A stretch of 63,959 nucleotides of DNA, filler included, from an uncultured bacterium (GTDB lineage: Bacteria; CAZSTA01), in the NCBI GenBank assembly GCA_964609495.1. It is 5 parts of 5 records of this genome, joined end to end, with 100 filler letters (N's around TTAATTAATTAA, not from the genome) between each part and the next. Parts side by side here need not be neighbours in the genome. Positions count along the whole stretch, not along the records: positions 26,849 to 39,884 come from CAZSTA010000097.1; 4 more parts are not named here. One strand, 5' to 3'. A program made the translations under genes and the position numbers. The notes below the pieces were generated by a model. That model was not told the DNA's origin. It saw nothing but the letters and a program-made list of their open reading frames with translations, and did not search any database. Within the stretch, counting starts at the first letter, position 1. Every line of letters starts with the position of its first letter. This document shows positions 1 to 63,959 of this stretch, one piece after another.

Positions 1-85
1 CGAGGGGAGAGGGAACACTGAGATTGAACTAAAGCCCTTTAGTCCCCCCTCCCTTGATGGGAGGGGGTTAGGGGGAGGGTGATAA
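1..85. repeat. REP-like palindromic repeat (partial, at contig start)
   Basis: GC-rich hairpin CCCTCCCTTGATGGGAGGGG; 1-55 is nearly the reverse complement of 53112-53163 and 53257-53309. Confidence 0.8.
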
Positions 86-115
86 TTAACAAGATTCTTT
101 GATAGCCTTATTAAT

Positions 116-391
116 TCAGCAAAAACCAAGATGGGGGGGTGATTTAAGGTCAATTCCTGGAATCGGTATATTGATCTCTATGATCTTATCTTCGTAAGAT
201 TTAAGAGCTGGAGGCAAGGGATCTCCATGTTCAATATAGGATTCGATCAGCTTTCTAGCCACATCCTGAGCTATTTCTATAGTCTCCGCTATAGTTCTCC
301 CCTGGGCTAGAAAACCCGGAAGATCAGGACAGGTAGCTAGAAATTCCCCTTCCTCTAGTAGCTCGATCTTAATAGACAGAAGATATTCCAT
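116..391 (-). CDS. hicB: HicB-like antitoxin (no hicA in view)
   Basis: FLATCPDLPGFLAQGRTIAETIEIAQD matches the HicB/UPF0150 motif; RBS-like AGGAGGGG upstream. Confidence 0.85.
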   Translation of the reverse strand: MEYLLSIKIELLEEGEFLATCPDLPGFLAQGRTIAETIEIAQDVARKLIESYIEHGDPLPPALKSYEDKIIEINIPIPGIDLKSPPHLGFC

Positions 392-488
392 CTTCTCCCC
401 TCCTATTTCTCCACCTCAAGTTTCCCATCGACTAGGCGAAAAACTCGATCCGATCTGCTTGACAAGGACTCATCATGGGCAGTTGCCA
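362..488 (-). repeat. Diverged direct repeat, copy A (lolD 3' end plus hicB start)
   Basis: Aligns with 2558-2684; encodes [25 protein letters not shown] then MEYLLSIKIE. Confidence 0.9.
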
Positions 489-491
489 TAT

Positions 492-2516
492 TTAGTTCTC
501 CATTTGGAAGCTTTTAAAAATTTCTTCCATCTCCCGCCTAGCACAAATTTTCATCTCAATTATATCGGAAACTTTCTTTATGATTTCCTCCATGACCTCT
601 CTATCTTTGGGAATTGGTAGCTTAACTTCATATATCCTATTCCCCACGGTGGATATCGTGGCTTGAACAAAAGTTTTTGCTCTTATTTGTCGCTGAACTA
701 TATCTGTATTAAGCAGATAAAGGAGTAAGTAAGAGGGCAATTCTTGCGGTCTTATGCATCTGATTCGTCTAATGTGACTTTGAATCACAATTTTTTTATC
801 AAGTGAAGTTACTATGGCTGTTCGCCCAATGAGAAATGTCCCATCCATAATTAATAAAATATCGTTTTCACGAATATCTTGATTCTTTTTATATCTCTCA
901 TAAACTTCTTCGGGAATACACTTTATAGGATCTATCTTTATTTCCCAGTTAACAATATCAGAGGTTCTGATGAAGGGTATATCCCCCATTCCATAATATT
1001 GTGAACCAACTTCATTTCCTCTCTTTATAGATAATAACCGATTTTCTATTAATTCTTTTATACTTGCTAAGGTATATTTCCCACCCTCTTCTATCTTCTT
1101 TAGTTTCTCTTCTATCTCAGGATCATAGTAATTTGGAATTAGGATAGAGTCTTTAATCTCTGAAAGTTTGACAACAAAGCCCAAATGATCATAATGATAT
1201 AGTCTATTTTCTTTAAACAACCTATATCTTTCGGTTATCTCTGGTAAATCATCATCAATTATTTTATTACCCCTTTCATCCAAAATATACTCACCTCTCC
1301 CATCCATCTGGTAGGCTATTTTACCGTTTTTATCGTGTCCTACTTTATCGGCTATTGCCATAAAGATCTCATAATCTTCTACCGCTGTGTTTGGTTCTTT
1401 CTTTTCTAAAAATAATATGCTCGTTTTGGTATGGGTGCTCGGTAAGAAAGTTTCAGGAGCTAAACTGACTATCGCTAATATTCTCGCTTCCTGCAAAATA
1501 TATTGCAGTATATACCTATCACTTGGATTCCCAAAGATGCCATCGGGAAGAACTATAGCCATTCTCCCGCCAGGTTTTAATAATTGAAGACATCTCTCTA
1601 TAAATAGGATCTGCGGGACCTGCTTTGAAATTATATTTGAACTTTTCCACCTGCCCTGCCTTGCCTTATTCCATTTGTGTCCCAGCATATAATTTTTTAA
1701 AATTTTCCGATCTTCTATCGAAATTCTTGCTCCAAAGGGCGGATTAGTAAGCACAAGGTCAAAACTCCCGTCTTTTATCTTCTCCCTTATTTCCATTGAC
1801 CATGATGAAATGTCAAGTGAATCAGCACAAAAAATATTAGAATGCCCATCTCCAACAATTGACATATATACCTTACATATCTTGGCTAAATCTATCTCCT
1901 TATCAATCCCGAAAATATTGCTAAAGGCTCTTTTCTCATCCAAATAGGCTATGCACTCCACTAAAAAACCTCCCGACCCACAGGCAGGATCAATTATTTT
2001 CTCTGAAGGCTTGGGATCGAGAATTTCCACACACATTTTGACAACATTTCTGGGAGTGAAGAACTGTCCCTTTTCGCCTCTTAATCCAGATCCCCAGAAA
2101 GCTTGAAAAGCCTCACTTATTACATCTCTTTCTGTTTCCAAAAGTCTATAATTCTGAAGTTGGTCCACTACATAAATAATAGATTTATCGTCAAGATACA
2201 ATCTTTCTTCCTTATCAAATACATCTGGGAACCTCTCTTTAACCTCTTCAAATAGGATCTTTATTCTATTTGAAACTTCACATTCTTCTTCATCGGGATA
2301 TATTTTAAACTTAGACTTTTCCTCATTATGCAATTCATCGTAGATTTTACAAAATAGGAGGCGGGTCATCTCAGCTCCAAGTCTCTCTGCCCTGGGTATA
2401 TTACTATTGGTATAAAGATAATAATGAATACGCTTAAAGATCTCGGGAAGACTCGGAAGGAACAACGTAGTTGAGAACAAATCTATCTTATCTGTCGGGT
2501 AATTTCTTTTTGCCAT
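492..2516 (-). CDS. N6-adenine DNA methyltransferase (HsdM-like) with C-terminal specificity (TRD/HsdS-like) region
   Basis: GQFFTPR, DPACGSGGF (motif I), NPPF (motif IV), TRD-like C-terminus; visibly more AT-rich than neighbours. Confidence 0.9.
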   Translation of the reverse strand: MAKRNYPTDKIDLFSTTLFLPSLPEIFKRIHYYLYTNSNIPRAERLGAEMTRLLFCKIYDELHNEEKSKFKIYPDEEECEVSNRIKILFEEVKERFPDVFDKEERLYLDDKSIIYVVDQLQNYRLLETERDVISEAFQAFWGSGLRGEKGQFFTPRNVVKMCVEILDPKPSEKIIDPACGSGGFLVECIAYLDEKRAFSNIFGIDKEIDLAKICKVYMSIVGDGHSNIFCADSLDISSWSMEIREKIKDGSFDLVLTNPPFGARISIEDRKILKNYMLGHKWNKARQGRWKSSNIISKQVPQILFIERCLQLLKPGGRMAIVLPDGIFGNPSDRYILQYILQEARILAIVSLAPETFLPSTHTKTSILFLEKKEPNTAVEDYEIFMAIADKVGHDKNGKIAYQMDGRGEYILDERGNKIIDDDLPEITERYRLFKENRLYHYDHLGFVVKLSEIKDSILIPNYYDPEIEEKLKKIEEGGKYTLASIKELIENRLLSIKRGNEVGSQYYGMGDIPFIRTSDIVNWEIKIDPIKCIPEEVYERYKKNQDIRENDILLIMDGTFLIGRTAIVTSLDKKIVIQSHIRRIRCIRPQELPSYLLLYLLNTDIVQRQIRAKTFVQATISTVGNRIYEVKLPIPKDREVMEEIIKKVSDIIEMKICARREMEEIFKSFQMEN

Positions 2517-2557
2517 TATAAGTCACCTTGTTTTTATTCTTCAAAGACCACTAAAGC

Positions 2558-2684
2558 CTCGATCTTAATAGACAAGAGATATTCCATCTTCTTCCTCCTA
2601 TTTCTCCGCCACAAGCTTCCCATCCACTAGACGAAAAACCCGATCCGCTCTACTCGACAAAGTCTCATCGTGGGTAGCTACGAT
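2558..2684 (-). repeat. Diverged direct repeat, copy B (functional lolD end plus truncated hicB start)
   Basis: After the lolD stop reads MEYLLSIKIEALVVFEE*; the first 10 residues equal HicB. Confidence 0.9.
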
Positions 2685-3284
2685 AAAGGTTACCTCTTTG
2701 GAATCAACCAGTTGCCGCATAAGATCATATACGGCCTCGCTAGTGACTTTGTCCAGATTCCCAGTCGGTTCATCGGCTAATACTAAGCTAGGTCGGTTGA
2801 TCAAAGCTCTGGCTAAAGCTACCCTCTGTTGTTCTCCTCCTGATTACTCAGTCGGCTTGTGATAGATCCTCTCTTCCAATCCCACCTCTGTTAGTAATCT
2901 CTTAGCGGAAGGGATTAATTTCTCCCTGTTCCTCTCTCCTCCGATCAAAGCTGGGATCATAACATTTTCCAGGGCATCGAATTCGGGCAGAAGATAATGA
3001 AACTGGAAGACGAAACCTATCGAACGATTCCTAACTTCGGCTCTTTTCCTCTCAGCTAGGGTGAAGATATCCTCACCGTCTAAGATCACCCTCCCCTGGG
3101 TAGGAGTGTCTAACAATCCCAAGAGATGAAGCAAGGTCGATTTTCCTGAGCCAGAAGCTCCGATGACCGCCAGAAGTTCACCTTTGACGACCGTCAAATC
3201 CACTCCTTTCAAGACCGGGATAGGAACTTTGTTATAATAAGTCTTATATAGACTTTCCACCGCTAAGAATTGGGAATTATCCAT
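2598..3284 (-). pseudogene. lolD: LolD/MacB-type ABC ATPase interrupted by an in-frame TAA at 2844-2846
   Basis: GASGSGKST Walker [24 protein letters not shown] (stop replaces Leu of LSGG), [10 protein letters not shown]; both halves in one frame; may be a sequencing error. Confidence 0.8.
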
Positions 3285-4440
3285 AGCGTAATATCTCCAC
3301 TGGATCGAAACGAGCCGCACGGCGAGCGGGGAAGATGCTGGCTACAATGCTGACTATCAGCGCGAAGATTACCACATAAGCGAAATCGCTGAACTCCATA
3401 AGAACTGGTAGCGAATCGATATAATATACATCTGTCGGTAACTTAATAAACTGATATTGGGAGAGCAGGACGCAGAGAAGATATCCTCCGGTAACCCCTA
3501 CCGCACAGCCTATGGTACTTGTGATGAATCCCTGCCAAAGAAAGATCAGGGATATGCTCCTCCTCGTGGCTCCCATTGCCTTTAGGATGCCTATCTCCTG
3601 AGATTTCTCCATAACCCGCATAACGAGAGCGTTCGCCATTCCGATAGCCGCGACCACCACCGTGAGAAAGACAACGATGAACATAACATTCTTCTCCAGA
3701 GCTAAAGCGGCCAGGAGATTGCGATTAGTATCCTGCCAAGTGCGCGCCCATAATCTCGTGCGAACTGATATCTCGGTGGCGATAGGTGCTACGTTCTCCG
3801 GATTCCTAACCCTAACTGCTATACCTGAGACTCCCTCTCCATATCCATACAACTGTTGAGCGGCAGCTAAAGAGACAAGAGCTACTCGGCTATCAACTAG
3901 GTAATTGCCCGATTTGAAGAGACCGTCTATTCTTAACTCCGCTATCTGACCGAAAGAGGAAGCGGCTATGATTATATCTCCCTTATCCACCCCTAGAAAT
4001 AGAGCTAGCTCCTCCCCTAAGAAAGCGCTGTTTAAGGACATAGAATCTATATCCCCCTCTACTATGATCTCATCTAAAGAGGTAACATATCTCTCCTGCT
4101 CAGGAACTATACCTCGAATGGCCGCTCCTACCGTCCTTGAACCATAGGAGAACAGAGTATCCTCCATAATATAGGGCGAAGCGGCTACTACTCCCTCTAT
4201 CTCCAGAATCCTCTCCCTCATCACCTCGTAATCCTCGAGAACAACTTGCCTTATAGGAAGGACCTCGATGTGAGGAGTAGCCCCTAGGGTCTTATCGATT
4301 AGATCCTGATTGAAGCCATTGGCTAAGGATAAAACAACTGTGAGAACTATCACTCCGATAGCGACCCCGGAGACGGTGATCAAAGTCTGTTTCTTTCTCG
4401 CTATTAAATGCCGTAAGGCTATATAAAGCTCGAAGCTCAT
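3277..4440 (-). CDS. LolC/E-family (FtsX/MacB-like) ABC permease
   Basis: MSFELYIALRHL N-terminus, EIGILKAMGA, PARRAARFDPVEILRYG; overlaps lolD-like start. Confidence 0.85.
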   Translation of the reverse strand: MSFELYIALRHLIARKKQTLITVSGVAIGVIVLTVVLSLANGFNQDLIDKTLGATPHIEVLPIRQVVLEDYEVMRERILEIEGVVAASPYIMEDTLFSYGSRTVGAAIRGIVPEQERYVTSLDEIIVEGDIDSMSLNSAFLGEELALFLGVDKGDIIIAASSFGQIAELRIDGLFKSGNYLVDSRVALVSLAAAQQLYGYGEGVSGIAVRVRNPENVAPIATEISVRTRLWARTWQDTNRNLLAALALEKNVMFIVVFLTVVVAAIGMANALVMRVMEKSQEIGILKAMGATRRSISLIFLWQGFITSTIGCAVGVTGGYLLCVLLSQYQFIKLPTDVYYIDSLPVLMEFSDFAYVVIFALIVSIVASIFPARRAARFDPVEILRYG

Positions 4441-5528
4441 CGCTTATTCTCCAATATCTCTAAAACTCGCTTTCCGTCCTCTAAAGCTCTATCGCGAAGA
4501 ATAGAAACTTTATCCCTTAGCTTCCTCTTTATCTCCTCTTTATTATCCCAAGTAGCGAAGATTTTTTCAAGTAGTTTATCCGCATTGATATCTTGTAGAG
4601 GAAGAACTTCCAACTCCAGTTGCGATAGTATCCGTCCAACTTTGGGATCGTAACCTAAGCCTACTGAAGGGACTCCCATAACTCCTGCCATAATTAGAGA
4701 ATGCAACCTCATACCGATCACTAAATCTAACGAACCAATAAGCCTCATCAAATCTCTAGGGTGATAGAATCTATTGAGAACCAAACCCTTATGCCTGAGA
4801 CGAGAGGATAAGCGCTGGCATAATTCTTCGTCATAGGGGAAATGCATAGGGATAAAGATTATATGAGCTTTCCAACGTTCGCTTATATAATCTAAACTAC
4901 GAACTATCGCCTCTTGCAGTTCACCCCTACCTTGAGAGATAAGATGTCGGGGAGCTATCCCTATCAGATGTTCCGAAGCAACCCCAAGTTCCTCCAAAAT
5001 TTGCTCTCCCCTATCTGGAGAAGATGGATTCAGCGCAAAGACCGGATCGGCGCTCACCAAGATCGGAGGAGAATTTACCCCTAAGGAGATAAGATCATCG
5101 CGAGAGGCCGAATCACGAACGGTGATCATATCCATCCGTTTGGCAACAAACTGAACGATAGATCGGCTTAAACTTCTCTGTAATGGTCCCACTCCTTGTC
5201 CATAAAAACCAGTCTTTCTCCCCAACGCTTTAGCTAGCAACATCAGACCAGCATAATAGAAGAGGCTGCGTTGGCTGGTTGAATCCTGAAATAATCCTCC
5301 CCCTCCCGCCAGCACCAGATCCGCCTTCCCGATTTTATCGATGATCTCCAAACTCCGATTGCGTGATAAAGCCTCGATCCCATAATCCTTTTCGGTGTTA
5401 TAAGGATCGGCCGAGAGCGCAGTTACCCTTATATCTGCGTTACGCAAAATATCGCTTATAGAGGCGAGGATAGCCTCATCTCCAGTATTAGCAAAGCCAT
5501 AATATCCCACTAGAAATACATTATACAT
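4437..5528 (-). CDS. csaB: Polysaccharide pyruvyl transferase CsaB
   Basis: GYYGFANTGDEAIL, GGGGLFQDSTS, GMRLHSLI, YDPKV. Confidence 0.9.
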   Translation of the reverse strand: MYNVFLVGYYGFANTGDEAILASISDILRNADIRVTALSADPYNTEKDYGIEALSRNRSLEIIDKIGKADLVLAGGGGLFQDSTSQRSLFYYAGLMLLAKALGRKTGFYGQGVGPLQRSLSRSIVQFVAKRMDMITVRDSASRDDLISLGVNSPPILVSADPVFALNPSSPDRGEQILEELGVASEHLIGIAPRHLISQGRGELQEAIVRSLDYISERWKAHIIFIPMHFPYDEELCQRLSSRLRHKGLVLNRFYHPRDLMRLIGSLDLVIGMRLHSLIMAGVMGVPSVGLGYDPKVGRILSQLELEVLPLQDINADKLLEKIFATWDNKEEIKRKLRDKVSILRDRALEDGKRVLEILENKR

Positions 5529-7548
5529 TTCGAAAAGAAAGAGTTTTCCTTATCCTCTTCCGCAAGTTACGTAGCAAGTAGTATATAACTATCAATATCG
5601 CTCCAATTAAAGATCCAAAGATCAAGCCGTAGAAAGTTCTCATCAGAGATAAGATTATCGGAGTATGGAGATGGGTAAAGGTATTGACTATATCAGTCTG
5701 TCCGATCAGACCTATGAGTATTAGGGGTAATACATAATTTCTATCCTTAAGCGCATAAGCGGCGACAGCCAACATAATCGCTGGATGTCCGATCAGAAAT
5801 TCTTTAGAGCGAGGACGAGCAGGTAATGTTCGCTCCAAGAATAGCCTCATCTTCTCCTCTAAATCGAAGACCGGGATATAGGAGAAATTACCAGTTCGGC
5901 TGATGAAGATGAAAGCTACTATACCTATCAATACCACCCAAATTATATGCCTATTTAAAATGGGGCGATTCACCCATTCATCGAGAGCCTCTCCCACCCT
6001 ACCCCTATTCGGAAGATAAAGCTGAATTAGAAATACCGCGATTATCGGGATTATAAAGGATATCTTGACCCCTCGAAATTGATCTATCTTTAGCAAAAAA
6101 TGAGTATCAGTAAGTAGAGCCGCTACGATCAACCCTCCTATCAAGGATACCAAGCTAACTTTAAATAAGATCAGGATCGCCCTACCAATTATCCCTGGAA
6201 GCGTCCTCGATTCCATAGCTATCCTCTCTCTACTCCAAAGGGCTAGAATCGGGAAGAAACAAGCTCCTCCTAGAGCTAAGATCTTCCTCGCCCAACCAAT
6301 CTTACCCACGATAAGAAGAGCTATAAAAGATATTACCGCTAGGATAACTAGGATTATAAGATAGTTTGATGGTAATTCCAGATGTCTATAGAGAAGCATA
6401 CCAGCCGCCACTATTCCCGCGCTTAATATTATCAGATAGATGAGATTCGGATTGAGATCGGTAAAGATGCCTGCCTTCTCTATCACGAATCCTGATTTTC
6501 GTATCGATTTGGTAGTGCTTCGCACATACTCTATATTAAAATCTATCAGATCCTTATTCTCCTCTCCCTCGGGCAAGGACATAAAGGGCCTGATATACAG
6601 AAGTCTGACATTGCGTCCCCAGGCGGCTCCGGTCCAACGAGCAACAGCCCTCGACAAAGATATATTCTCCATCTCCTTCGGCAAAATGCTATGAACACGA
6701 ACTATACCTTGTCCGGACTGCCCCGCTAAATAACCTAATCCCTTCTGCCAGGCTTCCTTCTCCAATAACTCTATTAGACCTATCCTCAGCCCCCTCTCCC
6801 TTAATTTAGTCGAGATAAACGGGAGGAATTCCTTATATCCTAAAACCTCGCTTCCCGCAAAGATGAGGGTTGAAATAGGCTCTATCCCATCTAATTCCGC
6901 AAAGATGAAATTTATATCATCCTCTTTAACATGGAGAGGATTAATAATTCTAGGGACTATTGCCAAGCCCTTATCCTCGGCTAGCTTCATCTCCCTACCG
7001 ATGAATCCCAGACTTATCCCCAGAAGTTCTCTCCTATTCCCAACTACCTCCAGAGCGAAATTCTTCCCATCGCTGAATATCCCCACTTTATCCTCTCCCG
7101 CTCTTCTTCTCAAAGCATCTCTAAGGCGAGGTAATAGATCCTTTCTTTCCGTTAAAATATAGGTATGCGATGGAACTATATCCCCCTCCTTCAACATATC
7201 CTTTAGAAGAGGATTGACCACACCCTCTAGTCGATCGGCATCTATTATATCTTTTCCGGTGATAAAGGTGATCTCAGCCTCGTTAGAAAGAGTTCCCAAA
7301 GTAGTTTCATAGATCGCCAGAGAAGTTATACCTGCCTCTTTAAGACGGGACAAAAATTCTCCCGTATCATATCCAGCTATATCCTCGCATAGCTCTTCTC
7401 CTGCTTGATAATCAAAGGTCAACTCAACCTGATCATTAGCCCTTTCCACCGAGGAACGATCGATCCCGATCCCAACAGCGACTAAAAGGGCTATGAAGAT
7501 AACAGAGGTTAAAATCGCATTAATCCTGCTATTCTTGTTCTTCTTCAC
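5521..7548 (-). CDS. DUF5693-like membrane protein (usual csaB neighbour)
   Basis: FRGVK, RPRSKEFLIGHP, VNTFTHLHTP motifs; multiple C-terminal TM helices. Confidence 0.75.
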   Translation of the reverse strand: MKKNKNSRINAILTSVIFIALLVAVGIGIDRSSVERANDQVELTFDYQAGEELCEDIAGYDTGEFLSRLKEAGITSLAIYETTLGTLSNEAEITFITGKDIIDADRLEGVVNPLLKDMLKEGDIVPSHTYILTERKDLLPRLRDALRRRAGEDKVGIFSDGKNFALEVVGNRRELLGISLGFIGREMKLAEDKGLAIVPRIINPLHVKEDDINFIFAELDGIEPISTLIFAGSEVLGYKEFLPFISTKLRERGLRIGLIELLEKEAWQKGLGYLAGQSGQGIVRVHSILPKEMENISLSRAVARWTGAAWGRNVRLLYIRPFMSLPEGEENKDLIDFNIEYVRSTTKSIRKSGFVIEKAGIFTDLNPNLIYLIILSAGIVAAGMLLYRHLELPSNYLIILVILAVISFIALLIVGKIGWARKILALGGACFFPILALWSRERIAMESRTLPGIIGRAILILFKVSLVSLIGGLIVAALLTDTHFLLKIDQFRGVKISFIIPIIAVFLIQLYLPNRGRVGEALDEWVNRPILNRHIIWVVLIGIVAFIFISRTGNFSYIPVFDLEEKMRLFLERTLPARPRSKEFLIGHPAIMLAVAAYALKDRNYVLPLILIGLIGQTDIVNTFTHLHTPIILSLMRTFYGLIFGSLIGAILIVIYYLLRNLRKRIRKTLSFRNV

Positions 7549-8779
7549 TCTCTTTTTCTTCCTCCTCCCATCTCCTCAAAACCTGAGCACGGCGATGACG
7601 AATAATTAAATAAGCCAGTAGAACTAAAATAGCCGCGGGTAAGAAAGGGGCAACGTTAAGGAAAGCTAAAATAACTCTCGCAAAATTATTCCCTACATAA
7701 GAGGCTTTAAGCCACCTCATCCAATCTCCATCAAGAGAAGTAATATCCTTGGAAGTAAACTTCCATAAGGCTTCCTCGAAGCTAACTCCCTCCGCTAAAG
7801 AGGTCTCTATATTCGTCAAGATATCTTCCCCATAATTTGAGACTAAATATTCTATAACTTTATAACTTTGAGCATAAGCTAAGGATATATCGTCATCACT
7901 TAACATCGCAAAGTCGCTCATCTCATAGAGATTTAAAGTGCTCTCTCTTACCACAGCTAAAAGCACCAAGTTTTGACGCCAGAAGTTAAACTCCCCCGCC
8001 AGATAAGTTGCTAATCCTTCATTGAACCAAGCTGGAACTGTATAATTATTATTAGTAGCTTGCCCAAAGACTATATGAACAAATTCATGGTGTAATAGAC
8101 CTTCGATATCGACAGGTTTTATTATGATCAGGTTGAACTCAGGATAGGTGCTTCCCGCCTCCCAAGTTCGATCCCTTCCCACCGCCTCCATATAATCTTG
8201 ATGGCTGATATATAAGTAAATATTTATCTTCTGAGGAGGGATAAACTTCAAAGCCTCGGTTACCGAGCGATAAATCTTCTCTGCCGAAGAAGATACCTTT
8301 CTCCCGATCTTACCTTTGCCCTTCGGATAATAGACATAAAAGTGATCGCTCTCAATAATCTGCCAAGCGAAGCTTTCATCCCTATAGATCAGACTTTTAA
8401 TATCACCTCTAGTTATCCCTCCCTCAATATCCTCCCAACACCACCGGAAGTAAATTACTGTCCCAGCCGGGATATCTCCTGCTTCAGCTTCGACTCGACT
8501 GATAAGAGAGAGCTTCGAAAGAGGAGGAGCTAACTTATGAGGGGTGAGCTGAAAGATGAGTTTCAAGGGTTCCTCCTTGAAACCCAATTCCACCCATGCT
8601 CGAACTATCTTCCTCTCCCCTTCGATCTCAAGATGAAATATTATCTCTTCTCCAAAATGCACCTCTGCCCAACTCTTGCTCGTCCAAGAATTATGATAAT
8701 ACGCAAGCGCAGGATAGATCGATATATAGGCAAAAATAAACAGCAGACAACCTGCTATTAATGCTCTTGAATATCTCAC
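7529..8779 (-). CDS. Exported MA-clan (gluzincin) metallopeptidase with C-terminal membrane anchor
   Basis: Signal peptide, HEFVH plus PAWFNEGLATY, C-terminal TM helix. Confidence 0.8.
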   Translation of the reverse strand: MRYSRALIAGCLLFIFAYISIYPALAYYHNSWTSKSWAEVHFGEEIIFHLEIEGERKIVRAWVELGFKEEPLKLIFQLTPHKLAPPLSKLSLISRVEAEAGDIPAGTVIYFRWCWEDIEGGITRGDIKSLIYRDESFAWQIIESDHFYVYYPKGKGKIGRKVSSSAEKIYRSVTEALKFIPPQKINIYLYISHQDYMEAVGRDRTWEAGSTYPEFNLIIIKPVDIEGLLHHEFVHIVFGQATNNNYTVPAWFNEGLATYLAGEFNFWRQNLVLLAVVRESTLNLYEMSDFAMLSDDDISLAYAQSYKVIEYLVSNYGEDILTNIETSLAEGVSFEEALWKFTSKDITSLDGDWMRWLKASYVGNNFARVILAFLNVAPFLPAAILVLLAYLIIRHRRAQVLRRWEEEEKESEEEQE

Positions 8780-8780
8780 A

Positions 8781-9329
8781 TCACTCTAACCCCAACTGAG
8801 CGGATATCTTCTGCATCGCTCGTAAACTAATAGTGATGAATTCCTCCAAAGATAAGCCTAGATTCTCGCAAGTAGCGATATTCCTCCGATTAGCTCCTCT
8901 AGCAAAAGATTTCTCTTTAAAACGATTGAGGACAAATTGAGTATCGATCGAATTCAAGCTCTTGTCAGGATGGATAAGGGCAGCCGCCACGATCAACCCG
9001 GTTAAAGGATCGACTGCGAATAGAGCTTTGTCCAATTTTGTCTCAGGTTCAATATGTCCAGCATGAGCTTTAATAGCCTGCTTGATATCCTCCTCTACTC
9101 CTAGCTCCTCCAACATTTGAACGCTTACTAATCCGTGTTGCTTGGGATCTTGAACGGTCTTCTCATAGTCAACATCATGAATTATACCTACTAACCCCCA
9201 TAATTCCTCATCCTCCCCAAGCCTTACCGCTAAGTCCCTCATCACGGCTTCAGTTGCCAACATATGTTTTCTAAGATTGCGATTCTTGACATTCTTCTTG
9301 ACTAATTCCCAGGCTTCCTCTCTATTCAT
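8781..9329 (-). CDS. HDIG/HD-domain phosphohydrolase
   Basis: LRKHMLA, HDVDYE, KEKSFARGANR; start at MNREEAW after GGAAGGAG. Confidence 0.85.
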   Translation of the reverse strand: MNREEAWELVKKNVKNRNLRKHMLATEAVMRDLAVRLGEDEELWGLVGIIHDVDYEKTVQDPKQHGLVSVQMLEELGVEEDIKQAIKAHAGHIEPETKLDKALFAVDPLTGLIVAAALIHPDKSLNSIDTQFVLNRFKEKSFARGANRRNIATCENLGLSLEEFITISLRAMQKISAQLGLE

Positions 9330-9365
9330 AAATATAGCTCCTTCCAGGTATAAATCCAATACAAC

Positions 9366-9569
9366 AAAACCCCACCGTGCCGTTTTTGCCTCCGGGTAAT
9401 TTTGAACCCGTCTATGGACAAGTGGGTGCTCTACTAGTAACAGAAGAGGATTTCGTAGAGGCTCTTATGTCCCCTCGTGAATTACTCCCTGGTGTTCCAG
9501 AAATCGAGCTCCCTGTGTATAGGTGTTGGGTCAAAATTTTCTAAGGCTATACGGACACGGTCGGGTCTT
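9366..9569 (-). ncRNA. ssrS: 6S RNA
   Basis: ~200 nt with paired ends (ACCCGACCGTGTCCGT / ACGGCACGGTGGGGT), inner TTTTGACCC / GGGTTCAAAA pairing, GGGAGC and CACCCAC elements; own promoter. Confidence 0.8.
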
Positions 9570-9610
9570 ATAAAGCGAAGGTGAGGTTAAGAACCTCGTT
9601 CGCCATTCTA

Positions 9611-9639
9611 ATTATATCACAAATCTCAGCCCTTTGCAA
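9611..9639 (-). promoter_or_regulatory. sigma70 promoter for the 6S RNA
   Basis: TTGCAA-N17-TATAAT. Confidence 0.75.
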
Positions 9640-9700
9640 GCTTCTACGCAAAAATGCCCCTTTTTTAGATAATAAAGTCTATTATTCCTTGTATAATGCT

Positions 9701-9728
9701 AAAAGACCGCACCTTGAAGTGCGGCCTT
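9701..9728 (-). terminator. Intrinsic terminator after the eRF1-like gene
   Basis: GGCCGCAC-TTCAAG-GTGCGGTC followed by TTTT on the minus strand. Confidence 0.6.
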
Positions 9729-9745
9729 CCTTTACCTTTAATTAT

Positions 9746-10966
9746 CTATCTAAATCTTAGTAAAGCCCCTATTCCGATTCCCTCCCCCATATTCCTCAGC
9801 TCAGCTAGAGCATCTGGATCGTGAACGAACTCAACCTCGCCACCCTGGCTAAGTGTTAAATCGACCATCTCACCTATCAGATCAGGAATAGGTTCAACCT
9901 TCTCACTACAGATCGGGCAATCCTGCTCGTTCGCATCGCTTACAAGGTAATTACATTTTCGACATATTCCGCCGGATAGAGTTAAATCTCCCTCTATTAT
10001 CAAAACCTGTACTTGCCCCTCTTGCAAGGCCATAAGAGTCATCTCTAAACCAGCTATACCATATCCAGTGGGAGATAACTCCTCCTTCAAACGAGCTACT
10101 ACTTCCCTCTCCCCAGCCCTCTCTGTTTCATCCTCCACTTTGTGAGATTCAGCCAAAACCTGTTTTATAGAGGAGTTATCGACATCGAGATGAAGATGAC
10201 CTACTACGAGTTTCTGAAGATTGCTGGGCAAAGTCCTTTCGAACTCTGAAGCTACTTCAGGTAGCGAACCACCGATTATCAGATGATTGAACCTTTCCTT
10301 TTTGAAAAGCTCCTTTACTGCCTCCACCACCCTCTTCAGGTGTAGGTGAACATGATACTCCTGATGTCTGTCTATCCTGCGTTCCGCTCTGCCAAACCAT
10401 CTACCCCATCCCCCTTCTTTTGCCTTGCCTGGAACATCGTCAAATACCTCCGAATACTCCTCGATCTTTCCCATATAGACAAGGAATATCCGAGCATTCT
10501 CCTTATTAGCTAAAACTACACAATAACGATGATATTCATCTAACAAATGCATTAACTCACGAGTATATGGGGTGACATCGACCCTTATCCCATTCCTAAC
10601 CGAATGAGGTAAACGATAGATCTGCCAGAAGTTCTCACCTGAGGAGGAGAAAATAGCAAGCCCCTTAGTGCCTCCTCTCTTCTTCATACTCAAATTTATA
10701 AAGTTCTCTATCTTCTTCAGATCATCTTCGATCGATTTCTGAACCTTTCTATCTAATTCGCTCTCCTTTAGGAATCCCTCCCTGATCTCTTTAATTAGAT
10801 TCTTAAGGTTGGTTTCATATTCCTCGGGCTTGGGATATTTCCCTCCATCAACATCAAGATAAAGGCTAGTTACTAAATATCCCTCTCCGCTCTCAAAATC
10901 ATTAAGTCGCTTCACCTGTTCTCGAGTAATAAGCTTTTCTTCTCCTTCAGAAACTCTCATTGCCAT
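9746..10966 (-). CDS. Bacterial archaeo-eukaryotic release factor (baeRF/eRF1-like) protein
   Basis: SLYLDVD, KGLAIF, ARIFLVYMGKI, LQEGQVQVLII, CRKC/CPIC Zn ribbon, GIGALLRF C-terminus. Confidence 0.85.
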   Translation of the reverse strand: MAMRVSEGEEKLITREQVKRLNDFESGEGYLVTSLYLDVDGGKYPKPEEYETNLKNLIKEIREGFLKESELDRKVQKSIEDDLKKIENFINLSMKKRGGTKGLAIFSSSGENFWQIYRLPHSVRNGIRVDVTPYTRELMHLLDEYHRYCVVLANKENARIFLVYMGKIEEYSEVFDDVPGKAKEGGWGRWFGRAERRIDRHQEYHVHLHLKRVVEAVKELFKKERFNHLIIGGSLPEVASEFERTLPSNLQKLVVGHLHLDVDNSSIKQVLAESHKVEDETERAGEREVVARLKEELSPTGYGIAGLEMTLMALQEGQVQVLIIEGDLTLSGGICRKCNYLVSDANEQDCPICSEKVEPIPDLIGEMVDLTLSQGGEVEFVHDPDALAELRNMGEGIGIGALLRFR

Positions 10967-11292
10967 TAACCATCACACTCCTCTGTTGACATCTCAATCT
11001 CTTATCAACAATTTACTTTCGATATCCCTTAACCGCTCTAATATTATGATATCCGTATTAACAACTTACCCTTTAAGTGATTTATAACATAATTCCCGAA
11101 ATTTGTCAAGCCCCTAAAAGAGACAGCTTATTCACTAACCTATGATATAATAGCCGAAGCTTATCTTCAGTAATTGCGACTAAAATAGCGCTGGGGAACC
11201 TCGGACCTCACCCTCATGATTGATTATTGAGATATTAGTAAGAATGACAAACTTATATCCCTATAGACATCGAATAGACTGAGTATGGCTAA

Positions 11293-12690
11293 TTGCCTAT
11301 ACTAAATGAGATTATCAAAATGAGTGCATTTTCCCTCAGAAATTTGATAAAATCTATATCATCTACATTTATAGTCAGGATTCCAAAGAAGAAGAGAAAG
11401 ATCGAGCTGATCTCTGATCTGGAGGCTAAAAGGTTAAGAGCTAAGCTTATCATAAGAACTAAAGGGACAGTTAAAGAAGTCCCAATAGATAGAGCAGTGA
11501 TAACCATAGGAAGGGGAAATGATAATGATATAGCTCTCCCTGATCATCGAATATCTCGGCATCACACTAAGATAGTTTTGCGAGACCATACCTTCTTCAT
11601 CAGTGATCTGGGAAGTGCTAACGGGACCTTTCTCAACTCCAAGAGAATTAAAGAAGCCGAATTGAGTAATGGAGACATAATATCACTGGGATATAATACC
11701 GCTAAACTCGAATATAGACAACAAATATATAAAGTGCCTGAAATCAGAAAAAGTGTGGAAATAGTAAGAGAGAAAAAGCCAGCTTCAGATCTCAAGGAGA
11801 TTCCCGCGATCTTGACTAAAACAACCATTTTTAATACCAAAAAGGTATTCCCCTTAACCGAGTTTATGACTACTTTAGGAAGAGATAGGACTAATAATAT
11901 AGTTTCCACTAATATAACTGTTTCCCGCTGGCATACTATGATTCTATATCATACGGATCGCTTTGTAATATATGATCTCAACAGCACTAATGGAACTTGG
12001 GTTAATGACAAGCCCATCAGTTGGCGAGAATTAGAGGATGGAGATAAAATAAAACTTGGCGATGGTGATGAATACCAATTCGAGCTTAAGAGGATACTGG
12101 AAGAGGCTGAGCCAGGAGATAACACCGTTCGGGTAAGACCTCAAATCCCAAGCTGGGAGCGGATGATCGAGTCTATAAAGATCGGCATATTAGTGAGTGG
12201 AACGAACAATCGGATAATCGTGATAAATAAATCAGCAGAGATATTACTAGAATTGCGAAGAGAACAACTTTATAACAACTATCTCTGGAACTTCCTCCCG
12301 ATACTTGCCTCCAGCCAAATAATGGAGACGATGGAGAGTTTTTCGGCTGGAGAGAGGAAGGAGAGGGTATTAACTCTAAATATCAATAATAGAGATCTGA
12401 AATGGGAGTTCTTCCCCTTCAGCGATAGGAGAGGATACTTAGGATCGATAATTATGATCGGAGAGAAGAAGGAAGGGGAAAGCGATTCCTCTCCAGAGGA
12501 AAACCATAGAGAAATGCTCTCCTCCAAAGAAACTGTAGAAAGATTAACTGATCTTATCATTCAGCAGTTCGATGCTAATTTGACCACCAGACAGCGAGAT
12601 TTCCTACGCGGTTTTATGGTTATAGAGATCAGCAGAATCTATAAAGACCTCCGCTGGAGATTCTTAAACGAACTTATCAGACCTCAATGA
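11293..12690 (+). CDS. Tandem FHA-FHA plus PAS-like domain protein (start uncertain, possibly 11320)
   Basis: Two FHA signatures ([30 protein letters not shown]); PAS-like INKSAEILL. Confidence 0.8.
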
Positions 12691-13267
12691 CTCCCTTAGT
12701 ACTAGGTATGCTCTCGATCCGCTCGTCGATCTGAGTCGCCATATCCAAAGCCTTCGCTAGCGCTTTGAAGAGAGCTTCAGCTTTATGGTGATCGTTAGTT
12801 CCATACAATACCTGAGCATGGAGATTGATCCTAGATTCAAAAGCAAACGATTCTAAGAAGTGTCTGATTAAATCTGTTCCCAGCTCCCCGATCTTAGGTG
12901 TGGAGAACTCAGCCTCGATAACGGCATAAGGACGTCCCCCGATATCCACCGCGACTCGCGCTAAAGCCTCATCCATAGGGACATAAGCCCATCCCATCCT
13001 TTTAATACCCCTTTTATCCCCTAAAGCCTCGTTAAAGGCTTTTCCCAATACTATTCCCACATCCTCAACGGTATGATGTTCGTCTATCTCTAAATCTCCC
13101 TTCGCCTTTATGGTCAAGTCAAACAATCCATGCCTGGCAAAGGAGTTCAGAAGATGATCTAAAAATCCTACGCCAGTTTCTATATTTGCCTTTCCCCTTC
13201 CCTCTATGGTAAGATTGACCACTACCTGAGTCTCTCTAGTTTCTCTATTGATCGAAGATCTGCGCAC
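12677..13267 (-). CDS. hisB: Imidazoleglycerol-phosphate dehydratase
   Basis: [28 protein letters not shown]. Confidence 0.97.
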
Positions 13268-13447
13268 TTATCTTAACCCCCCTAAAATAAAGCCTCAAGA
13301 TAGAGAACAATATCCCAACTCGCTCATTGCTCTTAGGAATTGATCACCTCCCTCAAATCTATCTTCCTTCTTTTATTTAACCGATCTAACTGCTATTCTA
13401 CCTTCCATCCACAAACCTCTCTCAACTCCTCCAGAAATATCCTATTA

Positions 13448-13547
13448 NNNNNNNNNNNNNNNNNNNNNNNNNNNNNNNNNNNNNNNNNNNNTTAATTAAT
13501 TAANNNNNNNNNNNNNNNNNNNNNNNNNNNNNNNNNNNNNNNNNNNN
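13448..13547. other. Artificial contig linker
   Basis: N-run/TTAATTAATTAA/N-run, 100 bp. Confidence 0.98.
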
Positions 13548-13590
13548 ATTCCTTATTTAAGTTGATTATAGATAAAACGGAGCAGTCACT

Positions 13591-13656
13591 ATTTCGTATA
13601 ACAAGTTATATCCGAACTTAGTTCGCATATCATTCCAATTAATCATTATATCCGAA
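13591..13656 (-). promoter_or_regulatory. attI-like recombination site
   Basis: GTTATACGAAAT core preceded by palindrome CGAACTAAGTTCG and direct repeat TTCGGATATAA x2, just 3' of an integrase end. Confidence 0.5.
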
Positions 13657-13684
13657 TCACTATGAAGTTATAATCTTATACTTA

Positions 13685-13801
13685 TCACCCCTTCAACTGT
13701 AAAGTATCCAAAGGATTTTTTATCTTACTCAATTCTCTATTACTTACATGTGTATATATCTCTGTTGTTTTAGAACTTTTGTGTCCCAATAATTCCTCTT
13801 G
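13685..13801 (-). pseudogene. Tyrosine recombinase (integron-like integrase) C-terminal fragment
   Basis: QEELLGHKSSKTTEIYTHVSNRELSKIKNPLD: catalytic H and Y box. Confidence 0.85.
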
Positions 13802-13874
13802 TTCCAACAGAAAGAACCAGGTGATGTCAATCGTTCTTGAGTCATTATCATCCTCAACAGCGTGATTTATATAT

Positions 13875-13903
13875 ATTATACCTCAATTCTTGGTGTATGT
13901 CAA
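13875..13903 (-). promoter_or_regulatory. Consensus sigma70 promoter inside the broken integrase
   Basis: TTGACA-N17-TATAAT, exact. Confidence 0.75.
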
Positions 13904-13918
13904 CGCTATTGAGAAAGA

Positions 13919-14080
13919 CTACCCCTTATCAAAAAATGATAGAATTTTTATTATAGCCCTGTCGGAAGAAGGAACACTCCAAGATTTGTCTTCAGGATGC
14001 CACTTATAATCACCAATAGTTTTAATCTTTGCAATATAACGTGGATCATAAGGAAATGAAACCTTTATTCTTTTTTTCGG
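13919..14080 (-). pseudogene. Probable N-terminal fragment of the same integrase
   Basis: IKVSFPYDPRYIAKIKTIGDYKWHPEDKSWSVP resembles the N-terminal extension of this integrase group; no start codon. Confidence 0.55.
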
Positions 14081-14214
14081 CTAGACCTAAAGGAACGAAA
14101 TGCTGAATCTGAGTTGGGGCATCAGCTCATGGGCTAGGTGATGTAAGACCACATGATATGGCTATCACTGCTTGATCCCAGAATCCCACGACTAAAGTCC
14201 TGGGAGTATGTCAA
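14081..14214 (+). mobile_element. IS200/IS605 right-end remnant (tnpB 3' tail/omegaRNA region), no ORF
   Basis: GTTGGGGCATCA...TGTAAGAC...GAATCCCACGACTAAAGTCCTGGGAGTATGTCAA: subterminal hairpin ending in TCAA. Confidence 0.7.
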
Positions 14215-14281
14215 TTTAGATAACGTTATATCTTCCCTCCGCCAGCTCTCCAATACTCTCCTTGCTTCTCCGATCGCTCTC

Positions 14282-15556
14282 CTACTTCGGAGATATCTTC
14301 TCTATTCCCCCTAAGCGATCTCGCAATACCTCGGGGATAATAACACTTCCATCAGGCTGTTGATTGGACTCCAATATAGAGACTAAAAGCCTAGAGGTAG
14401 CTAGACCAGAGCCATTTAAGGTATGAACGAATCTAGTCCTCCCTCCATCCTTAGGCCTGTAGCGGATATTCCCCCTTCGAGCTTGGAAATCCTCACAGTT
14501 GCTACAGGAGGAGACCTCATAATAAGCCTTTTGAGCAGGAAGCCAAACCTCCGCATCATAGGTCTTAGCCGCTTGCATTCCCATATCACCGGTAACCAGA
14601 AGAGTGATTCGATAGTATATACCTAACTTCTGAAGGATATCTTCCGCATCCCTAACCAACTTCTCCAACTCATCATAAGATGTCTCGGGAGTAGTGTATT
14701 TATACATCTCTACCTTGTTAAATTGATGAACCCTAATGAGGCCCCTTTCTCCCGCCCCATACGTTCCAGCCTCTCGACGGAAACATGCGGTATAAGCGGT
14801 GTAGCGGATGGGAAGCTCCTCCTCACTCAAAATCTCTTCTCGATGAAGGCCGGTCAACGAGACTTCGGAGGTAGGAATTATATATAATTCATCATCGCGG
14901 CATTTGTAGAGTTGCTCCTCAAATTTCGGTAGATTTCCCGAGGTGAACATAGTGTCCCTATTAACCAGATAGGGAGGTATGATTTGAATATACCCCTTAC
15001 TCATATTAATCTCCAACATAAGGTTGAGCAGAGCCATCTCCAATTGGGCCCCCAAGCCCCGATACATCGGGAATTGAGCCCCGCTGAGCTTCGCCGCTCG
15101 CTTGAAATCAAGTATCCCTAACTTCGTTCCTAGTTCCACATGGTTCTTTATAGGAAAATCAAACTCCCTCTTCTCCCCCCATTCCCTGACCACGATCTTA
15201 TCTTCCTTATTCTGACTCACTGGAACGCTATCGTGAGGGATGTTGGGGAGCATTGAGAGGAGATAATAGCTCCTCTCCTCCAATTCCCTGAGCTTAGCTT
15301 CCTTATCCTTTATGATCTGGGAAAGCTCCCTCATTTCTGCGATCTCAGAGGAGGCCTCCTTTCCCTCCCTCCTCAATTGAGCTATCCTCTCCGAGGCGCT
15401 ATTACGCTTGTTCCTGAGCGCATCCGTCTCCGTCGCCGACTTTCTTCGCTCCTCATCAACGCTCAGCAGTTCATCCAAGCTAATGCTAGGATCTCTACTA
15501 CGTAATTTCTTCTCTATCTCTTCGGGATTCTCTCGGATTAATCTTAGATCTAACAT
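14282..15556 (-). CDS. serS: Seryl-tRNA synthetase
   Basis: MLDLRLIR, FRREAG, GLIRVHQFNKVE, HTLNGSGLA. Confidence 0.97.
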   Translation of the reverse strand: MLDLRLIRENPEEIEKKLRSRDPSISLDELLSVDEERRKSATETDALRNKRNSASERIAQLRREGKEASSEIAEMRELSQIIKDKEAKLRELEERSYYLLSMLPNIPHDSVPVSQNKEDKIVVREWGEKREFDFPIKNHVELGTKLGILDFKRAAKLSGAQFPMYRGLGAQLEMALLNLMLEINMSKGYIQIIPPYLVNRDTMFTSGNLPKFEEQLYKCRDDELYIIPTSEVSLTGLHREEILSEEELPIRYTAYTACFRREAGTYGAGERGLIRVHQFNKVEMYKYTTPETSYDELEKLVRDAEDILQKLGIYYRITLLVTGDMGMQAAKTYDAEVWLPAQKAYYEVSSCSNCEDFQARRGNIRYRPKDGGRTRFVHTLNGSGLATSRLLVSILESNQQPDGSVIIPEVLRDRLGGIEKISPK

Positions 15557-15579
15557 TTATATTTCCCCTTCCTCGTCGC

Positions 15580-17499
15580 TTATCGATTTGACTGAGAAGC
15601 AGTCATCTTATTTTCCCAGATACTATACCATCTCTCCAAATCCCTCTGAAGAGCATCGAACTCCTGAGTCAACTGACGCGAGCGATCTGGATCTTTGTAT
15701 AACTCAGGATCATTAAGATCATCAGCCAAAGCCTCCATCGAACTTTCCAGAGCGGAGATTTTATTCTCAACCTCGGTCAAGGAGAAACGTTCTTTATCAA
15801 GGAGCTTATTCTCCCTAGTCGGCCTCTCCTTTTTCTTCCTATTAACTCTGCTCATCTCCTCGGCAAGTTGAGCCGCTTGTCTTCTCTCTTCTTCTTTTCT
15901 CTCTCTATAGTAGGTGTAATTACCAAGATACATCCTCACTCGCTTATTATCGATCTCGTAGATGCGATCGACTATCTTATCTAGGAAGTATCTGTCATGC
16001 GATACAACCAGGATCGTTCCCTCAAAGCTGGTGAGAGCTTCCTCCAAAACCTCCCTCGATTCGACATCTAAGTGATTAGTAGGCTCATCCATCATCAGGA
16101 AGTTGACGTTGGATAGCATCAATTTGGCAAGCATTATTCTGACCCGCTCTCCGCCGCTCAGCTCTCTTATCTTCTTAAAGACCTTATCACCGGTGAAGAG
16201 GAAGCCTCCCAAAAATTTACGTGCCTGAAGAGGATTCATCTCCTTTGTCCCCCTGATCTCATCTATAACCGCCCTATCGAGATTCAAATTTTCGTGTTCC
16301 TGATCGTAATGTCCGATTATAACGTTAGCCCCTAGATAAGCATCCCCGGAGGTGGGTTCTTCTAAACCAGCTATTATATTTAATAAGGTGGATTTTCCAG
16401 TGCCATTAGCTCCAATGATCCCCACCCTTTCACCATAGCGAACCAATATATTAACCTTTTCGAAGAGGAGATTGGAATCGAATTTTTTACTTAAATTCAC
16501 TACGCGCACCACGTCGTTGCCACTCCTCCTCTCGAAATCGAACCTGAGCTTTATTCGGCGACGTGGCTTTTTTGGCCTCTCAACTCTCTCTACCCTCTCT
16601 AAAGCCTTCATTCGGCTTTGAGCTTGCCTAATAGCCTTTACCCCGCGTTGCATATTAAGGCGAATAAATCCCTCCATCTTTTTAATCTCACGCCGTTGAA
16701 GTTCGTAATCCTTCTCCCTCTTGGCTAAACGTCCTCTTTTCTCCTGAACGTAATAGCTGTAATTACCTTTATACTCCTCGATATGATGAGCTTCGAGCTC
16801 CAGGATACGGATTACTATCTTATCTAGAAAGTATCGGTCGTGAGAAACTATCAAAACCGCTCCTTTATATTGCTGGAGAAATCCCTCTAACCACTCGACT
16901 GCTGAGATATCTAGATGATTAGTCGGCTCATCTAGAAGTAGGAGATCCGGCTCTTGCAGGAGAAGTTTAGCTAGATCAGCTCTGGTCTTCTCTCCTCCGC
17001 TGAAGGTCTCGATATTTCTTTTGTATTCATCGGGGGAGAATCCTAATCCACTCAATACCGTCTCTATTCTATGCTCGTAGGTGTATCCTCCTTTGACATC
17101 ATATTCCTCCACTAAGCGACCATATTCCGCCATAACTTCGCTTAGTTTTTCCTCATTCGAAGCGAAAAGAGCCATCCTTCTCTCCAGCTTGGAGAGATCC
17201 TTCTGCATAACCTTCAGGTGAGAAAATACCTTGCTCATCTCTTCAAAGAGGGTATTTCCAGAGGAGAAGCTAGGATCTTGAGTTAAATATCCGATAGTCA
17301 TATCCTTTTTGAATTTGACTACTTCTCCTCTCTCAAATTCCTCCGATCCCATAATTATTCGGAGGAGGGTGGTCTTGCCCGCTCCATTGGGACCTATAAG
17401 CCCTACTTTCTCTCCCCTCCTCAATATGAGAGAGATATCCTCCAGAACTACTTCTGGGCCATAAGCTTTATGAATCTCATTTAACTCTAATAAGACCAT
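15580..17499 (-). CDS. ABC-F family ATPase
   Basis: Two ABC domains (GPNGAGKTT, GANGTGKST, LDEPTNHLD/MDEPTNHLD), no TM segments, C-terminal coiled coil; start MVLLEL assumed. Confidence 0.92.
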   Translation of the reverse strand: MVLLELNEIHKAYGPEVVLEDISLILRRGEKVGLIGPNGAGKTTLLRIIMGSEEFERGEVVKFKKDMTIGYLTQDPSFSSGNTLFEEMSKVFSHLKVMQKDLSKLERRMALFASNEEKLSEVMAEYGRLVEEYDVKGGYTYEHRIETVLSGLGFSPDEYKRNIETFSGGEKTRADLAKLLLQEPDLLLLDEPTNHLDISAVEWLEGFLQQYKGAVLIVSHDRYFLDKIVIRILELEAHHIEEYKGNYSYYVQEKRGRLAKREKDYELQRREIKKMEGFIRLNMQRGVKAIRQAQSRMKALERVERVERPKKPRRRIKLRFDFERRSGNDVVRVVNLSKKFDSNLLFEKVNILVRYGERVGIIGANGTGKSTLLNIIAGLEEPTSGDAYLGANVIIGHYDQEHENLNLDRAVIDEIRGTKEMNPLQARKFLGGFLFTGDKVFKKIRELSGGERVRIMLAKLMLSNVNFLMMDEPTNHLDVESREVLEEALTSFEGTILVVSHDRYFLDKIVDRIYEIDNKRVRMYLGNYTYYRERKEEERRQAAQLAEEMSRVNRKKKERPTRENKLLDKERFSLTEVENKISALESSMEALADDLNDPELYKDPDRSRQLTQEFDALQRDLERWYSIWENKMTASQSNR

Positions 17500-17529
17500 C
17501 TTTATCGTCCGCTTCCGTGATATATAGTC

Positions 17530-17561
17530 AAAAAATACCTGCATTGATCATCCCTTGCAGG
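17530..17561 (-). terminator. Terminator-like hairpin in the ABC-F leader (possible attenuator)
   Basis: CCTGCA-N12-TGCAGG-TATTTTTT about 30 nt upstream of the start. Confidence 0.5.
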
Positions 17562-17660
17562 CTCTCCCTAGAACTTATAGGGATAACTCTAAACTATACT
17601 AGAGATTGCAAATAGCTCTAAATTTATAGTTAGCTCTTCTCCTGCTCTCCAATTTACACA

Positions 17661-17689
17661 ATTATAAACTAATCTTGGCTTTGTGTCAA
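17661..17689 (-). promoter_or_regulatory. sigma70 promoter for ABC-F/serS
   Basis: TTGACA-N17-TATAAT, exact. Confidence 0.8.
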
Positions 17690-17806
17690 GATATTTTTCG
17701 GTTGTGGTGTGTATAAATTGGGGACCTCGGAAACCCTAGCACTTGCACATCAGAAGCGTTTGTAGTATAATGTTATTATGATTAGATCGTTATTAAGGAT
17801 ACAGAT

Positions 17807-18283
17807 ATGAATAGAGCAGATTCCAAGCCTAAATTCTTTGCCGATTGTATGCTGGGTAAATTAGCTAAATGGATGAGGGTGATGGGATATGATACCCTAT
17901 ACTCCTCGGATTTAAATGATGCTGAATTAGTGCAGATAGCTCGAGCTGAAGGGAGAACAGTATTAACCAGAGATAGGCAGATGATCAAGCGTAAAAATGC
18001 CTCTTTTCTCTTTATCGAAAGCGAATACCTGGAGGAGCAATTGAAACAGATCATCCAAGAATTAGAGTTAGAACTTGACGATGCTCCCTTCACCCGTTGT
18101 GCTATCTGTAACACCCCTTTGGTAGAGGTGAACAAGGAAGAAGTTGAAGATAGCGTGCCTCCCTATGTCTTTTCCACCCAGGAGAAGTTTGCTAAATGTC
18201 CTATCTGTAATCATTATTACTGGCGAGGAACACATTGGGAGAGGATGAGAGAGATGCTTGATAAGATTAAAGGAGAGTTATAG
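17807..18283 (+). CDS. Mut7-C RNase (PIN-like plus Zn ribbon) domain protein
   Basis: FFADCMLGKLAKWMRVMGYDT, LTRD, RCAICN...CPICNHYYWRGTHW. Confidence 0.9.
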   Translation: MNRADSKPKFFADCMLGKLAKWMRVMGYDTLYSSDLNDAELVQIARAEGRTVLTRDRQMIKRKNASFLFIESEYLEEQLKQIIQELELELDDAPFTRCAICNTPLVEVNKEEVEDSVPPYVFSTQEKFAKCPICNHYYWRGTHWERMREMLDKIKGEL

Positions 18284-18342
18284 AACATGGGTTGAAGCCT
18301 CTTATCATCAGGCTAGGGGATGAAGAGTCATTATTTGATAAG

Positions 18343-18572
18343 TAAGCATGTAAAAGTTTGTGCTAGCAGATTTTAAGTAGCTTTTCGCTAGGGAGTTCAA
18401 GATATAAATCCCCCCTCACCCTGGCCCTCTCCCACGAGGGGAGAGGGAACATCGAGATAGAGCTTAAGTCTATGCTTCGCCCTATTTCTCGTCCCCCCTC
18501 CCTCGATGGGAGGGGGATAGGGGGAGGGTGATTTAATGGGAGTTCAATTTCCCAGCACAAAGTTTACATCTT
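18343..18572. repeat. REP-doublet element with imperfect outer inverted repeats
   Basis: Hairpins CCCTCTCCC-ACGA-GGGGAGAGGG and CCCCCTCCC-TCGAT-GGGAGGGGG; outer TGTAAAAGTTTGTGCT / AGCACAAAGTTTACA. Confidence 0.75.
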
Positions 18573-18591
18573 ACATTTGATAAAAAAACGC

Positions 18592-18620
18592 TTGACAATT
18601 TCGCATACTTATCTTATACT
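18592..18620 (+). promoter_or_regulatory. sigma70 promoter of the sugar ABC operon
   Basis: TTGACA-N17-TATACT. Confidence 0.7.
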
Positions 18621-18836
18621 ATATATAACTGCATAGGTTGTTCCTTATTGATCTTTGCTGATAAATCAGGAAAGAGAAAGTTGGCATAAGCTAACTTCTG
18701 CCACAAGGTTTGCCTCGTTCTGTGTCACACTTTAGTTGAGGGATGGACATAAAAATGGAAAGGAGGGATTTTAAGAAGAAAAGACTTCTCGATAATTAAA
18801 TTTTACTATTCTAAAAAAGAGGAGGTATTTTCACAG

Positions 18837-20150
18837 ATGTTGAGAAAAGTGCTTATATTATCACTGGTGGTCTTTTTAGTCTGCGCTCTAGCAACAACTG
18901 CTAGCGCTGCTAAGGCTAAACTAGTTTTCTGGACGATGTGGGCTGGAGATGCCCACCTAGAAGTTCAGAGAGGATGGGCGGAGGACTTTGCCAAGGAGAA
19001 TCCAGATGCTGAAGTTACGGTAGAAGTTGTTCCTTGGGGTGAGTATTATGAGAAGTATCTAGCCGCAATCGCAGGGAAAACTCCTCCAGATCTAGGAGTT
19101 CTGCCTCCTGAAACTGCTGTTCAATTTGGCGCGGCGGGTTGGATGGAGGCTGTAGAGGACGCTTTGGAGGAGTTCGGCATAGATAATATCTACGAGAGTT
19201 TGGTTGCTCTACACACCTATAAGGGACATACCTGGGCTGCCCCTCATGTCAACTACTGCCAAGTCCTATTTGTTCGCGAGGATTTTTTAGAAGAGACGGG
19301 ATGGACTGTGCCCTCTGAGGAAGCCCAGGCTTGGACTTGGGATGAGATGAGACAGATCGCTGAGAAGATGACCGAGGATACCGATGGTGATGGGGAGATT
19401 GACAAATGGGGTATCGGAGGAGAGATAGTCACCCTAAACCGCTCCCATGGCACCGAACACGCAGTCGCTATGGCGATGAAGAGACATGGAGTCACATATC
19501 GAGATTTAGAGGGGAATATAACCTTCGATACTCCTGAGACGGTAGAGGCCGTTCAGGGGATTACCGATCTATTTCTCAAGTATAAGGTTATGCCTCCTGG
19601 CTCCCCCGGATATGGACCCGAGTTTACTATGCTCTATGAGACCAACAAGATCGGTATATTTGGTGCTAGTTCCAGCAACTATTTCACCTTCCAGAACGAG
19701 AGCCCCGAGGCCTTTGAAAAGACGATTCTCCTGCCCTATCCTACTGGACCTATGGGTGGCTCCAACTGGATCTCCCCGGATGGAATAGGGGTATTCAAAG
19801 GCACTAAGGATGTCAAGTGGGCTAAGGAGTTCGTCAAGTTCTACCTGCGAGATGATAACATCAGAAAATGGGCAAAGGCGACAGGTGGACTATGTGCGAC
19901 CAAGAGCGGGAATGAAGATCCCCATTTCCAGGAAACCCTGTTTAAAGTGCAAAGTGATCAGATCGGTTGGGGTTGGGCTACGAGAACCAATGGTTTGATG
20001 GTAACTCCCTCTGATGGAGAGATCATTGGAATGTATGTCTATCAGGATCTGATTCAAGATATCGTAAGCAAGGGGATGTCCGTTGAGGATGCGGTTAAGA
20101 AGGCTACTGAGACGATGAAAAAACTACCTTCCATTCGTCAGAAGTTGTAA
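18837..20150 (+). CDS. Carbohydrate ABC transporter substrate-binding protein
   Basis: Signal peptide, family-1 SBP pattern, DTDGDGEID loop; followed by two CUT1 permeases. Confidence 0.9.
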   Translation: MLRKVLILSLVVFLVCALATTASAAKAKLVFWTMWAGDAHLEVQRGWAEDFAKENPDAEVTVEVVPWGEYYEKYLAAIAGKTPPDLGVLPPETAVQFGAAGWMEAVEDALEEFGIDNIYESLVALHTYKGHTWAAPHVNYCQVLFVREDFLEETGWTVPSEEAQAWTWDEMRQIAEKMTEDTDGDGEIDKWGIGGEIVTLNRSHGTEHAVAMAMKRHGVTYRDLEGNITFDTPETVEAVQGITDLFLKYKVMPPGSPGYGPEFTMLYETNKIGIFGASSSNYFTFQNESPEAFEKTILLPYPTGPMGGSNWISPDGIGVFKGTKDVKWAKEFVKFYLRDDNIRKWAKATGGLCATKSGNEDPHFQETLFKVQSDQIGWGWATRTNGLMVTPSDGEIIGMYVYQDLIQDIVSKGMSVEDAVKKATETMKKLPSIRQKL

Positions 20151-20163
20151 GATAATTCTCTAA

Positions 20164-20190
20164 GAGGGGGAGATTAGTTCTCTCCCCCTC
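20164..20190 (+). terminator. Intergenic hairpin after the SBP gene
   Basis: GAGGGGGAGA-N7-TCTCCCCCTC. Confidence 0.5.
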
Positions 20191-20210
20191 CTTATGAGGA
20201 GGAGAGTTAG

Positions 20211-21113
20211 TTGAAAAGAGCTATTAGAAACGCTTTGGAGAGGGAAGATATATGCGCCTTTATATTTCTCGCCCCAGCATTTGTCTTCTTCCTAGCTATA
20301 ATGCTCTATCCGCTGCTTTCCGGGATCCGAATATCTTTCTTCGAAAAATCCTTGATCTATCCAATAACTAATTACATTGGCTTAGGGAACTATAAAGAAC
20401 TGCTTTATGATAAACAATTCTGGATATCATTTCGCAACACTGCTTTATGGACCATTTCCGTCACCCTGCTCAATTTTCTAGTGGGACTTGGGCTGGCTCT
20501 ACTTCTAAATCAAAGCTTCAAGGGAAGAGGCATTATTCGGGCTATATGGCTACTTCCCTGGGCAGTCCCCACTATCGCGGCTTCCTTAACCTGGCGCTGG
20601 ATGTATGAGCCTGAGGCCGGGGTTCTAAATTATATATTGAAGAGGATGGGATTAATTACCTCTAATATCCTGTATCTCACTCACGTTTCCACTGCTTTAG
20701 TCTCGGTAATCATCGTTGCTATCTGGAAGGGATATCCCTTTACGATGATGGCTTTATTGGCTGGTCTGCAATCTATCCCCCAGGAGTTATATGAAGCCGC
20801 CCAGATAGACGGAGCCTCCGTCTGGAAGAGATTTATATATATCACCCTCCCTTCCTTAGCTCCTCTGATAGTTATCCTAACCACCTTACAAGTGATCTGG
20901 AACTTCAACCATTTTGATATAGTATATCAACTGACTCAGGGAGGCCCTGGAGATGCGACGAGGTTGTTAAGCACAATCGTTTATATGACTGCTTTTGGGG
21001 GAACAAGACTCGGCTATGGTTCAGCAATGGCAGTAATTATGCTTATCTTCCTTCTCATATTCAGCTATGTATATTTCACTTTATATAGAAGAACAGGTAA
21101 AGAGGGTGTGTAA
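20211..21113 (+). CDS. Carbohydrate ABC permease (MalF-like)
   Basis: LYEAAQIDGAS EAA motif. Confidence 0.92.
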   Translation: MKRAIRNALEREDICAFIFLAPAFVFFLAIMLYPLLSGIRISFFEKSLIYPITNYIGLGNYKELLYDKQFWISFRNTALWTISVTLLNFLVGLGLALLLNQSFKGRGIIRAIWLLPWAVPTIAASLTWRWMYEPEAGVLNYILKRMGLITSNILYLTHVSTALVSVIIVAIWKGYPFTMMALLAGLQSIPQELYEAAQIDGASVWKRFIYITLPSLAPLIVILTTLQVIWNFNHFDIVYQLTQGGPGDATRLLSTIVYMTAFGGTRLGYGSAMAVIMLIFLLIFSYVYFTLYRRTGKEGV

Positions 21114-21155
21114 AAGCTTATTCCTGCCATTAAATCCTACTTTCATAAGGAGAAG

Positions 21156-22001
21156 ATGAAAATGTTCTTATCTCACAAAACTAGAGGGGCAATAGGTCAG
21201 ATATTTTTTTATGCAATAGTTATTATTATAACTATACTCCTTGCTTTTCCTCTATACTGGATGTTTTTGACCTCTTTAAAGCCGCTCGATAAGATATTTG
21301 TCTATCCTCCAACTTTTATCACCAAGCCAGATCCTGAAAACTATATAACAGTCTGGAATAAGATGGGTTTTTCGCGCTTATTTTACAATACCGCTAAAGT
21401 AGCTCTTCTAACAACGATATTGAGTGTATCAGTAGCTTCCCTAGCTGGATATGCGATCGCCAGATTCAGATTTAAAGGACGTGATATTATCGGTTTGTTG
21501 ATCTTAGGAACTTATATGTTCCCGGGGGTTCTTCTCTTGATACCGATCTACGTCTTTATGGCACGAATTAATTTGGTCAATACTCATACCTCTTTGATCA
21601 TAGCGGTAACTACCTTCTCGCTTCCCTTCTGTATATGGATGCTCAGAGCTTATTTTACTACTCTTCCCACAGATCTCGAGGATGCGGCTAGAATAGATGG
21701 ATGCAGCCGTCTAGGAGCACTGATTAGAATCGTATTGCCTCTTTCTGCTCCTGGGATAGCGGCTACAGCGGTATTCGCTTTTATCGCCGCTTGGAATAAT
21801 TATCTATTCGCTCTTACCTTTATAACCTCGGAGGGGAGGAAAACTTTACCTCCGGCTATATCAACCTTTATTACTAGGGAGGGGATTCACTGGAATCTCC
21901 TTATGGCTGGAGGGATGGTCGCTACTGTTCCGGTGATCATATTTTTCCTCATATTACAAAGATACTTAGTCAAAGGTCTAACTCTGGGGGCTATAAAGTA
22001 G
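21156..22001 (+). CDS. Carbohydrate ABC permease (MalG-like)
   Basis: LEDAARIDGCS, QRYLVKGLTLGAIK. Confidence 0.92.
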   Translation: MKMFLSHKTRGAIGQIFFYAIVIIITILLAFPLYWMFLTSLKPLDKIFVYPPTFITKPDPENYITVWNKMGFSRLFYNTAKVALLTTILSVSVASLAGYAIARFRFKGRDIIGLLILGTYMFPGVLLLIPIYVFMARINLVNTHTSLIIAVTTFSLPFCIWMLRAYFTTLPTDLEDAARIDGCSRLGALIRIVLPLSAPGIAATAVFAFIAAWNNYLFALTFITSEGRKTLPPAISTFITREGIHWNLLMAGGMVATVPVIIFFLILQRYLVKGLTLGAIK

Positions 22002-22059
22002 ATATATACACCTCCTTCGCAGACGGTCACTTGAATTATAGGCTTTAGCCAATAGTAAA

Positions 22060-22094
22060 ACCAGCCACTGATGTGATGTGGGTGGTATTTTTTT
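22060..22094 (+). terminator. Intrinsic terminator
   Basis: ACCAGCCAC...GTGGGTGGT followed by ATTTTTTT. Confidence 0.65.
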
Positions 22095-22220
22095 AATCTC
22101 TTAGGCTCATTACATTTCGTAAGATATGCCGATTTGGTAGCATAGACGAGGTCGATTATTCTAAGCTGCGCGTAATTGATGATCTCGCCCATCTTTCCGC
22201 TCACTTTGTTCAAACCGCCA

Positions 22221-22293
22221 TCGCTACGCCCCGGTTCGCTCCACTTTAACCAAATGCCTTTGACACTTCGTAAACACGAAGGACATTAGGCGA
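22221..22293 (+). repeat. Degenerate attC-like remnant
   Basis: CCAAATGCCTTTGACACTTCGTAAACACGAAGGACATTAGGCGA directly before an RBS; shares CTTCGTAAAC and AC(G/A)TTA with 24853-24872. Confidence 0.4.
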
Positions 22294-22313
22294 TGTAAAA
22301 TTGGAGGAAAATT

Positions 22314-22835
22314 ATGGGTAAAAAAAGGAGGAATTCAGGTATGCTAATTCCAACAATAGTAATGGGGGTGCTGGCAATTGTCCTTCTTATCATAGGATAT
22401 TATAAGGGACAAGGGCAACACATCAGTGGTATGAAATCAGCCCTGAATATGACGGTTCAGATCCTACCGTTGTTGTTTTTCTCATTTATCGTAGCTGGTA
22501 TGGTTCAGATTCTTATCCCTCGAGAACTACTATCAAAGTGGATAGGTGTGGAATCTGGTATGCGAGGGATATTCATCGGTGCATTAGCCGGCAGTTTGAC
22601 CCCTGGAGGTCCTTATGTTACTTTACCCATCGCGGCTGGACTTTTACGTTCCGGGGCGAGTGCGGGGACTATGGTTGCCTTTCTAACAGGATGGTCATTA
22701 TGGGCAATTCAACGATTGCCGATGGAAGTAGGAATAGTGGGTTGGAAATTCGCCCTCATTCGTCTTGCAAGCACCTTTTTCTTCCCCCCTATTGCTGGAT
22801 GGATAGCTCAGATGTTCTTTGCAGGTGTTAAATGA
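22314..22835 (+). CDS. Predicted permease (DUF318/ArsP-like, short form)
   Basis: TPGGPYVTLPIAAGLL, AFLTGWSLW, several TM helices. Confidence 0.75.
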   Translation: MGKKRRNSGMLIPTIVMGVLAIVLLIIGYYKGQGQHISGMKSALNMTVQILPLLFFSFIVAGMVQILIPRELLSKWIGVESGMRGIFIGALAGSLTPGGPYVTLPIAAGLLRSGASAGTMVAFLTGWSLWAIQRLPMEVGIVGWKFALIRLASTFFFPPIAGWIAQMFFAGVK

Positions 22836-22921
22836 ATATCAGCGATGCAGAGGAAACGTTTCTATTTGAAACTTTAAATTCACCCGCCCCTTTGTTGGGC
22901 GGGAAAAGGAGGAATGATAGT

Positions 22922-24748
22922 ATGCTTAAAGAACTACGTCTTGATGATGAAGCTCCATGGAAGAAGCGCTTTCGCGCGCCAGTGGTTCTGTGGACACAGC
23001 TTGCCAAGGCAGCGCCAACTCGCGGCCTAGCAGGCAGCAACAAATCGGGAGTGTTCCAACTGTATGCGTGGGATGTGCCTACTGGTGAACTGAAACAATT
23101 GACGGACCGACCTGAGGGAATGCTGTTTGGGATAATATCGCCAGATGGTCATTATGTATATTACCTGGACGATAAGCAAGGCAATGAAATCGGGCACTTT
23201 GTGCGTGTTCCCTTTGAGGGTGGTGAGCCACAGGATATCACGCCAGATATGCCCCTCTACTCATCATTTAGTTTTACCGTGAGCCAAGCAAGTAATCTCA
23301 TCGGATTCACCCTGGCTGATCCTGATGGTTTTCACCTGTATCTTATTGACTTGAGACTTGAGAGTTCACTCGGCACCCCGCGGATGCTCTACCAGAGCAA
23401 GAGCCTTACTTTTGGGCCTTTTCTTTCTCACAGGGGCGAGATCACTGTGATAGCCTCCACCGAGCGCACGGGTATGCAACATTACAGTCTGCTAGCTTTT
23501 GACACCATCAGCGGTGAGCAGATCGGAGAATTGTGGGATGGACCGGAGAACAGCCTGGGAGCTGTTGCTTTTTCACCTGTTGCCGGTGATTATCGCCTAC
23601 TGGGAACGACCAACCGAACCGGTGTTACAAGACCCCTCATCTGGAATCCGCGCACAGGCGAGCGCGTTGACCTGGCGTTTGAGGAGCTGGAAGGTGATAT
23701 CTCTCCGCTGGACTGGTCACCAGATGGGAAGCGTATCCTGCTGTGCCAGTTCAACCGGGCTGTCCAGCAACTCTATATCTATAACTTGACAGATAAAACT
23801 TTGAAGCGGTTGGATCACCCCACTGGTGGACTGTGGGCGTACTTCGGACCGGAGGGAGAGATCTTTGCTCAGTGGCAAGATTCGACGCATCCGTCACAAC
23901 TTATCGCCCTGGATGATGAAACAGGCGTCCAAACGCGCACTGTGTTGGTGGCAGGCGAGGTGCCACCGAGTCATCCCTGGAAGTCTATCACCTTTACCTC
24001 GTCCGACGGGCAGGAGATCCAAGGATGGCTTGGCTTACCTGACGGTGGAGGTCCGTTCCCCACAATCCTGCATACACATGGGGGACCTGAGGCTGTGACG
24101 ATCGAGAACTTTTCTGCTGATAGCCAAGCCTGGCTCGATCACGGCTTTGCCTATCTGACGATCAACTACCGCGGCTCAACCACCTTCGGTCGAGAGTTCC
24201 AGGAGCAACTCTGGGGCGATCCAGGTCATTGGGAAGTGGAGGATATGACTGCCGCCCACGACTGGCTGATCGAGCAGGGTATCGCCAGACCAGATCAGAT
24301 ATTGCTGACTGGATGGTCCTACGGTGGTTACCTGACTCTGCAGGGACTAGGCAAAAGACCTGATCTGTGGGCAGGCGGCATGGCAGGCATCGCCATATCT
24401 GATTGGGCTGTGATGTATGAGGATGCGGCAGATACGCTAAAGGGATATCAGGTAGCACTCTTCGGAGGCACGCCGGAGGAGAAGCCAGAACAATATGCGG
24501 CCAGTTCACCTATCACCTATGTGGAGAACGTCAAAGCGCCGGTGCTCATCATCCAGGGACGCAACGATACGCGGACCCCAGCGCGTCCGATTGAGATGTT
24601 CGAAGAGAAGATGAAATCTCTCGGCAAGTCCATCGAGGTCCACTGGTTCGACGCAGGACATGCAGGCTCGTTTGCGCAAGTTGAGCTGTCCATCGAGAAT
24701 CAAGAGCTTATGCTTCGCTTTGCCTATCGCATCCTGAGTGGACGTTGA
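22922..24748 (+). CDS. S9 family prolyl oligopeptidase/acylaminoacyl peptidase
   Basis: HGGP, NYRGSTTFG, GWSYGG nucleophile, QGRND, AGH; beta-propeller N-terminus; start after AGGAGG. Confidence 0.92.
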   Translation: MLKELRLDDEAPWKKRFRAPVVLWTQLAKAAPTRGLAGSNKSGVFQLYAWDVPTGELKQLTDRPEGMLFGIISPDGHYVYYLDDKQGNEIGHFVRVPFEGGEPQDITPDMPLYSSFSFTVSQASNLIGFTLADPDGFHLYLIDLRLESSLGTPRMLYQSKSLTFGPFLSHRGEITVIASTERTGMQHYSLLAFDTISGEQIGELWDGPENSLGAVAFSPVAGDYRLLGTTNRTGVTRPLIWNPRTGERVDLAFEELEGDISPLDWSPDGKRILLCQFNRAVQQLYIYNLTDKTLKRLDHPTGGLWAYFGPEGEIFAQWQDSTHPSQLIALDDETGVQTRTVLVAGEVPPSHPWKSITFTSSDGQEIQGWLGLPDGGGPFPTILHTHGGPEAVTIENFSADSQAWLDHGFAYLTINYRGSTTFGREFQEQLWGDPGHWEVEDMTAAHDWLIEQGIARPDQILLTGWSYGGYLTLQGLGKRPDLWAGGMAGIAISDWAVMYEDAADTLKGYQVALFGGTPEEKPEQYAASSPITYVENVKAPVLIIQGRNDTRTPARPIEMFEEKMKSLGKSIEVHWFDAGHAGSFAQVELSIENQELMLRFAYRILSGR

Positions 24749-24821
24749 TCATGTTGCGGATGGATATTGACCTGTGACCTTCTGGGATGTAGTAAGAAGG
24801 AGAAATATACTCTCTGCTGTG

Positions 24822-24873
24822 ACGAAGCGGCGGGCGAACTCTGTGCTCGTCGCTTCGTAAACCACCACGTTAA
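24822..24873 (+). repeat. attC-like hairpin remnant
   Basis: ACGAAGCGGCGGGC-N9-GCTCGTCGCTTCGT then AAACCACCACGTTAA with a GTT core. Confidence 0.45.
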
Positions 24874-24912
24874 TTGAATATATGCTCAACTCTCAAATTT
24901 TTCTCTTAAAAC

Positions 24913-24965
24913 TTGACATTTTAAGATTTTTTTGGTATAATATAGTTGAATATATGTTCAACTAT
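24913..24965 (+). promoter_or_regulatory. sigma70 promoter plus ArsR/CadC operator
   Basis: TTGACA-N17-TATAAT followed by palindrome ATAGTTGAA-TATATG-TTCAACTAT. Confidence 0.8.
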
Positions 24966-24998
24966 TTGTTTTATTATAATCCCAAGGTTGGTGATATT

Positions 24999-25373
24999 AT
25001 GACTACCGAGGTAGAAAGTATAGCTGATGATATCTGCGAGGTATATAGTGTCGATAAGGAAAGAGTAAAACGCGCTCGGGAGAATATGAAATCCGATCCC
25101 ACAATTTATGATATATCTGAGACCTTCAAGGCTCTTAGTGACCCTACCAGGATAAGGATCATATTCGCCCTATCTCAAGAGGAGATGTGTGTTTGTGATA
25201 TAGCTTGTCTATTGGGTCTAACCGAATCAGCTATCTCGCATCAGTTGAGGATATTGAGGAATCTTCGCTTGGTAAAATATCACAAGGAAGGAAGAATGGC
25301 ATATTATTCCTTAGATGATCATCATATCAATAACCTGTTAGATCAGGTGATCGAACATACCGAGGAGAGATAA
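24999..25373 (+). CDS. cadC: CadC/SmtB (ArsR family) metal-sensing repressor
   Basis: FKALSDPTRIRI, EMCVCDIA, SAISHQLR, YYSLDDHH. Confidence 0.88.
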   Translation: MTTEVESIADDICEVYSVDKERVKRARENMKSDPTIYDISETFKALSDPTRIRIIFALSQEEMCVCDIACLLGLTESAISHQLRILRNLRLVKYHKEGRMAYYSLDDHHINNLLDQVIEHTEER

Positions 25374-25401
25374 ATATCGGCTTCCTTTTTTATTTTCTCG
25401 A

Positions 25402-25425
25402 ATGATTGAATATCTGTTCAACTGT
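25402..25425 (+). promoter_or_regulatory. Further CadC-type operator before cadA
   Basis: TTGAATATCTGTTCAA, near-copy of the 24946-24961 core. Confidence 0.7.
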
Positions 25426-25451
25426 TTGTATAAAGAAAGGATGTGGGGATA

Positions 25452-26748
25452 ATGCGGACAAGCTTGGAGATCCCTGTAGTTCTACCCACCAATGGAAGTT
25501 GTGATCTGTGTATAAATAGGTTGAAGGATTCTCTTAACGCCTCATCGGGAATAGAGCATATCGAGGTGAAGCCCGATAGATCTGAGATGTTGATCGACTA
25601 CGATTCTAATCTTATATCTCTGGAAAAGATAGAGGAAGAGGCTAAGGAAACTGGTATCGCTCTAGCTAAGAAGTATAACCACGAGCATTTCGATCTGGCT
25701 GGGATCGATTGTCCAGACTGCGCCCTGACTCTGGAGAAGGCGATCTCTCGGCTTAGAGGTTCGATCTGGGTGTCAGTGAACTTCGCTTCCTCGAAGATGC
25801 AAGTCGAGTATGAAGCTGATAAGCTCGACCGGGAAACCATCATATCTCGGATAAGAGAGCTAGGCTATGAGGTGAGCCGAGTAACCAAGCCCTTGGATGA
25901 GAGAGGCAATATGACTCCTCGTTTAGAAGTGGAAGCTGAGGAGAAAGAGCAGTGGGATAGAAACAAGAAATTGATAACCACTATAATCTCAGGTATATTT
26001 GCTGGAGTTGGACTTATACTTCATATCTCAGGTTATCAAGCATCTACTACTATCCCTATCTTTCTGGTAGCTATAATCTCGGGAGGGATTTTCGTAGCTC
26101 AGAAGGGATTCTACGCTCTGCGAAGTTTAGCTTTAGATATGAACTTCCTTATGACAATAGCGGTGATCGGAGCGATGATAATCGGAGAATGGGCTGAGGG
26201 AGCGATGGTTATCTTCCTCTTCTCCCTAGCTAATCTTCTGGAATCCTCCAGTATGGATAGGGCTAGAAAAGCCATTCGCTCACTTATGAAGTTATCACCC
26301 AATATAGCTACCATCAGAGTTAATGGCCAGGAGACGAAGATCTCGATTGAGGAGGTAAAGATTGAAGATGTGGTTATAATCAAACCGGGAGAGAGGATAC
26401 CCCTAGATGGAGTGATCATCAAAGGTGAATCCTCAGTCAATCAAGCGCCGATAACTGGAGAATCGATACCCACCCAGAAGAATAAAGGCGATGAGGTCTA
26501 TGCTGGCACGATAAATGAAAGGGGCTACTTAGAGATAGAGGTTACCAAGTTGGTCAAGGACACCACCCTAGCTCGGATAATACATCTGGTGGAGGAAGCC
26601 CAAGCGCAGAAAGCTCCTTCCCAGAGCTTTGTTGATAAATTCGCTAAGTATTATACCCCTGTCGTTATTTTATCCGCTATCCTTATAGCCTCACTCCCGC
26701 CTCTAATATTCAAACAACCCTTCACCCCCTGGTTATATCGGGCGCTAG
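25452..26748 (+). CDS. cadA: Heavy-metal (Cd/Zn) P1B ATPase, truncated by contig end
   Basis: Two HMA domains (CDLC, CPDC), MNFLMTIA, PGERIPLDG, ITGES. Confidence 0.9.
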
Positions 26749-26848
26749 NNNNNNNNNNNNNNNNNNNNNNNNNNNNNNNNNNNNNNNNNNNNTTAATTAA
26801 TTAANNNNNNNNNNNNNNNNNNNNNNNNNNNNNNNNNNNNNNNNNNNN
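26749..26848. other. Artificial contig linker
   Basis: N-run/TTAATTAATTAA/N-run. Confidence 0.98.
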
Positions 26849-27008
26849 GGGTATATTATGGAGGTCAAGCTAGATGAACCCGACCTTGACGGATAGCCAC
26901 AACTATCAACTGTCGAACTTGAGATGAAAGGAGGGAGATAGGTAGGAATATAGAAGGTAGATTTTTAAGATCGGTGGTATCAAAAATTTTTTAGGGAGGT
27001 AAAATCAG

Positions 27009-28328
27009 ATGTTTAAAAGATTAGTAGTGGGATTGATGGTGGGATTATTGATAATTTCTATCCCACTGATAGTTGGTGCTGAAAAAGTGAAGATTACTTA
27101 CTGGCATCAGTGGACAGGCCAGTGGACGCCAGTGCTAGCTGATATCGCTAAGATGTATAATGAAGCGCATCCAGATGTAGAGGTGAAAGCTGTTGTAGTG
27201 CCAGAAGATTTTACTCAAAGGCTTATGACCGCTATCACTACTGGTGATGTCCCTGATGTAGTAAGCCTGACTGGTAGTGGAAACCTTATGCTCGCTGAGA
27301 AAGAGGTTCTCATCCCTATCGATGAGCTTATGTCCCCTGAGGAAATGCAAGCCTTTAAGGATTGGGCAATGCCGGTCATTTGGGAGGTAAATGACTATAA
27401 GGGTCATATATGGGCAATAACCCCATATATAGATGTTCCGAGTCTATATTATAACGAGACTATGTTTGAAGAGGCTGGACTCGATCCTGATAAGCCTCCT
27501 CTGGACATAAAGACCTTAGATGAGTTTACCCAAAAATTAACTAAATATGATGTGAGAGGTAATATCGATAGGATAGGATTTTATCCCTCCTGGGGGATTG
27601 CGACCTGGGGTAATGCATTTGGAGGTAATCTCGTTAATGAGGCTGGGGATAAAGTAGTATTCAATGAGGACCCCAAGATATTAGCCGCCCTAGAATGGAT
27701 CACCTCTTATTCTGAGGTGTTCGATGTTAAAAAGGTCGTGGCTTTCGAGTCAGGACTTGGTGAGGAAAGAGGAGGAATATTAGATCCGTTTATATCAGAG
27801 AGAAAAGCCATGGAGCAACAAGGACAGTGGGTGATCATAAACATAGCTAATTATGCTCCTGAAGATTTCTCTTATGGTATCACGTCTTATCTTCCCTGCC
27901 CGCCTGATGGGAGAAAGAACTCAGTTCTTACTCGTTCAGCCTATGGAGCTCTCGCTATACCTAAGGGTAGCAAGCATACAAAAGAGGGATTAGATTTCGC
28001 TACGTTCTGGGTAGGTTATAAAGCACCAGAGGAAAGAGCTAAGATATTCGAGTGGGGAGCTTGGATGCCTCTTGATAAGGGGCAAGAAGTCTGGAATTTG
28101 GAGAGTCTCCAGCCATACCTAGAGGAATATCCTCAGTTTAATATATTCAGGGATATCCTATTCGCTGGGAATTGGACGGTAATGAAGACTCCTGCTGACT
28201 CCTTCCTATTTGACAGATTGGATTCAGCTAATGATTATGCTAGGCTTCTCCAGAAGACTCCTAAGCAAGCCTTAGATGATGCCGCAAAAGAGGTTCAGCA
28301 AGAGCTTGATAGACTATTAGCTGAATAA
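27009..28328 (+). CDS. Carbohydrate ABC transporter substrate-binding protein
   Basis: Signal peptide, KITYWH, LYYNETMFEEAGLDPDKPP. Confidence 0.9.
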   Translation: MFKRLVVGLMVGLLIISIPLIVGAEKVKITYWHQWTGQWTPVLADIAKMYNEAHPDVEVKAVVVPEDFTQRLMTAITTGDVPDVVSLTGSGNLMLAEKEVLIPIDELMSPEEMQAFKDWAMPVIWEVNDYKGHIWAITPYIDVPSLYYNETMFEEAGLDPDKPPLDIKTLDEFTQKLTKYDVRGNIDRIGFYPSWGIATWGNAFGGNLVNEAGDKVVFNEDPKILAALEWITSYSEVFDVKKVVAFESGLGEERGGILDPFISERKAMEQQGQWVIINIANYAPEDFSYGITSYLPCPPDGRKNSVLTRSAYGALAIPKGSKHTKEGLDFATFWVGYKAPEERAKIFEWGAWMPLDKGQEVWNLESLQPYLEEYPQFNIFRDILFAGNWTVMKTPADSFLFDRLDSANDYARLLQKTPKQALDDAAKEVQQELDRLLAE

Positions 28329-28337
28329 GTGCGATAT

Positions 28338-28368
28338 AAGAGCCTATGAGGACTCCTCATAGGCTCTT
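28338..28368. terminator. Perfect 14-bp hairpin after the SBP gene
   Basis: AAGAGCCTATGAGG-ACT-CCTCATAGGCTCTT. Confidence 0.65.
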
Positions 28369-28400
28369 TGCTAATCCGAATAAAAAGCTAAATTAGGAGT

Positions 28401-29249
28401 ATGAAGATAATTATGAAGAGAGAATATAAGGAATTTATTAAGCGATTAGCTAATCATATAATACTGATATTCTTCGCATTTCTGTTTGCTCTACCGCTAT
28501 TTTGGATGATTTCAACTTCGCTTAAGATAAACAGACAGATATTTATATTTCCACCAGTATGGATACCAAATCCTATAGAATGGGGACATTATGGAAGAGC
28601 AATAAATTTTATTCCATTTTTTACATATCTAAAGAACACCGTAATTATCTGTGGATTTTCCGTAGTGGGATCTGTCCTGTCTTGCTCATTAGCCGCGTAT
28701 GGTTTTTCAAGGGTTGACTGGCCAGAGCGAAATATCGTATTTATGCTCGTGCTAGCTACAATGATGATTCCTTTTGCTGTAACTATGATACCCCTTTTCA
28801 TCGTATTTAATAAACTTCATTGGGTGAATACCTTCTATCCCTTGATTATACCTACTTATACTGCGCCCGCATTTTTCGTATTTCTTCTGCGCCAATTTTT
28901 TATGACTATACCAGCAGAAATTTCAGATGCGGCGCGAATAGATGGATGTTCAGAGTTTAATATCTATAGACAAATAATACTTCCCTTAGCGAAGCCAGCC
29001 TTAGCTACGGTAGGTTTATTTCAATTTATATGGAGCTGGAATGACTTTCTCGGCCCATTGATATATCTAAGAGATCAAAGTAAATACACCTTAGCAATTG
29101 GTCTTCAGCAATTTAGAAGCAGTTATCTTACCGAATGGGGAATGCTTATGGCGGCAGCCACTATGATGGTGTTGCCTATTGTTATAATATTTTTCTTTAC
29201 CCAACGCACCTTTATTCAAGGTATTGCCCTAACAGGATTGAAGGGATAA
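28401..29249 (+). CDS. Carbohydrate ABC permease (MalG-like)
   Basis: ISDAARIDGCS, QRTFIQGIALTGLKG. Confidence 0.92.
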   Translation: MKIIMKREYKEFIKRLANHIILIFFAFLFALPLFWMISTSLKINRQIFIFPPVWIPNPIEWGHYGRAINFIPFFTYLKNTVIICGFSVVGSVLSCSLAAYGFSRVDWPERNIVFMLVLATMMIPFAVTMIPLFIVFNKLHWVNTFYPLIIPTYTAPAFFVFLLRQFFMTIPAEISDAARIDGCSEFNIYRQIILPLAKPALATVGLFQFIWSWNDFLGPLIYLRDQSKYTLAIGLQQFRSSYLTEWGMLMAAATMMVLPIVIIFFFTQRTFIQGIALTGLKG

Positions 29250-29278
29250 AAAATTTCAAAAATTTTTTATCAAACCCC

Positions 29279-29307
29279 TTGACAAAATCCCGATTTATTG
29301 GTATACT
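29279..29307 (+). promoter_or_regulatory. sigma70 promoter with extended -10
   Basis: TTGACA-N17-TATACT with TGn before the -10. Confidence 0.8.
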
Positions 29308-29311
29308 ATAG

Positions 29312-29678
29312 ATAGCCCCAAGTGGTTGGAAGGGGAAGTTGAAAACCGGAAATTGCTGGATATGCCTTTGAGAAGAGCAGATATCTTATTTGAAGGGGTA
29401 GGATAGAGGCTAACTGATTAGGTTCTGAAGGCAAGGGATGAAACGGCTGGAATATCCTCGGAAGAGGGAATAGATTGAGCTTTGCAAAGCCTTAGCGATG
29501 TCTAGGAACTCGGAAGAAGATAGGAAAGTGATTTCGGAAATTGCTGGATATACCTAAGAGGAAGGCAGGAGAGAGAATCGCTTAACAGCGATCTTTTGAA
29601 GGCTCTAGGAAGAGGATGGGAAGGCAAGGGAAGGTGAGTAAATGGAACTGGAAGGTTACTTGGGGCTATTTTATTTTT
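29312..29678 (+). ncRNA. Putative novel structured GGA-rich RNA
   Basis: Begins at the expected TSS; ATAGCCCCAAGT pairs with ACTTGGGGCTAT; U-tract follows; 22 GGA; no ORF of 60 aa or more. Confidence 0.6.
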
Positions 29679-29694
29679 AAATCTTGTTTATACT

Positions 29695-30408
29695 ATGAAG
29701 CGAGCAATATTATTTGATTTTGGCAATACGTTAGTCAGCTATTATCATACTGGTGAATTCCCTCCGATTTTGAAGGCGGCGATCCGAGAAGTAAGAGGGT
29801 ATCTGGAATATGAAGGCTTCCCGAAAGTTCCAGATGATCTGCTGGATGCTAGAGTTCAGCAGGAGAACTTTGAATCCAGCGATAGCCGAGTCCGACCATT
29901 AGAGGAGCGTCTTGCCCGCATTTTTGAAATTCTCATAAGTTGCCTCTCCCCCAAGCAAATTGATAATATGTGTAGGAGATTCCTCATCCCCATATTCAAA
30001 ATTGCGAGGTGTTATGAGGATTCCCTAGAAGCGCTCGATATTTTACGGGATCGAGGTTACAAAATAGGAGTTGTATCAAACACGCCTTGGGGAAGTCCTG
30101 CCGAGCCATGGCGGGAAGAGGTCAATAGACATGGAGTAGCTGAGAGGGTAGATTCCATCGTTTTCTGTAGGGATGTCGGATGGCGAAAACCCTCGGAGAT
30201 AATCTTCAAATTCTCATTAAATCAGCTTGGAGTTAGAGAAGAGAAGTGCATTTTTGTTGGCGATTCGATGAAGAATGATATTAATGGAGCCAGAGCTTGC
30301 GGGGTCGAAGCTATTTTGATCGATCGGCGGAATAGGGAGGATAATTCTGATGAAAGCCCTGTCAAGAATATGAGTGAGCTACTTCAAAGATTAGAGAAAT
30401 TAAGGTAA
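29695..30408 (+). CDS. HAD-superfamily hydrolase
   Basis: LFDFGNTL, VSNT, RKP, FVGDSMKNDI. Confidence 0.9.
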   Translation: MKRAILFDFGNTLVSYYHTGEFPPILKAAIREVRGYLEYEGFPKVPDDLLDARVQQENFESSDSRVRPLEERLARIFEILISCLSPKQIDNMCRRFLIPIFKIARCYEDSLEALDILRDRGYKIGVVSNTPWGSPAEPWREEVNRHGVAERVDSIVFCRDVGWRKPSEIIFKFSLNQLGVREEKCIFVGDSMKNDINGARACGVEAILIDRRNREDNSDESPVKNMSELLQRLEKLR

Positions 30409-30463
30409 ATATTCTACCCTATTCCTATGGTTATAGAATTTGGAACTTTCTAGCCTTTCTCAC

Positions 30464-31957
30464 TCAGTTCTCTCTCTTCTCCTCCCTCTCTCCCTCGGTG
30501 ATAATAGCTCTGGGAGAACCACCCTCCTGTCTTCCTATCTGCAATCCCATAACTCGAAAAGCATACTCCAGACCCCTCTGTAAATTCTGCTGGGTCGCTA
30601 TCCCGGTCAAATCCACCCCTAAGTGCACTATCGTCTGAGCTACCTCTGGTCTGATACCCACCATTATCACTTCCGAACCCAGCAACCTTGCCGCCTTCGC
30701 TACCTGCAACAGATGATTCGCTACTCCCGTGTCCATCACGGGCACCCCCGTAATGTCCATTATCACCACACTCGCCTGATATTGAGCTATAGAACTCAGC
30801 ACATTCTCCATTATCTGCTGGGCTCTCTTAGTGTCTATCGTTCCCACCAGTGGCAACGCTATTATCCCCTCGTACACCGGCATCACTGGAGTCGACATCT
30901 CTTGTATCGTCTGCACAAGCTTCTTCTGAGACTCACTTGCCCTTGCTAGCTCCTCAATCCGCAGGTTGGCCTCTTCAATGAGACGAGCATTCTCCAAGGC
31001 TATCGCTCCTTGAGCAGCTAAAGCAGTGCAGATCGCTCCATCTCGCTCCGTAAATCCACCTTCTTTGTTGATAACCAAGAGACTACCTAGCATCCTCTCT
31101 CCGGCCTTCATAATACCGATTAATATGTCTCTGATCCCAGAGCTTTTAAATGACTCTCTCACATAAACTGTAAAAGGATTCTCCATAATGTCATTAAGGA
31201 TCAAAGGCTCTCCCATAAACCATTTTCTTATATTCTCAGGATTACTCCTTTGGAAGCCATCAGCAGAGACGTAATATCTCTCGATCTCCTCATCACTCAT
31301 ACCATATCCAGGAGGATCACCAATTGTCGATCCATCTTCTTTCGTAACAGATATAATCGCCTTCTCAGCTCCCAGCAACTTTGCTGAGTATGAAGTCATA
31401 GCCAGATATATCTCTTGCTTATCAGTCAAGGAGCTGATCTTTTGCATAGCCTCCTGCAACATATTCGCCTCCTCCAACTGATCCTGAATATCAGCCTCTC
31501 TCCCCTTCAAGATGAAATCTCTAGATGCTAAGTATAAGCCATATTCCAAAGCCCTGCTTAGGATTGAGAGCTCTTCAGGAGTTCCCCTTGCCTTTACCAG
31601 ATGACTATATATCTCGCTGTGCATAATAGATGCCGAGACCGATGTGGATAGAAAACTATCCATATCCAAAGGAATTTGCGAGATAGCATTATCCTTGAAC
31701 ATAACAGCAGCTCTTTCGAAAACTTTTATACCCCCCTTGAATGATTCCACAAACCCCTGAATTACTTGATGATATATCTTTAATGCTTCTTCCCTGCTGG
31801 GTATTAATTCTCTCTCGGAAGCTCTAGTCTTCTCGTATAGTTTATACCATCTCTCTGCGATCTCCTGGGTATAAGGGGTAAGCTTCTCCCCTATTCCCTT
31901 CAATATTTGATTTTCCTCTTTTGATAGAGCAAACTCGGATATATTTTGGTATTCCAT
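30464..31957 (-). CDS. RsbR-like STAS protein with GAF domain and helical N-terminal sensor
   Basis: EMSTPVMPV, PLVGTIDTKRA, DITGVPVMDT, GIRPEVAQT; GAF LAAQGAIALENARL. Confidence 0.88.
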   Translation of the reverse strand: MEYQNISEFALSKEENQILKGIGEKLTPYTQEIAERWYKLYEKTRASERELIPSREEALKIYHQVIQGFVESFKGGIKVFERAAVMFKDNAISQIPLDMDSFLSTSVSASIMHSEIYSHLVKARGTPEELSILSRALEYGLYLASRDFILKGREADIQDQLEEANMLQEAMQKISSLTDKQEIYLAMTSYSAKLLGAEKAIISVTKEDGSTIGDPPGYGMSDEEIERYYVSADGFQRSNPENIRKWFMGEPLILNDIMENPFTVYVRESFKSSGIRDILIGIMKAGERMLGSLLVINKEGGFTERDGAICTALAAQGAIALENARLIEEANLRIEELARASESQKKLVQTIQEMSTPVMPVYEGIIALPLVGTIDTKRAQQIMENVLSSIAQYQASVVIMDITGVPVMDTGVANHLLQVAKAARLLGSEVIMVGIRPEVAQTIVHLGVDLTGIATQQNLQRGLEYAFRVMGLQIGRQEGGSPRAIITEGEREEKREN

Positions 31958-32196
31958 CGATCACACCTCCTTTAAGTATCAGCCGATCTTAGCCGAACTT
32001 TGCTGAAGCTGTTTAATATCACCTAAACCAAATTAATTTTTATGTTTTTATTATACCAAAAAATGTTAAATTTTGCCAGTATAAAATTATTCGATTCAAT
32101 TTTTGGGGATAAGGTTTTCTAGTTGGGAGTGATATTTAGATTCTATCCTAATATGGTCTCAAAATTTGTATAGAAGGTAGGATACTCGAGGAGTGA

Positions 32197-32547
32197 TTAT
32201 TCTTCTTCATCATTCTTCTCATTCCATCCATATTTCAGAGCTAAATCACTGTAATCTCTCTTATATAGGAGCTTTATGTTGATATTGGGGTAAAGCTTCC
32301 TTAACTTTCTCAGCTTTCTATTCTTCCTAGTCACTAAGCTTTGCTTCATCGTGGTAAGCTCTATATATAGATCCTCTTCAGGAAGGTAAAAGTCTGGAGT
32401 GAAGGCTTCGGTAATATTCCCCTCTTCATCCCAGGCTAGAGGGAAGGTTTTAGGTTCATAAAGCCACTTTATGTGGTAGAAATCGAGAACTTGAGCAAAT
32501 TCAGCCTCGCTTTTATGAGCAAAGATTATCTCTTTTTCATCACTCAT
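32197..32547 (-). CDS. Small PD-(D/E)XK-like conserved protein
   Basis: SEAEFA, WLYEPKTF, FTPDFYLP...IELTT. Confidence 0.65.
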   Translation of the reverse strand: MSDEKEIIFAHKSEAEFAQVLDFYHIKWLYEPKTFPLAWDEEGNITEAFTPDFYLPEEDLYIELTTMKQSLVTRKNRKLRKLRKLYPNINIKLLYKRDYSDLALKYGWNEKNDEEE

Positions 32548-32604
32548 TTAATAACATCGCTTCCTAATTACTCCTTTATTTATGCTTCTCCTACAACTCC
32601 TAAG

Positions 32605-33738
32605 TTAAGTTTTGTCTATCCTCAAACTGCTTTTTACTCCCTCCACCCTATTTATCTCCTTCAAGGGAAGGGTAGCACTCACTACATAATCCTTCAATTT
32701 ATGATAATTAGTATTAATGCACTCATATATCCCTCTCGTTTGGAAGGATTCGATCATATCCTTTAGTATTTTATCGGCTAATCCCTTCTCTCCCTGCCTG
32801 AGACAGTATGATACCCAGCCAGTGGGAACAGCCCAATAAGCTCCATTCTGATACTCTTCCTTCTTAGCGGCAGGATGAATGATCTTCTCCCAGTAAGTTC
32901 CAGCGATCAGATGTCTTACCTGTCCTTCCATAACTACTTTATCATAGTTCTCTACGAAGAAGTGGCAGATCCTCTCTCGCTGTTCCTCAGTGGTCACTCC
33001 GATGTAAACTGCGTAAGCAGAACCCCAAATATCGGGCTGACGACAATCTCCACTAGCGGCTAAGAATAGGTCTGAGGAATCATCCCATAGACTCTCTAAA
33101 GATTCTTTAACTTGGGCGGCCTCGATTGAGTAAGCCTGTTCAATATCCTCTCTCCCAGTTTCCGCGGCCATCTCGGCCAGGAGGGATGCGGCTTCATAGT
33201 AGAGTAGAGAGGAGAAGAGGAGATTCCCAGTCTTGCCAATCGTGTCAGTAAAGCCATAGGGAGAATGTATCTGTATGGGGTCAATATGCACTAATCCCCA
33301 GATAGATCGGAGGACCGAACGCATAGCCTTAACTAGATGTTCAACGGTATCGAGAAAGAGAGAGGTATCCTTAGTCAGCTTCTGATACTCGCTCAAGATC
33401 TTAACTAAAAACTGGGGATTGTCAGTAGGAGGACGATCTCCCACTACTAGAAATATAGGAAAGCTTTCTTTATCTACTCTATCAGGAATCGCTCCATCAT
33501 CCCTCTGATGCTCTAAAAGAAAGAGATAGGCGGTTCTGATATCCCAAGAGGTGAAGGCTTCGGGGCATCCTTCGATCATATAGCACAGATCGCGAGTCCA
33601 CATAGCATTATAGTGACCACTCGTATCAGGACGAAAGATCGGGATACCAGTTATAGTGACATCTCGGCATTCCTCTATTAGACGGAGAGCCTCTTCCCTT
33701 AACCAGTCACTTCCTTCGATCTTCTTTATCGAAGACAT
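32605..33738 (-). CDS. Six-hairpin (alpha/alpha) glycoside hydrolase-like protein
   Basis: YNAMWTRD, YGFTDT, YQNGAYW. Confidence 0.7.
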   Translation of the reverse strand: MSSIKKIEGSDWLREEALRLIEECRDVTITGIPIFRPDTSGHYNAMWTRDLCYMIEGCPEAFTSWDIRTAYLFLLEHQRDDGAIPDRVDKESFPIFLVVGDRPPTDNPQFLVKILSEYQKLTKDTSLFLDTVEHLVKAMRSVLRSIWGLVHIDPIQIHSPYGFTDTIGKTGNLLFSSLLYYEAASLLAEMAAETGREDIEQAYSIEAAQVKESLESLWDDSSDLFLAASGDCRQPDIWGSAYAVYIGVTTEEQRERICHFFVENYDKVVMEGQVRHLIAGTYWEKIIHPAAKKEEYQNGAYWAVPTGWVSYCLRQGEKGLADKILKDMIESFQTRGIYECINTNYHKLKDYVVSATLPLKEINRVEGVKSSLRIDKT

Positions 33739-33847
33739 ATTATCACCTAGCCTTCATTTCGAGTGATTCTCTAACTTGGTCAGACGAAATCCTCTCTCCA
33801 CTTCAGTATAGCAAAAGTCGAGCAACTTTTCAAGTAATTGACCTTCA

Positions 33848-34039
33848 GAAGCATATAAAATCAGGGATCTGATATCTAAATAGATTCAAGCTAAATCACC
33901 CTCCCCTAACCCCTCCCGTCAAGGGAGGGGAACTAAAGAGAGCAGTCTTATCTGGATGTTCCCTCTCTCCTTGTGGGAGAGGGACAGGGGAGATCATATC
34001 TTGTTTGAAATTACTTAGATTCCCAATTTTATATGCATC
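33848..34039. repeat. 192-bp MITE/REPIN-like element: terminal inverted repeats around two REP hairpins
   Basis: Left GAAGCATATAAAATCAGGGATCT; right end reverse-complements to GATGCATATAAAATTGGGAATCT. Confidence 0.75.
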
Positions 34040-34082
34040 GTTGACCTTCTTCCTTGAGGATAAAATCTATCAATTTTTCATC

Positions 34083-35036
34083 TCACCTGGAATTGTTATA
34101 TTCTCCCTCCCATATCTCGTGAAGTTCATCAGCCATTTCAATAAATCTCTCCTTACCCTCAACCCCCTCGAGCCATCTCTGAGGAATGTTTTCCATTCCA
34201 TTAAAAGCTCCACTTATAGCTCCAGCGACAGCCGCGATAGTATCGGTATCTCCACCTCCTAATACTGCGTTTACCACGGTCTCCTCAAAATCACGGGGAG
34301 TATAGAGAAAGCAGTATATCGCACTAGCGACAGTCTCCAGCACGTAACCTGATACTCCCAAGGTCTTTAGAGCCTCGGAGGGGGTGACTTCATCGGATAA
34401 TAGCTCCTGAGCTAAAACGAGCTTGTTGCTCACCTGTGAATCTCCTAGGTAAGCAACAGTATCCGAGATAGCCGTCTCTGGATTCAGATCTTCCCGAACT
34501 CCTCTAGCCACCAGATAGGCAACAGCCAAAGCTCCCGAGATAGCCTCGCTATTATTATGAGTGATCATTACTCCAATTTGAACCGCCTCTCTCAATCCCT
34601 CAAGATCGCGGTGGTAGAATAATCCGACTGGTGCGATCCTCATCGCTCCACCATTTCCCGCGGCATAATAATCCTCGCTCCCGCTTTTATCCCAGGGATA
34701 TCCTTGTTTAAGGCGAGTTATGGCATAGAGGGTAGTTCTTCCTATGCCTCTCAGATCTCTCGAATCGAACCACTCGATGAACTTACTCGATAGATGTTCA
34801 GGATCAACTTTTCTCCTCTCTATCAAATTCTCCAGATGACATATCATCATTAGCGTATCATCGGTATATTGACCAGCCCTGAGTCCCTGATAGCTCCCTG
34901 ATATGAAATCCTTATTCTGCCAAGCTCCTTTGATCATATCGGATGTCAAACCTTCAAAAGGCATTCCCATAGCGTCACCGATAGCCAATCCTAGTATTGA
35001 ACCTCGAAATTTATCTATCTTGACGTTATCGCTCAT
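34083..35036 (-). CDS. ADP-ribosylglycohydrolase (DraG/ARH family)
   Basis: GDAMG, YTDDT, GNGGAMR, GGDTDTIAAVAG. Confidence 0.92.
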   Translation of the reverse strand: MSDNVKIDKFRGSILGLAIGDAMGMPFEGLTSDMIKGAWQNKDFISGSYQGLRAGQYTDDTLMMICHLENLIERRKVDPEHLSSKFIEWFDSRDLRGIGRTTLYAITRLKQGYPWDKSGSEDYYAAGNGGAMRIAPVGLFYHRDLEGLREAVQIGVMITHNNSEAISGALAVAYLVARGVREDLNPETAISDTVAYLGDSQVSNKLVLAQELLSDEVTPSEALKTLGVSGYVLETVASAIYCFLYTPRDFEETVVNAVLGGGDTDTIAAVAGAISGAFNGMENIPQRWLEGVEGKERFIEMADELHEIWEGEYNNSR

Positions 35037-36373
35037 GATTGCGTCCTCTTTTTGGATAATATCTTATCAGCGAGGTGAATAGCAGTATCTTTAATCATAT
35101 TCCAAGCTTCAGGAGAGAGTCCTGCTGGCATCTGATAGAACATATAGGATGTCTCTACTTCATATCCTCCCTGCTCATAAGCTTCTGGTGAAGGGATATA
35201 GCCAATACATCCATTAGCATATCCGATAAGCAGGGTTGGATACCGCTCAAGTCTCTCCTTTATCTCTAACCCTAGCTTTACAAAGGCCTCTCCTGGCAGC
35301 GCAATAAGCATAGTATCCCCTAGGGTTATAACTTGAACCTCAAAGGGAACTTTTACCACTCTCTTCCCACTCTTCACCAACTCAAGCACCTGCTCAGCCC
35401 AATTCAGCTTATACCAAGCTAGCTTCTGATGTAACTTATCAGCTCCCTCTTTCTCCAATTTATTTGCCTCTTCTCTTCTCTCCTCAACCATGCGTTCCGC
35501 GATCTCCAGGGTAGGGAGCGGGTTGAGGGGTAACTCCAGGGATTCGCTTTCGATATCAAGTTTGATATCGGAGGTGAACGATATCCTCTCCAGAATCTTG
35601 AACGACTCCGCACCTATGATCTGCCCCATCCGTCTTGCCTCTTCGAAACCCTTTAAAGCGTCTCTGGGATTGATATCTCCAGTCGCTCCATTGGTGAACA
35701 TCGCGATGAATCCTTCACCCTTTATCCTCTCCAGCATCTCCGTTGCATATCCGGGATAATCGGCGGAGATGAGGAGATTATCATAACCTAGAACGACTGG
35801 ATGACAGGCATAGTTCATCAAAGCTCCCCTCGGATTTCCCGAGGTATCCTTGATCCCTATCACCCCCAGAGTGTAATCTATTTCGCCCTCCGGGTTACTA
35901 CCAAGTATTATCTCACCTTCACTTGTCCTCTCTCTTCTATTTACGCTTAATCCCTCCAAGCGACTTTGCCCAAAGCCTAATTGGGCCCCTCTCTTGTTCT
36001 TCCAGGCTAGATATGCTACTCCGGCTATCTTCCTCTTCAGGACGCTCAACCAAGCCTGATCAGGAGGAGGATCCTTGCGAGGGATATCAGTTGATGGTCC
36101 GGAGTGCGTGTGAGTAGTCGCAAATAGGATATTCTTCTCCGCGATCCCTGTTCTCTCCTTTACCATCTCCCTCAAGGAAGCTACGAAGTTCGAGCTGACT
36201 GCCAAGAGATCAGCGGTAATGAGCGCGATCTCTTTTTCCCCATCGTCTAAAACCAATGCTCTGGAATAGAGATCATCATGAATCCCTATCGAGGGATTCT
36301 TCCTATCCCAAAATCCTATCAGATCTATCCCCACGGGGGGAGTTATATTAACTTTAGCCATACCAGCCTTCAA
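35033..36373 (-). CDS. Neutral/alkaline ceramidase-like hydrolase
   Basis: NITPP, THTHSGP, NYACHP, SADYPG, GDINP, PGE, GYIP, GGYE. Confidence 0.8.
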   Translation of the reverse strand: MKAGMAKVNITPPVGIDLIGFWDRKNPSIGIHDDLYSRALVLDDGEKEIALITADLLAVSSNFVASLREMVKERTGIAEKNILFATTHTHSGPSTDIPRKDPPPDQAWLSVLKRKIAGVAYLAWKNKRGAQLGFGQSRLEGLSVNRRERTSEGEIILGSNPEGEIDYTLGVIGIKDTSGNPRGALMNYACHPVVLGYDNLLISADYPGYATEMLERIKGEGFIAMFTNGATGDINPRDALKGFEEARRMGQIIGAESFKILERISFTSDIKLDIESESLELPLNPLPTLEIAERMVEERREEANKLEKEGADKLHQKLAWYKLNWAEQVLELVKSGKRVVKVPFEVQVITLGDTMLIALPGEAFVKLGLEIKERLERYPTLLIGYANGCIGYIPSPEAYEQGGYEVETSYMFYQMPAGLSPEAWNMIKDTAIHLADKILSKKRTQS

Positions 36374-36440
36374 TTTCCCGGACAGTTTATCTCATCTCCT
36401 TTTAAATAGCTTTAAGTTCGCTGGGGAGCTTGAGATCTAA

Positions 36441-36478
36441 CCCCCTCACTCTATCCCTCTCCCACTAGGGGAGAGGGT
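36441..36478. repeat. Single REP-like hairpin
   Basis: CCCTCTCCC-ACTAG-GGGAGAGGG. Confidence 0.7.
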
Positions 36479-36495
36479 TTCTTGTTGGTGAATAG

Positions 36496-37677
36496 CTAGA
36501 CCCTTCTTGGAAACTTCGTCAGGATCTCGTGGCCATCCTCGGTGATCAACACTCCCTCCTCCATTCGCATACCACCAAAGGGGAAGTTGAAAAGCCCTAA
36601 GTCGAGAGCGAAAATCATACCCTCTTGTAATACCAAGCCGTTATCAGAGGGCTGACAGTGGGGTCCCTCGCAATGTTGTAATCCTACACTGTGAGCGATC
36701 TGATAGAGCATATACTTCTGATAGCCATACTTATCGATCACCTCTCTACCCGCCTTATCGACTTCACAGCCCTTAACACCTGGCCTCATAAATTTTAAGG
36801 CGGCATCTATAGCCTCGCAAGCGACGTCTATAATTCTGACCAACTCCCTATCCCTCTTCTTACCAGCGATGAAGGTGCGAGCAGTATCGGAGTAATATCC
36901 CTCATAGACCGCCCCTAGATCGATTATCACGAACTCGCCATCCTGTATCTCCTTCCAAGAGGGACGACTGAGGGCCGGGATCGTCTCCACTCCTGAGGCG
37001 ACCATAAAGACATGGGATAGCTGTTCTACCCCCTCTTTGCGCATAGAGTAAGCTATCTCGGTGGCGACCTCAAACTCCTTTTTACCCGGCTTGGCATTCT
37101 TGACCCCGACCTCCAATCCCCTGCTCGCGGTCAGGTAAGCCTGTCTTATCAAGGCGATCTCATTGGGAGATTTCACCGCGCGCATATCGGCTAGGATATG
37201 CGAGGCATCAACGATATTATCCTCTCCCATAATTTGATAGAGCGTTCTCAGGACGAAGGTAGGCATCACGTCGATATCGACCACTCCCCACTTATCGATC
37301 TTGACCTCCTTCTTGATACCCTTGAATATCTCTCCTAGAGGAATCATAACGGAGTTAGGATACTCCTCCCCAGGAATGATCAGATCTGAGCAGACCTCCA
37401 TCTTCTTGATCTTCGATTTTCTCTTAGCCAAAGCCTCGCACTCCGGTCCCACGAGAAGCACTGGCTCAGCTTCCGCCGGGATTATAACTCCTGCGAACTC
37501 CAAGACCGGATTATAATCTGATACATAGCGGATATTAGCTTGGTTGAACTCGTCTCCAGCCATAAAGAGCGCATCGAGCCCTTCTTCTCTGAGCTTACGT
37601 TGAATGGTAGAAATACGCTGTTTAAATTCCTCCTCGGGTATCGGTTTCGGTTGAACTATATCGGTCATAATTATCAT
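36496..37677 (-). CDS. M24 Xaa-Pro peptidase family protein
   Basis: MRAVKSPNEI, IDLG, YYSDTART, HSVGL, GGMRMEE. Confidence 0.88.
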   Translation of the reverse strand: MIIMTDIVQPKPIPEEEFKQRISTIQRKLREEGLDALFMAGDEFNQANIRYVSDYNPVLEFAGVIIPAEAEPVLLVGPECEALAKRKSKIKKMEVCSDLIIPGEEYPNSVMIPLGEIFKGIKKEVKIDKWGVVDIDVMPTFVLRTLYQIMGEDNIVDASHILADMRAVKSPNEIALIRQAYLTASRGLEVGVKNAKPGKKEFEVATEIAYSMRKEGVEQLSHVFMVASGVETIPALSRPSWKEIQDGEFVIIDLGAVYEGYYSDTARTFIAGKKRDRELVRIIDVACEAIDAALKFMRPGVKGCEVDKAGREVIDKYGYQKYMLYQIAHSVGLQHCEGPHCQPSDNGLVLQEGMIFALDLGLFNFPFGGMRMEEGVLITEDGHEILTKFPRRV

Positions 37678-37688
37678 CCTCCTTTTAT

Positions 37689-38762
37689 CTATTGAAGTTC
37701 ACTGAGATCGATCTTGACTGGCTTTCCAGTTTTGACGCTCTCCCAAATTGCCTCGCTTATCTGTAGCCCTCGATAGCCATCCTCCAGATTGGGTTTAGGT
37801 TCGATCCCTTCAATTACACACTTAGCGAAATGGGCTATCTCCTCTCTGAAGCCTATCAAAGTTCCACTGAAATTAGGGGTTGTCGGCATAGGACCGGTAA
37901 CTTCCCAGCCCTGATAGAGATTCCAGACTGGCACTTCCTTGGGTTGTATCCAATCATCTTTGGGATAATATTTAAGGCGGATCATATCATCTACTGCTAC
38001 ATAATGCTCCACTCCAGTTACGCTTAGGAACTCGGAGAGTCTGATCCAACTTTCAAGTGAGGAGAGATTAAGCACTCCTATCGCTCCATTTTCAAAGGTT
38101 ACATTGACGGCGAATCCATAGAGATGATCTCCTCTATCTATGAAATTAGCATAAACCTCGCTCACATTCCCTCCGAAATGGCGAATCAGATCGAAGATAT
38201 GTATCCCCTGCCCAACTAAATAGAACAGCCCATCCTCCTCCATTCCCCAGCCAGCGGGGAAGGGACCATTGGTAAATTTGGCAAAGATATACGATATCTC
38301 TCCAAACTCTGGAGCGCTGGCGATCTGCTTCGCTAGGCGATATCCAGTGGCGAATCTCTTCATAAAGGCGACCATTCCATACTTCCCTTGCTTCCTAGCC
38401 TCTAGGGCGAACTCCTTGGCTTCGGAGGCACTAATAGCACAGGGCTTCTCGGTGAGAACGTGTAATCCTGCTTGCAAACACTTCATCCCCGCCTCTTTAT
38501 GCAACTGGGGAGGTCCCACAATTATAACTCCATCTAGCTCCTCTTTGGATATCATCTCCTCATAGTCGGTGTACCAGCGGAGCGCTCCGAAATTTCGAGC
38601 ATTACGTTTAGCTCGCTCTTCCTTCAAATCACAAGTGGCTATGAGATCGATCTCTGGAATATATGGTATATTCCCATATAGGCACATAGTGGAATGCCTG
38701 CCACAACCGATTAAAGCTAATTTTGCTTGTTTCTTCTGGGACATTGAATTGACTCCTTTCAA
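37689..38762 (-). CDS. Gfo/Idh/MocA family oxidoreductase
   Basis: LIGCG, EKP, KRF, IHIFDL. Confidence 0.9.
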   Translation of the reverse strand: MKGVNSMSQKKQAKLALIGCGRHSTMCLYGNIPYIPEIDLIATCDLKEERAKRNARNFGALRWYTDYEEMISKEELDGVIIVGPPQLHKEAGMKCLQAGLHVLTEKPCAISASEAKEFALEARKQGKYGMVAFMKRFATGYRLAKQIASAPEFGEISYIFAKFTNGPFPAGWGMEEDGLFYLVGQGIHIFDLIRHFGGNVSEVYANFIDRGDHLYGFAVNVTFENGAIGVLNLSSLESWIRLSEFLSVTGVEHYVAVDDMIRLKYYPKDDWIQPKEVPVWNLYQGWEVTGPMPTTPNFSGTLIGFREEIAHFAKCVIEGIEPKPNLEDGYRGLQISEAIWESVKTGKPVKIDLSELQ

Positions 38763-38827
38763 ATTTAGATTGGGAATAGCTTTTCACTCGCCTCCAATGA
38801 CTTATTGGAAGCTCAATAGAAGGTCTT

Positions 38828-39475
38828 CTACATTTCCTGATCTATCGTATCTGAATTTACGATAGCCGTGATAAGATAAGAAGCTATGATCAAAGCTTCG
38901 GCTTTAGCATCATCTGTTCCCTCCTTCGAGAAGTTCTGAATAGCGATTACAAGGTCTGATATGCGAGTTTGAATAAGAGCCAGATCGTTCTTTCTGATCG
39001 CTATATCTTGAAGGGAATAAATTTCCTCCTCTTCTTTCTCGGAAATCTCGCCCCGAATTACCTTAATATCCTTTTGTTCCTTCAAAATCTGATGTATTAC
39101 CTCTCCATTACCGTCTTTCCCAACTTCAAATAGGTTCTTCTCTATTACAATCGCTAGAAAGGCAGGTAATTCCTCCTTCGCTTCATTAACGAACTCCAGC
39201 ACTTCCTCATAAGACCACTCGAAGAACTTCCTCTCCTTAGCTAGTTCTTCATCGAACCAGAAGACGCGACCTCTGATCGGATATTCTTTCTTCTCCTTCG
39301 AGGAATCAGCTACTAGGATACAGATATTGTTTACCTCGAGGTCCTGGTAGATTCTCTCAAACTCCTCGAAGCTCTTAAAAAGCCACTCATGGTCGGTGGT
39401 GTCATCCTCATTGGCTATGAAGTCGATCCTCAGACTATACATCATAACTTCCTCTGTATAAGGCTTATCATTCAT
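38828..39475 (-). CDS. Hypothetical acidic protein
   Basis: 215-aa ORF with RBS GAGAGGAG; no motif recognised. Confidence 0.65.
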   Translation of the reverse strand: MNDKPYTEEVMMYSLRIDFIANEDDTTDHEWLFKSFEEFERIYQDLEVNNICILVADSSKEKKEYPIRGRVFWFDEELAKERKFFEWSYEEVLEFVNEAKEELPAFLAIVIEKNLFEVGKDGNGEVIHQILKEQKDIKVIRGEISEKEEEEIYSLQDIAIRKNDLALIQTRISDLVIAIQNFSKEGTDDAKAEALIIASYLITAIVNSDTIDQEM

Positions 39476-39815
39476 ATATCTACTCCTCTCTCTTCCTAAA
39501 TCCGCAGTAGAATATCATTAATGCTAGGAGGATAGGTAATAAATACTTCGGAAGATAGAATACTTATCGCTAATTTTATAATATCTTTAATTTACCTAGC
39601 GATTCATTGTTGATATTTTATAGTTGAATCTGGTGGTACTAATATTGTATTACAATTTTAGTAATATAGCAAGAGAAATCAACAAATTTTTTCTATAAGG
39701 GAGATATTCACCGCTAATCCTGATGATAATAGTTTAGGACTTGAAATATCTTTTTTTATATCTGGACTGATAGTTCAAAAGTTATGAAGGAGAAGGTATC
39801 TAAAGCGGTGAGGCG

Positions 39816-39884
39816 GAAGCATATAAAACCTGGGATCTAAGATCTAATTTACTTTGTATTACACCCTCCCCCTATCCCCCTCCC
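39816..39884. repeat. Left end of the MITE/REPIN-like element, cut by contig end
   Basis: GAAGCATATAAAACCTGGGATCT then CACCCTCCCCCTATCCCCCTCCC. Confidence 0.7.
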
Positions 39885-39984
39885 NNNNNNNNNNNNNNNN
39901 NNNNNNNNNNNNNNNNNNNNNNNNNNNNTTAATTAATTAANNNNNNNNNNNNNNNNNNNNNNNNNNNNNNNNNNNNNNNNNNNN
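39885..39984. other. Artificial contig linker
   Basis: N-run/TTAATTAATTAA/N-run. Confidence 0.98.
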
Positions 39985-40969
39985 TCCCTCCATATCCCTG
40001 TCCGAAATACCAGGTATTTGATAACTCAGGTGCTCCGATGGTGGTATGTCCTCCTCGCGGGAAGCCCCCACTCCAGTTCCAATACATTGGTTGCTCCGCT
40101 ACTATCGGGTCACTCGCCACTATCTTGGCACAGAAGGCATCCTCCAAGCCGGGCAGGAGATGAGCCGCGATCGTCTTTCGAGCATTGGGATTGATGGTCC
40201 CAGAGTCAGTTACTGTCCCTCCTCCCTCCTTGTAGAAGTAAGCATCGTAGGTCACTGCATAGGCGTGGGGATTAACCATCATCACATAAGTTTGCCAGCC
40301 ACTCCCTCCATAGCCCTGTCCGAAATACCAGGTTTCTGATAACTCAGGTGCTCCGATGGTAGTATGTCCTCCTTGGGGGAAGCCCCCACTCCAGTTCCAA
40401 TACATCGGTTGCTCCGCTACTATCGGGTCACTCGCCACTATCTTGGCACAGAAGGCATCTCCTAAGCCAGGGAGGAGATGAGCCGCTATCGTCTTCCGAG
40501 CATAGGGATTGATGGTCCCAGAGTCAGTTACTGTTCCTCCTCCCTCCTTGTAGAAGTAAGCAGTGTAGTTCACTGGATAGCTATGGGGATTAACCATCAT
40601 CACATAAGTTTGCCAGCCACTCCCTCCATATCCCTGTCCGAAATACCAGGTATTTGATAACTCAGGTGCTCCGATAGTGGTATGTCCTCCTTGGGGGAAG
40701 CCTCCACTCCAGTTCCAATAGATCGGTTGCTCCGCTACTATCGGCTCATCTGTCTCTATCTTGGCACAGAAGGCATCTTGCAAGCCCGGGAGGAGATGAG
40801 CGGCGATCGTCTTGCGAGCATTGGCATTGATAGTTCCCGAGTCAGTTACGGTTCCTCCTCCCTCCTTATAGAAGGTAGCGTCGTAGGCCACTGAGGAAGC
40901 ACTAGAGTTAGACATCATCACATAAGTTTGCCAGCCACTCCCTCCATATCCCTGTCCAAAATACCAAGT
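39985..40969 (-). repeat. 318-bp coding tandem repeat (3 full units plus start of a 4th)
   Basis: AAATACCA anchors at 40005, 40323, 40641, 40959. Confidence 0.9.
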
Positions 40970-43198
40970 ATAAGGATTAACTATGAAGGAGCCTGACCCA
41001 GAGAAGGACTCTCCATAGGAATAGCTATAAACGAGCACGTTCACAGGGTGAGGCCCAGGGGAAGTAGCTCTGAGGGTCCAGGTAGCAATTTTATTCGCTC
41101 CATTGTTGATAGTCCCCAGATTCTGAGGATGGGAGCCAGAAATGAGGCTTACTCCGGCAGGAAGAGATAGAGAAACGTAGACACTATGGGCTGGCAAATC
41201 TCCAGTGTTATTCACCGTGACTTGAGCAATGAAGTCTTCGTCCACTGAGGCACTGTAGTTAGTTGTCGTCAAGCTGAAAGACGGCCCATCGACGCGGGAG
41301 AAGTTCTCCTCCGTTGCTAAAGCGAAATATTCATTGGTTATGCCATCAGGGAAATAACCAGCCGCGTAAACCTTGAGGACCACATAAGTGAAGCTCGAAG
41401 CTTTTACCTGCTCTACATTATCTACCGTGGAAGTCGAACTATCGAGAGATGATCCATCAGATCGTTTGTACATTCGGAGATTCAAATTGCTGAGCGAGGA
41501 GTAAGTAGTAGGATAATCGTCATCATTGTAGTCTACGTGCCTCTCCCAGACTAAGGTCGCGGTATCTCCTGAATAGACAAGCCCCCTATACAGCTCATAG
41601 TCTCCAGGAGTCAAAAACTCGGTAACTGAATCATAAAAAAAGTCATTTCTGTGGTAGTAAGCATGATTGAGATCGACATATCCCCAACCATACGCATTAT
41701 CCCAATCAGCACTTCCTTTATCCTCTGCGGTATTCAGCAAGACAGCTTTTTGCGCATAGGTATAGGAAATCCCATAATCACGGAGTATCACTACTGCCCC
41801 AGCTATATGCGGAGCAGCCATACTAGTTCCGCTTTTATTGATAAAATCATCTTCACCTTCGTCCCACTCGCTATTACAGGACTTTACTATGATTCCAGGG
41901 GCAGCTATATCTGGCTTCTTCCTCCCACTCACAGGTACTGGTCCTCTACTACTATTAGCAGCTATAGTATCATCGGCTCTAGCAGGATTGATATCGGTGG
42001 CATCACCATTATCTTCAACATTTCCTACGCTGTAGACGTTATAGGCTATGCTGGGGCTCGAGATATTCTCTGATGTCCCATCGTTCCCGGCTGAGATAGT
42101 CACTGGAATATTCATGTCCATCACCACTCCATCCCAGAAGCGACAATAATCATTATCGTCGCTGGAGGATGGACTTCCATAGCTTAAGTTTATCACATCG
42201 GCATGATCTTTCATAGCGCCAGCTATCGCCCAATCCGCAGCCGCCATCCCATCGGACTGATTCATAGAGCATGTTCCTCTGGGGTTCCCATCCGTATCAT
42301 AACCTGCTTTGCCGTTGATGAGCTTATCCACACTAGCTACCCCTCTATAAGTGCCATCTGTGCTCGTCACTATGCCTCCGATATGGGTTCCATGGCCATT
42401 CACATCATCTATAGTGTTATCCCACGCTGGATTGCCTGCCCCATCTAGGAACACTTGCTGATAAGATATCTTGCTGGATAGCGCTGGGTGACTATCATCG
42501 ATGCCGGTGTCTAGCACCGCTACATCATAAGGAGAGCCTTCATAACCACTGTCCCTCCAGCTATCGGCCTCTATAGCATAGAAGCTATGATCTAGGTGTC
42601 CTTCCATCACTTCATCTGGATATATATAGCCAACTTCAGGACGATTTGCCACCTCCTGAAGCTTATCGCTAGGAAGCACTCCAGTTATCACATTAACTAT
42701 CCTCAGCTTGTAGTTCACCTTTCCTCCCACCGACTCAATATAGCTTGCCAAAGTGTCCTGCTCACCCCTCATCAGAACTTCGGCACTATCCACTATCTCC
42801 ATCCTCATATCCTCTAACTCTCTCTCCAATTGAAGTTGTAAAGCTCTGATCTGCTCTCTCACCTCAGGAGTTATGGATTTCAAAGAACGATAAGCCAATT
42901 CTCTTTCCTCATCGGTGCTTTCTACCCCTCCCTTGGGTATCTCTGGAGCGGGATAAAGTGATCGTATCTGTTCCTCCAATTTCTCTATCCGAGGTCTGTA
43001 ATCGGCTTTCACCCTCTCCCCTATCTCAGGCACAGGCTGAGTCTTAAGGTAGATTATCACACTCACCTCGGGAGATGTTTGAGCCTCCTCCAATAGCTTG
43101 GGAGAGATCTTATCAGATATCGCATTTGCAGTCGCTCCCCAAGCTAAGGAGGACATAACTATGAGAAAGATTATAAGGTAGAATTTATACTTTCTCAA
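39985..43198 (-). CDS. Secreted S8 subtilase with Ig-like domain and C-terminal 106-aa repeats, truncated by contig end
   Basis: Signal peptide; VAVLDTG, HGTH, GTSMAAPHIAG triad; repeats TWYFGQGYGG...GGHTTIG. Confidence 0.92.
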
Positions 43199-43425
43199 CT
43201 TACCTCACCTCGATTTTTTCGGTTATGCAAAGCTATTAAGTCTATACTTCATATAAGCTCTGCATAACCAAATAATACATCTACTATTAATAAGAATTTT
43301 TGCAGAATTTGTTACACATATTCTCCTCTATCCCGAGATCCGCTTGGAAACTAAGTTTTCAGTTTAGCATCTTCAAAAAATGCGAAACTATAGAACATCC
43401 ATAAACTTTACCCTCTATAACAGAA

Positions 43426-43455
43426 TCGGCATCGAGCCTCACGACCCGATGCCGC
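43426..43455 (-). terminator. Hairpin downstream of the GH38 gene
   Basis: CGGCATCG-N-CGATGCCG. Confidence 0.45.
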
Positions 43456-43486
43456 TAATATTTTTTCAATAGATTGTCAACAGAAC

Positions 43487-46400
43487 TTATTCTTCAGGAG
43501 GAATAGTAAGATCCGGAACAGCTTTATATTCCGCATAGCCATTATAAACGACTTTAGCCACGGCCCAGAAGGATTTATTGGATATATCCCCTGCTCCCTT
43601 CCTCTCAAAGATATATTCCTTCTTCTCTCCACTTGATAGCTTCATCGCATAGCCTCTCGGTCCTATCTCTCCTAATGAGTATTCTCCTATCTCCTTCTTG
43701 CTCCACATCTCATGAGGCGTAGCTAAGAAAACCTCCCCTGTTATCTCATCTTCATTAGGATTGCTCACCTCTACTATTATCTTCTCCCCTTCATTCCTCA
43801 CTTCCCATTCCAGCTCGCTCTTCCTCCCTACCTCTATCACATCCTCATATATCTGGCCTTCATGCTTTATCCTCGCTTTTATCAAACCCTTCCTCTCCTT
43901 CTTCTCTGGCATCCAACCAGATACTCTAGTAGTGAAGGCTATAAGTATATCCTTCGTTATGCTCTCATAAGGTTCAAGGACATATTCCACCTTAGAGGGA
44001 ACTGCTTTCCAATCCTCAGGAGTTATTATCTCTACTTCCCCTACTATTCTTCTATCGGTGTAGTTATTAGCCACTCCTACTTTTATGGTGTTGACGGTTA
44101 CTCCTCCCTGTCTGATATGGACATCAGTAGCTAACTCTCCTTTGAGGGAGATAGCAACAGGGCTGTATCCGATAGGCCCAGCTCCTAAATTGTGCCTCCA
44201 ATGTTTGAAGTAAACGGGCTGAGATATCTCCTCCTCTCTCCCTAAAGTAGCAGAAGGCAACTTCTCAGCCAAGATATGAGGATCTAACTCGTAGGTTTCA
44301 ATACTGAAGGGAGTAGCGGTAATATTGATAGTGTCTCTGTCAACAGCTAGATAACCATCTCTCTCCTCAAGGAGGTTAGTAGTATGAGCTTGGGCTAAAG
44401 GGGTGAAGAATTGGATAGAAGAAGAGGTCTTCTCTCCTTTCGCCTCATAAAGCCTAATTATCATTCCCTCGGAAGAATGGACACATTTAGAGGAGAAGGA
44501 AGCGGTAGGATTACCTTTGGGCTTGAGAGCGGTTACGATTAAGTTATCAGCTCCTACCTTCAGGAAGGATAAGGATGTTGGTAGAATACCTTTATGAAGA
44601 GAGAGTTGTTTGGAGATAAGGGGGTTGTTGACCTCGAAGCCTACTTGATAGGTCTTAGCCTCTCTCCAGGAACTTTGATGAGGATATAGGGAATATAGGA
44701 ATTGATGGGTCTTCCACTCCGGGACGAAGAAGAAGGGCAATCTATCCTTTCCCCAAGGGGTGCCTCCCCAAGCGGCAGTATGCATTAGGAAGAGGACGAG
44801 AGTGTTGTTGAACTCAACGGAGTTAAGGACATTTCCCCTGTTTATCAGAGCTAGGCCGTAGTCATCGGTCTGAGTATCTATCCCCGTCGGGTTAGCGGAA
44901 GCGGGAAGCTCTATATCTCCAGTCTCCTCTAACCCCTTAATTAGCGTAGCTACTGCGGATTTGAGATAGCAGGTATCCTTAGCGGAGATAAGGAGGACCG
45001 GAATGGGCTGCCATCCCTCAGGAAGATCGGAATCGAGCAGGAGGAGATAAGCATATCCCTTCTCATCTATTTCCCTCTGATAAGCCTTCTTCTGCTCCTC
45101 AGTCAAGGTATCGATCATCTTCTTGGAGTAGGAGTTATCTTGAGCGACATCGAGGGAGATTCGCATCGCAGTGCCCCAGGGTAGATCTTCGTTGAGGTTT
45201 TCCTTGGGCATAGTAGAGTCTTCAAGGGTCAGATTCTTTCTTCTTTCCCTATCTAGGTCATCGAAGAAGGGGGTGGAAGGGATACCTTTCTTGATAAGAG
45301 CGGATTGCAGAAGATAAGCGGTATCAAGGACCTCTTGACAATGAGAGGTAACGAGTCCTAATGAACCCATCGCAAGAGATACTTCTTTCCTCCCTTCACA
45401 CCTGATTAGCGCATTATAGTTCAAATCCACCCATTGATAGGCTCTCCTCGCTCCACAATCGGAGTAGTTGCTCCATTGATGGGTCCTATAATCCAAGGCG
45501 GATTTACCCTTACGCTTAGTGGTTACCCCGAATCTCTCCTCATAGACGGGATTCAATCCTTGCAGGGTAGAGGGGAAGGTGACCACAAAGAGATCATGTT
45601 CTCCCTCGTAATTCTCCAGCCTGGTCGCAAAATCTATCCTCTTTATCCCCTTATAAAGAATTATCTCTTGATATTTTCCGCAATCCTTCATCTTCCCTCT
45701 GATGAGAAGTTTAGTCGCTATTTTCCCCTTCTCTATCTCCGCCTCCGCCTCATATTCCCTGCCGAATACCTTTCCTCCAGTGGTAAACACCTCCCAAGCT
45801 GGCTCATGACGGGCGGGATCCTCAGTAAGAGCGACTAACTCATTGCCATAGCCATTATCCTTATCTATCAATTCCTTCCTATTCTTCCGATCGTATAAGC
45901 GGACTATTCCCCCTCCCGCCTTCTCATCTACCTCTATGGTGTAATATTCGTTCTCTATCTTAACTCCCTTTCTCCTCTTCGCCTCTTCTATCTTCCCCTC
46001 TGCTGGTATCACATAATACACCTTATAGCCTAGGGATGGCACTCCCTCAGCTATCATCAGGAAGCCTGCCTTCTTTATCTTACCCTTCTCATCCTCCTCC
46101 ACGCATTCCACCTGGTATTCTATCTCCTTACCTTCCTCATCTATCACCTTGAAATTGTCTATACCCTCCTCAAACTCTACCTCTACCTTGACTACATCTT
46201 TTCTCTCCCAGTTCAGGGGATTATATACACTTATCGGTATCGCCTTATCGCTAGGGGTCTTATCCTCGGTATCTATCGCCTTCCCTAGATATCCTAGCGC
46301 GTTATCTAATACCTCTCCTCCTAATTCCAACGCCTCTCTATATCCCAGCATCAAGTCCAGATATGATCTATCACAACTTGGTCCGGTTATCGCATCGTGA

Positions 46401-47389
46401 TGCTGATTGAAGAGGAGATGCCTCCAAGCCTTATCCAAGGCTTTATCTGGATACTTCGCTCCTAAGAAGTTGGCTATGGTGGAGAATTTCTCGGCACTCA
46501 GGAGGATATTCTCCCCTCTGATGTTGCTTATCTTCAAGCCTATCCTCGATAATCCGGTCCCCTGGTGATGCCATTCATAATCTCTAGCTGTGACTGGAAG
46601 CTTGAGATCCTTCTCCTTTATTTCCTCTTCGACCGCTCGGAAGAATTTTCTATGGGCTGTTCCACTTACCACGATGCTGGGAGTCCCTTCTCTTAATCTC
46701 TTGGACTCTCCGGCCATCCAAGCAGTGGGGGGCTTGAAATCCACACAATCTAAGCGAATATCCACCGAAAGCCCGAGGGATTTCATCTCCTCATATCTCT
46801 CCTCCATCTCTGGGAGAAATTCCTCTTGGTTCCAAGCGTGTAAGCCATAAGATTCCCTTCTAAAAAGTAGCTTAGTGCCATCCAACGCTTGGTGGAAGAA
46901 GATAGGATTGGTCCCTCGGATATCTTTTGACCAGATGCAAGCTCTGAAGCGGGCTTTGGAGAGTATCTGAGCTAACTGAGCGCAGTGTCCAAAAACATCC
47001 CAGCACATATATACCTCAGGCTTATCCTTCGCGATTCCCTCGTGGAATAACCTTCCATAAAGGATATTTCTCACCAATCCTTCTGGTCCGATAACTGCCT
47101 CGGTCGGTTGACTGTGAGAGCCACCAGTTCCAACCCTTCCCTCTCTGACCAATTCTCGTAGGTAATCTCGATCCTCCAGCTCAGTATCGAGGTATGGCTT
47201 CATATAGGTTAGCTCGTGTAGATATACCCCATAATATGGATCTACCCGGCAGATTTGGAGATTCTGACTCATATCTCCCATCAGGACAACCGCATAATCA
47301 CGCTGATCTTCAAGCCATACCACATCTGAATGGAACCCGGGTGTTAAGTATATAATTGCCTCTCTAACATCCTTACGCCGCTCGGCCAT
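43487..47389 (-). CDS. Large GH38 (alpha-mannosidase-like) glycoside hydrolase
   Basis: FHSDVVW, DVFGH, NQHHDAITG, VYNPLNWER, IRLYEA. Confidence 0.85.
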   Translation of the reverse strand: MAERRKDVREAIIYLTPGFHSDVVWLEDQRDYAVVLMGDMSQNLQICRVDPYYGVYLHELTYMKPYLDTELEDRDYLRELVREGRVGTGGSHSQPTEAVIGPEGLVRNILYGRLFHEGIAKDKPEVYMCWDVFGHCAQLAQILSKARFRACIWSKDIRGTNPIFFHQALDGTKLLFRRESYGLHAWNQEEFLPEMEERYEEMKSLGLSVDIRLDCVDFKPPTAWMAGESKRLREGTPSIVVSGTAHRKFFRAVEEEIKEKDLKLPVTARDYEWHHQGTGLSRIGLKISNIRGENILLSAEKFSTIANFLGAKYPDKALDKAWRHLLFNQHHDAITGPSCDRSYLDLMLGYREALELGGEVLDNALGYLGKAIDTEDKTPSDKAIPISVYNPLNWERKDVVKVEVEFEEGIDNFKVIDEEGKEIEYQVECVEEDEKGKIKKAGFLMIAEGVPSLGYKVYYVIPAEGKIEEAKRRKGVKIENEYYTIEVDEKAGGGIVRLYDRKNRKELIDKDNGYGNELVALTEDPARHEPAWEVFTTGGKVFGREYEAEAEIEKGKIATKLLIRGKMKDCGKYQEIILYKGIKRIDFATRLENYEGEHDLFVVTFPSTLQGLNPVYEERFGVTTKRKGKSALDYRTHQWSNYSDCGARRAYQWVDLNYNALIRCEGRKEVSLAMGSLGLVTSHCQEVLDTAYLLQSALIKKGIPSTPFFDDLDRERRKNLTLEDSTMPKENLNEDLPWGTAMRISLDVAQDNSYSKKMIDTLTEEQKKAYQREIDEKGYAYLLLLDSDLPEGWQPIPVLLISAKDTCYLKSAVATLIKGLEETGDIELPASANPTGIDTQTDDYGLALINRGNVLNSVEFNNTLVLFLMHTAAWGGTPWGKDRLPFFFVPEWKTHQFLYSLYPHQSSWREAKTYQVGFEVNNPLISKQLSLHKGILPTSLSFLKVGADNLIVTALKPKGNPTASFSSKCVHSSEGMIIRLYEAKGEKTSSSIQFFTPLAQAHTTNLLEERDGYLAVDRDTINITATPFSIETYELDPHILAEKLPSATLGREEEISQPVYFKHWRHNLGAGPIGYSPVAISLKGELATDVHIRQGGVTVNTIKVGVANNYTDRRIVGEVEIITPEDWKAVPSKVEYVLEPYESITKDILIAFTTRVSGWMPEKKERKGLIKARIKHEGQIYEDVIEVGRKSELEWEVRNEGEKIIVEVSNPNEDEITGEVFLATPHEMWSKKEIGEYSLGEIGPRGYAMKLSSGEKKEYIFERKGAGDISNKSFWAVAKVVYNGYAEYKAVPDLTIPPEE

Positions 47390-47459
47390 CTCATTACCAA
47401 CTCCTTTACGATTTTAAATTTGCCTCTTTCCGATTTCCCCGATTATCCTCACAAATCAA

Positions 47460-48554
47460 TTAGAACTCAGGAGGTATGGGCGCTATCTCCCCAGTTTCGC
47501 TATCATAATCATATCCTGCGTAGTATTGAAGCTTAACGGGTTTAGTTAATTGAGCCTCTAGGGTAGCTTTATCAGGGGGATAGCTATTATGCTCTACAGC
47601 ATACAATTCTACAGCCCCTCTCATAGCCCTTATAGTCTCATCATCGGCTATTTTCTTAGCCTTATCTAATACTCTAATTGGAGCAAATTCTGATCTCGAC
47701 TTAAATTCTATCTTCTCCGCAGGGCCTCTGAGGAATTGTTTAGCTATCTCCTTCTCCTCCTCTACTTTATTCAATAGCTCCTCGGCACCTTGATGCTCTG
47801 GATCTCTTTCGAGAGCTTTATTAATCCAGACCTCAGCCTCCCTAAGATATCCCAATTCAGATTTCTTTCCGTCCTTCCTCTTCAGCCAGACAGTTACCGC
47901 CCATAGATAATACGGTTCTGGACTAGAGTTCTCCTTTATAGTGGCTCGGCGAAAGTCACCCTCCGCCTTGTCGAACTCTCCTTTAGCGAGAAGATCTAAT
48001 CCTTCGCTGTAAATAGTGAGAATATCGGAGGGAAGATTCTTACCTTTTATCTTAGCCTCCAAGATGAATTCCTCACTCTGGTAGTTTACCTCTTCGACCT
48101 TCACCGCTTCTTCCTCTATCTTCTTAACAACTACCGGCTCAATTCTGGATAATAGCTCTAAAACCTCTTTATTAATTGGATCTAGCTCTAAAGCTTTCTT
48201 CAGAAGTTCCTTAGCCTTAGCCACGTAATATTCCTTCCCTCTAGGATCCATTGCGGTATCCCTTCTCAGCCAGTAGGTTATAGCCCCTAAATAACATGCG
48301 GGAGCGAAATCTTTATTCTCCTCTACCACCAAGTTGAATTTAATAGCGGATTCGATAAAGTTTCCCTCAGCTAGATATTTAAGACCTAATTGGTATAGCT
48401 CTGCTGATGAGGGAGAGAGTGAGTCAGCCTTAGTACTCTCCTTATAGATAAAGGTGTAACTTCTATACAACTCGTCATCTTCTTGCCCAAGGGTAGTCGC
48501 ATTAAGGATGAACAGGATAACTAGAGTGACTATCAAATATTTTAATATTTTCAT
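47460..48554 (-). CDS. Exported TPR-repeat protein
   Basis: Signal peptide; two related TPR blocks (KALELDP, KALERDP); short GspG-like tail. Confidence 0.7.
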   Translation of the reverse strand: MKILKYLIVTLVILFILNATTLGQEDDELYRSYTFIYKESTKADSLSPSSAELYQLGLKYLAEGNFIESAIKFNLVVEENKDFAPACYLGAITYWLRRDTAMDPRGKEYYVAKAKELLKKALELDPINKEVLELLSRIEPVVVKKIEEEAVKVEEVNYQSEEFILEAKIKGKNLPSDILTIYSEGLDLLAKGEFDKAEGDFRRATIKENSSPEPYYLWAVTVWLKRKDGKKSELGYLREAEVWINKALERDPEHQGAEELLNKVEEEKEIAKQFLRGPAEKIEFKSRSEFAPIRVLDKAKKIADDETIRAMRGAVELYAVEHNSYPPDKATLEAQLTKPVKLQYYAGYDYDSETGEIAPIPPEF

Positions 48555-48722
48555 AAAACCTCCTCCCTTAATTTATATTTTTATATTCATAGCATCGAAC
48601 AATTTTTTCTGATACGATTATACTATAGTTGAATAGGGAAGTCAAGGCAAAACCGAACATAAAAGACCTCTTGCCAAATCTAAGTTAAAATTGTTCGATC
48701 TAAATAGTAATGAAAAGGATGA

Positions 48723-48896
48723 ACTATCGATCTTCTCGGGATAGCTATTCAACCCGAGGATGAGATGAGGATAGTCGAGAGGTTGAGAAGTTCTATAGAG
48801 GAAGGAAGCTTCTTGAAGGAAGGAGAGGATGGAGTCCTGATAACCGAGGATACCGCCAAGCAGATAGAGGCTGAACTGAAAGATAAACTGATCTAA
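48723..48896 (+). pseudogene. Startless fragment resembling a MacB/LolC-type periplasmic domain
   Basis: GIAIQPEDEMRIVERLRSSIEEGSFLKEGEDGVLITEDTAKQI; host-like codon usage; preceded by a stop. Confidence 0.4.
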
Positions 48897-48907
48897 TCCG
48901 ACTAAAT

Positions 48908-51900
48908 TTAGATATTTTTAACGCATCGCATCCCTATATAAGGAATGCGATGGGAGGGATGACCACTAAAACGAGATCCACAGCGAGCATGAAGTTCATC
49001 GTGACTCCAAGATCCACCTCTTAGTATATAGGTCTCTGTTCTTCCCACATATAACCCATCTATCCATTCGTAAACGTTTCCAGCCATATCATAACATTGA
49101 TAGGGACTTACTCCCGCAGGATAATTATCCACAGGAGTGCTACGTTCTATCCCTGACTCCTTAGTGTTGCACTTGCTGGAATCGAATTTGTTACCCCAGG
49201 GATATTTCTGATAATATTCTCCTCTGGCCGCCTTTTCCCACTCCAACTCGTTAGGCAGTCGCTTCCCAGCCCATTTAGCATAGGCACTAGCCTCATAGAA
49301 ACTTACACCGACCACCGGATGATCGGGCTTGTTAAATCTCTCATCATCCCAATAGTTAGGTTTGGTTATACTCCTTCGGTTCTTCCAGGACCAACCCTCG
49401 TCCGTCCAATATTCCCTTTTCTCATATCCCTCCGCCGCTATGAACTTCTCATATTGAGCATTTGTTACCGGATAGATATCGATATAATAATCAGGGAGGA
49501 AAACTTTCTTCAGGGAATTCTTCTCTCTATAAACGAAATTGCCTGCGGGAATTAGCACCATTCCTCGAGGAACTTCGCTGACTCTCCTTATATCCTCTAA
49601 GGCTATCCGCATCCCCTCTATATATTGATAACGATCATCTGGCACGCTCTCTAAAGCTTTCCTAATTATAAAATCTACTTCCTCGCTTATCTCGTCCCCT
49701 CGCAATTCACTAGGCAGGCGGTAATTGCCAATGGGCAGTTTATCAATCAGCATTTTGTATAAAGTTACTCCTACCGAATAGATATCGCAGCGCCGATCCA
49801 CATCTTCCGCTCCCAATCTCTGTTCAGGAGACATATATTCGAAGGTTCCAGTTGAGAAACGCAGGGTGGAAAGGCGGGGAGCATCGACTAGCTGAGTCAA
49901 GCCAAAGTCGAGTATCTTTACCCTATCCTTTACCAGAAAGATATTCTCTGGTCTTATATCCCGGTGAACGACCCCTCGCTTATGGGCAAAGGCTAATCCT
50001 TCGCAGACTTGGATTGTAATATCAAGAGCCTTTTCTAAGGGAAAAACCCCTTTTTCCTTCAGCAACTGTTGGACAGTAGTTCCCTTGAGATAATCCATAA
50101 TTATATAATATCTATTCCTGAAGGACTCAAGACCATATACTCGACCGATATTCTTATGCACTAAAGAGATAGCCATTTCAATCTCTCGTCTGAATCGTTG
50201 CATCAGGAAATAATTACTAGTATAAGTTTTCTTTAGGACCTTCAGAGATACCTCTCTCCTCTCCTTCCGATCATACGCCCTATAGACTGTTCCCATCGCT
50301 CCTCGTCCTAATATCTCCTCGAGTTGATAGCGCTCGGGAACGATATTCAACTCTTCTTTAAGAGAAACAGCTCGCTGATAGCTGTCTAAGGCATCTTTAA
50401 GGAGCCCCTTCTCCATAAATACATATTGAAGATTATAGTAGGCCTCGGCTAGGTTAGGATCAAGGGATATAGCCTCTTGATAGTAATAATCAGCCTGTTC
50501 GTAATTTGATTGACTAAATTCGATATTGCCCATTTTTAAGAGAAATTCCAAATCTCGGTACTCTCTCCCTAAACGATCTAGCTCCGCTTTCATCTGCTGG
50601 ATCTGTTGCCACTGCTCTGTGTTTAAGATAAGCCTTTCTCCATCCTCGAGTAATAAGGGGACCTTTATCTGCTCGAAAACTGACTTGAATTTATCGATTA
50701 GTTTATCAAATTCCTTCCGAGCCTTCTGTTTCCGTTCGGCGGTCCTGAAGTAATCCTCCACCTCCTTCTGGATCATATCTCTTTCAAGACGACTAACACT
50801 TTCGTATAGCACCTCTCGAACCTTAGTGTGAGCAAAATCATAGCTATATCTATCCTTTCTTAACTTCTCCACGAGCAACCTACTTCTGATAAGTCCTTCC
50901 AATATATCAGTCAATTCGTCCTCGCTCTTTTCGTTTAATTTCAACAGGAGATCGAAATCAAATTCCCTTCCTATCAGAGCCGCGAGGGATAGGATATCCA
51001 AGTGGCTTTTATCTAACCTATCTAGCCTTCTCTTTATTATCCCGTGAATCTCGGTAGGGATCTGAGGTATCTTGCCCTTTCGTCTCTTCCAATCTCCCCT
51101 CTCTCGATATATTATCCCCTCCTCCACATAGGCTCTAAGCATCTCCTCGATGAAGAGAGGATTACCTTCTGTCTCAGAGTAGATCCATTCTCCGAAGCTT
51201 CTAGGTATATTCCTATCGCCGAGCATATATCCAACCATCTCGGTGACCTCGGAGACAGACAGGGGTTCAAGTTGAACCAAAGTCGCTATTTTCTCCTCAG
51301 CCAATTTTTTTATCAATTTATCTGGGATATGTCCTTCCTCGATCTCATCACTACGGTAAGAACCACAGATTAGAATATGTTCTTTATCTAAGTTACTAGC
51401 TAGATAATGGAGGAGGGAGGCGCTCATCTCATCGATCCACTGCAAGTTATCGATAAAGATAAGGAGAGGCTTATCCCTCGATACCCGCCCCAAGAGATGA
51501 GTTAAAGCTTCGAAGAATTGATATTTCTCGCTCTCAGGCTCTACCACAATGCTGGGGTCTATATCCCCTATTACTGTTCTACTTGCTAATTCTGGAACTA
51601 GTCTGATCAATTCGGCTTCTGCTCCTTCGATGACCAGAGAATCGAACTCTTGCGGTCTAGAAGAATATTCCCTCAAAATATCGATGAAGGGCTGATAAGC
51701 GACTCTATTTCTCTCATAGCAATCACCCTTTAGGAATCTAACTTGTCGTTTATAGCTATGGGTTTTTAACTCCTTCAGTAACTTACTCTTCCCCAAGCCA
51801 GTCTCTCCTCCGATTAGAACCAGACCCCCATTCCCAGCTATAGTTTTATCGAGAAGTGATCTTATCGTTGTCGACTCCTCTTCTCTGCCCACCAGGGGTG

Positions 51901-52789
51901 GTGAAAAGATCAGATCTGCCTTCCGGGGAGCTGAAGGGATCTCAAAGGGAGCGACTCTCCTTCCCTCCCTCTCCGCTAGAAGAGCTATATCTCGAAGCAG
52001 ATCTCCCGCTGATTGATACCTATCGATGGGATTCTTCTCCATCAACTTTAAGATCAACCTTTCCCATCCTTCTCCCAGCTCAGGATTATACTCGCGAGGG
52101 GGGACAGGCTCTTGGCTTATATGTTTTAGAATAATGGAGATAGGATTTTCCGCCTCGAAGGGCAATCGTCCCGTCATCGCCTCATATAAGATCACTCCCA
52201 GAGAGTATAAATCGGAACGGTAGTCGATAATATCTGCTTGCCCTTGCTCCGGGGACATATAGACCACAGTCCCCACCACCGATCCTGTCCGGGTCAACTT
52301 ATCCGATATATCCGCGATTCTAGCCAAGCCGAAATCCATAACCTTGGCCACTCTATCTTTATTCAACATTATATTCTCTGGCTTTAGATCCCGGTGGATA
52401 ATACCCTCGGAGTGGATATAATTCAGAGCTTTGCAGATCTGAATCAGGATATCAATAAGTTCAGGAATGGGAACTATATTCCCTTTAGATATCCTATAGT
52501 CTTCCAAATCTCTTCCATCGATATATTCCATAACGAAGAAGAGGATATCCTCTTGAGAGCCATAGTCATAAACAGATATAACATTGGGATGTTTGAGCCT
52601 GGTGAGAGCTCTAAATTCTCGATGAAAGCGAGCTTTATCTTCCTCTCCACTAGTTAATAAATGAGATAGGAGTTTCACCGCTACAAAGCGCTCCAATTGG
52701 AGATCATGAGATTTATATACTACTCCTGCCCCTCCCTCTCCTAGCTTCTCAACTAGTTCATATCGGCCTTTTAATAGCGTCCCAATCAT
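48908..52789 (-). CDS. Ser/Thr kinase - STAND (AAA_16-like) ATPase - TPR - second kinase - FGE-sulfatase fusion
   Basis: HRDLKPEN/DFG, GETGLGKS, IDNLQW, GNPLF, TPR, HRDIRPEN/DFG, RLPNELEWEKAARG, DMAGNVYEW, RGGSW; start after AAGGAG. Confidence 0.9.
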   Translation of the reverse strand: MIGTLLKGRYELVEKLGEGGAGVVYKSHDLQLERFVAVKLLSHLLTSGEEDKARFHREFRALTRLKHPNVISVYDYGSQEDILFFVMEYIDGRDLEDYRISKGNIVPIPELIDILIQICKALNYIHSEGIIHRDLKPENIMLNKDRVAKVMDFGLARIADISDKLTRTGSVVGTVVYMSPEQGQADIIDYRSDLYSLGVILYEAMTGRLPFEAENPISIILKHISQEPVPPREYNPELGEGWERLILKLMEKNPIDRYQSAGDLLRDIALLAEREGRRVAPFEIPSAPRKADLIFSPPLVGREEESTTIRSLLDKTIAGNGGLVLIGGETGLGKSKLLKELKTHSYKRQVRFLKGDCYERNRVAYQPFIDILREYSSRPQEFDSLVIEGAEAELIRLVPELASRTVIGDIDPSIVVEPESEKYQFFEALTHLLGRVSRDKPLLIFIDNLQWIDEMSASLLHYLASNLDKEHILICGSYRSDEIEEGHIPDKLIKKLAEEKIATLVQLEPLSVSEVTEMVGYMLGDRNIPRSFGEWIYSETEGNPLFIEEMLRAYVEEGIIYRERGDWKRRKGKIPQIPTEIHGIIKRRLDRLDKSHLDILSLAALIGREFDFDLLLKLNEKSEDELTDILEGLIRSRLLVEKLRKDRYSYDFAHTKVREVLYESVSRLERDMIQKEVEDYFRTAERKQKARKEFDKLIDKFKSVFEQIKVPLLLEDGERLILNTEQWQQIQQMKAELDRLGREYRDLEFLLKMGNIEFSQSNYEQADYYYQEAISLDPNLAEAYYNLQYVFMEKGLLKDALDSYQRAVSLKEELNIVPERYQLEEILGRGAMGTVYRAYDRKERREVSLKVLKKTYTSNYFLMQRFRREIEMAISLVHKNIGRVYGLESFRNRYYIIMDYLKGTTVQQLLKEKGVFPLEKALDITIQVCEGLAFAHKRGVVHRDIRPENIFLVKDRVKILDFGLTQLVDAPRLSTLRFSTGTFEYMSPEQRLGAEDVDRRCDIYSVGVTLYKMLIDKLPIGNYRLPSELRGDEISEEVDFIIRKALESVPDDRYQYIEGMRIALEDIRRVSEVPRGMVLIPAGNFVYREKNSLKKVFLPDYYIDIYPVTNAQYEKFIAAEGYEKREYWTDEGWSWKNRRSITKPNYWDDERFNKPDHPVVGVSFYEASAYAKWAGKRLPNELEWEKAARGEYYQKYPWGNKFDSSKCNTKESGIERSTPVDNYPAGVSPYQCYDMAGNVYEWIDGLYVGRTETYILRGGSWSHDELHARCGSRFSGHPSHRIPYIGMRCVKNI

Positions 52790-52898
52790 AATAAACTCTT
52801 CTCCTTGAGACATAAAACTCTTTAACAAAGAAAATTTCTCTACCATTTTGTATTATATCATAATTTAAAAATTTTAGCAACCATATTCACTCCGCCAG

Positions 52899-52972
52899 GA
52901 AGCATATAGAAGCGGGAATCAAAAAGTCTTTACTTCGTAATGATTTCAGATCGAGTTATAACTCCCCCTCAC
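52899..52972. repeat. Left end of the MITE/REPIN-like element, cut by contig end
   Basis: GAAGCATATAGAAGCGGGAATC ... CCCCCTCAC. Confidence 0.55.
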
Positions 52973-53072
52973 NNNNNNNNNNNNNNNNNNNNNNNNNNNN
53001 NNNNNNNNNNNNNNNNTTAATTAATTAANNNNNNNNNNNNNNNNNNNNNNNNNNNNNNNNNNNNNNNNNNNN
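52973..53072. other. Artificial contig linker
   Basis: N-run/TTAATTAATTAA/N-run. Confidence 0.98.
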
Positions 53073-53321
53073 GAATATGATACCCCCGATTATAAGTTCA
53101 AAAACCAAAAGGGAGGGGGAACTAAAGGGCTTTAGCTCAATCTCGACGTTCCCTCTCCCCTCGTGGGAGAGGGATAGGGTGAGGGGGAATTAGTCTTTAA
53201 CTCCCTAACGAAGAACCAAGAATATGATACCCCCGATTATAAGTTCAAAAACCAAAAGGGAAGGGGGACTAAATGGCTTTAGTTCAATCTCAGCGTTCCC
53301 TCTCCCCTCGTGGGAGAGGGA
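53073..53321. repeat. 147-bp tandem duplication containing a REP hairpin
   Basis: GAATATGATACCCCCGATTATAAG at 53073 and 53220; copies differ by a few substitutions. Confidence 0.85.
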
Positions 53322-53383
53322 GAAACCATTAAGGGATTGAACAATTCTTCACTTTCTGTATTCAACTCATAAGGAGAGAGCAG

Positions 53384-54553
53384 ATGAAAGCAGAAGAGCT
53401 TGAAAAAGGATTCTTCAGGGTATTCGGTAGGGATAAGGAGAAACCAAGGATAATTAGAGCCCCCGGGCGAGTCAATTTGATCGGAGAGCATACCGATTAT
53501 AACGATGGTTTCGTTCTGCCAATAGCTATAGATAAAGATATTTGGATGGTGGCTAGAGCGCGATCTGATGATAAGGTAAACCTTCATGATCTGCGCCTGA
53601 ATCTATTTTCCTCCTTCTCGTTAAATGATATTAAAAGAAGCGAGATGGAAGAAGAGATATGGGTGAATTATCCAAAGGGAGTTATGCACCTCCTACAAGA
53701 AGAGGGATATAGATTGAAAGGGATGGACATCGCTCTATACGGAGATGTTCCGCAGGGAGCAGGTTTATCCTCTTCTGCCGCTTTTGAGATGGTTACCGCG
53801 ATGACCTGTCAGGTGATAAACGAGTTGGATATAGAGCCAATTGACATGATTAAATTGTGCCAACGAGCGGAGAATGAGTTCGTAGGCGTCAATTGTGGGA
53901 TTATGGATCAGTTCATCTCCAGATTGGGGAGGAAGGATTCTGCCCTGCTTCTGGATTGTCGGAATTTAACTTATGAACATGTTCCTCTGGATTTGTTTAA
54001 AATTGTAATCTGCGATACTAGGGTGAAGAGAGGATTAGTCTCCTCGGAGTATAATACCAGTCGAGAGGAGTGTAATACCGCCACTAAGCTCCTATCCCAA
54101 TATTATCCTGGGGTGAAAGCTCTGCGCGATATCTCCCCTTCCCAATTTGAAGAGGCTAAGGATAACCTGCCAGAAATAGTGAGGAAGAGATGCAAACATG
54201 TCGTCTATGAGGATGAGAGGACCCTCAAAGCGGTCGAGTGTTTGAAGAAGGGAGATATGGAGGAACTAGGCAAAGCGATGTCCGAGTCCCATAATAGCTT
54301 GAGAGATGATTACGAAGTCAGTTGTCCTGAACTGGATATAATGGTAGAGATCGCTTCTCAAGTCGAAGGGGTGATCGGCGCTAGAATGACCGGAGCTGGC
54401 TTTGGGGGTTGCACAATTAACTTAGTAGAGGAAAATAGGATTGAGGAACTCATAGCGGCGATCGAGAGGGAGTACCCCGAAAGAACGAAGCTCGAGCCTA
54501 AAATATATATATGTCAGGCGGTAAATGGAGCCGAAGAGATTCGAGGGGAATAG
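53384..54553 (+). CDS. galK: Galactokinase
   Basis: APGRVNLIGEHTDYNDG, GAGLSSSAA, CGIMDQ, GARMTGAGFGG. Confidence 0.96.
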   Translation: MKAEELEKGFFRVFGRDKEKPRIIRAPGRVNLIGEHTDYNDGFVLPIAIDKDIWMVARARSDDKVNLHDLRLNLFSSFSLNDIKRSEMEEEIWVNYPKGVMHLLQEEGYRLKGMDIALYGDVPQGAGLSSSAAFEMVTAMTCQVINELDIEPIDMIKLCQRAENEFVGVNCGIMDQFISRLGRKDSALLLDCRNLTYEHVPLDLFKIVICDTRVKRGLVSSEYNTSREECNTATKLLSQYYPGVKALRDISPSQFEEAKDNLPEIVRKRCKHVVYEDERTLKAVECLKKGDMEELGKAMSESHNSLRDDYEVSCPELDIMVEIASQVEGVIGARMTGAGFGGCTINLVEENRIEELIAAIEREYPERTKLEPKIYICQAVNGAEEIRGE

Positions 54554-54584
54554 GGGAGGTGGAGAGGGGGAAGCCTTCCATAAG

Positions 54585-55307
54585 ATGTGTAAGGAGAGAA
54601 CATATCGAGAGCTAGCCTCCGGGGGGGATCTTATCAACTTTGTGGTGATCGTCAAGGAGACTGATCTCTTCATTAAAGCCGATAGCGATTTATCTGCTCA
54701 AGCGAAGGAAGCTATCCTAAAATATAGAAAGCAGTTGGAGGATTATATAGCGCTTAATCCGATATTTCGCAAGACCTTAAAGCCCTACAAGGTGGAGGAG
54801 ACGGCGCCTCCTATAGCAAAGGAGATGGGTTGGGCTGGGTCTCTGGCGAGAGTAGGACCTATGGCCGCGGTAGCTGGAGCTATAGCTGAATATGTGGGAA
54901 AGGAACTGCTAAAGTTCAGCAGGCAGGTGATAGTAGAGAATGGAGGAGATCTATTCCTAAAGAGCGAGGCAGAGATGAAGATCGCTATCTATGCGGGAAA
55001 ATCCCCCTTCAGCAATCGTTTAGCTATAAAGCTTTCTCCTGAGAAGACTCCTATGGGCATCTGTACCTCGTCTGGGACCGTAGGACACTCTTTGAGCTTG
55101 GGGAAGGCTGATGCGGTAGTTATAACCTCGAAATCCACCTCCTTAGCAGATGCAGTCGCTACCGCGGTGGGAAATATAATAAAAAGCCCCGAGGACATTC
55201 CTCGAGGCTTGGAATTTGCTCAGAATATAACAGGAGTTGAAGGGGCAATTATAATTAAGGATGATGAGTTAGGAGTTTGGGGCGATATTCAGCTTGCTAA
55301 GGTATAA
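54585..55307 (+). CDS. UPF0280/ApbE-like protein
   Basis: ETDL, VGPMAAVAG, ENGGD, CTSSGTVGHSLSLG, ADAVATA. Confidence 0.88.
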   Translation: MCKERTYRELASGGDLINFVVIVKETDLFIKADSDLSAQAKEAILKYRKQLEDYIALNPIFRKTLKPYKVEETAPPIAKEMGWAGSLARVGPMAAVAGAIAEYVGKELLKFSRQVIVENGGDLFLKSEAEMKIAIYAGKSPFSNRLAIKLSPEKTPMGICTSSGTVGHSLSLGKADAVVITSKSTSLADAVATAVGNIIKSPEDIPRGLEFAQNITGVEGAIIIKDDELGVWGDIQLAKV

Positions 55308-56142
55308 GGCTCTCCTCAGATCGGATCAAGATCATGTCGCCGATCTTTAATTCTAACCCCTCTTCTATAGAATCGAGTTTAAATTCAGACACCTTATTCT
55401 TTTCATCTACGCTCACGACCTTCCCCGTTCCCACCGGCTTTCTCTCCCACTTATTTAAATCGACCACCATTCCGGGTTCGATATTCTTCGTAATGTTAGT
55501 AACTACAACCACCTCTCCCCCATCCTTCTTCACATCTAATACTCTCCCACTCTGAGGTATACCCCTCCCTTGAGTTGCGTTTCTATATTCCCTCTGTAGT
55601 GTGAAATTAGTGACTAATAACAAAGCTATAACCACCACAAAAATGCTACTTATAGTAGCCATACTAACTCGATAACCTCGGGGAGGAACCAAGAACTTAC
55701 CAACTGAGAAGAAAAAAGATGATAATCTGCCCCTCCTCGGTTGATTTGGTTGAGGAGGATATTCCCTACGAACTATACTAAGCAAAGAATCGGGCATCCT
55801 AATGGGCTTCTCCTCCAAATATTCATCGAGTTCATTTAAAAGATCGAGAGATGAACCACAACTAGGGCAGATATGTATATGCTCTTTCTCCTCCTGGGTA
55901 AGCTCGATCTTCCCGCTCTGGAAAGCGATCAGCCTATCTTCGGCTGGACAATTCCGTTGGAATTTGGTGAAGTATTTGAGGAGTAATCTATCAGCCTCGG
56001 ATAGCTCCTTCAGCTTGCGAGCACAGACTTCACATTCGGCAAGGTGTTCTTCCACCCTCCGTCTTTCCTCCTCATCTAACTCGCCATCTATATAGGGAAC
56101 TAACAGAGCGGATATCTCGGGTCGAGAGCAAGCATTATTCAT
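55297..56142 (-). CDS. Membrane anti-sigma factor with two zf-HC2 motifs and an extracytoplasmic beta domain
   Basis: HLAECEVC and HIHICPSC, one TM helix, directly after the ECF sigma gene. Confidence 0.85.
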   Translation of the reverse strand: MNNACSRPEISALLVPYIDGELDEEERRRVEEHLAECEVCARKLKELSEADRLLLKYFTKFQRNCPAEDRLIAFQSGKIELTQEEKEHIHICPSCGSSLDLLNELDEYLEEKPIRMPDSLLSIVRREYPPQPNQPRRGRLSSFFFSVGKFLVPPRGYRVSMATISSIFVVVIALLLVTNFTLQREYRNATQGRGIPQSGRVLDVKKDGGEVVVVTNITKNIEPGMVVDLNKWERKPVGTGKVVSVDEKNKVSEFKLDSIEEGLELKIGDMILIRSEESLIP

Positions 56143-56247
56143 AATAAGACCCCTTCCTTCTATCTAGAAATAACCAAAAATTTTAAAACTAGCTAACGCA
56201 AGTTAGCAACTCTCTATTATTTAGTCGCCAAAAAATTGATTTCAATT

Positions 56248-56865
56248 CTAATCAGAAATTAATTTTTGATAAATTTCTTTTAACTTCAACAGACACCTGC
56301 TCATTCGAGAATAGACAGTTCCCTTTGGGATATCCAACTCCTCAGCGATCTGCTTGCAAGACATCGCCTGAAGATAACGGAGTTCTACGATCTTCTGACA
56401 TTTATAGGATAACTTCCCTATCGCCATCTTCAGGGCCTCTCTATCTTCTACATCTACTAATAATTCCTCCGGCCTTTTCCCTCTATCCGCTGGGTCTATA
56501 GCTAAACTCCCGTCTGCTCTCACCTCGTATAGCGAGCGATGAACAACTCCTTTACCTCTCTTCAAAGTATCTTTTCTTCTTATCTCCGATATACACTTAT
56601 TTTTAGCGATATTAGTTATATAAGTCTTGAGCTGGGATCGAAACTTGAAGGAACGCAGGCTGATCACTAAAGCTGAGAATACCTCCTGGATTATATCTTC
56701 CGTCTGCTCTTTGGGAAAATTCCACTTTCCCCAACAGACGATCTTATAAACCAAGGGATAAAACCGCCTATATAATGCCTGCCAAGCGGCTTCGTCTCCT
56801 CTTATACAAAGAGCTACCAATTCCTCCTCGCTCATATTGTCATAATTTAGAGGCTTATTCCTCAC
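56248..56865 (-). CDS. ECF sigma-70 factor
   Basis: GDEAAWQALY, EDIIQEVF, LKTYITNIAKN, IAEELDIPKGTVYSRMSR. Confidence 0.92.
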   Translation of the reverse strand: MRNKPLNYDNMSEEELVALCIRGDEAAWQALYRRFYPLVYKIVCWGKWNFPKEQTEDIIQEVFSALVISLRSFKFRSQLKTYITNIAKNKCISEIRRKDTLKRGKGVVHRSLYEVRADGSLAIDPADRGKRPEELLVDVEDREALKMAIGKLSYKCQKIVELRYLQAMSCKQIAEELDIPKGTVYSRMSRCLLKLKEIYQKLISD

Positions 56866-56893
56866 CCTAACCTTCCCCTCTTATCTTCCCACC

Positions 56894-59338
56894 CTAATTA
56901 TTTATGCTGAAAAAACCATCGGATTGATCTTCACCGCTCAGATAACCATCGGAAGCGGTGACTTTGATAAGATAATTTGAGCCATTAGCGCAAGTGGTAG
57001 TATCCCAATCATAACTACCACCGTTATCAATATCGGTCGCTATATTATCCCAAACCGCCCCTCCACTTATACTATAGCTGATAGCTATCTTTAAGGGATC
57101 TCCATCGGGATCGGTTGCCGTCCAAAGTATCTCTTGAGTTTCGCTCCATACCTCCCCTCCATTCGGCGCTTCAACCTTAACTGAAGGTTGAGAATTCTCT
57201 ATAACGTTGATATTAACACCGATTGTGCTACTCTGCAATCCATCATTATCGGTAACTCTGAACTTAGCTAAGTAAGAATTAGGAGCGGTATAGGTATAGG
57301 ACGTATTACCTGTAGTATCGCTCTCCCAATCCATTATTCCATCCCCGTTGAAATCCCACTCATACTTCGCGATCCAACCATCCTCATCATATCCCTCGCC
57401 GGTAAATTCGACCTTGAGAGGAGCTTTACCACTCTTAGGGTCAGCATCGGCGGTTGCCCTCGGAGGTTTCTTATCCTCCTTCGCTACAACTATACTAACT
57501 GTATCAGTATCCTCTGCCCCTTTATCATCGGTAACCGTAAATTTCGCTATATAAGTTCCCACTTCGGTATAAGTATGGTCTGCTTCACCGGTGGTGCTAC
57601 TCTCCCATATATCAGAGCCATCCCCAAAATCCCAGGCATACTTTACTATCTCTCCATCGGCATCTGTTCCCTTGCCTTTAAATGCAACTTCAAGAGGCAC
57701 TATTCCACTCTGAGGATTGGCTGAGGCTAAAGCTACTGGAGGGACATTAGAGGGCTTAGACGAAGTTTTATTGCTGATAACTACTAATAAGGCTATTAAG
57801 GCAACTCCTCCTAAAGCATAGTAGATGTAATCCGCTTCATCTAAGGAAGAAGATTTTGATGGTGGTAGGGAAGCCTTATCGCTTTGGATATATCTAGGCT
57901 TGGTGGGAGTTATCTTCGGAGGAGCCTCCTCCTCTATCTTCTTCATAATTACATCTAAAGCCCTTATAGCTCCAGCATAAACGTTTTGGACACTAGACCA
58001 ATTCTCATATCCTTCCTTGATAATGAGGATCTCATGAGAGCCAGGAGACAGATCACTTCTGATCAATCCCTGCTCTATAGTCTCTCCTACATATTCCCCA
58101 TCTATATATACCTTAGCTTTAGAGGGTAGCGATCTTATCAATAATCCCCCCAGCTTCTCAGGAGGGATAACCCCGCTCACCTCTTCTACTTTCTCCCTAA
58201 TCTCTATCTTATTCCCCTTCTCTATCTCCTGTTTAGTAGCCCTCTGGATTATAAGGGCATAAGATAGGTCCTCCCTTACCTTAGTGACTCTTATCGCCCC
58301 TGTATCTATACGAGCTATTATCATCTCCTTGGTCTCAGGATGGGTTAATCTCTCCAAGCGGTAGGTGTTGAATTCATCCCCAGGTTGAACCCCGTCTTCT
58401 GATCCTATATCTATTATAAGTTGTCCACCTGAGAAGGTCGTTATAACATACCCTTTAGCTTCTCCTATTAGATACACCTTTTTTCCCACATTATCGATGA
58501 TCTGAGGGGTTTGTCCCGTGACCTCACCTTCAACCTTTCTTTTAGTATAGCGAAAGGCTTCCTGAACTGTGATCGTCCCGTCTAGATCCTCATCAGCCGC
58601 CCCTTTCAAAGCCTCCAAGAAATAGTAAGTAAATATGCCATGGTGGAACTCCTCTTTCTCCTGTGATATTTGATCTCCCTTGCCCGAACTGATGACAATC
58701 GTTCCTGGCATTGCCAGATCACTAATTAATTGATCGCTAGGATAAACCCTGGTTTCAACCTCCTGGAATACCTGGAATTTCGGGAGCTCCTCCTCCACCA
58801 CTGCTCCTCCATAACAACTATCAAAGATCAAAACGACCTTATTAGATCTTAACCTTCGCACCCAATACCCGAAGATATCATCGACTATACCTGTAGTCTC
58901 ATCATCTAGGGAGACATCATAAGGGAGTAGATACTCGTCTAATCCGTCAGGTTCATCTCCATCTTTATCCTCGGCATAACTTCCATGCCCTGAGAAATAG
59001 ATAACTACTAGATCATCCGTTTTAGCATTCCTGCCTAACCACCCAGTGATAGTTTCTCTTATACATTTTCTAGTCGCATCGGAGTTTATCAGCAACATAA
59101 TATGATCGGCAGGAAATTTCCCCTTCTCTCTCAAAACCTGCTGTATAGCTATGGCATCATTATCAGCATATTTAAGAGGTATAACTTGAGGGTCTTCATA
59201 CTTGGATATACCGATTACAACCGCCCATTTATCATACTTCTCTTCTCCCTTGACAAGCGAGGGGGATAATATAACATTTAATAATGATATGACAATTGTA
59301 TATACTACTGTCTTGACCAACTTCTTCTCGAACTTCAT
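56894..59338 (-). CDS. Exported C14 caspase-like protease with FlgT-C-like, PEGA, hydrophobic helix, two PKD and Ig-like domains
   Basis: Signal peptide; WAVVIGISKY, FSGHG, FDSC dyad, HGIFTYY; WDFGDG/WDFNGDG PKD motifs. Confidence 0.88.
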   Translation of the reverse strand: MKFEKKLVKTVVYTIVISLLNVILSPSLVKGEEKYDKWAVVIGISKYEDPQVIPLKYADNDAIAIQQVLREKGKFPADHIMLLINSDATRKCIRETITGWLGRNAKTDDLVVIYFSGHGSYAEDKDGDEPDGLDEYLLPYDVSLDDETTGIVDDIFGYWVRRLRSNKVVLIFDSCYGGAVVEEELPKFQVFQEVETRVYPSDQLISDLAMPGTIVISSGKGDQISQEKEEFHHGIFTYYFLEALKGAADEDLDGTITVQEAFRYTKRKVEGEVTGQTPQIIDNVGKKVYLIGEAKGYVITTFSGGQLIIDIGSEDGVQPGDEFNTYRLERLTHPETKEMIIARIDTGAIRVTKVREDLSYALIIQRATKQEIEKGNKIEIREKVEEVSGVIPPEKLGGLLIRSLPSKAKVYIDGEYVGETIEQGLIRSDLSPGSHEILIIKEGYENWSSVQNVYAGAIRALDVIMKKIEEEAPPKITPTKPRYIQSDKASLPPSKSSSLDEADYIYYALGGVALIALLVVISNKTSSKPSNVPPVALASANPQSGIVPLEVAFKGKGTDADGEIVKYAWDFGDGSDIWESSTTGEADHTYTEVGTYIAKFTVTDDKGAEDTDTVSIVVAKEDKKPPRATADADPKSGKAPLKVEFTGEGYDEDGWIAKYEWDFNGDGIMDWESDTTGNTSYTYTAPNSYLAKFRVTDNDGLQSSTIGVNINVIENSQPSVKVEAPNGGEVWSETQEILWTATDPDGDPLKIAISYSISGGAVWDNIATDIDNGGSYDWDTTTCANGSNYLIKVTASDGYLSGEDQSDGFFSINN

Positions 59339-59356
59339 CCTCAGCCCTCAATCCTC

Positions 59357-60244
59357 CTAAAAGCTGGTCAAATAAATAGCCCTTTTAGCCTCATCCTTCA
59401 TAACAGGAGTCTGACTTTTGATATATTCCTTTACCCTATCAGAGGCGAAGATAAAAGCTTCCTGAGCGCTTATCATCCTATCCCTATCTTTATCCGCCTT
59501 CCCACTCAATCCCTCCAATAGGTAATAGGTAAATATCCCATGTTTAAGCTTCTTCTCCTCGGCGACCTTCTGATTCGAATCGCCCGAGGTCATAATTATC
59601 ACCGCTCTGTCGCGCTCCTTACCTCTTTTTGATACCGATAAATCATCCAAGAAGCCTTTACCTATACTCTCCCGGGGTGATTTAGCGATGCCGGAAAAAG
59701 ACACCCCTCTATCAGCATCTCCACTATAACAACTATCTAAGATGACAACGGTATTATCAGCTTCCAACTGTCTAAGCCAATATCCAAATATATCATCTAC
59801 GATCCCGGTCGATTCATCCCCTAGGAAGGTATCATAAGGAAGAAGATATTCATCAAGACCATCCTCCTCATCTCCATCCCAATCATTGCCATAACCTCCA
59901 TGTCCAGAAAAGTAGATGATTGCCGTAGCACCTTCTCCAGCTTGCTTCCCTAACCAACGTAGGACTCCCCTTCTTATATCATCGAAAGTCGCTTCTTCAT
60001 TTAGCAACAACTTTATATTTCCGGGGGGAACTCCTCCCTTCTCGATCAACACTTTCTTGAAGGCTAAGGCGTCATTATCGCTGAAACTTAGATTCCTTAT
60101 AGCTGGATCCTGATAGATGGATATCCCGATTATTAGAGCCAATTTCTCCCCTTCGGGGGTGATAAATCCTCCCTTTGCGGAAGCCTGAGAGAAGATAAGA
60201 CCAAATGCTAGGAGGAAAACTACAAGATAATATATCTTAGCCAT
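59357..60244 (-). CDS. Exported stand-alone C14 caspase-like protease
   Basis: Signal peptide; ALIIGISIY, FSGHG, LDSCYSG, HGIFTYYLLEGL. Confidence 0.9.
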   Translation of the reverse strand: MAKIYYLVVFLLAFGLIFSQASAKGGFITPEGEKLALIIGISIYQDPAIRNLSFSDNDALAFKKVLIEKGGVPPGNIKLLLNEEATFDDIRRGVLRWLGKQAGEGATAIIYFSGHGGYGNDWDGDEEDGLDEYLLPYDTFLGDESTGIVDDIFGYWLRQLEADNTVVILDSCYSGDADRGVSFSGIAKSPRESIGKGFLDDLSVSKRGKERDRAVIIMTSGDSNQKVAEEKKLKHGIFTYYLLEGLSGKADKDRDRMISAQEAFIFASDRVKEYIKSQTPVMKDEAKRAIYLTSF

Positions 60245-60625
60245 TTTAAAGCCACTCCCTCCTCGTATCAGACTTTAACTAATTTGTCGGATTTACAAGC
60301 AGAAACTTCAAAAAATAAATTATATTTTATTTGTTGTAGGGATAGCCCGAGGAAACTAGATAAATTGGATGCCAAGTTACTCGCCTAATTCCTTAAACTT
60401 CGGAATAAAGGTTTTACTATATCTAAATTATACCATATTATAACGAAAAATCAAAATATAATTTCCCATATAATTTCCTCCAATTTTAGAGGGTTTTAAT
60501 GTCGGAAAGAAATAGTAATTAAGCGAGAGCCAAGATCTTTGCATAATTCTCAGGACTAAGAGGAATGCCCACCCTCGGTAAGAGATGACGAAAATAAGGA
60601 AAGTTCAAATTCATCGAAAGCCGCT

Positions 60626-61666
60626 TTAGAATAAGGGATACTTACCATATTCGATAAATGCCTCGAACATTGCCCTAGCATTTTCCAGAGGCACATCGGG
60701 TAAGATCCACCCCTGTCCTCTAAGTCCACCTTGATTATCCCCCAATATATTGATTATATCCTTGACATGTTCCTTAACCTGCTCAGGGATTCCATAGGGC
60801 ATTATATATTGGCGATCGAGATCTGTATGAATACAGAGCTTTCCCGAGGTCAATTTTGCAACCTCTCTGAGATCCATACAGGAGAATTGGGGATTAAGGG
60901 TATCAACTCCGATCTCCATTAAATCAGGGATGTAGTCGATTATATAGCCATCGCTGTGAAAGAATACGTAAGCCCCTCCCTGGTGGACTGCCTCGAACAT
61001 CTTCTTATAGTAAGGTTTAAAGAACTTCCGCCATAGTTCAGGGTTGATCATTACCTGCCTCTGTGTTCCCCAATCATCGGCGAAGACGACCTCATCAACT
61101 CCCAGAGCCAGAGCTCTTTCGATCAATTTCATATTATAATCTAATACCATATCAGCGAGGATATTTAATTCCCTCCTCTCATCAACGAGATCGATGAGGA
61201 GATCGGCATATCCCCTGAGCCATTGGAGTCGCTCGAAGAAGTTCCCTCCAGTTGCTTGAGTGAGCCATTGTTTCTTATACTCCGCGACCTTTTTCCTCTC
61301 CTCCCCGAATTCCCTATCCCCAATAGCTGGAGCTTCAGGAGGAACATAATCCTTTAAGTTATTCCAGTCCTCTAAAGGATGTCTCAAGATCTGCCCTAAT
61401 ATGCCATCATAACGATCTAACCACACCGTTCCCCACTCATCGGTATACTCGCGACGATAATCCTCCCCCTTGAACTCCTCTCCCTCGAACTTCTTAAGCT
61501 CTTCGCTGTGATCGGAGGGGCCGAAGTCCTGAGGGAATTCCTTTAGAAGTTCAACTAAATCCTTCTTATATCTCTTCATCGTGCCGTCGAGATAAGCATG
61601 GGTGAAGGGGATTCTATCAGGTCCCGTAAATTCGATACTTCTTATAACTCGCTCCCGACTATTCAT
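60626..61666 (-). CDS. Uroporphyrinogen decarboxylase/methyltransferase-family protein
   Basis: MNSRERV..PDRIP, TDEWG, ADDWGTQ, FHSDG, DVPLENA. Confidence 0.85.
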   Translation of the reverse strand: MNSRERVIRSIEFTGPDRIPFTHAYLDGTMKRYKKDLVELLKEFPQDFGPSDHSEELKKFEGEEFKGEDYRREYTDEWGTVWLDRYDGILGQILRHPLEDWNNLKDYVPPEAPAIGDREFGEERKKVAEYKKQWLTQATGGNFFERLQWLRGYADLLIDLVDERRELNILADMVLDYNMKLIERALALGVDEVVFADDWGTQRQVMINPELWRKFFKPYYKKMFEAVHQGGAYVFFHSDGYIIDYIPDLMEIGVDTLNPQFSCMDLREVAKLTSGKLCIHTDLDRQYIMPYGIPEQVKEHVKDIINILGDNQGGLRGQGWILPDVPLENARAMFEAFIEYGKYPLF

Positions 61667-61683
61667 AATCGCTCCTCTCTTAT

Positions 61684-61721
61684 AAAAAAACTTCTTCACC
61701 TAACTATAGAATGAAGAAGTT
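61684..61721 (-). terminator. Terminator after the tRNA operon
   Basis: AACTTCTTCA...TGAAGAAGTT followed by a T-run on the minus strand. Confidence 0.65.
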
Positions 61722-61739
61722 CTACTTGCCACTATATTA

Positions 61740-61816
61740 TGGCGGGGTCGACGGGATTCGAACCCGCGATCTCTGGCTTGACAGGCCAGTGTCCTAAACC
61801 GCTGAACGACGACCCC
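61740..61816 (-). tRNA. tRNA-Asp(GTC)
   Basis: Cloverleaf; CTGGC-CTGTCAA-GCCAG; TTCGAA; CCA end. Confidence 0.95.
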
Positions 61817-61833
61817 ACCTTCAAATTCCTCTC

Positions 61834-61908
61834 TGGTGGGCGAAACAGGATTTGAACCTGTGACCCCTTGCGTGTGAAGCAAGTGCTCTCCCGCTGAGCT
61901 ATTCGCCC
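61834..61908 (-). tRNA. tRNA-Val(CAC)
   Basis: CTTGC-TTCACAC-GCAAG; CCA end. Confidence 0.95.
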
Positions 61909-61937
61909 TTGTCCATCAAAGTAGCTGAGTTCGATTT

Positions 61938-62013
61938 TGGCGCCCCCAGGGGAATTCGAATCCCCGTTGCCGCCTTGAAAGGGCGATGTCCTAGGCCTCT
62001 AGACGATGGGGGC
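61938..62013 (-). tRNA. tRNA-Glu(TTC)
   Basis: TCGCC-CTTTCAA-GGCGG; CCA end. Confidence 0.95.
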
Positions 62014-62077
62014 CTATATCAAATATCAGTAAGCGGGCCACGGGCATCAACCGACAAATCGCTCAGCTAAATAAAGT

Positions 62078-62153
62078 TGGTGAGCCGTGCAGGAATCGAA
62101 CCTGCGACCCTCTGCTTAAAAGGCAGATGCTCTACCAGCTGAGCTAACGGCCC
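62078..62153 (-). tRNA. tRNA-Lys(TTT)
   Basis: TCTGC-CTTTTAA-GCAGA; CCA end. Confidence 0.95.
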
Positions 62154-62206
62154 AATATACCCAACTCCTTAAGAGCCCAGCCGATTACTTGGCGACTCCT
62201 CTAGCT

Positions 62207-62235
62207 ATTATACTAAATTTTTGAGTTATTGTCAA
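62207..62235 (-). promoter_or_regulatory. sigma70 promoter of the tRNA operon
   Basis: TTGACA-N17-TATAAT, exact. Confidence 0.85.
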
Positions 62236-62295
62236 TACCTTTCCTAAAAATTTCAAGGAATTTCCTGCTTTAAAGGGAACTTTTGCCGGCAATTT

Positions 62296-63864
62296 TTAAT
62301 GTTTGAAATGTCTTATCCCAGTGAATACCATTGCTATCTTATGTTCATTAGCAGCCGCGATCACCTCTTCATCTTTTACCGAGCCACCCGGCTCTATCAT
62401 CACTTTTACTCCCGCCTTGGCGGCTTCATCAACTGTGTCCCGGAAAGGGATGAGCGCATCAGAAGCCAGAACCGATCCTTTGGCTCTGTCTCCTGCCTTG
62501 GATACCGCGATCTTGACCGCGTCAACTCTGCTCATCTGTCCTGCGCCGATTCCTATCGTCTGTCTATCTTTTACTAAGACAATAGCATTGGACTTTATAT
62601 GCTTCACTGCCTTCCAAGCGAAGAATAAATCCGCTAGTTCCTTCTCAGTCGGCTCTATGGAGGTTACAACCTTGATATCCTCCCTCGTAAGCTCCTTAGT
62701 ATCTCTCTCCTGGACTAACAAGCCCCCTACAACTTTCTTCATATCATAAGATGTTATCCCAGGAATTCCTACCTTTTTCACCTCTTCCAGATTCCCGACC
62801 TCCAGAACCCTTAGATTCTTCTTAGAGGTTAATATATCGAGCGCTTCTTCTTCATACTCAGGAGCGATCACAGCTTCGATGAAGGTACTTGTGATCTGTT
62901 CAGCAGTTTTAGGGTCCACCTTTCTGTTTAGGGCAACTATCCCTCCAAAGGCGGATAGAGGATCGCAAGCGTGGGCTTTAGAATAGGCTTCACTTATAGT
63001 ATCCGCTTCCGCTAGACCACAAGGATTGGTATGCTTTATAACCGCCGCGGTTGGCTCGGAAAAATCCCTCACCATAGCTAAAGCAGAATCCAAATCATAT
63101 ATATTATTAAAGGATAATTTCCTACCTTGTAATTGTTTAGCTCTAGCAACATTAGGTTCGATGAGTTCAAGCTCCTTATAAAAGACCCCCTCCTGATGAG
63201 GATTCTCCCCATATCTTAGAGACTGAGCTTTCTCGAATCTCAGCACTATATCTTGAGGAAATTGCTCCCCTCCCGCGAGTCCGCTCTGCAAGAAGGGATA
63301 GATATAGGAATCATAATCCGCGGTATGTTTGAAGGCGGCGATCGCTAACTCGAAGCTGGTCTCCCGACTTATCCCTCCGTCGTTCTCCCCCATCTCCCTT
63401 AGGAGAGCTTCATAATAACGAGGATCGACCACTACTACCACATTCTCGAAATTCTTTGCGGCGGAGCGAATCATCGTTGGCCCACCGATATCTATATTCT
63501 CGATCGCCTCCTCTAGAGAGACATCTCCCTTAGCTATGGTCTCTCGGAAAGGATATAGGTTCACCACTACTAAATCTAGGGGAGCTATATTATGCTCTTT
63601 TAGCTGGGAGAGATGTTCTCCAGTTCTCTTAGCAAGAATCCCAGCGTGGACCGCTGGATGCAGGGTTCTGACCCTTCCATCCAACATCTCAGGATATCCG
63701 GTAACTTCACTTATGTTAATTACCGGAAGTCCTGCTGAGGCTATCGCCTTAGCTGTTCCTCCCGTCGATATTATCTCCACCCCGAAACTATGGAGTCCTC
63801 TCGCTAATTCGGTCAATCCATCCTTGTTCGACACACTGATAATAGCTCTTTTGATTTTTATCAT
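62296..63864 (-). CDS. purH: Bifunctional AICAR transformylase/IMP cyclohydrolase
   Basis: STGGT, TLHPAVHAGIL, IDIGGPTMIRSAAKN, LRYGENPHQ, GIRHFKH. Confidence 0.97.
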   Translation of the reverse strand: MIKIKRAIISVSNKDGLTELARGLHSFGVEIISTGGTAKAIASAGLPVINISEVTGYPEMLDGRVRTLHPAVHAGILAKRTGEHLSQLKEHNIAPLDLVVVNLYPFRETIAKGDVSLEEAIENIDIGGPTMIRSAAKNFENVVVVVDPRYYEALLREMGENDGGISRETSFELAIAAFKHTADYDSYIYPFLQSGLAGGEQFPQDIVLRFEKAQSLRYGENPHQEGVFYKELELIEPNVARAKQLQGRKLSFNNIYDLDSALAMVRDFSEPTAAVIKHTNPCGLAEADTISEAYSKAHACDPLSAFGGIVALNRKVDPKTAEQITSTFIEAVIAPEYEEEALDILTSKKNLRVLEVGNLEEVKKVGIPGITSYDMKKVVGGLLVQERDTKELTREDIKVVTSIEPTEKELADLFFAWKAVKHIKSNAIVLVKDRQTIGIGAGQMSRVDAVKIAVSKAGDRAKGSVLASDALIPFRDTVDEAAKAGVKVMIEPGGSVKDEEVIAAANEHKIAMVFTGIRHFKH

Positions 63865-63936
63865 ATTTATGCGCCTTCCTCCCTAAAAATATTCGCTCAT
63901 ATTGGATTCTGCGTGCTTAGCCAAGGTTTCAAATTT

Positions 63937-63959
63937 AAATCACCCTCCCATCGAGGGAG
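63937..63959. repeat. REP-like hairpin start at window end
   Basis: AAATCACCCTCCCATCGAGGGAG. Confidence 0.6.

Follow-up and report, generated by a model that had tools for sequence, protein, structure and literature searches.

The locus described here lies in a 63,959-nt stretch of DNA (filler letters included) from an uncultured bacterium (GenBank assembly GCA_964609495.1), hereafter the window. Between the stop codon of an ABC permease gene and a downstream gene for a HAD-family hydrolase, the window contains what is probably a real, stand-alone gene for an unclassified non-coding RNA (ncRNA). The features of this locus, along with a 6S RNA located elsewhere in the window, are the following:

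29245-29271, no strand assigned: A/T-only perfect palindrome, GATAAAAAATTT caa AAATTTTTTATC, from an inverted-repeat search
29279-29307, plus strand: sigma-70-type promoter, with TTGACA at 29279-29284, a 17-nt spacer and a TG-extended TATACT at 29302-29307
29313-29669, plus strand: body of the RNA, ~357 nt, 66% purine, without a long open reading frame (ORF), in two diverged tandem copies
29313-29327, plus strand: 5' arm of the terminal stem P1, which pairs with 29654-29668 (15 pairs, including 4 G-U)
29347-29380, plus strand: repeat module D1, copy 1, including the 17-mer CGGAAATTGCTGGATAT (at 29347)
29407-29438, plus strand: repeat module D2, copy 1, with the last letters GAAGGCAAGGGA
29535-29568, plus strand: repeat module D1, copy 2, with the 17-mer CGGAAATTGCTGGATAT at 29535, 188 nt downstream of copy 1
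29600-29631, plus strand: second copy of repeat module D2 (72% identical), 193 nt downstream of the first
29642-29680, plus strand: mini-ORF of 12 codons, MELEGYLGLFYF followed by a stop, with a Shine-Dalgarno-like GGAAGGTGAG at 29629-29638, within the 3' arm and the U tract
29654-29668, plus strand: 3' arm of P1, from the fold prediction and the inverted repeat
29669-29678, plus strand: U tract TTTTATTTTT, immediately after P1 and conserved in L084, a metagenomic homologue described below
29695-30408, plus strand: gene for a HAD-family hydrolase, downstream, starting 14 nt past the stop of the mini-ORF
9365-9569, minus strand: 6S RNA (RF00013), 56 bits, identified with Rfam

The promoter hexamers match the consensus at 11 of 12 positions, in addition to the TG extension, and their position implies a transcription start at ~29312-29314. 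This promoter is similar to those of the tRNA and 6S genes within the same window. The A/T-only palindrome directly follows the permease stop codon, upstream of the -35 element, and might act as an operator or, alternatively, as a tract similar to an UP element. The body of the RNA (115 A, 44 C, 119 G and 79 T) has its ends joined by a perfect 12-nt inverted repeat (29312-29323 and 29658-29669). The long-range 5'/3' stem P1 is the only stem that precedes the U tract: no canonical terminator hairpin was found in a simple scan, and folding the last 83 nt locally yields no compact, G+C-rich hairpin before the U tract. Aligned with each other, the two halves of the RNA score 98 (vs 57.9±6.4 and a maximum of 75 in 200 shuffles) and are thus homologous, with a tandem unit of ~185 nt present as two diverged copies. 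Within this unit, the 17-nt match between the two copies of D1 is part of a 34-nt match with 82% identity. The RNA itself is present in a single copy, with no paralogues in the 64-kb window.

Searches for known families and for coding potential gave a consistent picture. At gathering scores, an Rfam scan of the whole window yielded no match at the RNA locus, and at E<=10, the segment 29200-29750 produced four matches with E values of 3.4-8.9, all far under the respective gathering scores. A decayed gene was considered and rejected, as none of the six frames, translated with X in place of each stop, matched a Pfam family at E<=1. An antisense, stop-free frame of 59 aa was likewise discarded as a gene, given that it shared no words with 5.8 billion predicted proteins (32-104 aa). 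Most of the structural claims of the original prediction hold, namely, the strong promoter with a start at ~29313, the paired ends followed by a U tract, the 17-nt module repeated at 29347 and 29535 (which turns out to be part of a longer repeat), the lack of a long ORF (stops occur in every frame), the location of the 6S RNA elsewhere, in this case on the opposite strand, and the absence of a known RNA family at the locus.

A scan of metagenome contigs for an exact 21-mer of the RNA returned 4 matches, of which one is identical to the window, two are chance matches in coding DNA, and one is a diverged homologue of ~270 nt, L084. The homologue is 87.6% identical to the window over 129 nt of the promoter and the 5' part, and 85.1% identical over 148 nt of the 3' part. 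It preserves the promoter, including both hexamers, the paired ends, the basal rod and the style of purine loops discussed below, and retains the palindrome block as an A/T-rich tract, with the alignment reaching back to 29245. Conservation extends from ~68 nt before the inverted repeat to ~15 nt after it, through the U tract. The genes flanking L084 have no similarity to the window; 3' of the conserved unit, L084 has a separate hairpin and then a convergent gene. No match to L084 was detected in Rfam at E<=1, and no candidate binding protein is encoded beside the RNA at either locus. A homologue that is embedded between different genes, combined with the lack of Rfam matches and of Pfam matches in six frames, supports the prediction of a new large ncRNA, and we are fairly confident that this is a real, independent RNA gene.

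The comparison with L084 also bears on the possibility that the sequence is a cis-acting leader of the HAD hydrolase gene, with or without the 12-codon upstream ORF. This gene has neither a Shine-Dalgarno sequence nor a promoter of its own, the mini-ORF comes with a good Shine-Dalgarno sequence and stops 14 nt before the HAD start, and a canonical terminator was not found in the simple scan. In L084, however, the HAD gene is not linked to the RNA and there is no same-strand downstream gene at all, conservation stops soon past the U tract in both records, and no riboswitch or leader family matches the sequence. We regard a leader as quite improbable. The mini-ORF is retained in L084 as MELKGYLGLFYF, again followed by a stop, and together with the Shine-Dalgarno-like stretch it may be a mere look-alike of a translation start. 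Another reading takes the sequence for a non-functional or selfish repeat, either MITE-like or a decayed duplication, with the fold statistics described below as a by-product. The 12-nt terminal inverted repeats, the internal duplication and the different neighbours in the two records are all compatible with such an element. However, there is a single copy in the 64-kb window, and only two true loci are among the four exact 21-mer matches in the metagenome collection. Moreover, the conserved unit is not bounded by the inverted repeats because conservation runs ~68 nt upstream, via the promoter, and downstream via the U tract, and loops in which purines face purines are not a product of an inverted DNA repeat. 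A selfish or decayed element is therefore highly doubtful, and an independent RNA gene remains the preferred reading.

Within the collections searched, the known distribution of this RNA is very narrow. A set of 80 loci with a relative of the neighbouring ABC permease (identity of 58% at best) contained no homologue of the RNA by nhmmer. Two scans of viral sequences gave 3 and 0 matches, all 3 being phage ribosome-binding sites; a plasmid collection contained 0 matches, and a phage collection yielded no homologue and one spurious A/T match of 37 nt. BLAST of the RNA against 401 genomes from the phylum of genome G001 identified no homologue; 27 of these genomes contained short matches with E<=0.01 which, on inspection, are promoter look-alikes or ribosome-binding sites. 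The phyla of G406 and G815 were covered by this same genome sample, with no genomes added. There was no homologue in any of the 401 genomes from the phylum of G005 or in the 360 genomes from the class of G406 (one further genome was unscored), and none overall among the ~1,170 sampled genomes. The source organism itself has no close relative, by PurH or ABC-F identity, among the genomes compared: its PurH is 47-56% identical to those of 18 of 20 genomes (of the remaining two, one has no match and the other only a fragment with 34% identity), and its ABC-F protein is 39-44% identical to those of 5 genomes. Features of its seryl-tRNA synthetase are nearest to mostly Bacillota clusters. On present indications, the organism falls outside the Gammaproteobacteria.

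The original prediction proposed a CsrB-like sponge. Its hand count of 22 GGA motifs is reproduced by computation in 29313-29669, but there is no excess: dinucleotide shuffles contain 17.6±2.6 GGA, with 63 of 1000 reaching 22 (16 of 300 in a second run), and coding sense strands of the same window attain 20-24 GGA per 357 nt. L084 is likewise at expectation (11 vs 11.0±2.2; 582 of 1000 shuffles have as many). Only 7 of the 22 GGA could be placed in hairpin loops (a loop of 4-8 nt on a stem of at least 3 bp), vs 7.9±2.5 in 500 shuffles, 354 of which reach 7, and none of the 22 is in a hairpin loop of the minimum-energy fold. The two GGA hairpins that had been singled out are among these seven, but are absent from the minimum-energy fold, and their placement is at chance. 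The CsrB RNA of Escherichia coli, used as a positive control, passes the same tests, with 22 GGA vs 15.0±2.6 (2 of 300 shuffles) and 14 hairpin-loop-capable GGA vs 6.6±2.4 (0 of 300), and with 9 GGA in hairpin loops of its fold. Neither the proposed CsrB-like sponge nor membership in the CsrB family is supported by these tests.

What is enriched in the RNA is the longer word GGAA, which occurs 16 times vs 6.3±2.0 (0 of 1000 shuffles), along with GGAAG (9 vs 2.3±1.4; 0 of 1000) and GAAGG (8 vs 2.3; 2 of 1000), whereas AGGA is at expectation (7 vs 6.3±2.3). The 16 GGAA per 357 nt are the maximum density for the window on both strands, against a background with a mean of 2.1 and a standard deviation of 1.7 per 357 nt and a runner-up locus with 10. 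No other GGAA-dense non-coding stretch was found in 107 loci examined, one of which (L081) is the same locus as that in the window. The number of sites has changed between the relatives, because the 16 GGAA of the window RNA correspond to 7 in L084.

The predicted fold of the RNA is one long rod (-106.7 kcal/mol, z = -4.17, with none of 100 shuffles as stable), in which helices of 2-6 bp alternate with symmetric, all-purine internal loops. The main elements of this predicted rod are:

29328-29337, plus strand: two GGAA loop strands (29328-29331 and 29334-29337), predicted opposite GGAA at 29650-29653 and 29644-29647
29341-29344, plus strand: GAAA internal-loop strand, opposite GAGUA at 29636-29640, identical in L084
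29449-29470, plus strand: three GGAA loop strands (29449, 29460, 29467), predicted opposite GGAA at 29523, 29512 and 29505
29479-29490, plus strand: 12-nt palindrome GCTTTGCAAAGC, predicted apex of the rod, missing from L084
29505-29526, plus strand: three GGAA loop strands of the descending arm (29505, 29512, 29523) in the predicted fold

Compared with 200 shuffles that preserve all 16 GGAA, the predicted fold contains 5 GGAA/GGAA loops vs 0, and 10 symmetric all-purine internal loops vs 1.8±1.3 (maximum 6); 18 of the 22 GGA are unpaired vs 9.3±2.2 in GGAA-preserving shuffles. For 12 of the 16 GGAA, the unpaired probability is at least 0.9 at all four bases. The predicted fold of L084 (z = -5.27) consists of two hairpins on a basal rod, and 9 of its 14 internal loops are symmetric and all-purine, vs 1.5±1.2 in shuffles, 0 of 200 of which reach 9; the purine loops of L084 include a hairpin with a sequence that cannot be aligned to the window. 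A GGAA/GGAA loop is two-fold symmetric because both strands read alike in the 5'-to-3' direction. By sequence, both GA/GA and GGAA/GGAA loops are of a kind known to form tandem sheared G-A pairs, and the GAAA/GAGUA loop, with its AGUA/GAA signature, presumably resembles the bulged-G (sarcin-ricin, or loop E) module; such modules are building blocks rather than RNA families. The helices between the basal loops of the rod are only 2-3 bp each, and the rod therefore relies on purine-purine pairing that is unscored by the energy model. Alternative pairings exist in the fold, with module A or B each having two possible partners, and the folding program gives different apical topologies for the window RNA and L084. 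In the consensus structure derived from the alignment of the two RNAs (375 columns, two rows), both sides change in 2 of the 50 pairs and one side in 6, a result that is equalled by 150 of 500 column shuffles and comes from the same two sequences that yielded the structure. Taken as a model, a rod with purine loops appears somewhat more likely than not.

Several known systems share some of these characteristics. The RNA could be a functional analogue of CsrB/RsmZ, in which unpaired GGA in symmetric internal loops sequester a CsrA-family dimer. Like the CsrB/CsrC/RsmX-Y-Z RNAs, the candidate is a stand-alone RNA of similar size (~357 nt with 22 GGA vs 369 nt with 22 GGA in E. coli CsrB), with a strong promoter of its own, a stem that closes the molecule and a U tract, with mostly unpaired GGA in the predicted fold (18 of 22 vs 16 of 22 in CsrB), and with a modular build in which the number of motifs differs from one relative to the next, in this case, between the window RNA and L084. 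The description of CsrA as a homodimer that binds GGA, in PMC7652899 and PMC13443453, is compatible with this reading. However, according to PMC7652899, 51 of 55 high-affinity CsrA ligands from SELEX carry GGA in a hairpin loop, whereas here the motifs occupy symmetric internal loops of the predicted fold, its hairpin loops contain none, and the hairpin-loop-capable GGA are at chance. In further contrast to the Csr/Rsm RNAs, the number of GGA is at the dinucleotide expectation in both the window RNA and L084 and is not conserved, unlike E. coli CsrB, which passes both tests; the enriched word is GGAA(G) rather than GGA in the A(N)GGA context; no Csr/Rsm covariance model in Rfam matches even at E<=10; and the host is apparently not gammaproteobacterial. 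A loose CsrA motif had no match in the six frames of the window, which, for 64 kb of sequence, says little. The accessible parts of the literature contained no description of a GGAA-looped rod RNA or of a CsrA-sponge RNA in Firmicutes. We consider such an analogue improbable.

A polymerase-binding RNA akin to 6S RNA or Ms1 could be suggested by the rod shape, the paired 5' and 3' ends and the stable-RNA-type promoter, which the candidate shares with 6S RNA (RF00013); Ms1-type RNAs also are rods with paired ends. The candidate is, however, about twice the length of 6S RNA, has no match to the 6S model at E<=10 and no large, open-promoter-like central bubble in the predicted fold, and a bona fide 6S RNA is already encoded in the window, so that this kind of function is extremely unlikely. 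CrcZ/CrcY-type Hfq sponges are ~400-nt RNAs in which repeated short purine-rich motifs titrate an RNA-binding protein. Those motifs are A-rich and single-stranded, whereas the GGAA words of the candidate are in paired-up internal loops, and no sequence relation is to be expected.

Instead of a protein, the target could be another RNA: exposed GGAAG and GAAGG would mimic Shine-Dalgarno sequences and titrate the anti-Shine-Dalgarno tail of 16S rRNA or a C/U-rich regulatory RNA. Shine-Dalgarno sequences do precede genes in the window, among them GGAAGGGG-type ones at the SerRS gene and at two others with starts at 56142 and 63864. The conserved 3' block of the RNA matched only genuine ribosome-binding sites with start codons (in phage contigs and genome G313), and a generic 16S tail can be paired with several 12-mers of the RNA at -9 to -11.8 kcal/mol, although this tail is a general motif rather than that of the host. 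The anti-Shine-Dalgarno sites are, however, not above dinucleotide shuffles in number (17 vs 19.1±2.5, 9 vs 10.6±1.9 and 3 vs 4.5±2.0, with 85 of 100 shuffles reaching the observed count in each of the three comparisons), so that mimicry beyond composition is unsupported. Furthermore, the symmetric GGAA/GGAA arrangement would have no role in this model. The probability of an RNA-RNA sponge seems to us to be small.

The explanation that we prefer is that of a stable ncRNA of ~357 nt, folded as a purine-loop rod, that serves as a multivalent, protein-titrating platform. Specifically, transcription from the near-consensus promoter would begin at ~29313; the first and last 15 nt would pair, closing the molecule, with the U tract next; and the RNA would fold into a long rod with loops formed mostly by GGAA opposite GGAA. 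The approximately ten symmetric purine loops could then comprise a multivalent platform that would bind and titrate an RNA-binding protein, most naturally a homodimer, given that the same-sequence strands of the loops would suit a symmetric dimer. The number of sites might be altered through internal duplication of the ~185-nt unit. We hold this explanation as a whole to have somewhat less than an even chance of being correct. The role of a protein decoy or scaffold in particular is less likely than not and is put forward tentatively.

A more specific and more speculative proposal, which we consider unlikely although worth spelling out, is that the RNA represents an undescribed class of regulatory RNAs in which each GGAA/GGAA loop docks one homodimer, yielding a sponge of tunable valency that would be the counterpart of CsrB in a Bacillota-like lineage. 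To our knowledge, only protein antagonists of CsrA, such as FliW, are known in such lineages. The candidate RNA is clearly delimited and is represented by two related sequences. Should it prove to be expressed and to bind a protein, the few protein-sponge RNAs of bacteria would be joined by one of a new architecture, with symmetric internal purine loops along a rod in place of hairpin-loop motifs, and this in an uncultured lineage without a close sequenced relative. The regular GGAA/GGAA array would also be of interest for RNA structure, as a naturally occurring series of tandem purine-purine pairs.

The predicted RNA gene (the window RNA, ~357 nt) lies downstream of an ABC-transporter permease gene and upstream of a gene for a HAD-family hydrolase. 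The key elements of the locus are the following.

29245-29271: perfect A/T-only palindrome (12+12, 3-nt centre), lying after the permease stop codon and before the promoter -35
29279-29284 (+): TTGACA
29302-29307 (+): TG-extended TATACT, after a 17-nt spacer
29312-29323 and 29658-29669: 12-nt perfect inverted repeat, then TTTTATTTTT
29347 and 29535: 17-mer CGGAAATTGCTGGATAT, part of a longer 34-nt repeat (82% identity)
29479-29490: 12-nt palindrome GCTTTGCAAAGC
29629-29638: good Shine-Dalgarno-like sequence
29642-29680: 12-codon ORF MELEGYLGLFYF with its stop, located within the RNA's 3' arm and U tract
29695-30408 (+): HAD gene

The promoter of the original prediction (11 of 12 matches), the paired ends, the repeated 17-mer and the 22 GGA in 29313-29669 (purine content 66%) are all confirmed, as is the lack of a long ORF, with stops interrupting all six frames. 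The promoter is the top promoter-like site within the 1.4 kb scanned. In unrelated Bacillota genomes (L100, ~1445-1545; L104; L107), the promoter's word AAACCCCTTGACA turns up again, both ahead of a tRNA gene and at further promoter-like sites. The -35 context has the look of strong promoters in general rather than of a family signature.

Rfam 15 yields no match at the RNA locus, either at the gathering score or at E<=10, and the 6S RNA of the window lies elsewhere, at 9365-9569 (-) (RF00013, 56 bits), behind a TG-extended promoter and directly downstream of the gene 9746-10966 (-), which encodes a release-factor-like protein of baeRF family 10. A 6S-like identity of the window RNA itself is unlikely, given that it has no model match and its predicted fold contains no central bubble.

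The proposal of a CsrB-like sponge drew in part on GGA number, but 22 GGA are not in excess over dinucleotide shuffles (17.6±2.6; 63/1000 reach 22), and the sense strands of other window genes also attain 20-24 per 357 nt. Longer words are enriched: GGAA occurs 16 times (6.3±2.0 expected) and GGAAG 9 times (2.3±1.4), in each case with 0/1000 dinucleotide shuffles reaching the count, and no other stretch of the window, on either strand, is as dense in GGAA (the next locus has 10; the mean is 2.1, with an sd of 1.7). As a positive control, E. coli csrB was put through the same scripts.

Table. GGA statistics of CsrB and the window RNA.
GGA count vs dinucleotide shuffles: CsrB, 22 vs 15.0±2.6 (2/300); window RNA, 22 vs 17.5±2.5 (16/300)
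GGA able to occupy a small hairpin loop: CsrB, 14 vs 6.6±2.4 (0/300); window RNA, 7 vs 8.2±2.5 (225/300)
GGA unpaired in the fold: CsrB, 16; window RNA, 18
GGA in hairpin loops of the fold: CsrB, 9; window RNA, 0

In the SELEX experiment described in PMC7652899, GGA was presented in a hairpin loop by 51 of 55 high-affinity ligands of CsrA. The window RNA resembles CsrB in size, GGA number and predicted GGA accessibility, but fails the composition, hairpin-loop presentation and covariance-model tests, and its relative L084 (see below) has half as many GGA. Thus, the candidate ncRNA without an Rfam match stands, whereas CsrB membership is not supported; we replace that label with "purine-looped rod RNA", suspecting a protein platform.

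The minimum-energy fold is a single long rod (-106.7 kcal/mol, z = -4.17; 0/100 shuffles equally stable), in which a predicted 15-pair terminal stem is followed by 2-6-pair helices alternating with symmetric purine-only internal loops. Five of these are predicted GGAA-facing-GGAA loops.

29328/29650: GGAA facing GGAA
29334/29644: GGAA facing GGAA
29449/29523: GGAA facing GGAA
29460/29512: GGAA facing GGAA
29467/29505: GGAA facing GGAA

The remaining symmetric purine loops in the predicted fold are GGAAA/GGGAA, GAGA/AGGA, GGGA/GAAA, GA/GA and AA/AA, and a GAAA/GAGUA loop presumably resembles the bulged-G module. When all 16 GGAA were retained as blocks in 200 shuffles, no shuffle formed a GGAA/GGAA loop. 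The shuffles gave 1.8±1.3 symmetric all-purine loops (maximum 6) compared to 10, and 9.3±2.2 unpaired GGA compared to 18 of the 22. Within the energy model at least, the sequence thus genuinely places GGAA opposite GGAA. The RNA also consists of two tandem copies of one unit: its halves align with a score of 98 (shuffles, 57.9±6.4, maximum 75), and the copies of the repeat modules D1 and D2 are spaced by 188 and 193 nt. The palindrome at 29479-29490, absent from L084, lies at the predicted apex of the rod and could make a hairpin or pair two RNA molecules.

A 21-mer scan of metagenome contigs recovered 4 loci. L081 is the window sequence (identical across 2147 nt), and L082 and L083 are rejected as homologues, their 21-mers matching by chance within coding DNA. 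L084 (~270 nt) is a true diverged homologue. Shared with the window are the A/T-rich tract upstream, the two promoter hexamers, ~60 nt at the start, ~140 nt at the end and the U tract (87.6% identity over 129 nt; 85.1% over 148 nt), whereas ~100 nt from the middle are missing and the apical part is different. The A/T palindrome, a possible UP element or operator, is palindromic only in part in L084. The fold of L084 has z = -5.27, and 9 of its 14 internal loops are symmetric and all-purine (1.5±1.2 in shuffles; 0/200 reach 9); its purine loops include a hairpin without an alignable counterpart in the window. Because this loop style is kept while GGA is at expectation (11 vs 11.0±2.2; GGAA, 7 vs 3.8±1.7, 68/1000 shuffles), the conserved feature appears, from the modelled folds, to be the purine-loop rod and not GGA number. 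Of the 50 pairs in the two-sequence consensus, 2 differ at both positions (one of them, in the basal rod, from U-A to A-U) and 6 at a single position; 150/500 column shuffles do at least as well.

L084 is flanked upstream by the end of another gene and downstream by a distinct hairpin and a gene in convergent orientation, and tblastx detects no similarity between its neighbours and those in the window. Retention of the RNA in this unrelated setting argues for an independent transcription unit and disfavors a leader of the HAD gene. The mini-ORF at the 3' end is conserved in L084 as MELKGYLGLFYF, with one E-to-K change, and is preceded by the conserved block GGGAAGGTGAGTAAATGGAACTG, which elsewhere matches only genuine ribosome-binding sites with start codons. 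The stop of the mini-ORF is 14 nt upstream of the start codon of the HAD gene, which lacks its own Shine-Dalgarno sequence, so that translational coupling is conceivable in this genome. Anti-Shine-Dalgarno mimicry is not supported, sites complementary to a generic 16S tail, which may not be that of the host, being no more frequent than in shuffles. Nor is a decayed gene: no Pfam signal was found in six frames, and the stop-free antisense frame, the sole frame searched, has no related predicted protein. A MITE would explain the inverted repeats, yet the conserved unit reaches beyond them, and a single copy was found in the window and a single context in each organism.

No further homologues were found in 80 loci sharing the neighboring permease, in a plasmid collection, a phage collection and two viral scans, or in genome samples from two phyla (401 genomes each) and one class (360 genomes); as far as searched, the distribution is narrow. 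Window genes use Shine-Dalgarno sequences, and the sequence-derived features of seryl-tRNA synthetase are nearest to mostly-Bacillota clusters. PurH is 47-56% identical to 18 of the 20 genomes tried (those with a full-length match). Marker identities that do not exceed 56% in any of the genomes tried, together with the large multi-domain subtilase, mannosidase-like and caspase-PEGA-PKD proteins of the list below, point to a poorly sampled host lineage.

39929-43198 (-): S8 subtilase, 1089 aa
43487-47389 (-): GH38 alpha-mannosidase-like protein, 1300 aa
48908-52846 (-): 1312-aa protein with Ser/Thr kinase, AAA_16, TPR and FGE-sulfatase domains
56894-59338 (-): 814-aa caspase-PEGA-PKD protein
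61743-62153 (-): four-tRNA-gene cluster behind a consensus TTGACA-17-TATAAT promoter, upstream of the purH neighbor region

The mRNA for the 1312-aa protein may be leaderless because its ATG follows a TATAAT box by 5 nt, with no Shine-Dalgarno sequence. Runs of 44 N occur in four pairs at ~13-kb intervals (13448-13547, 26749-26848, 39885-39984 and 52973-53072); the P-type ATPase ORF (25443-26804) is interrupted by one pair and for that reason looks truncated, at 453 aa.

What the analysis shows is the set of sequence features, the predicted-fold statistics, a homologue and the lack of a match to any known family, and the window RNA looks like a real ncRNA candidate outside the Rfam families, with an unusual, statistically non-random modelled architecture. 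We suspect that it is a platform for a protein. The RNA would be made as a stand-alone, stable molecule, with the transcript ending at the U tract and both ends locked together by the stem. Its body would display ~10 predicted two-fold-symmetric loops forming purine-purine pairs, and the number of sites would be tuned through duplication of a ~185-nt module. Most plausibly, the loop array would be a multivalent docking platform for an RNA-binding protein, probably dimeric, which it would bind and thereby titrate or scaffold.
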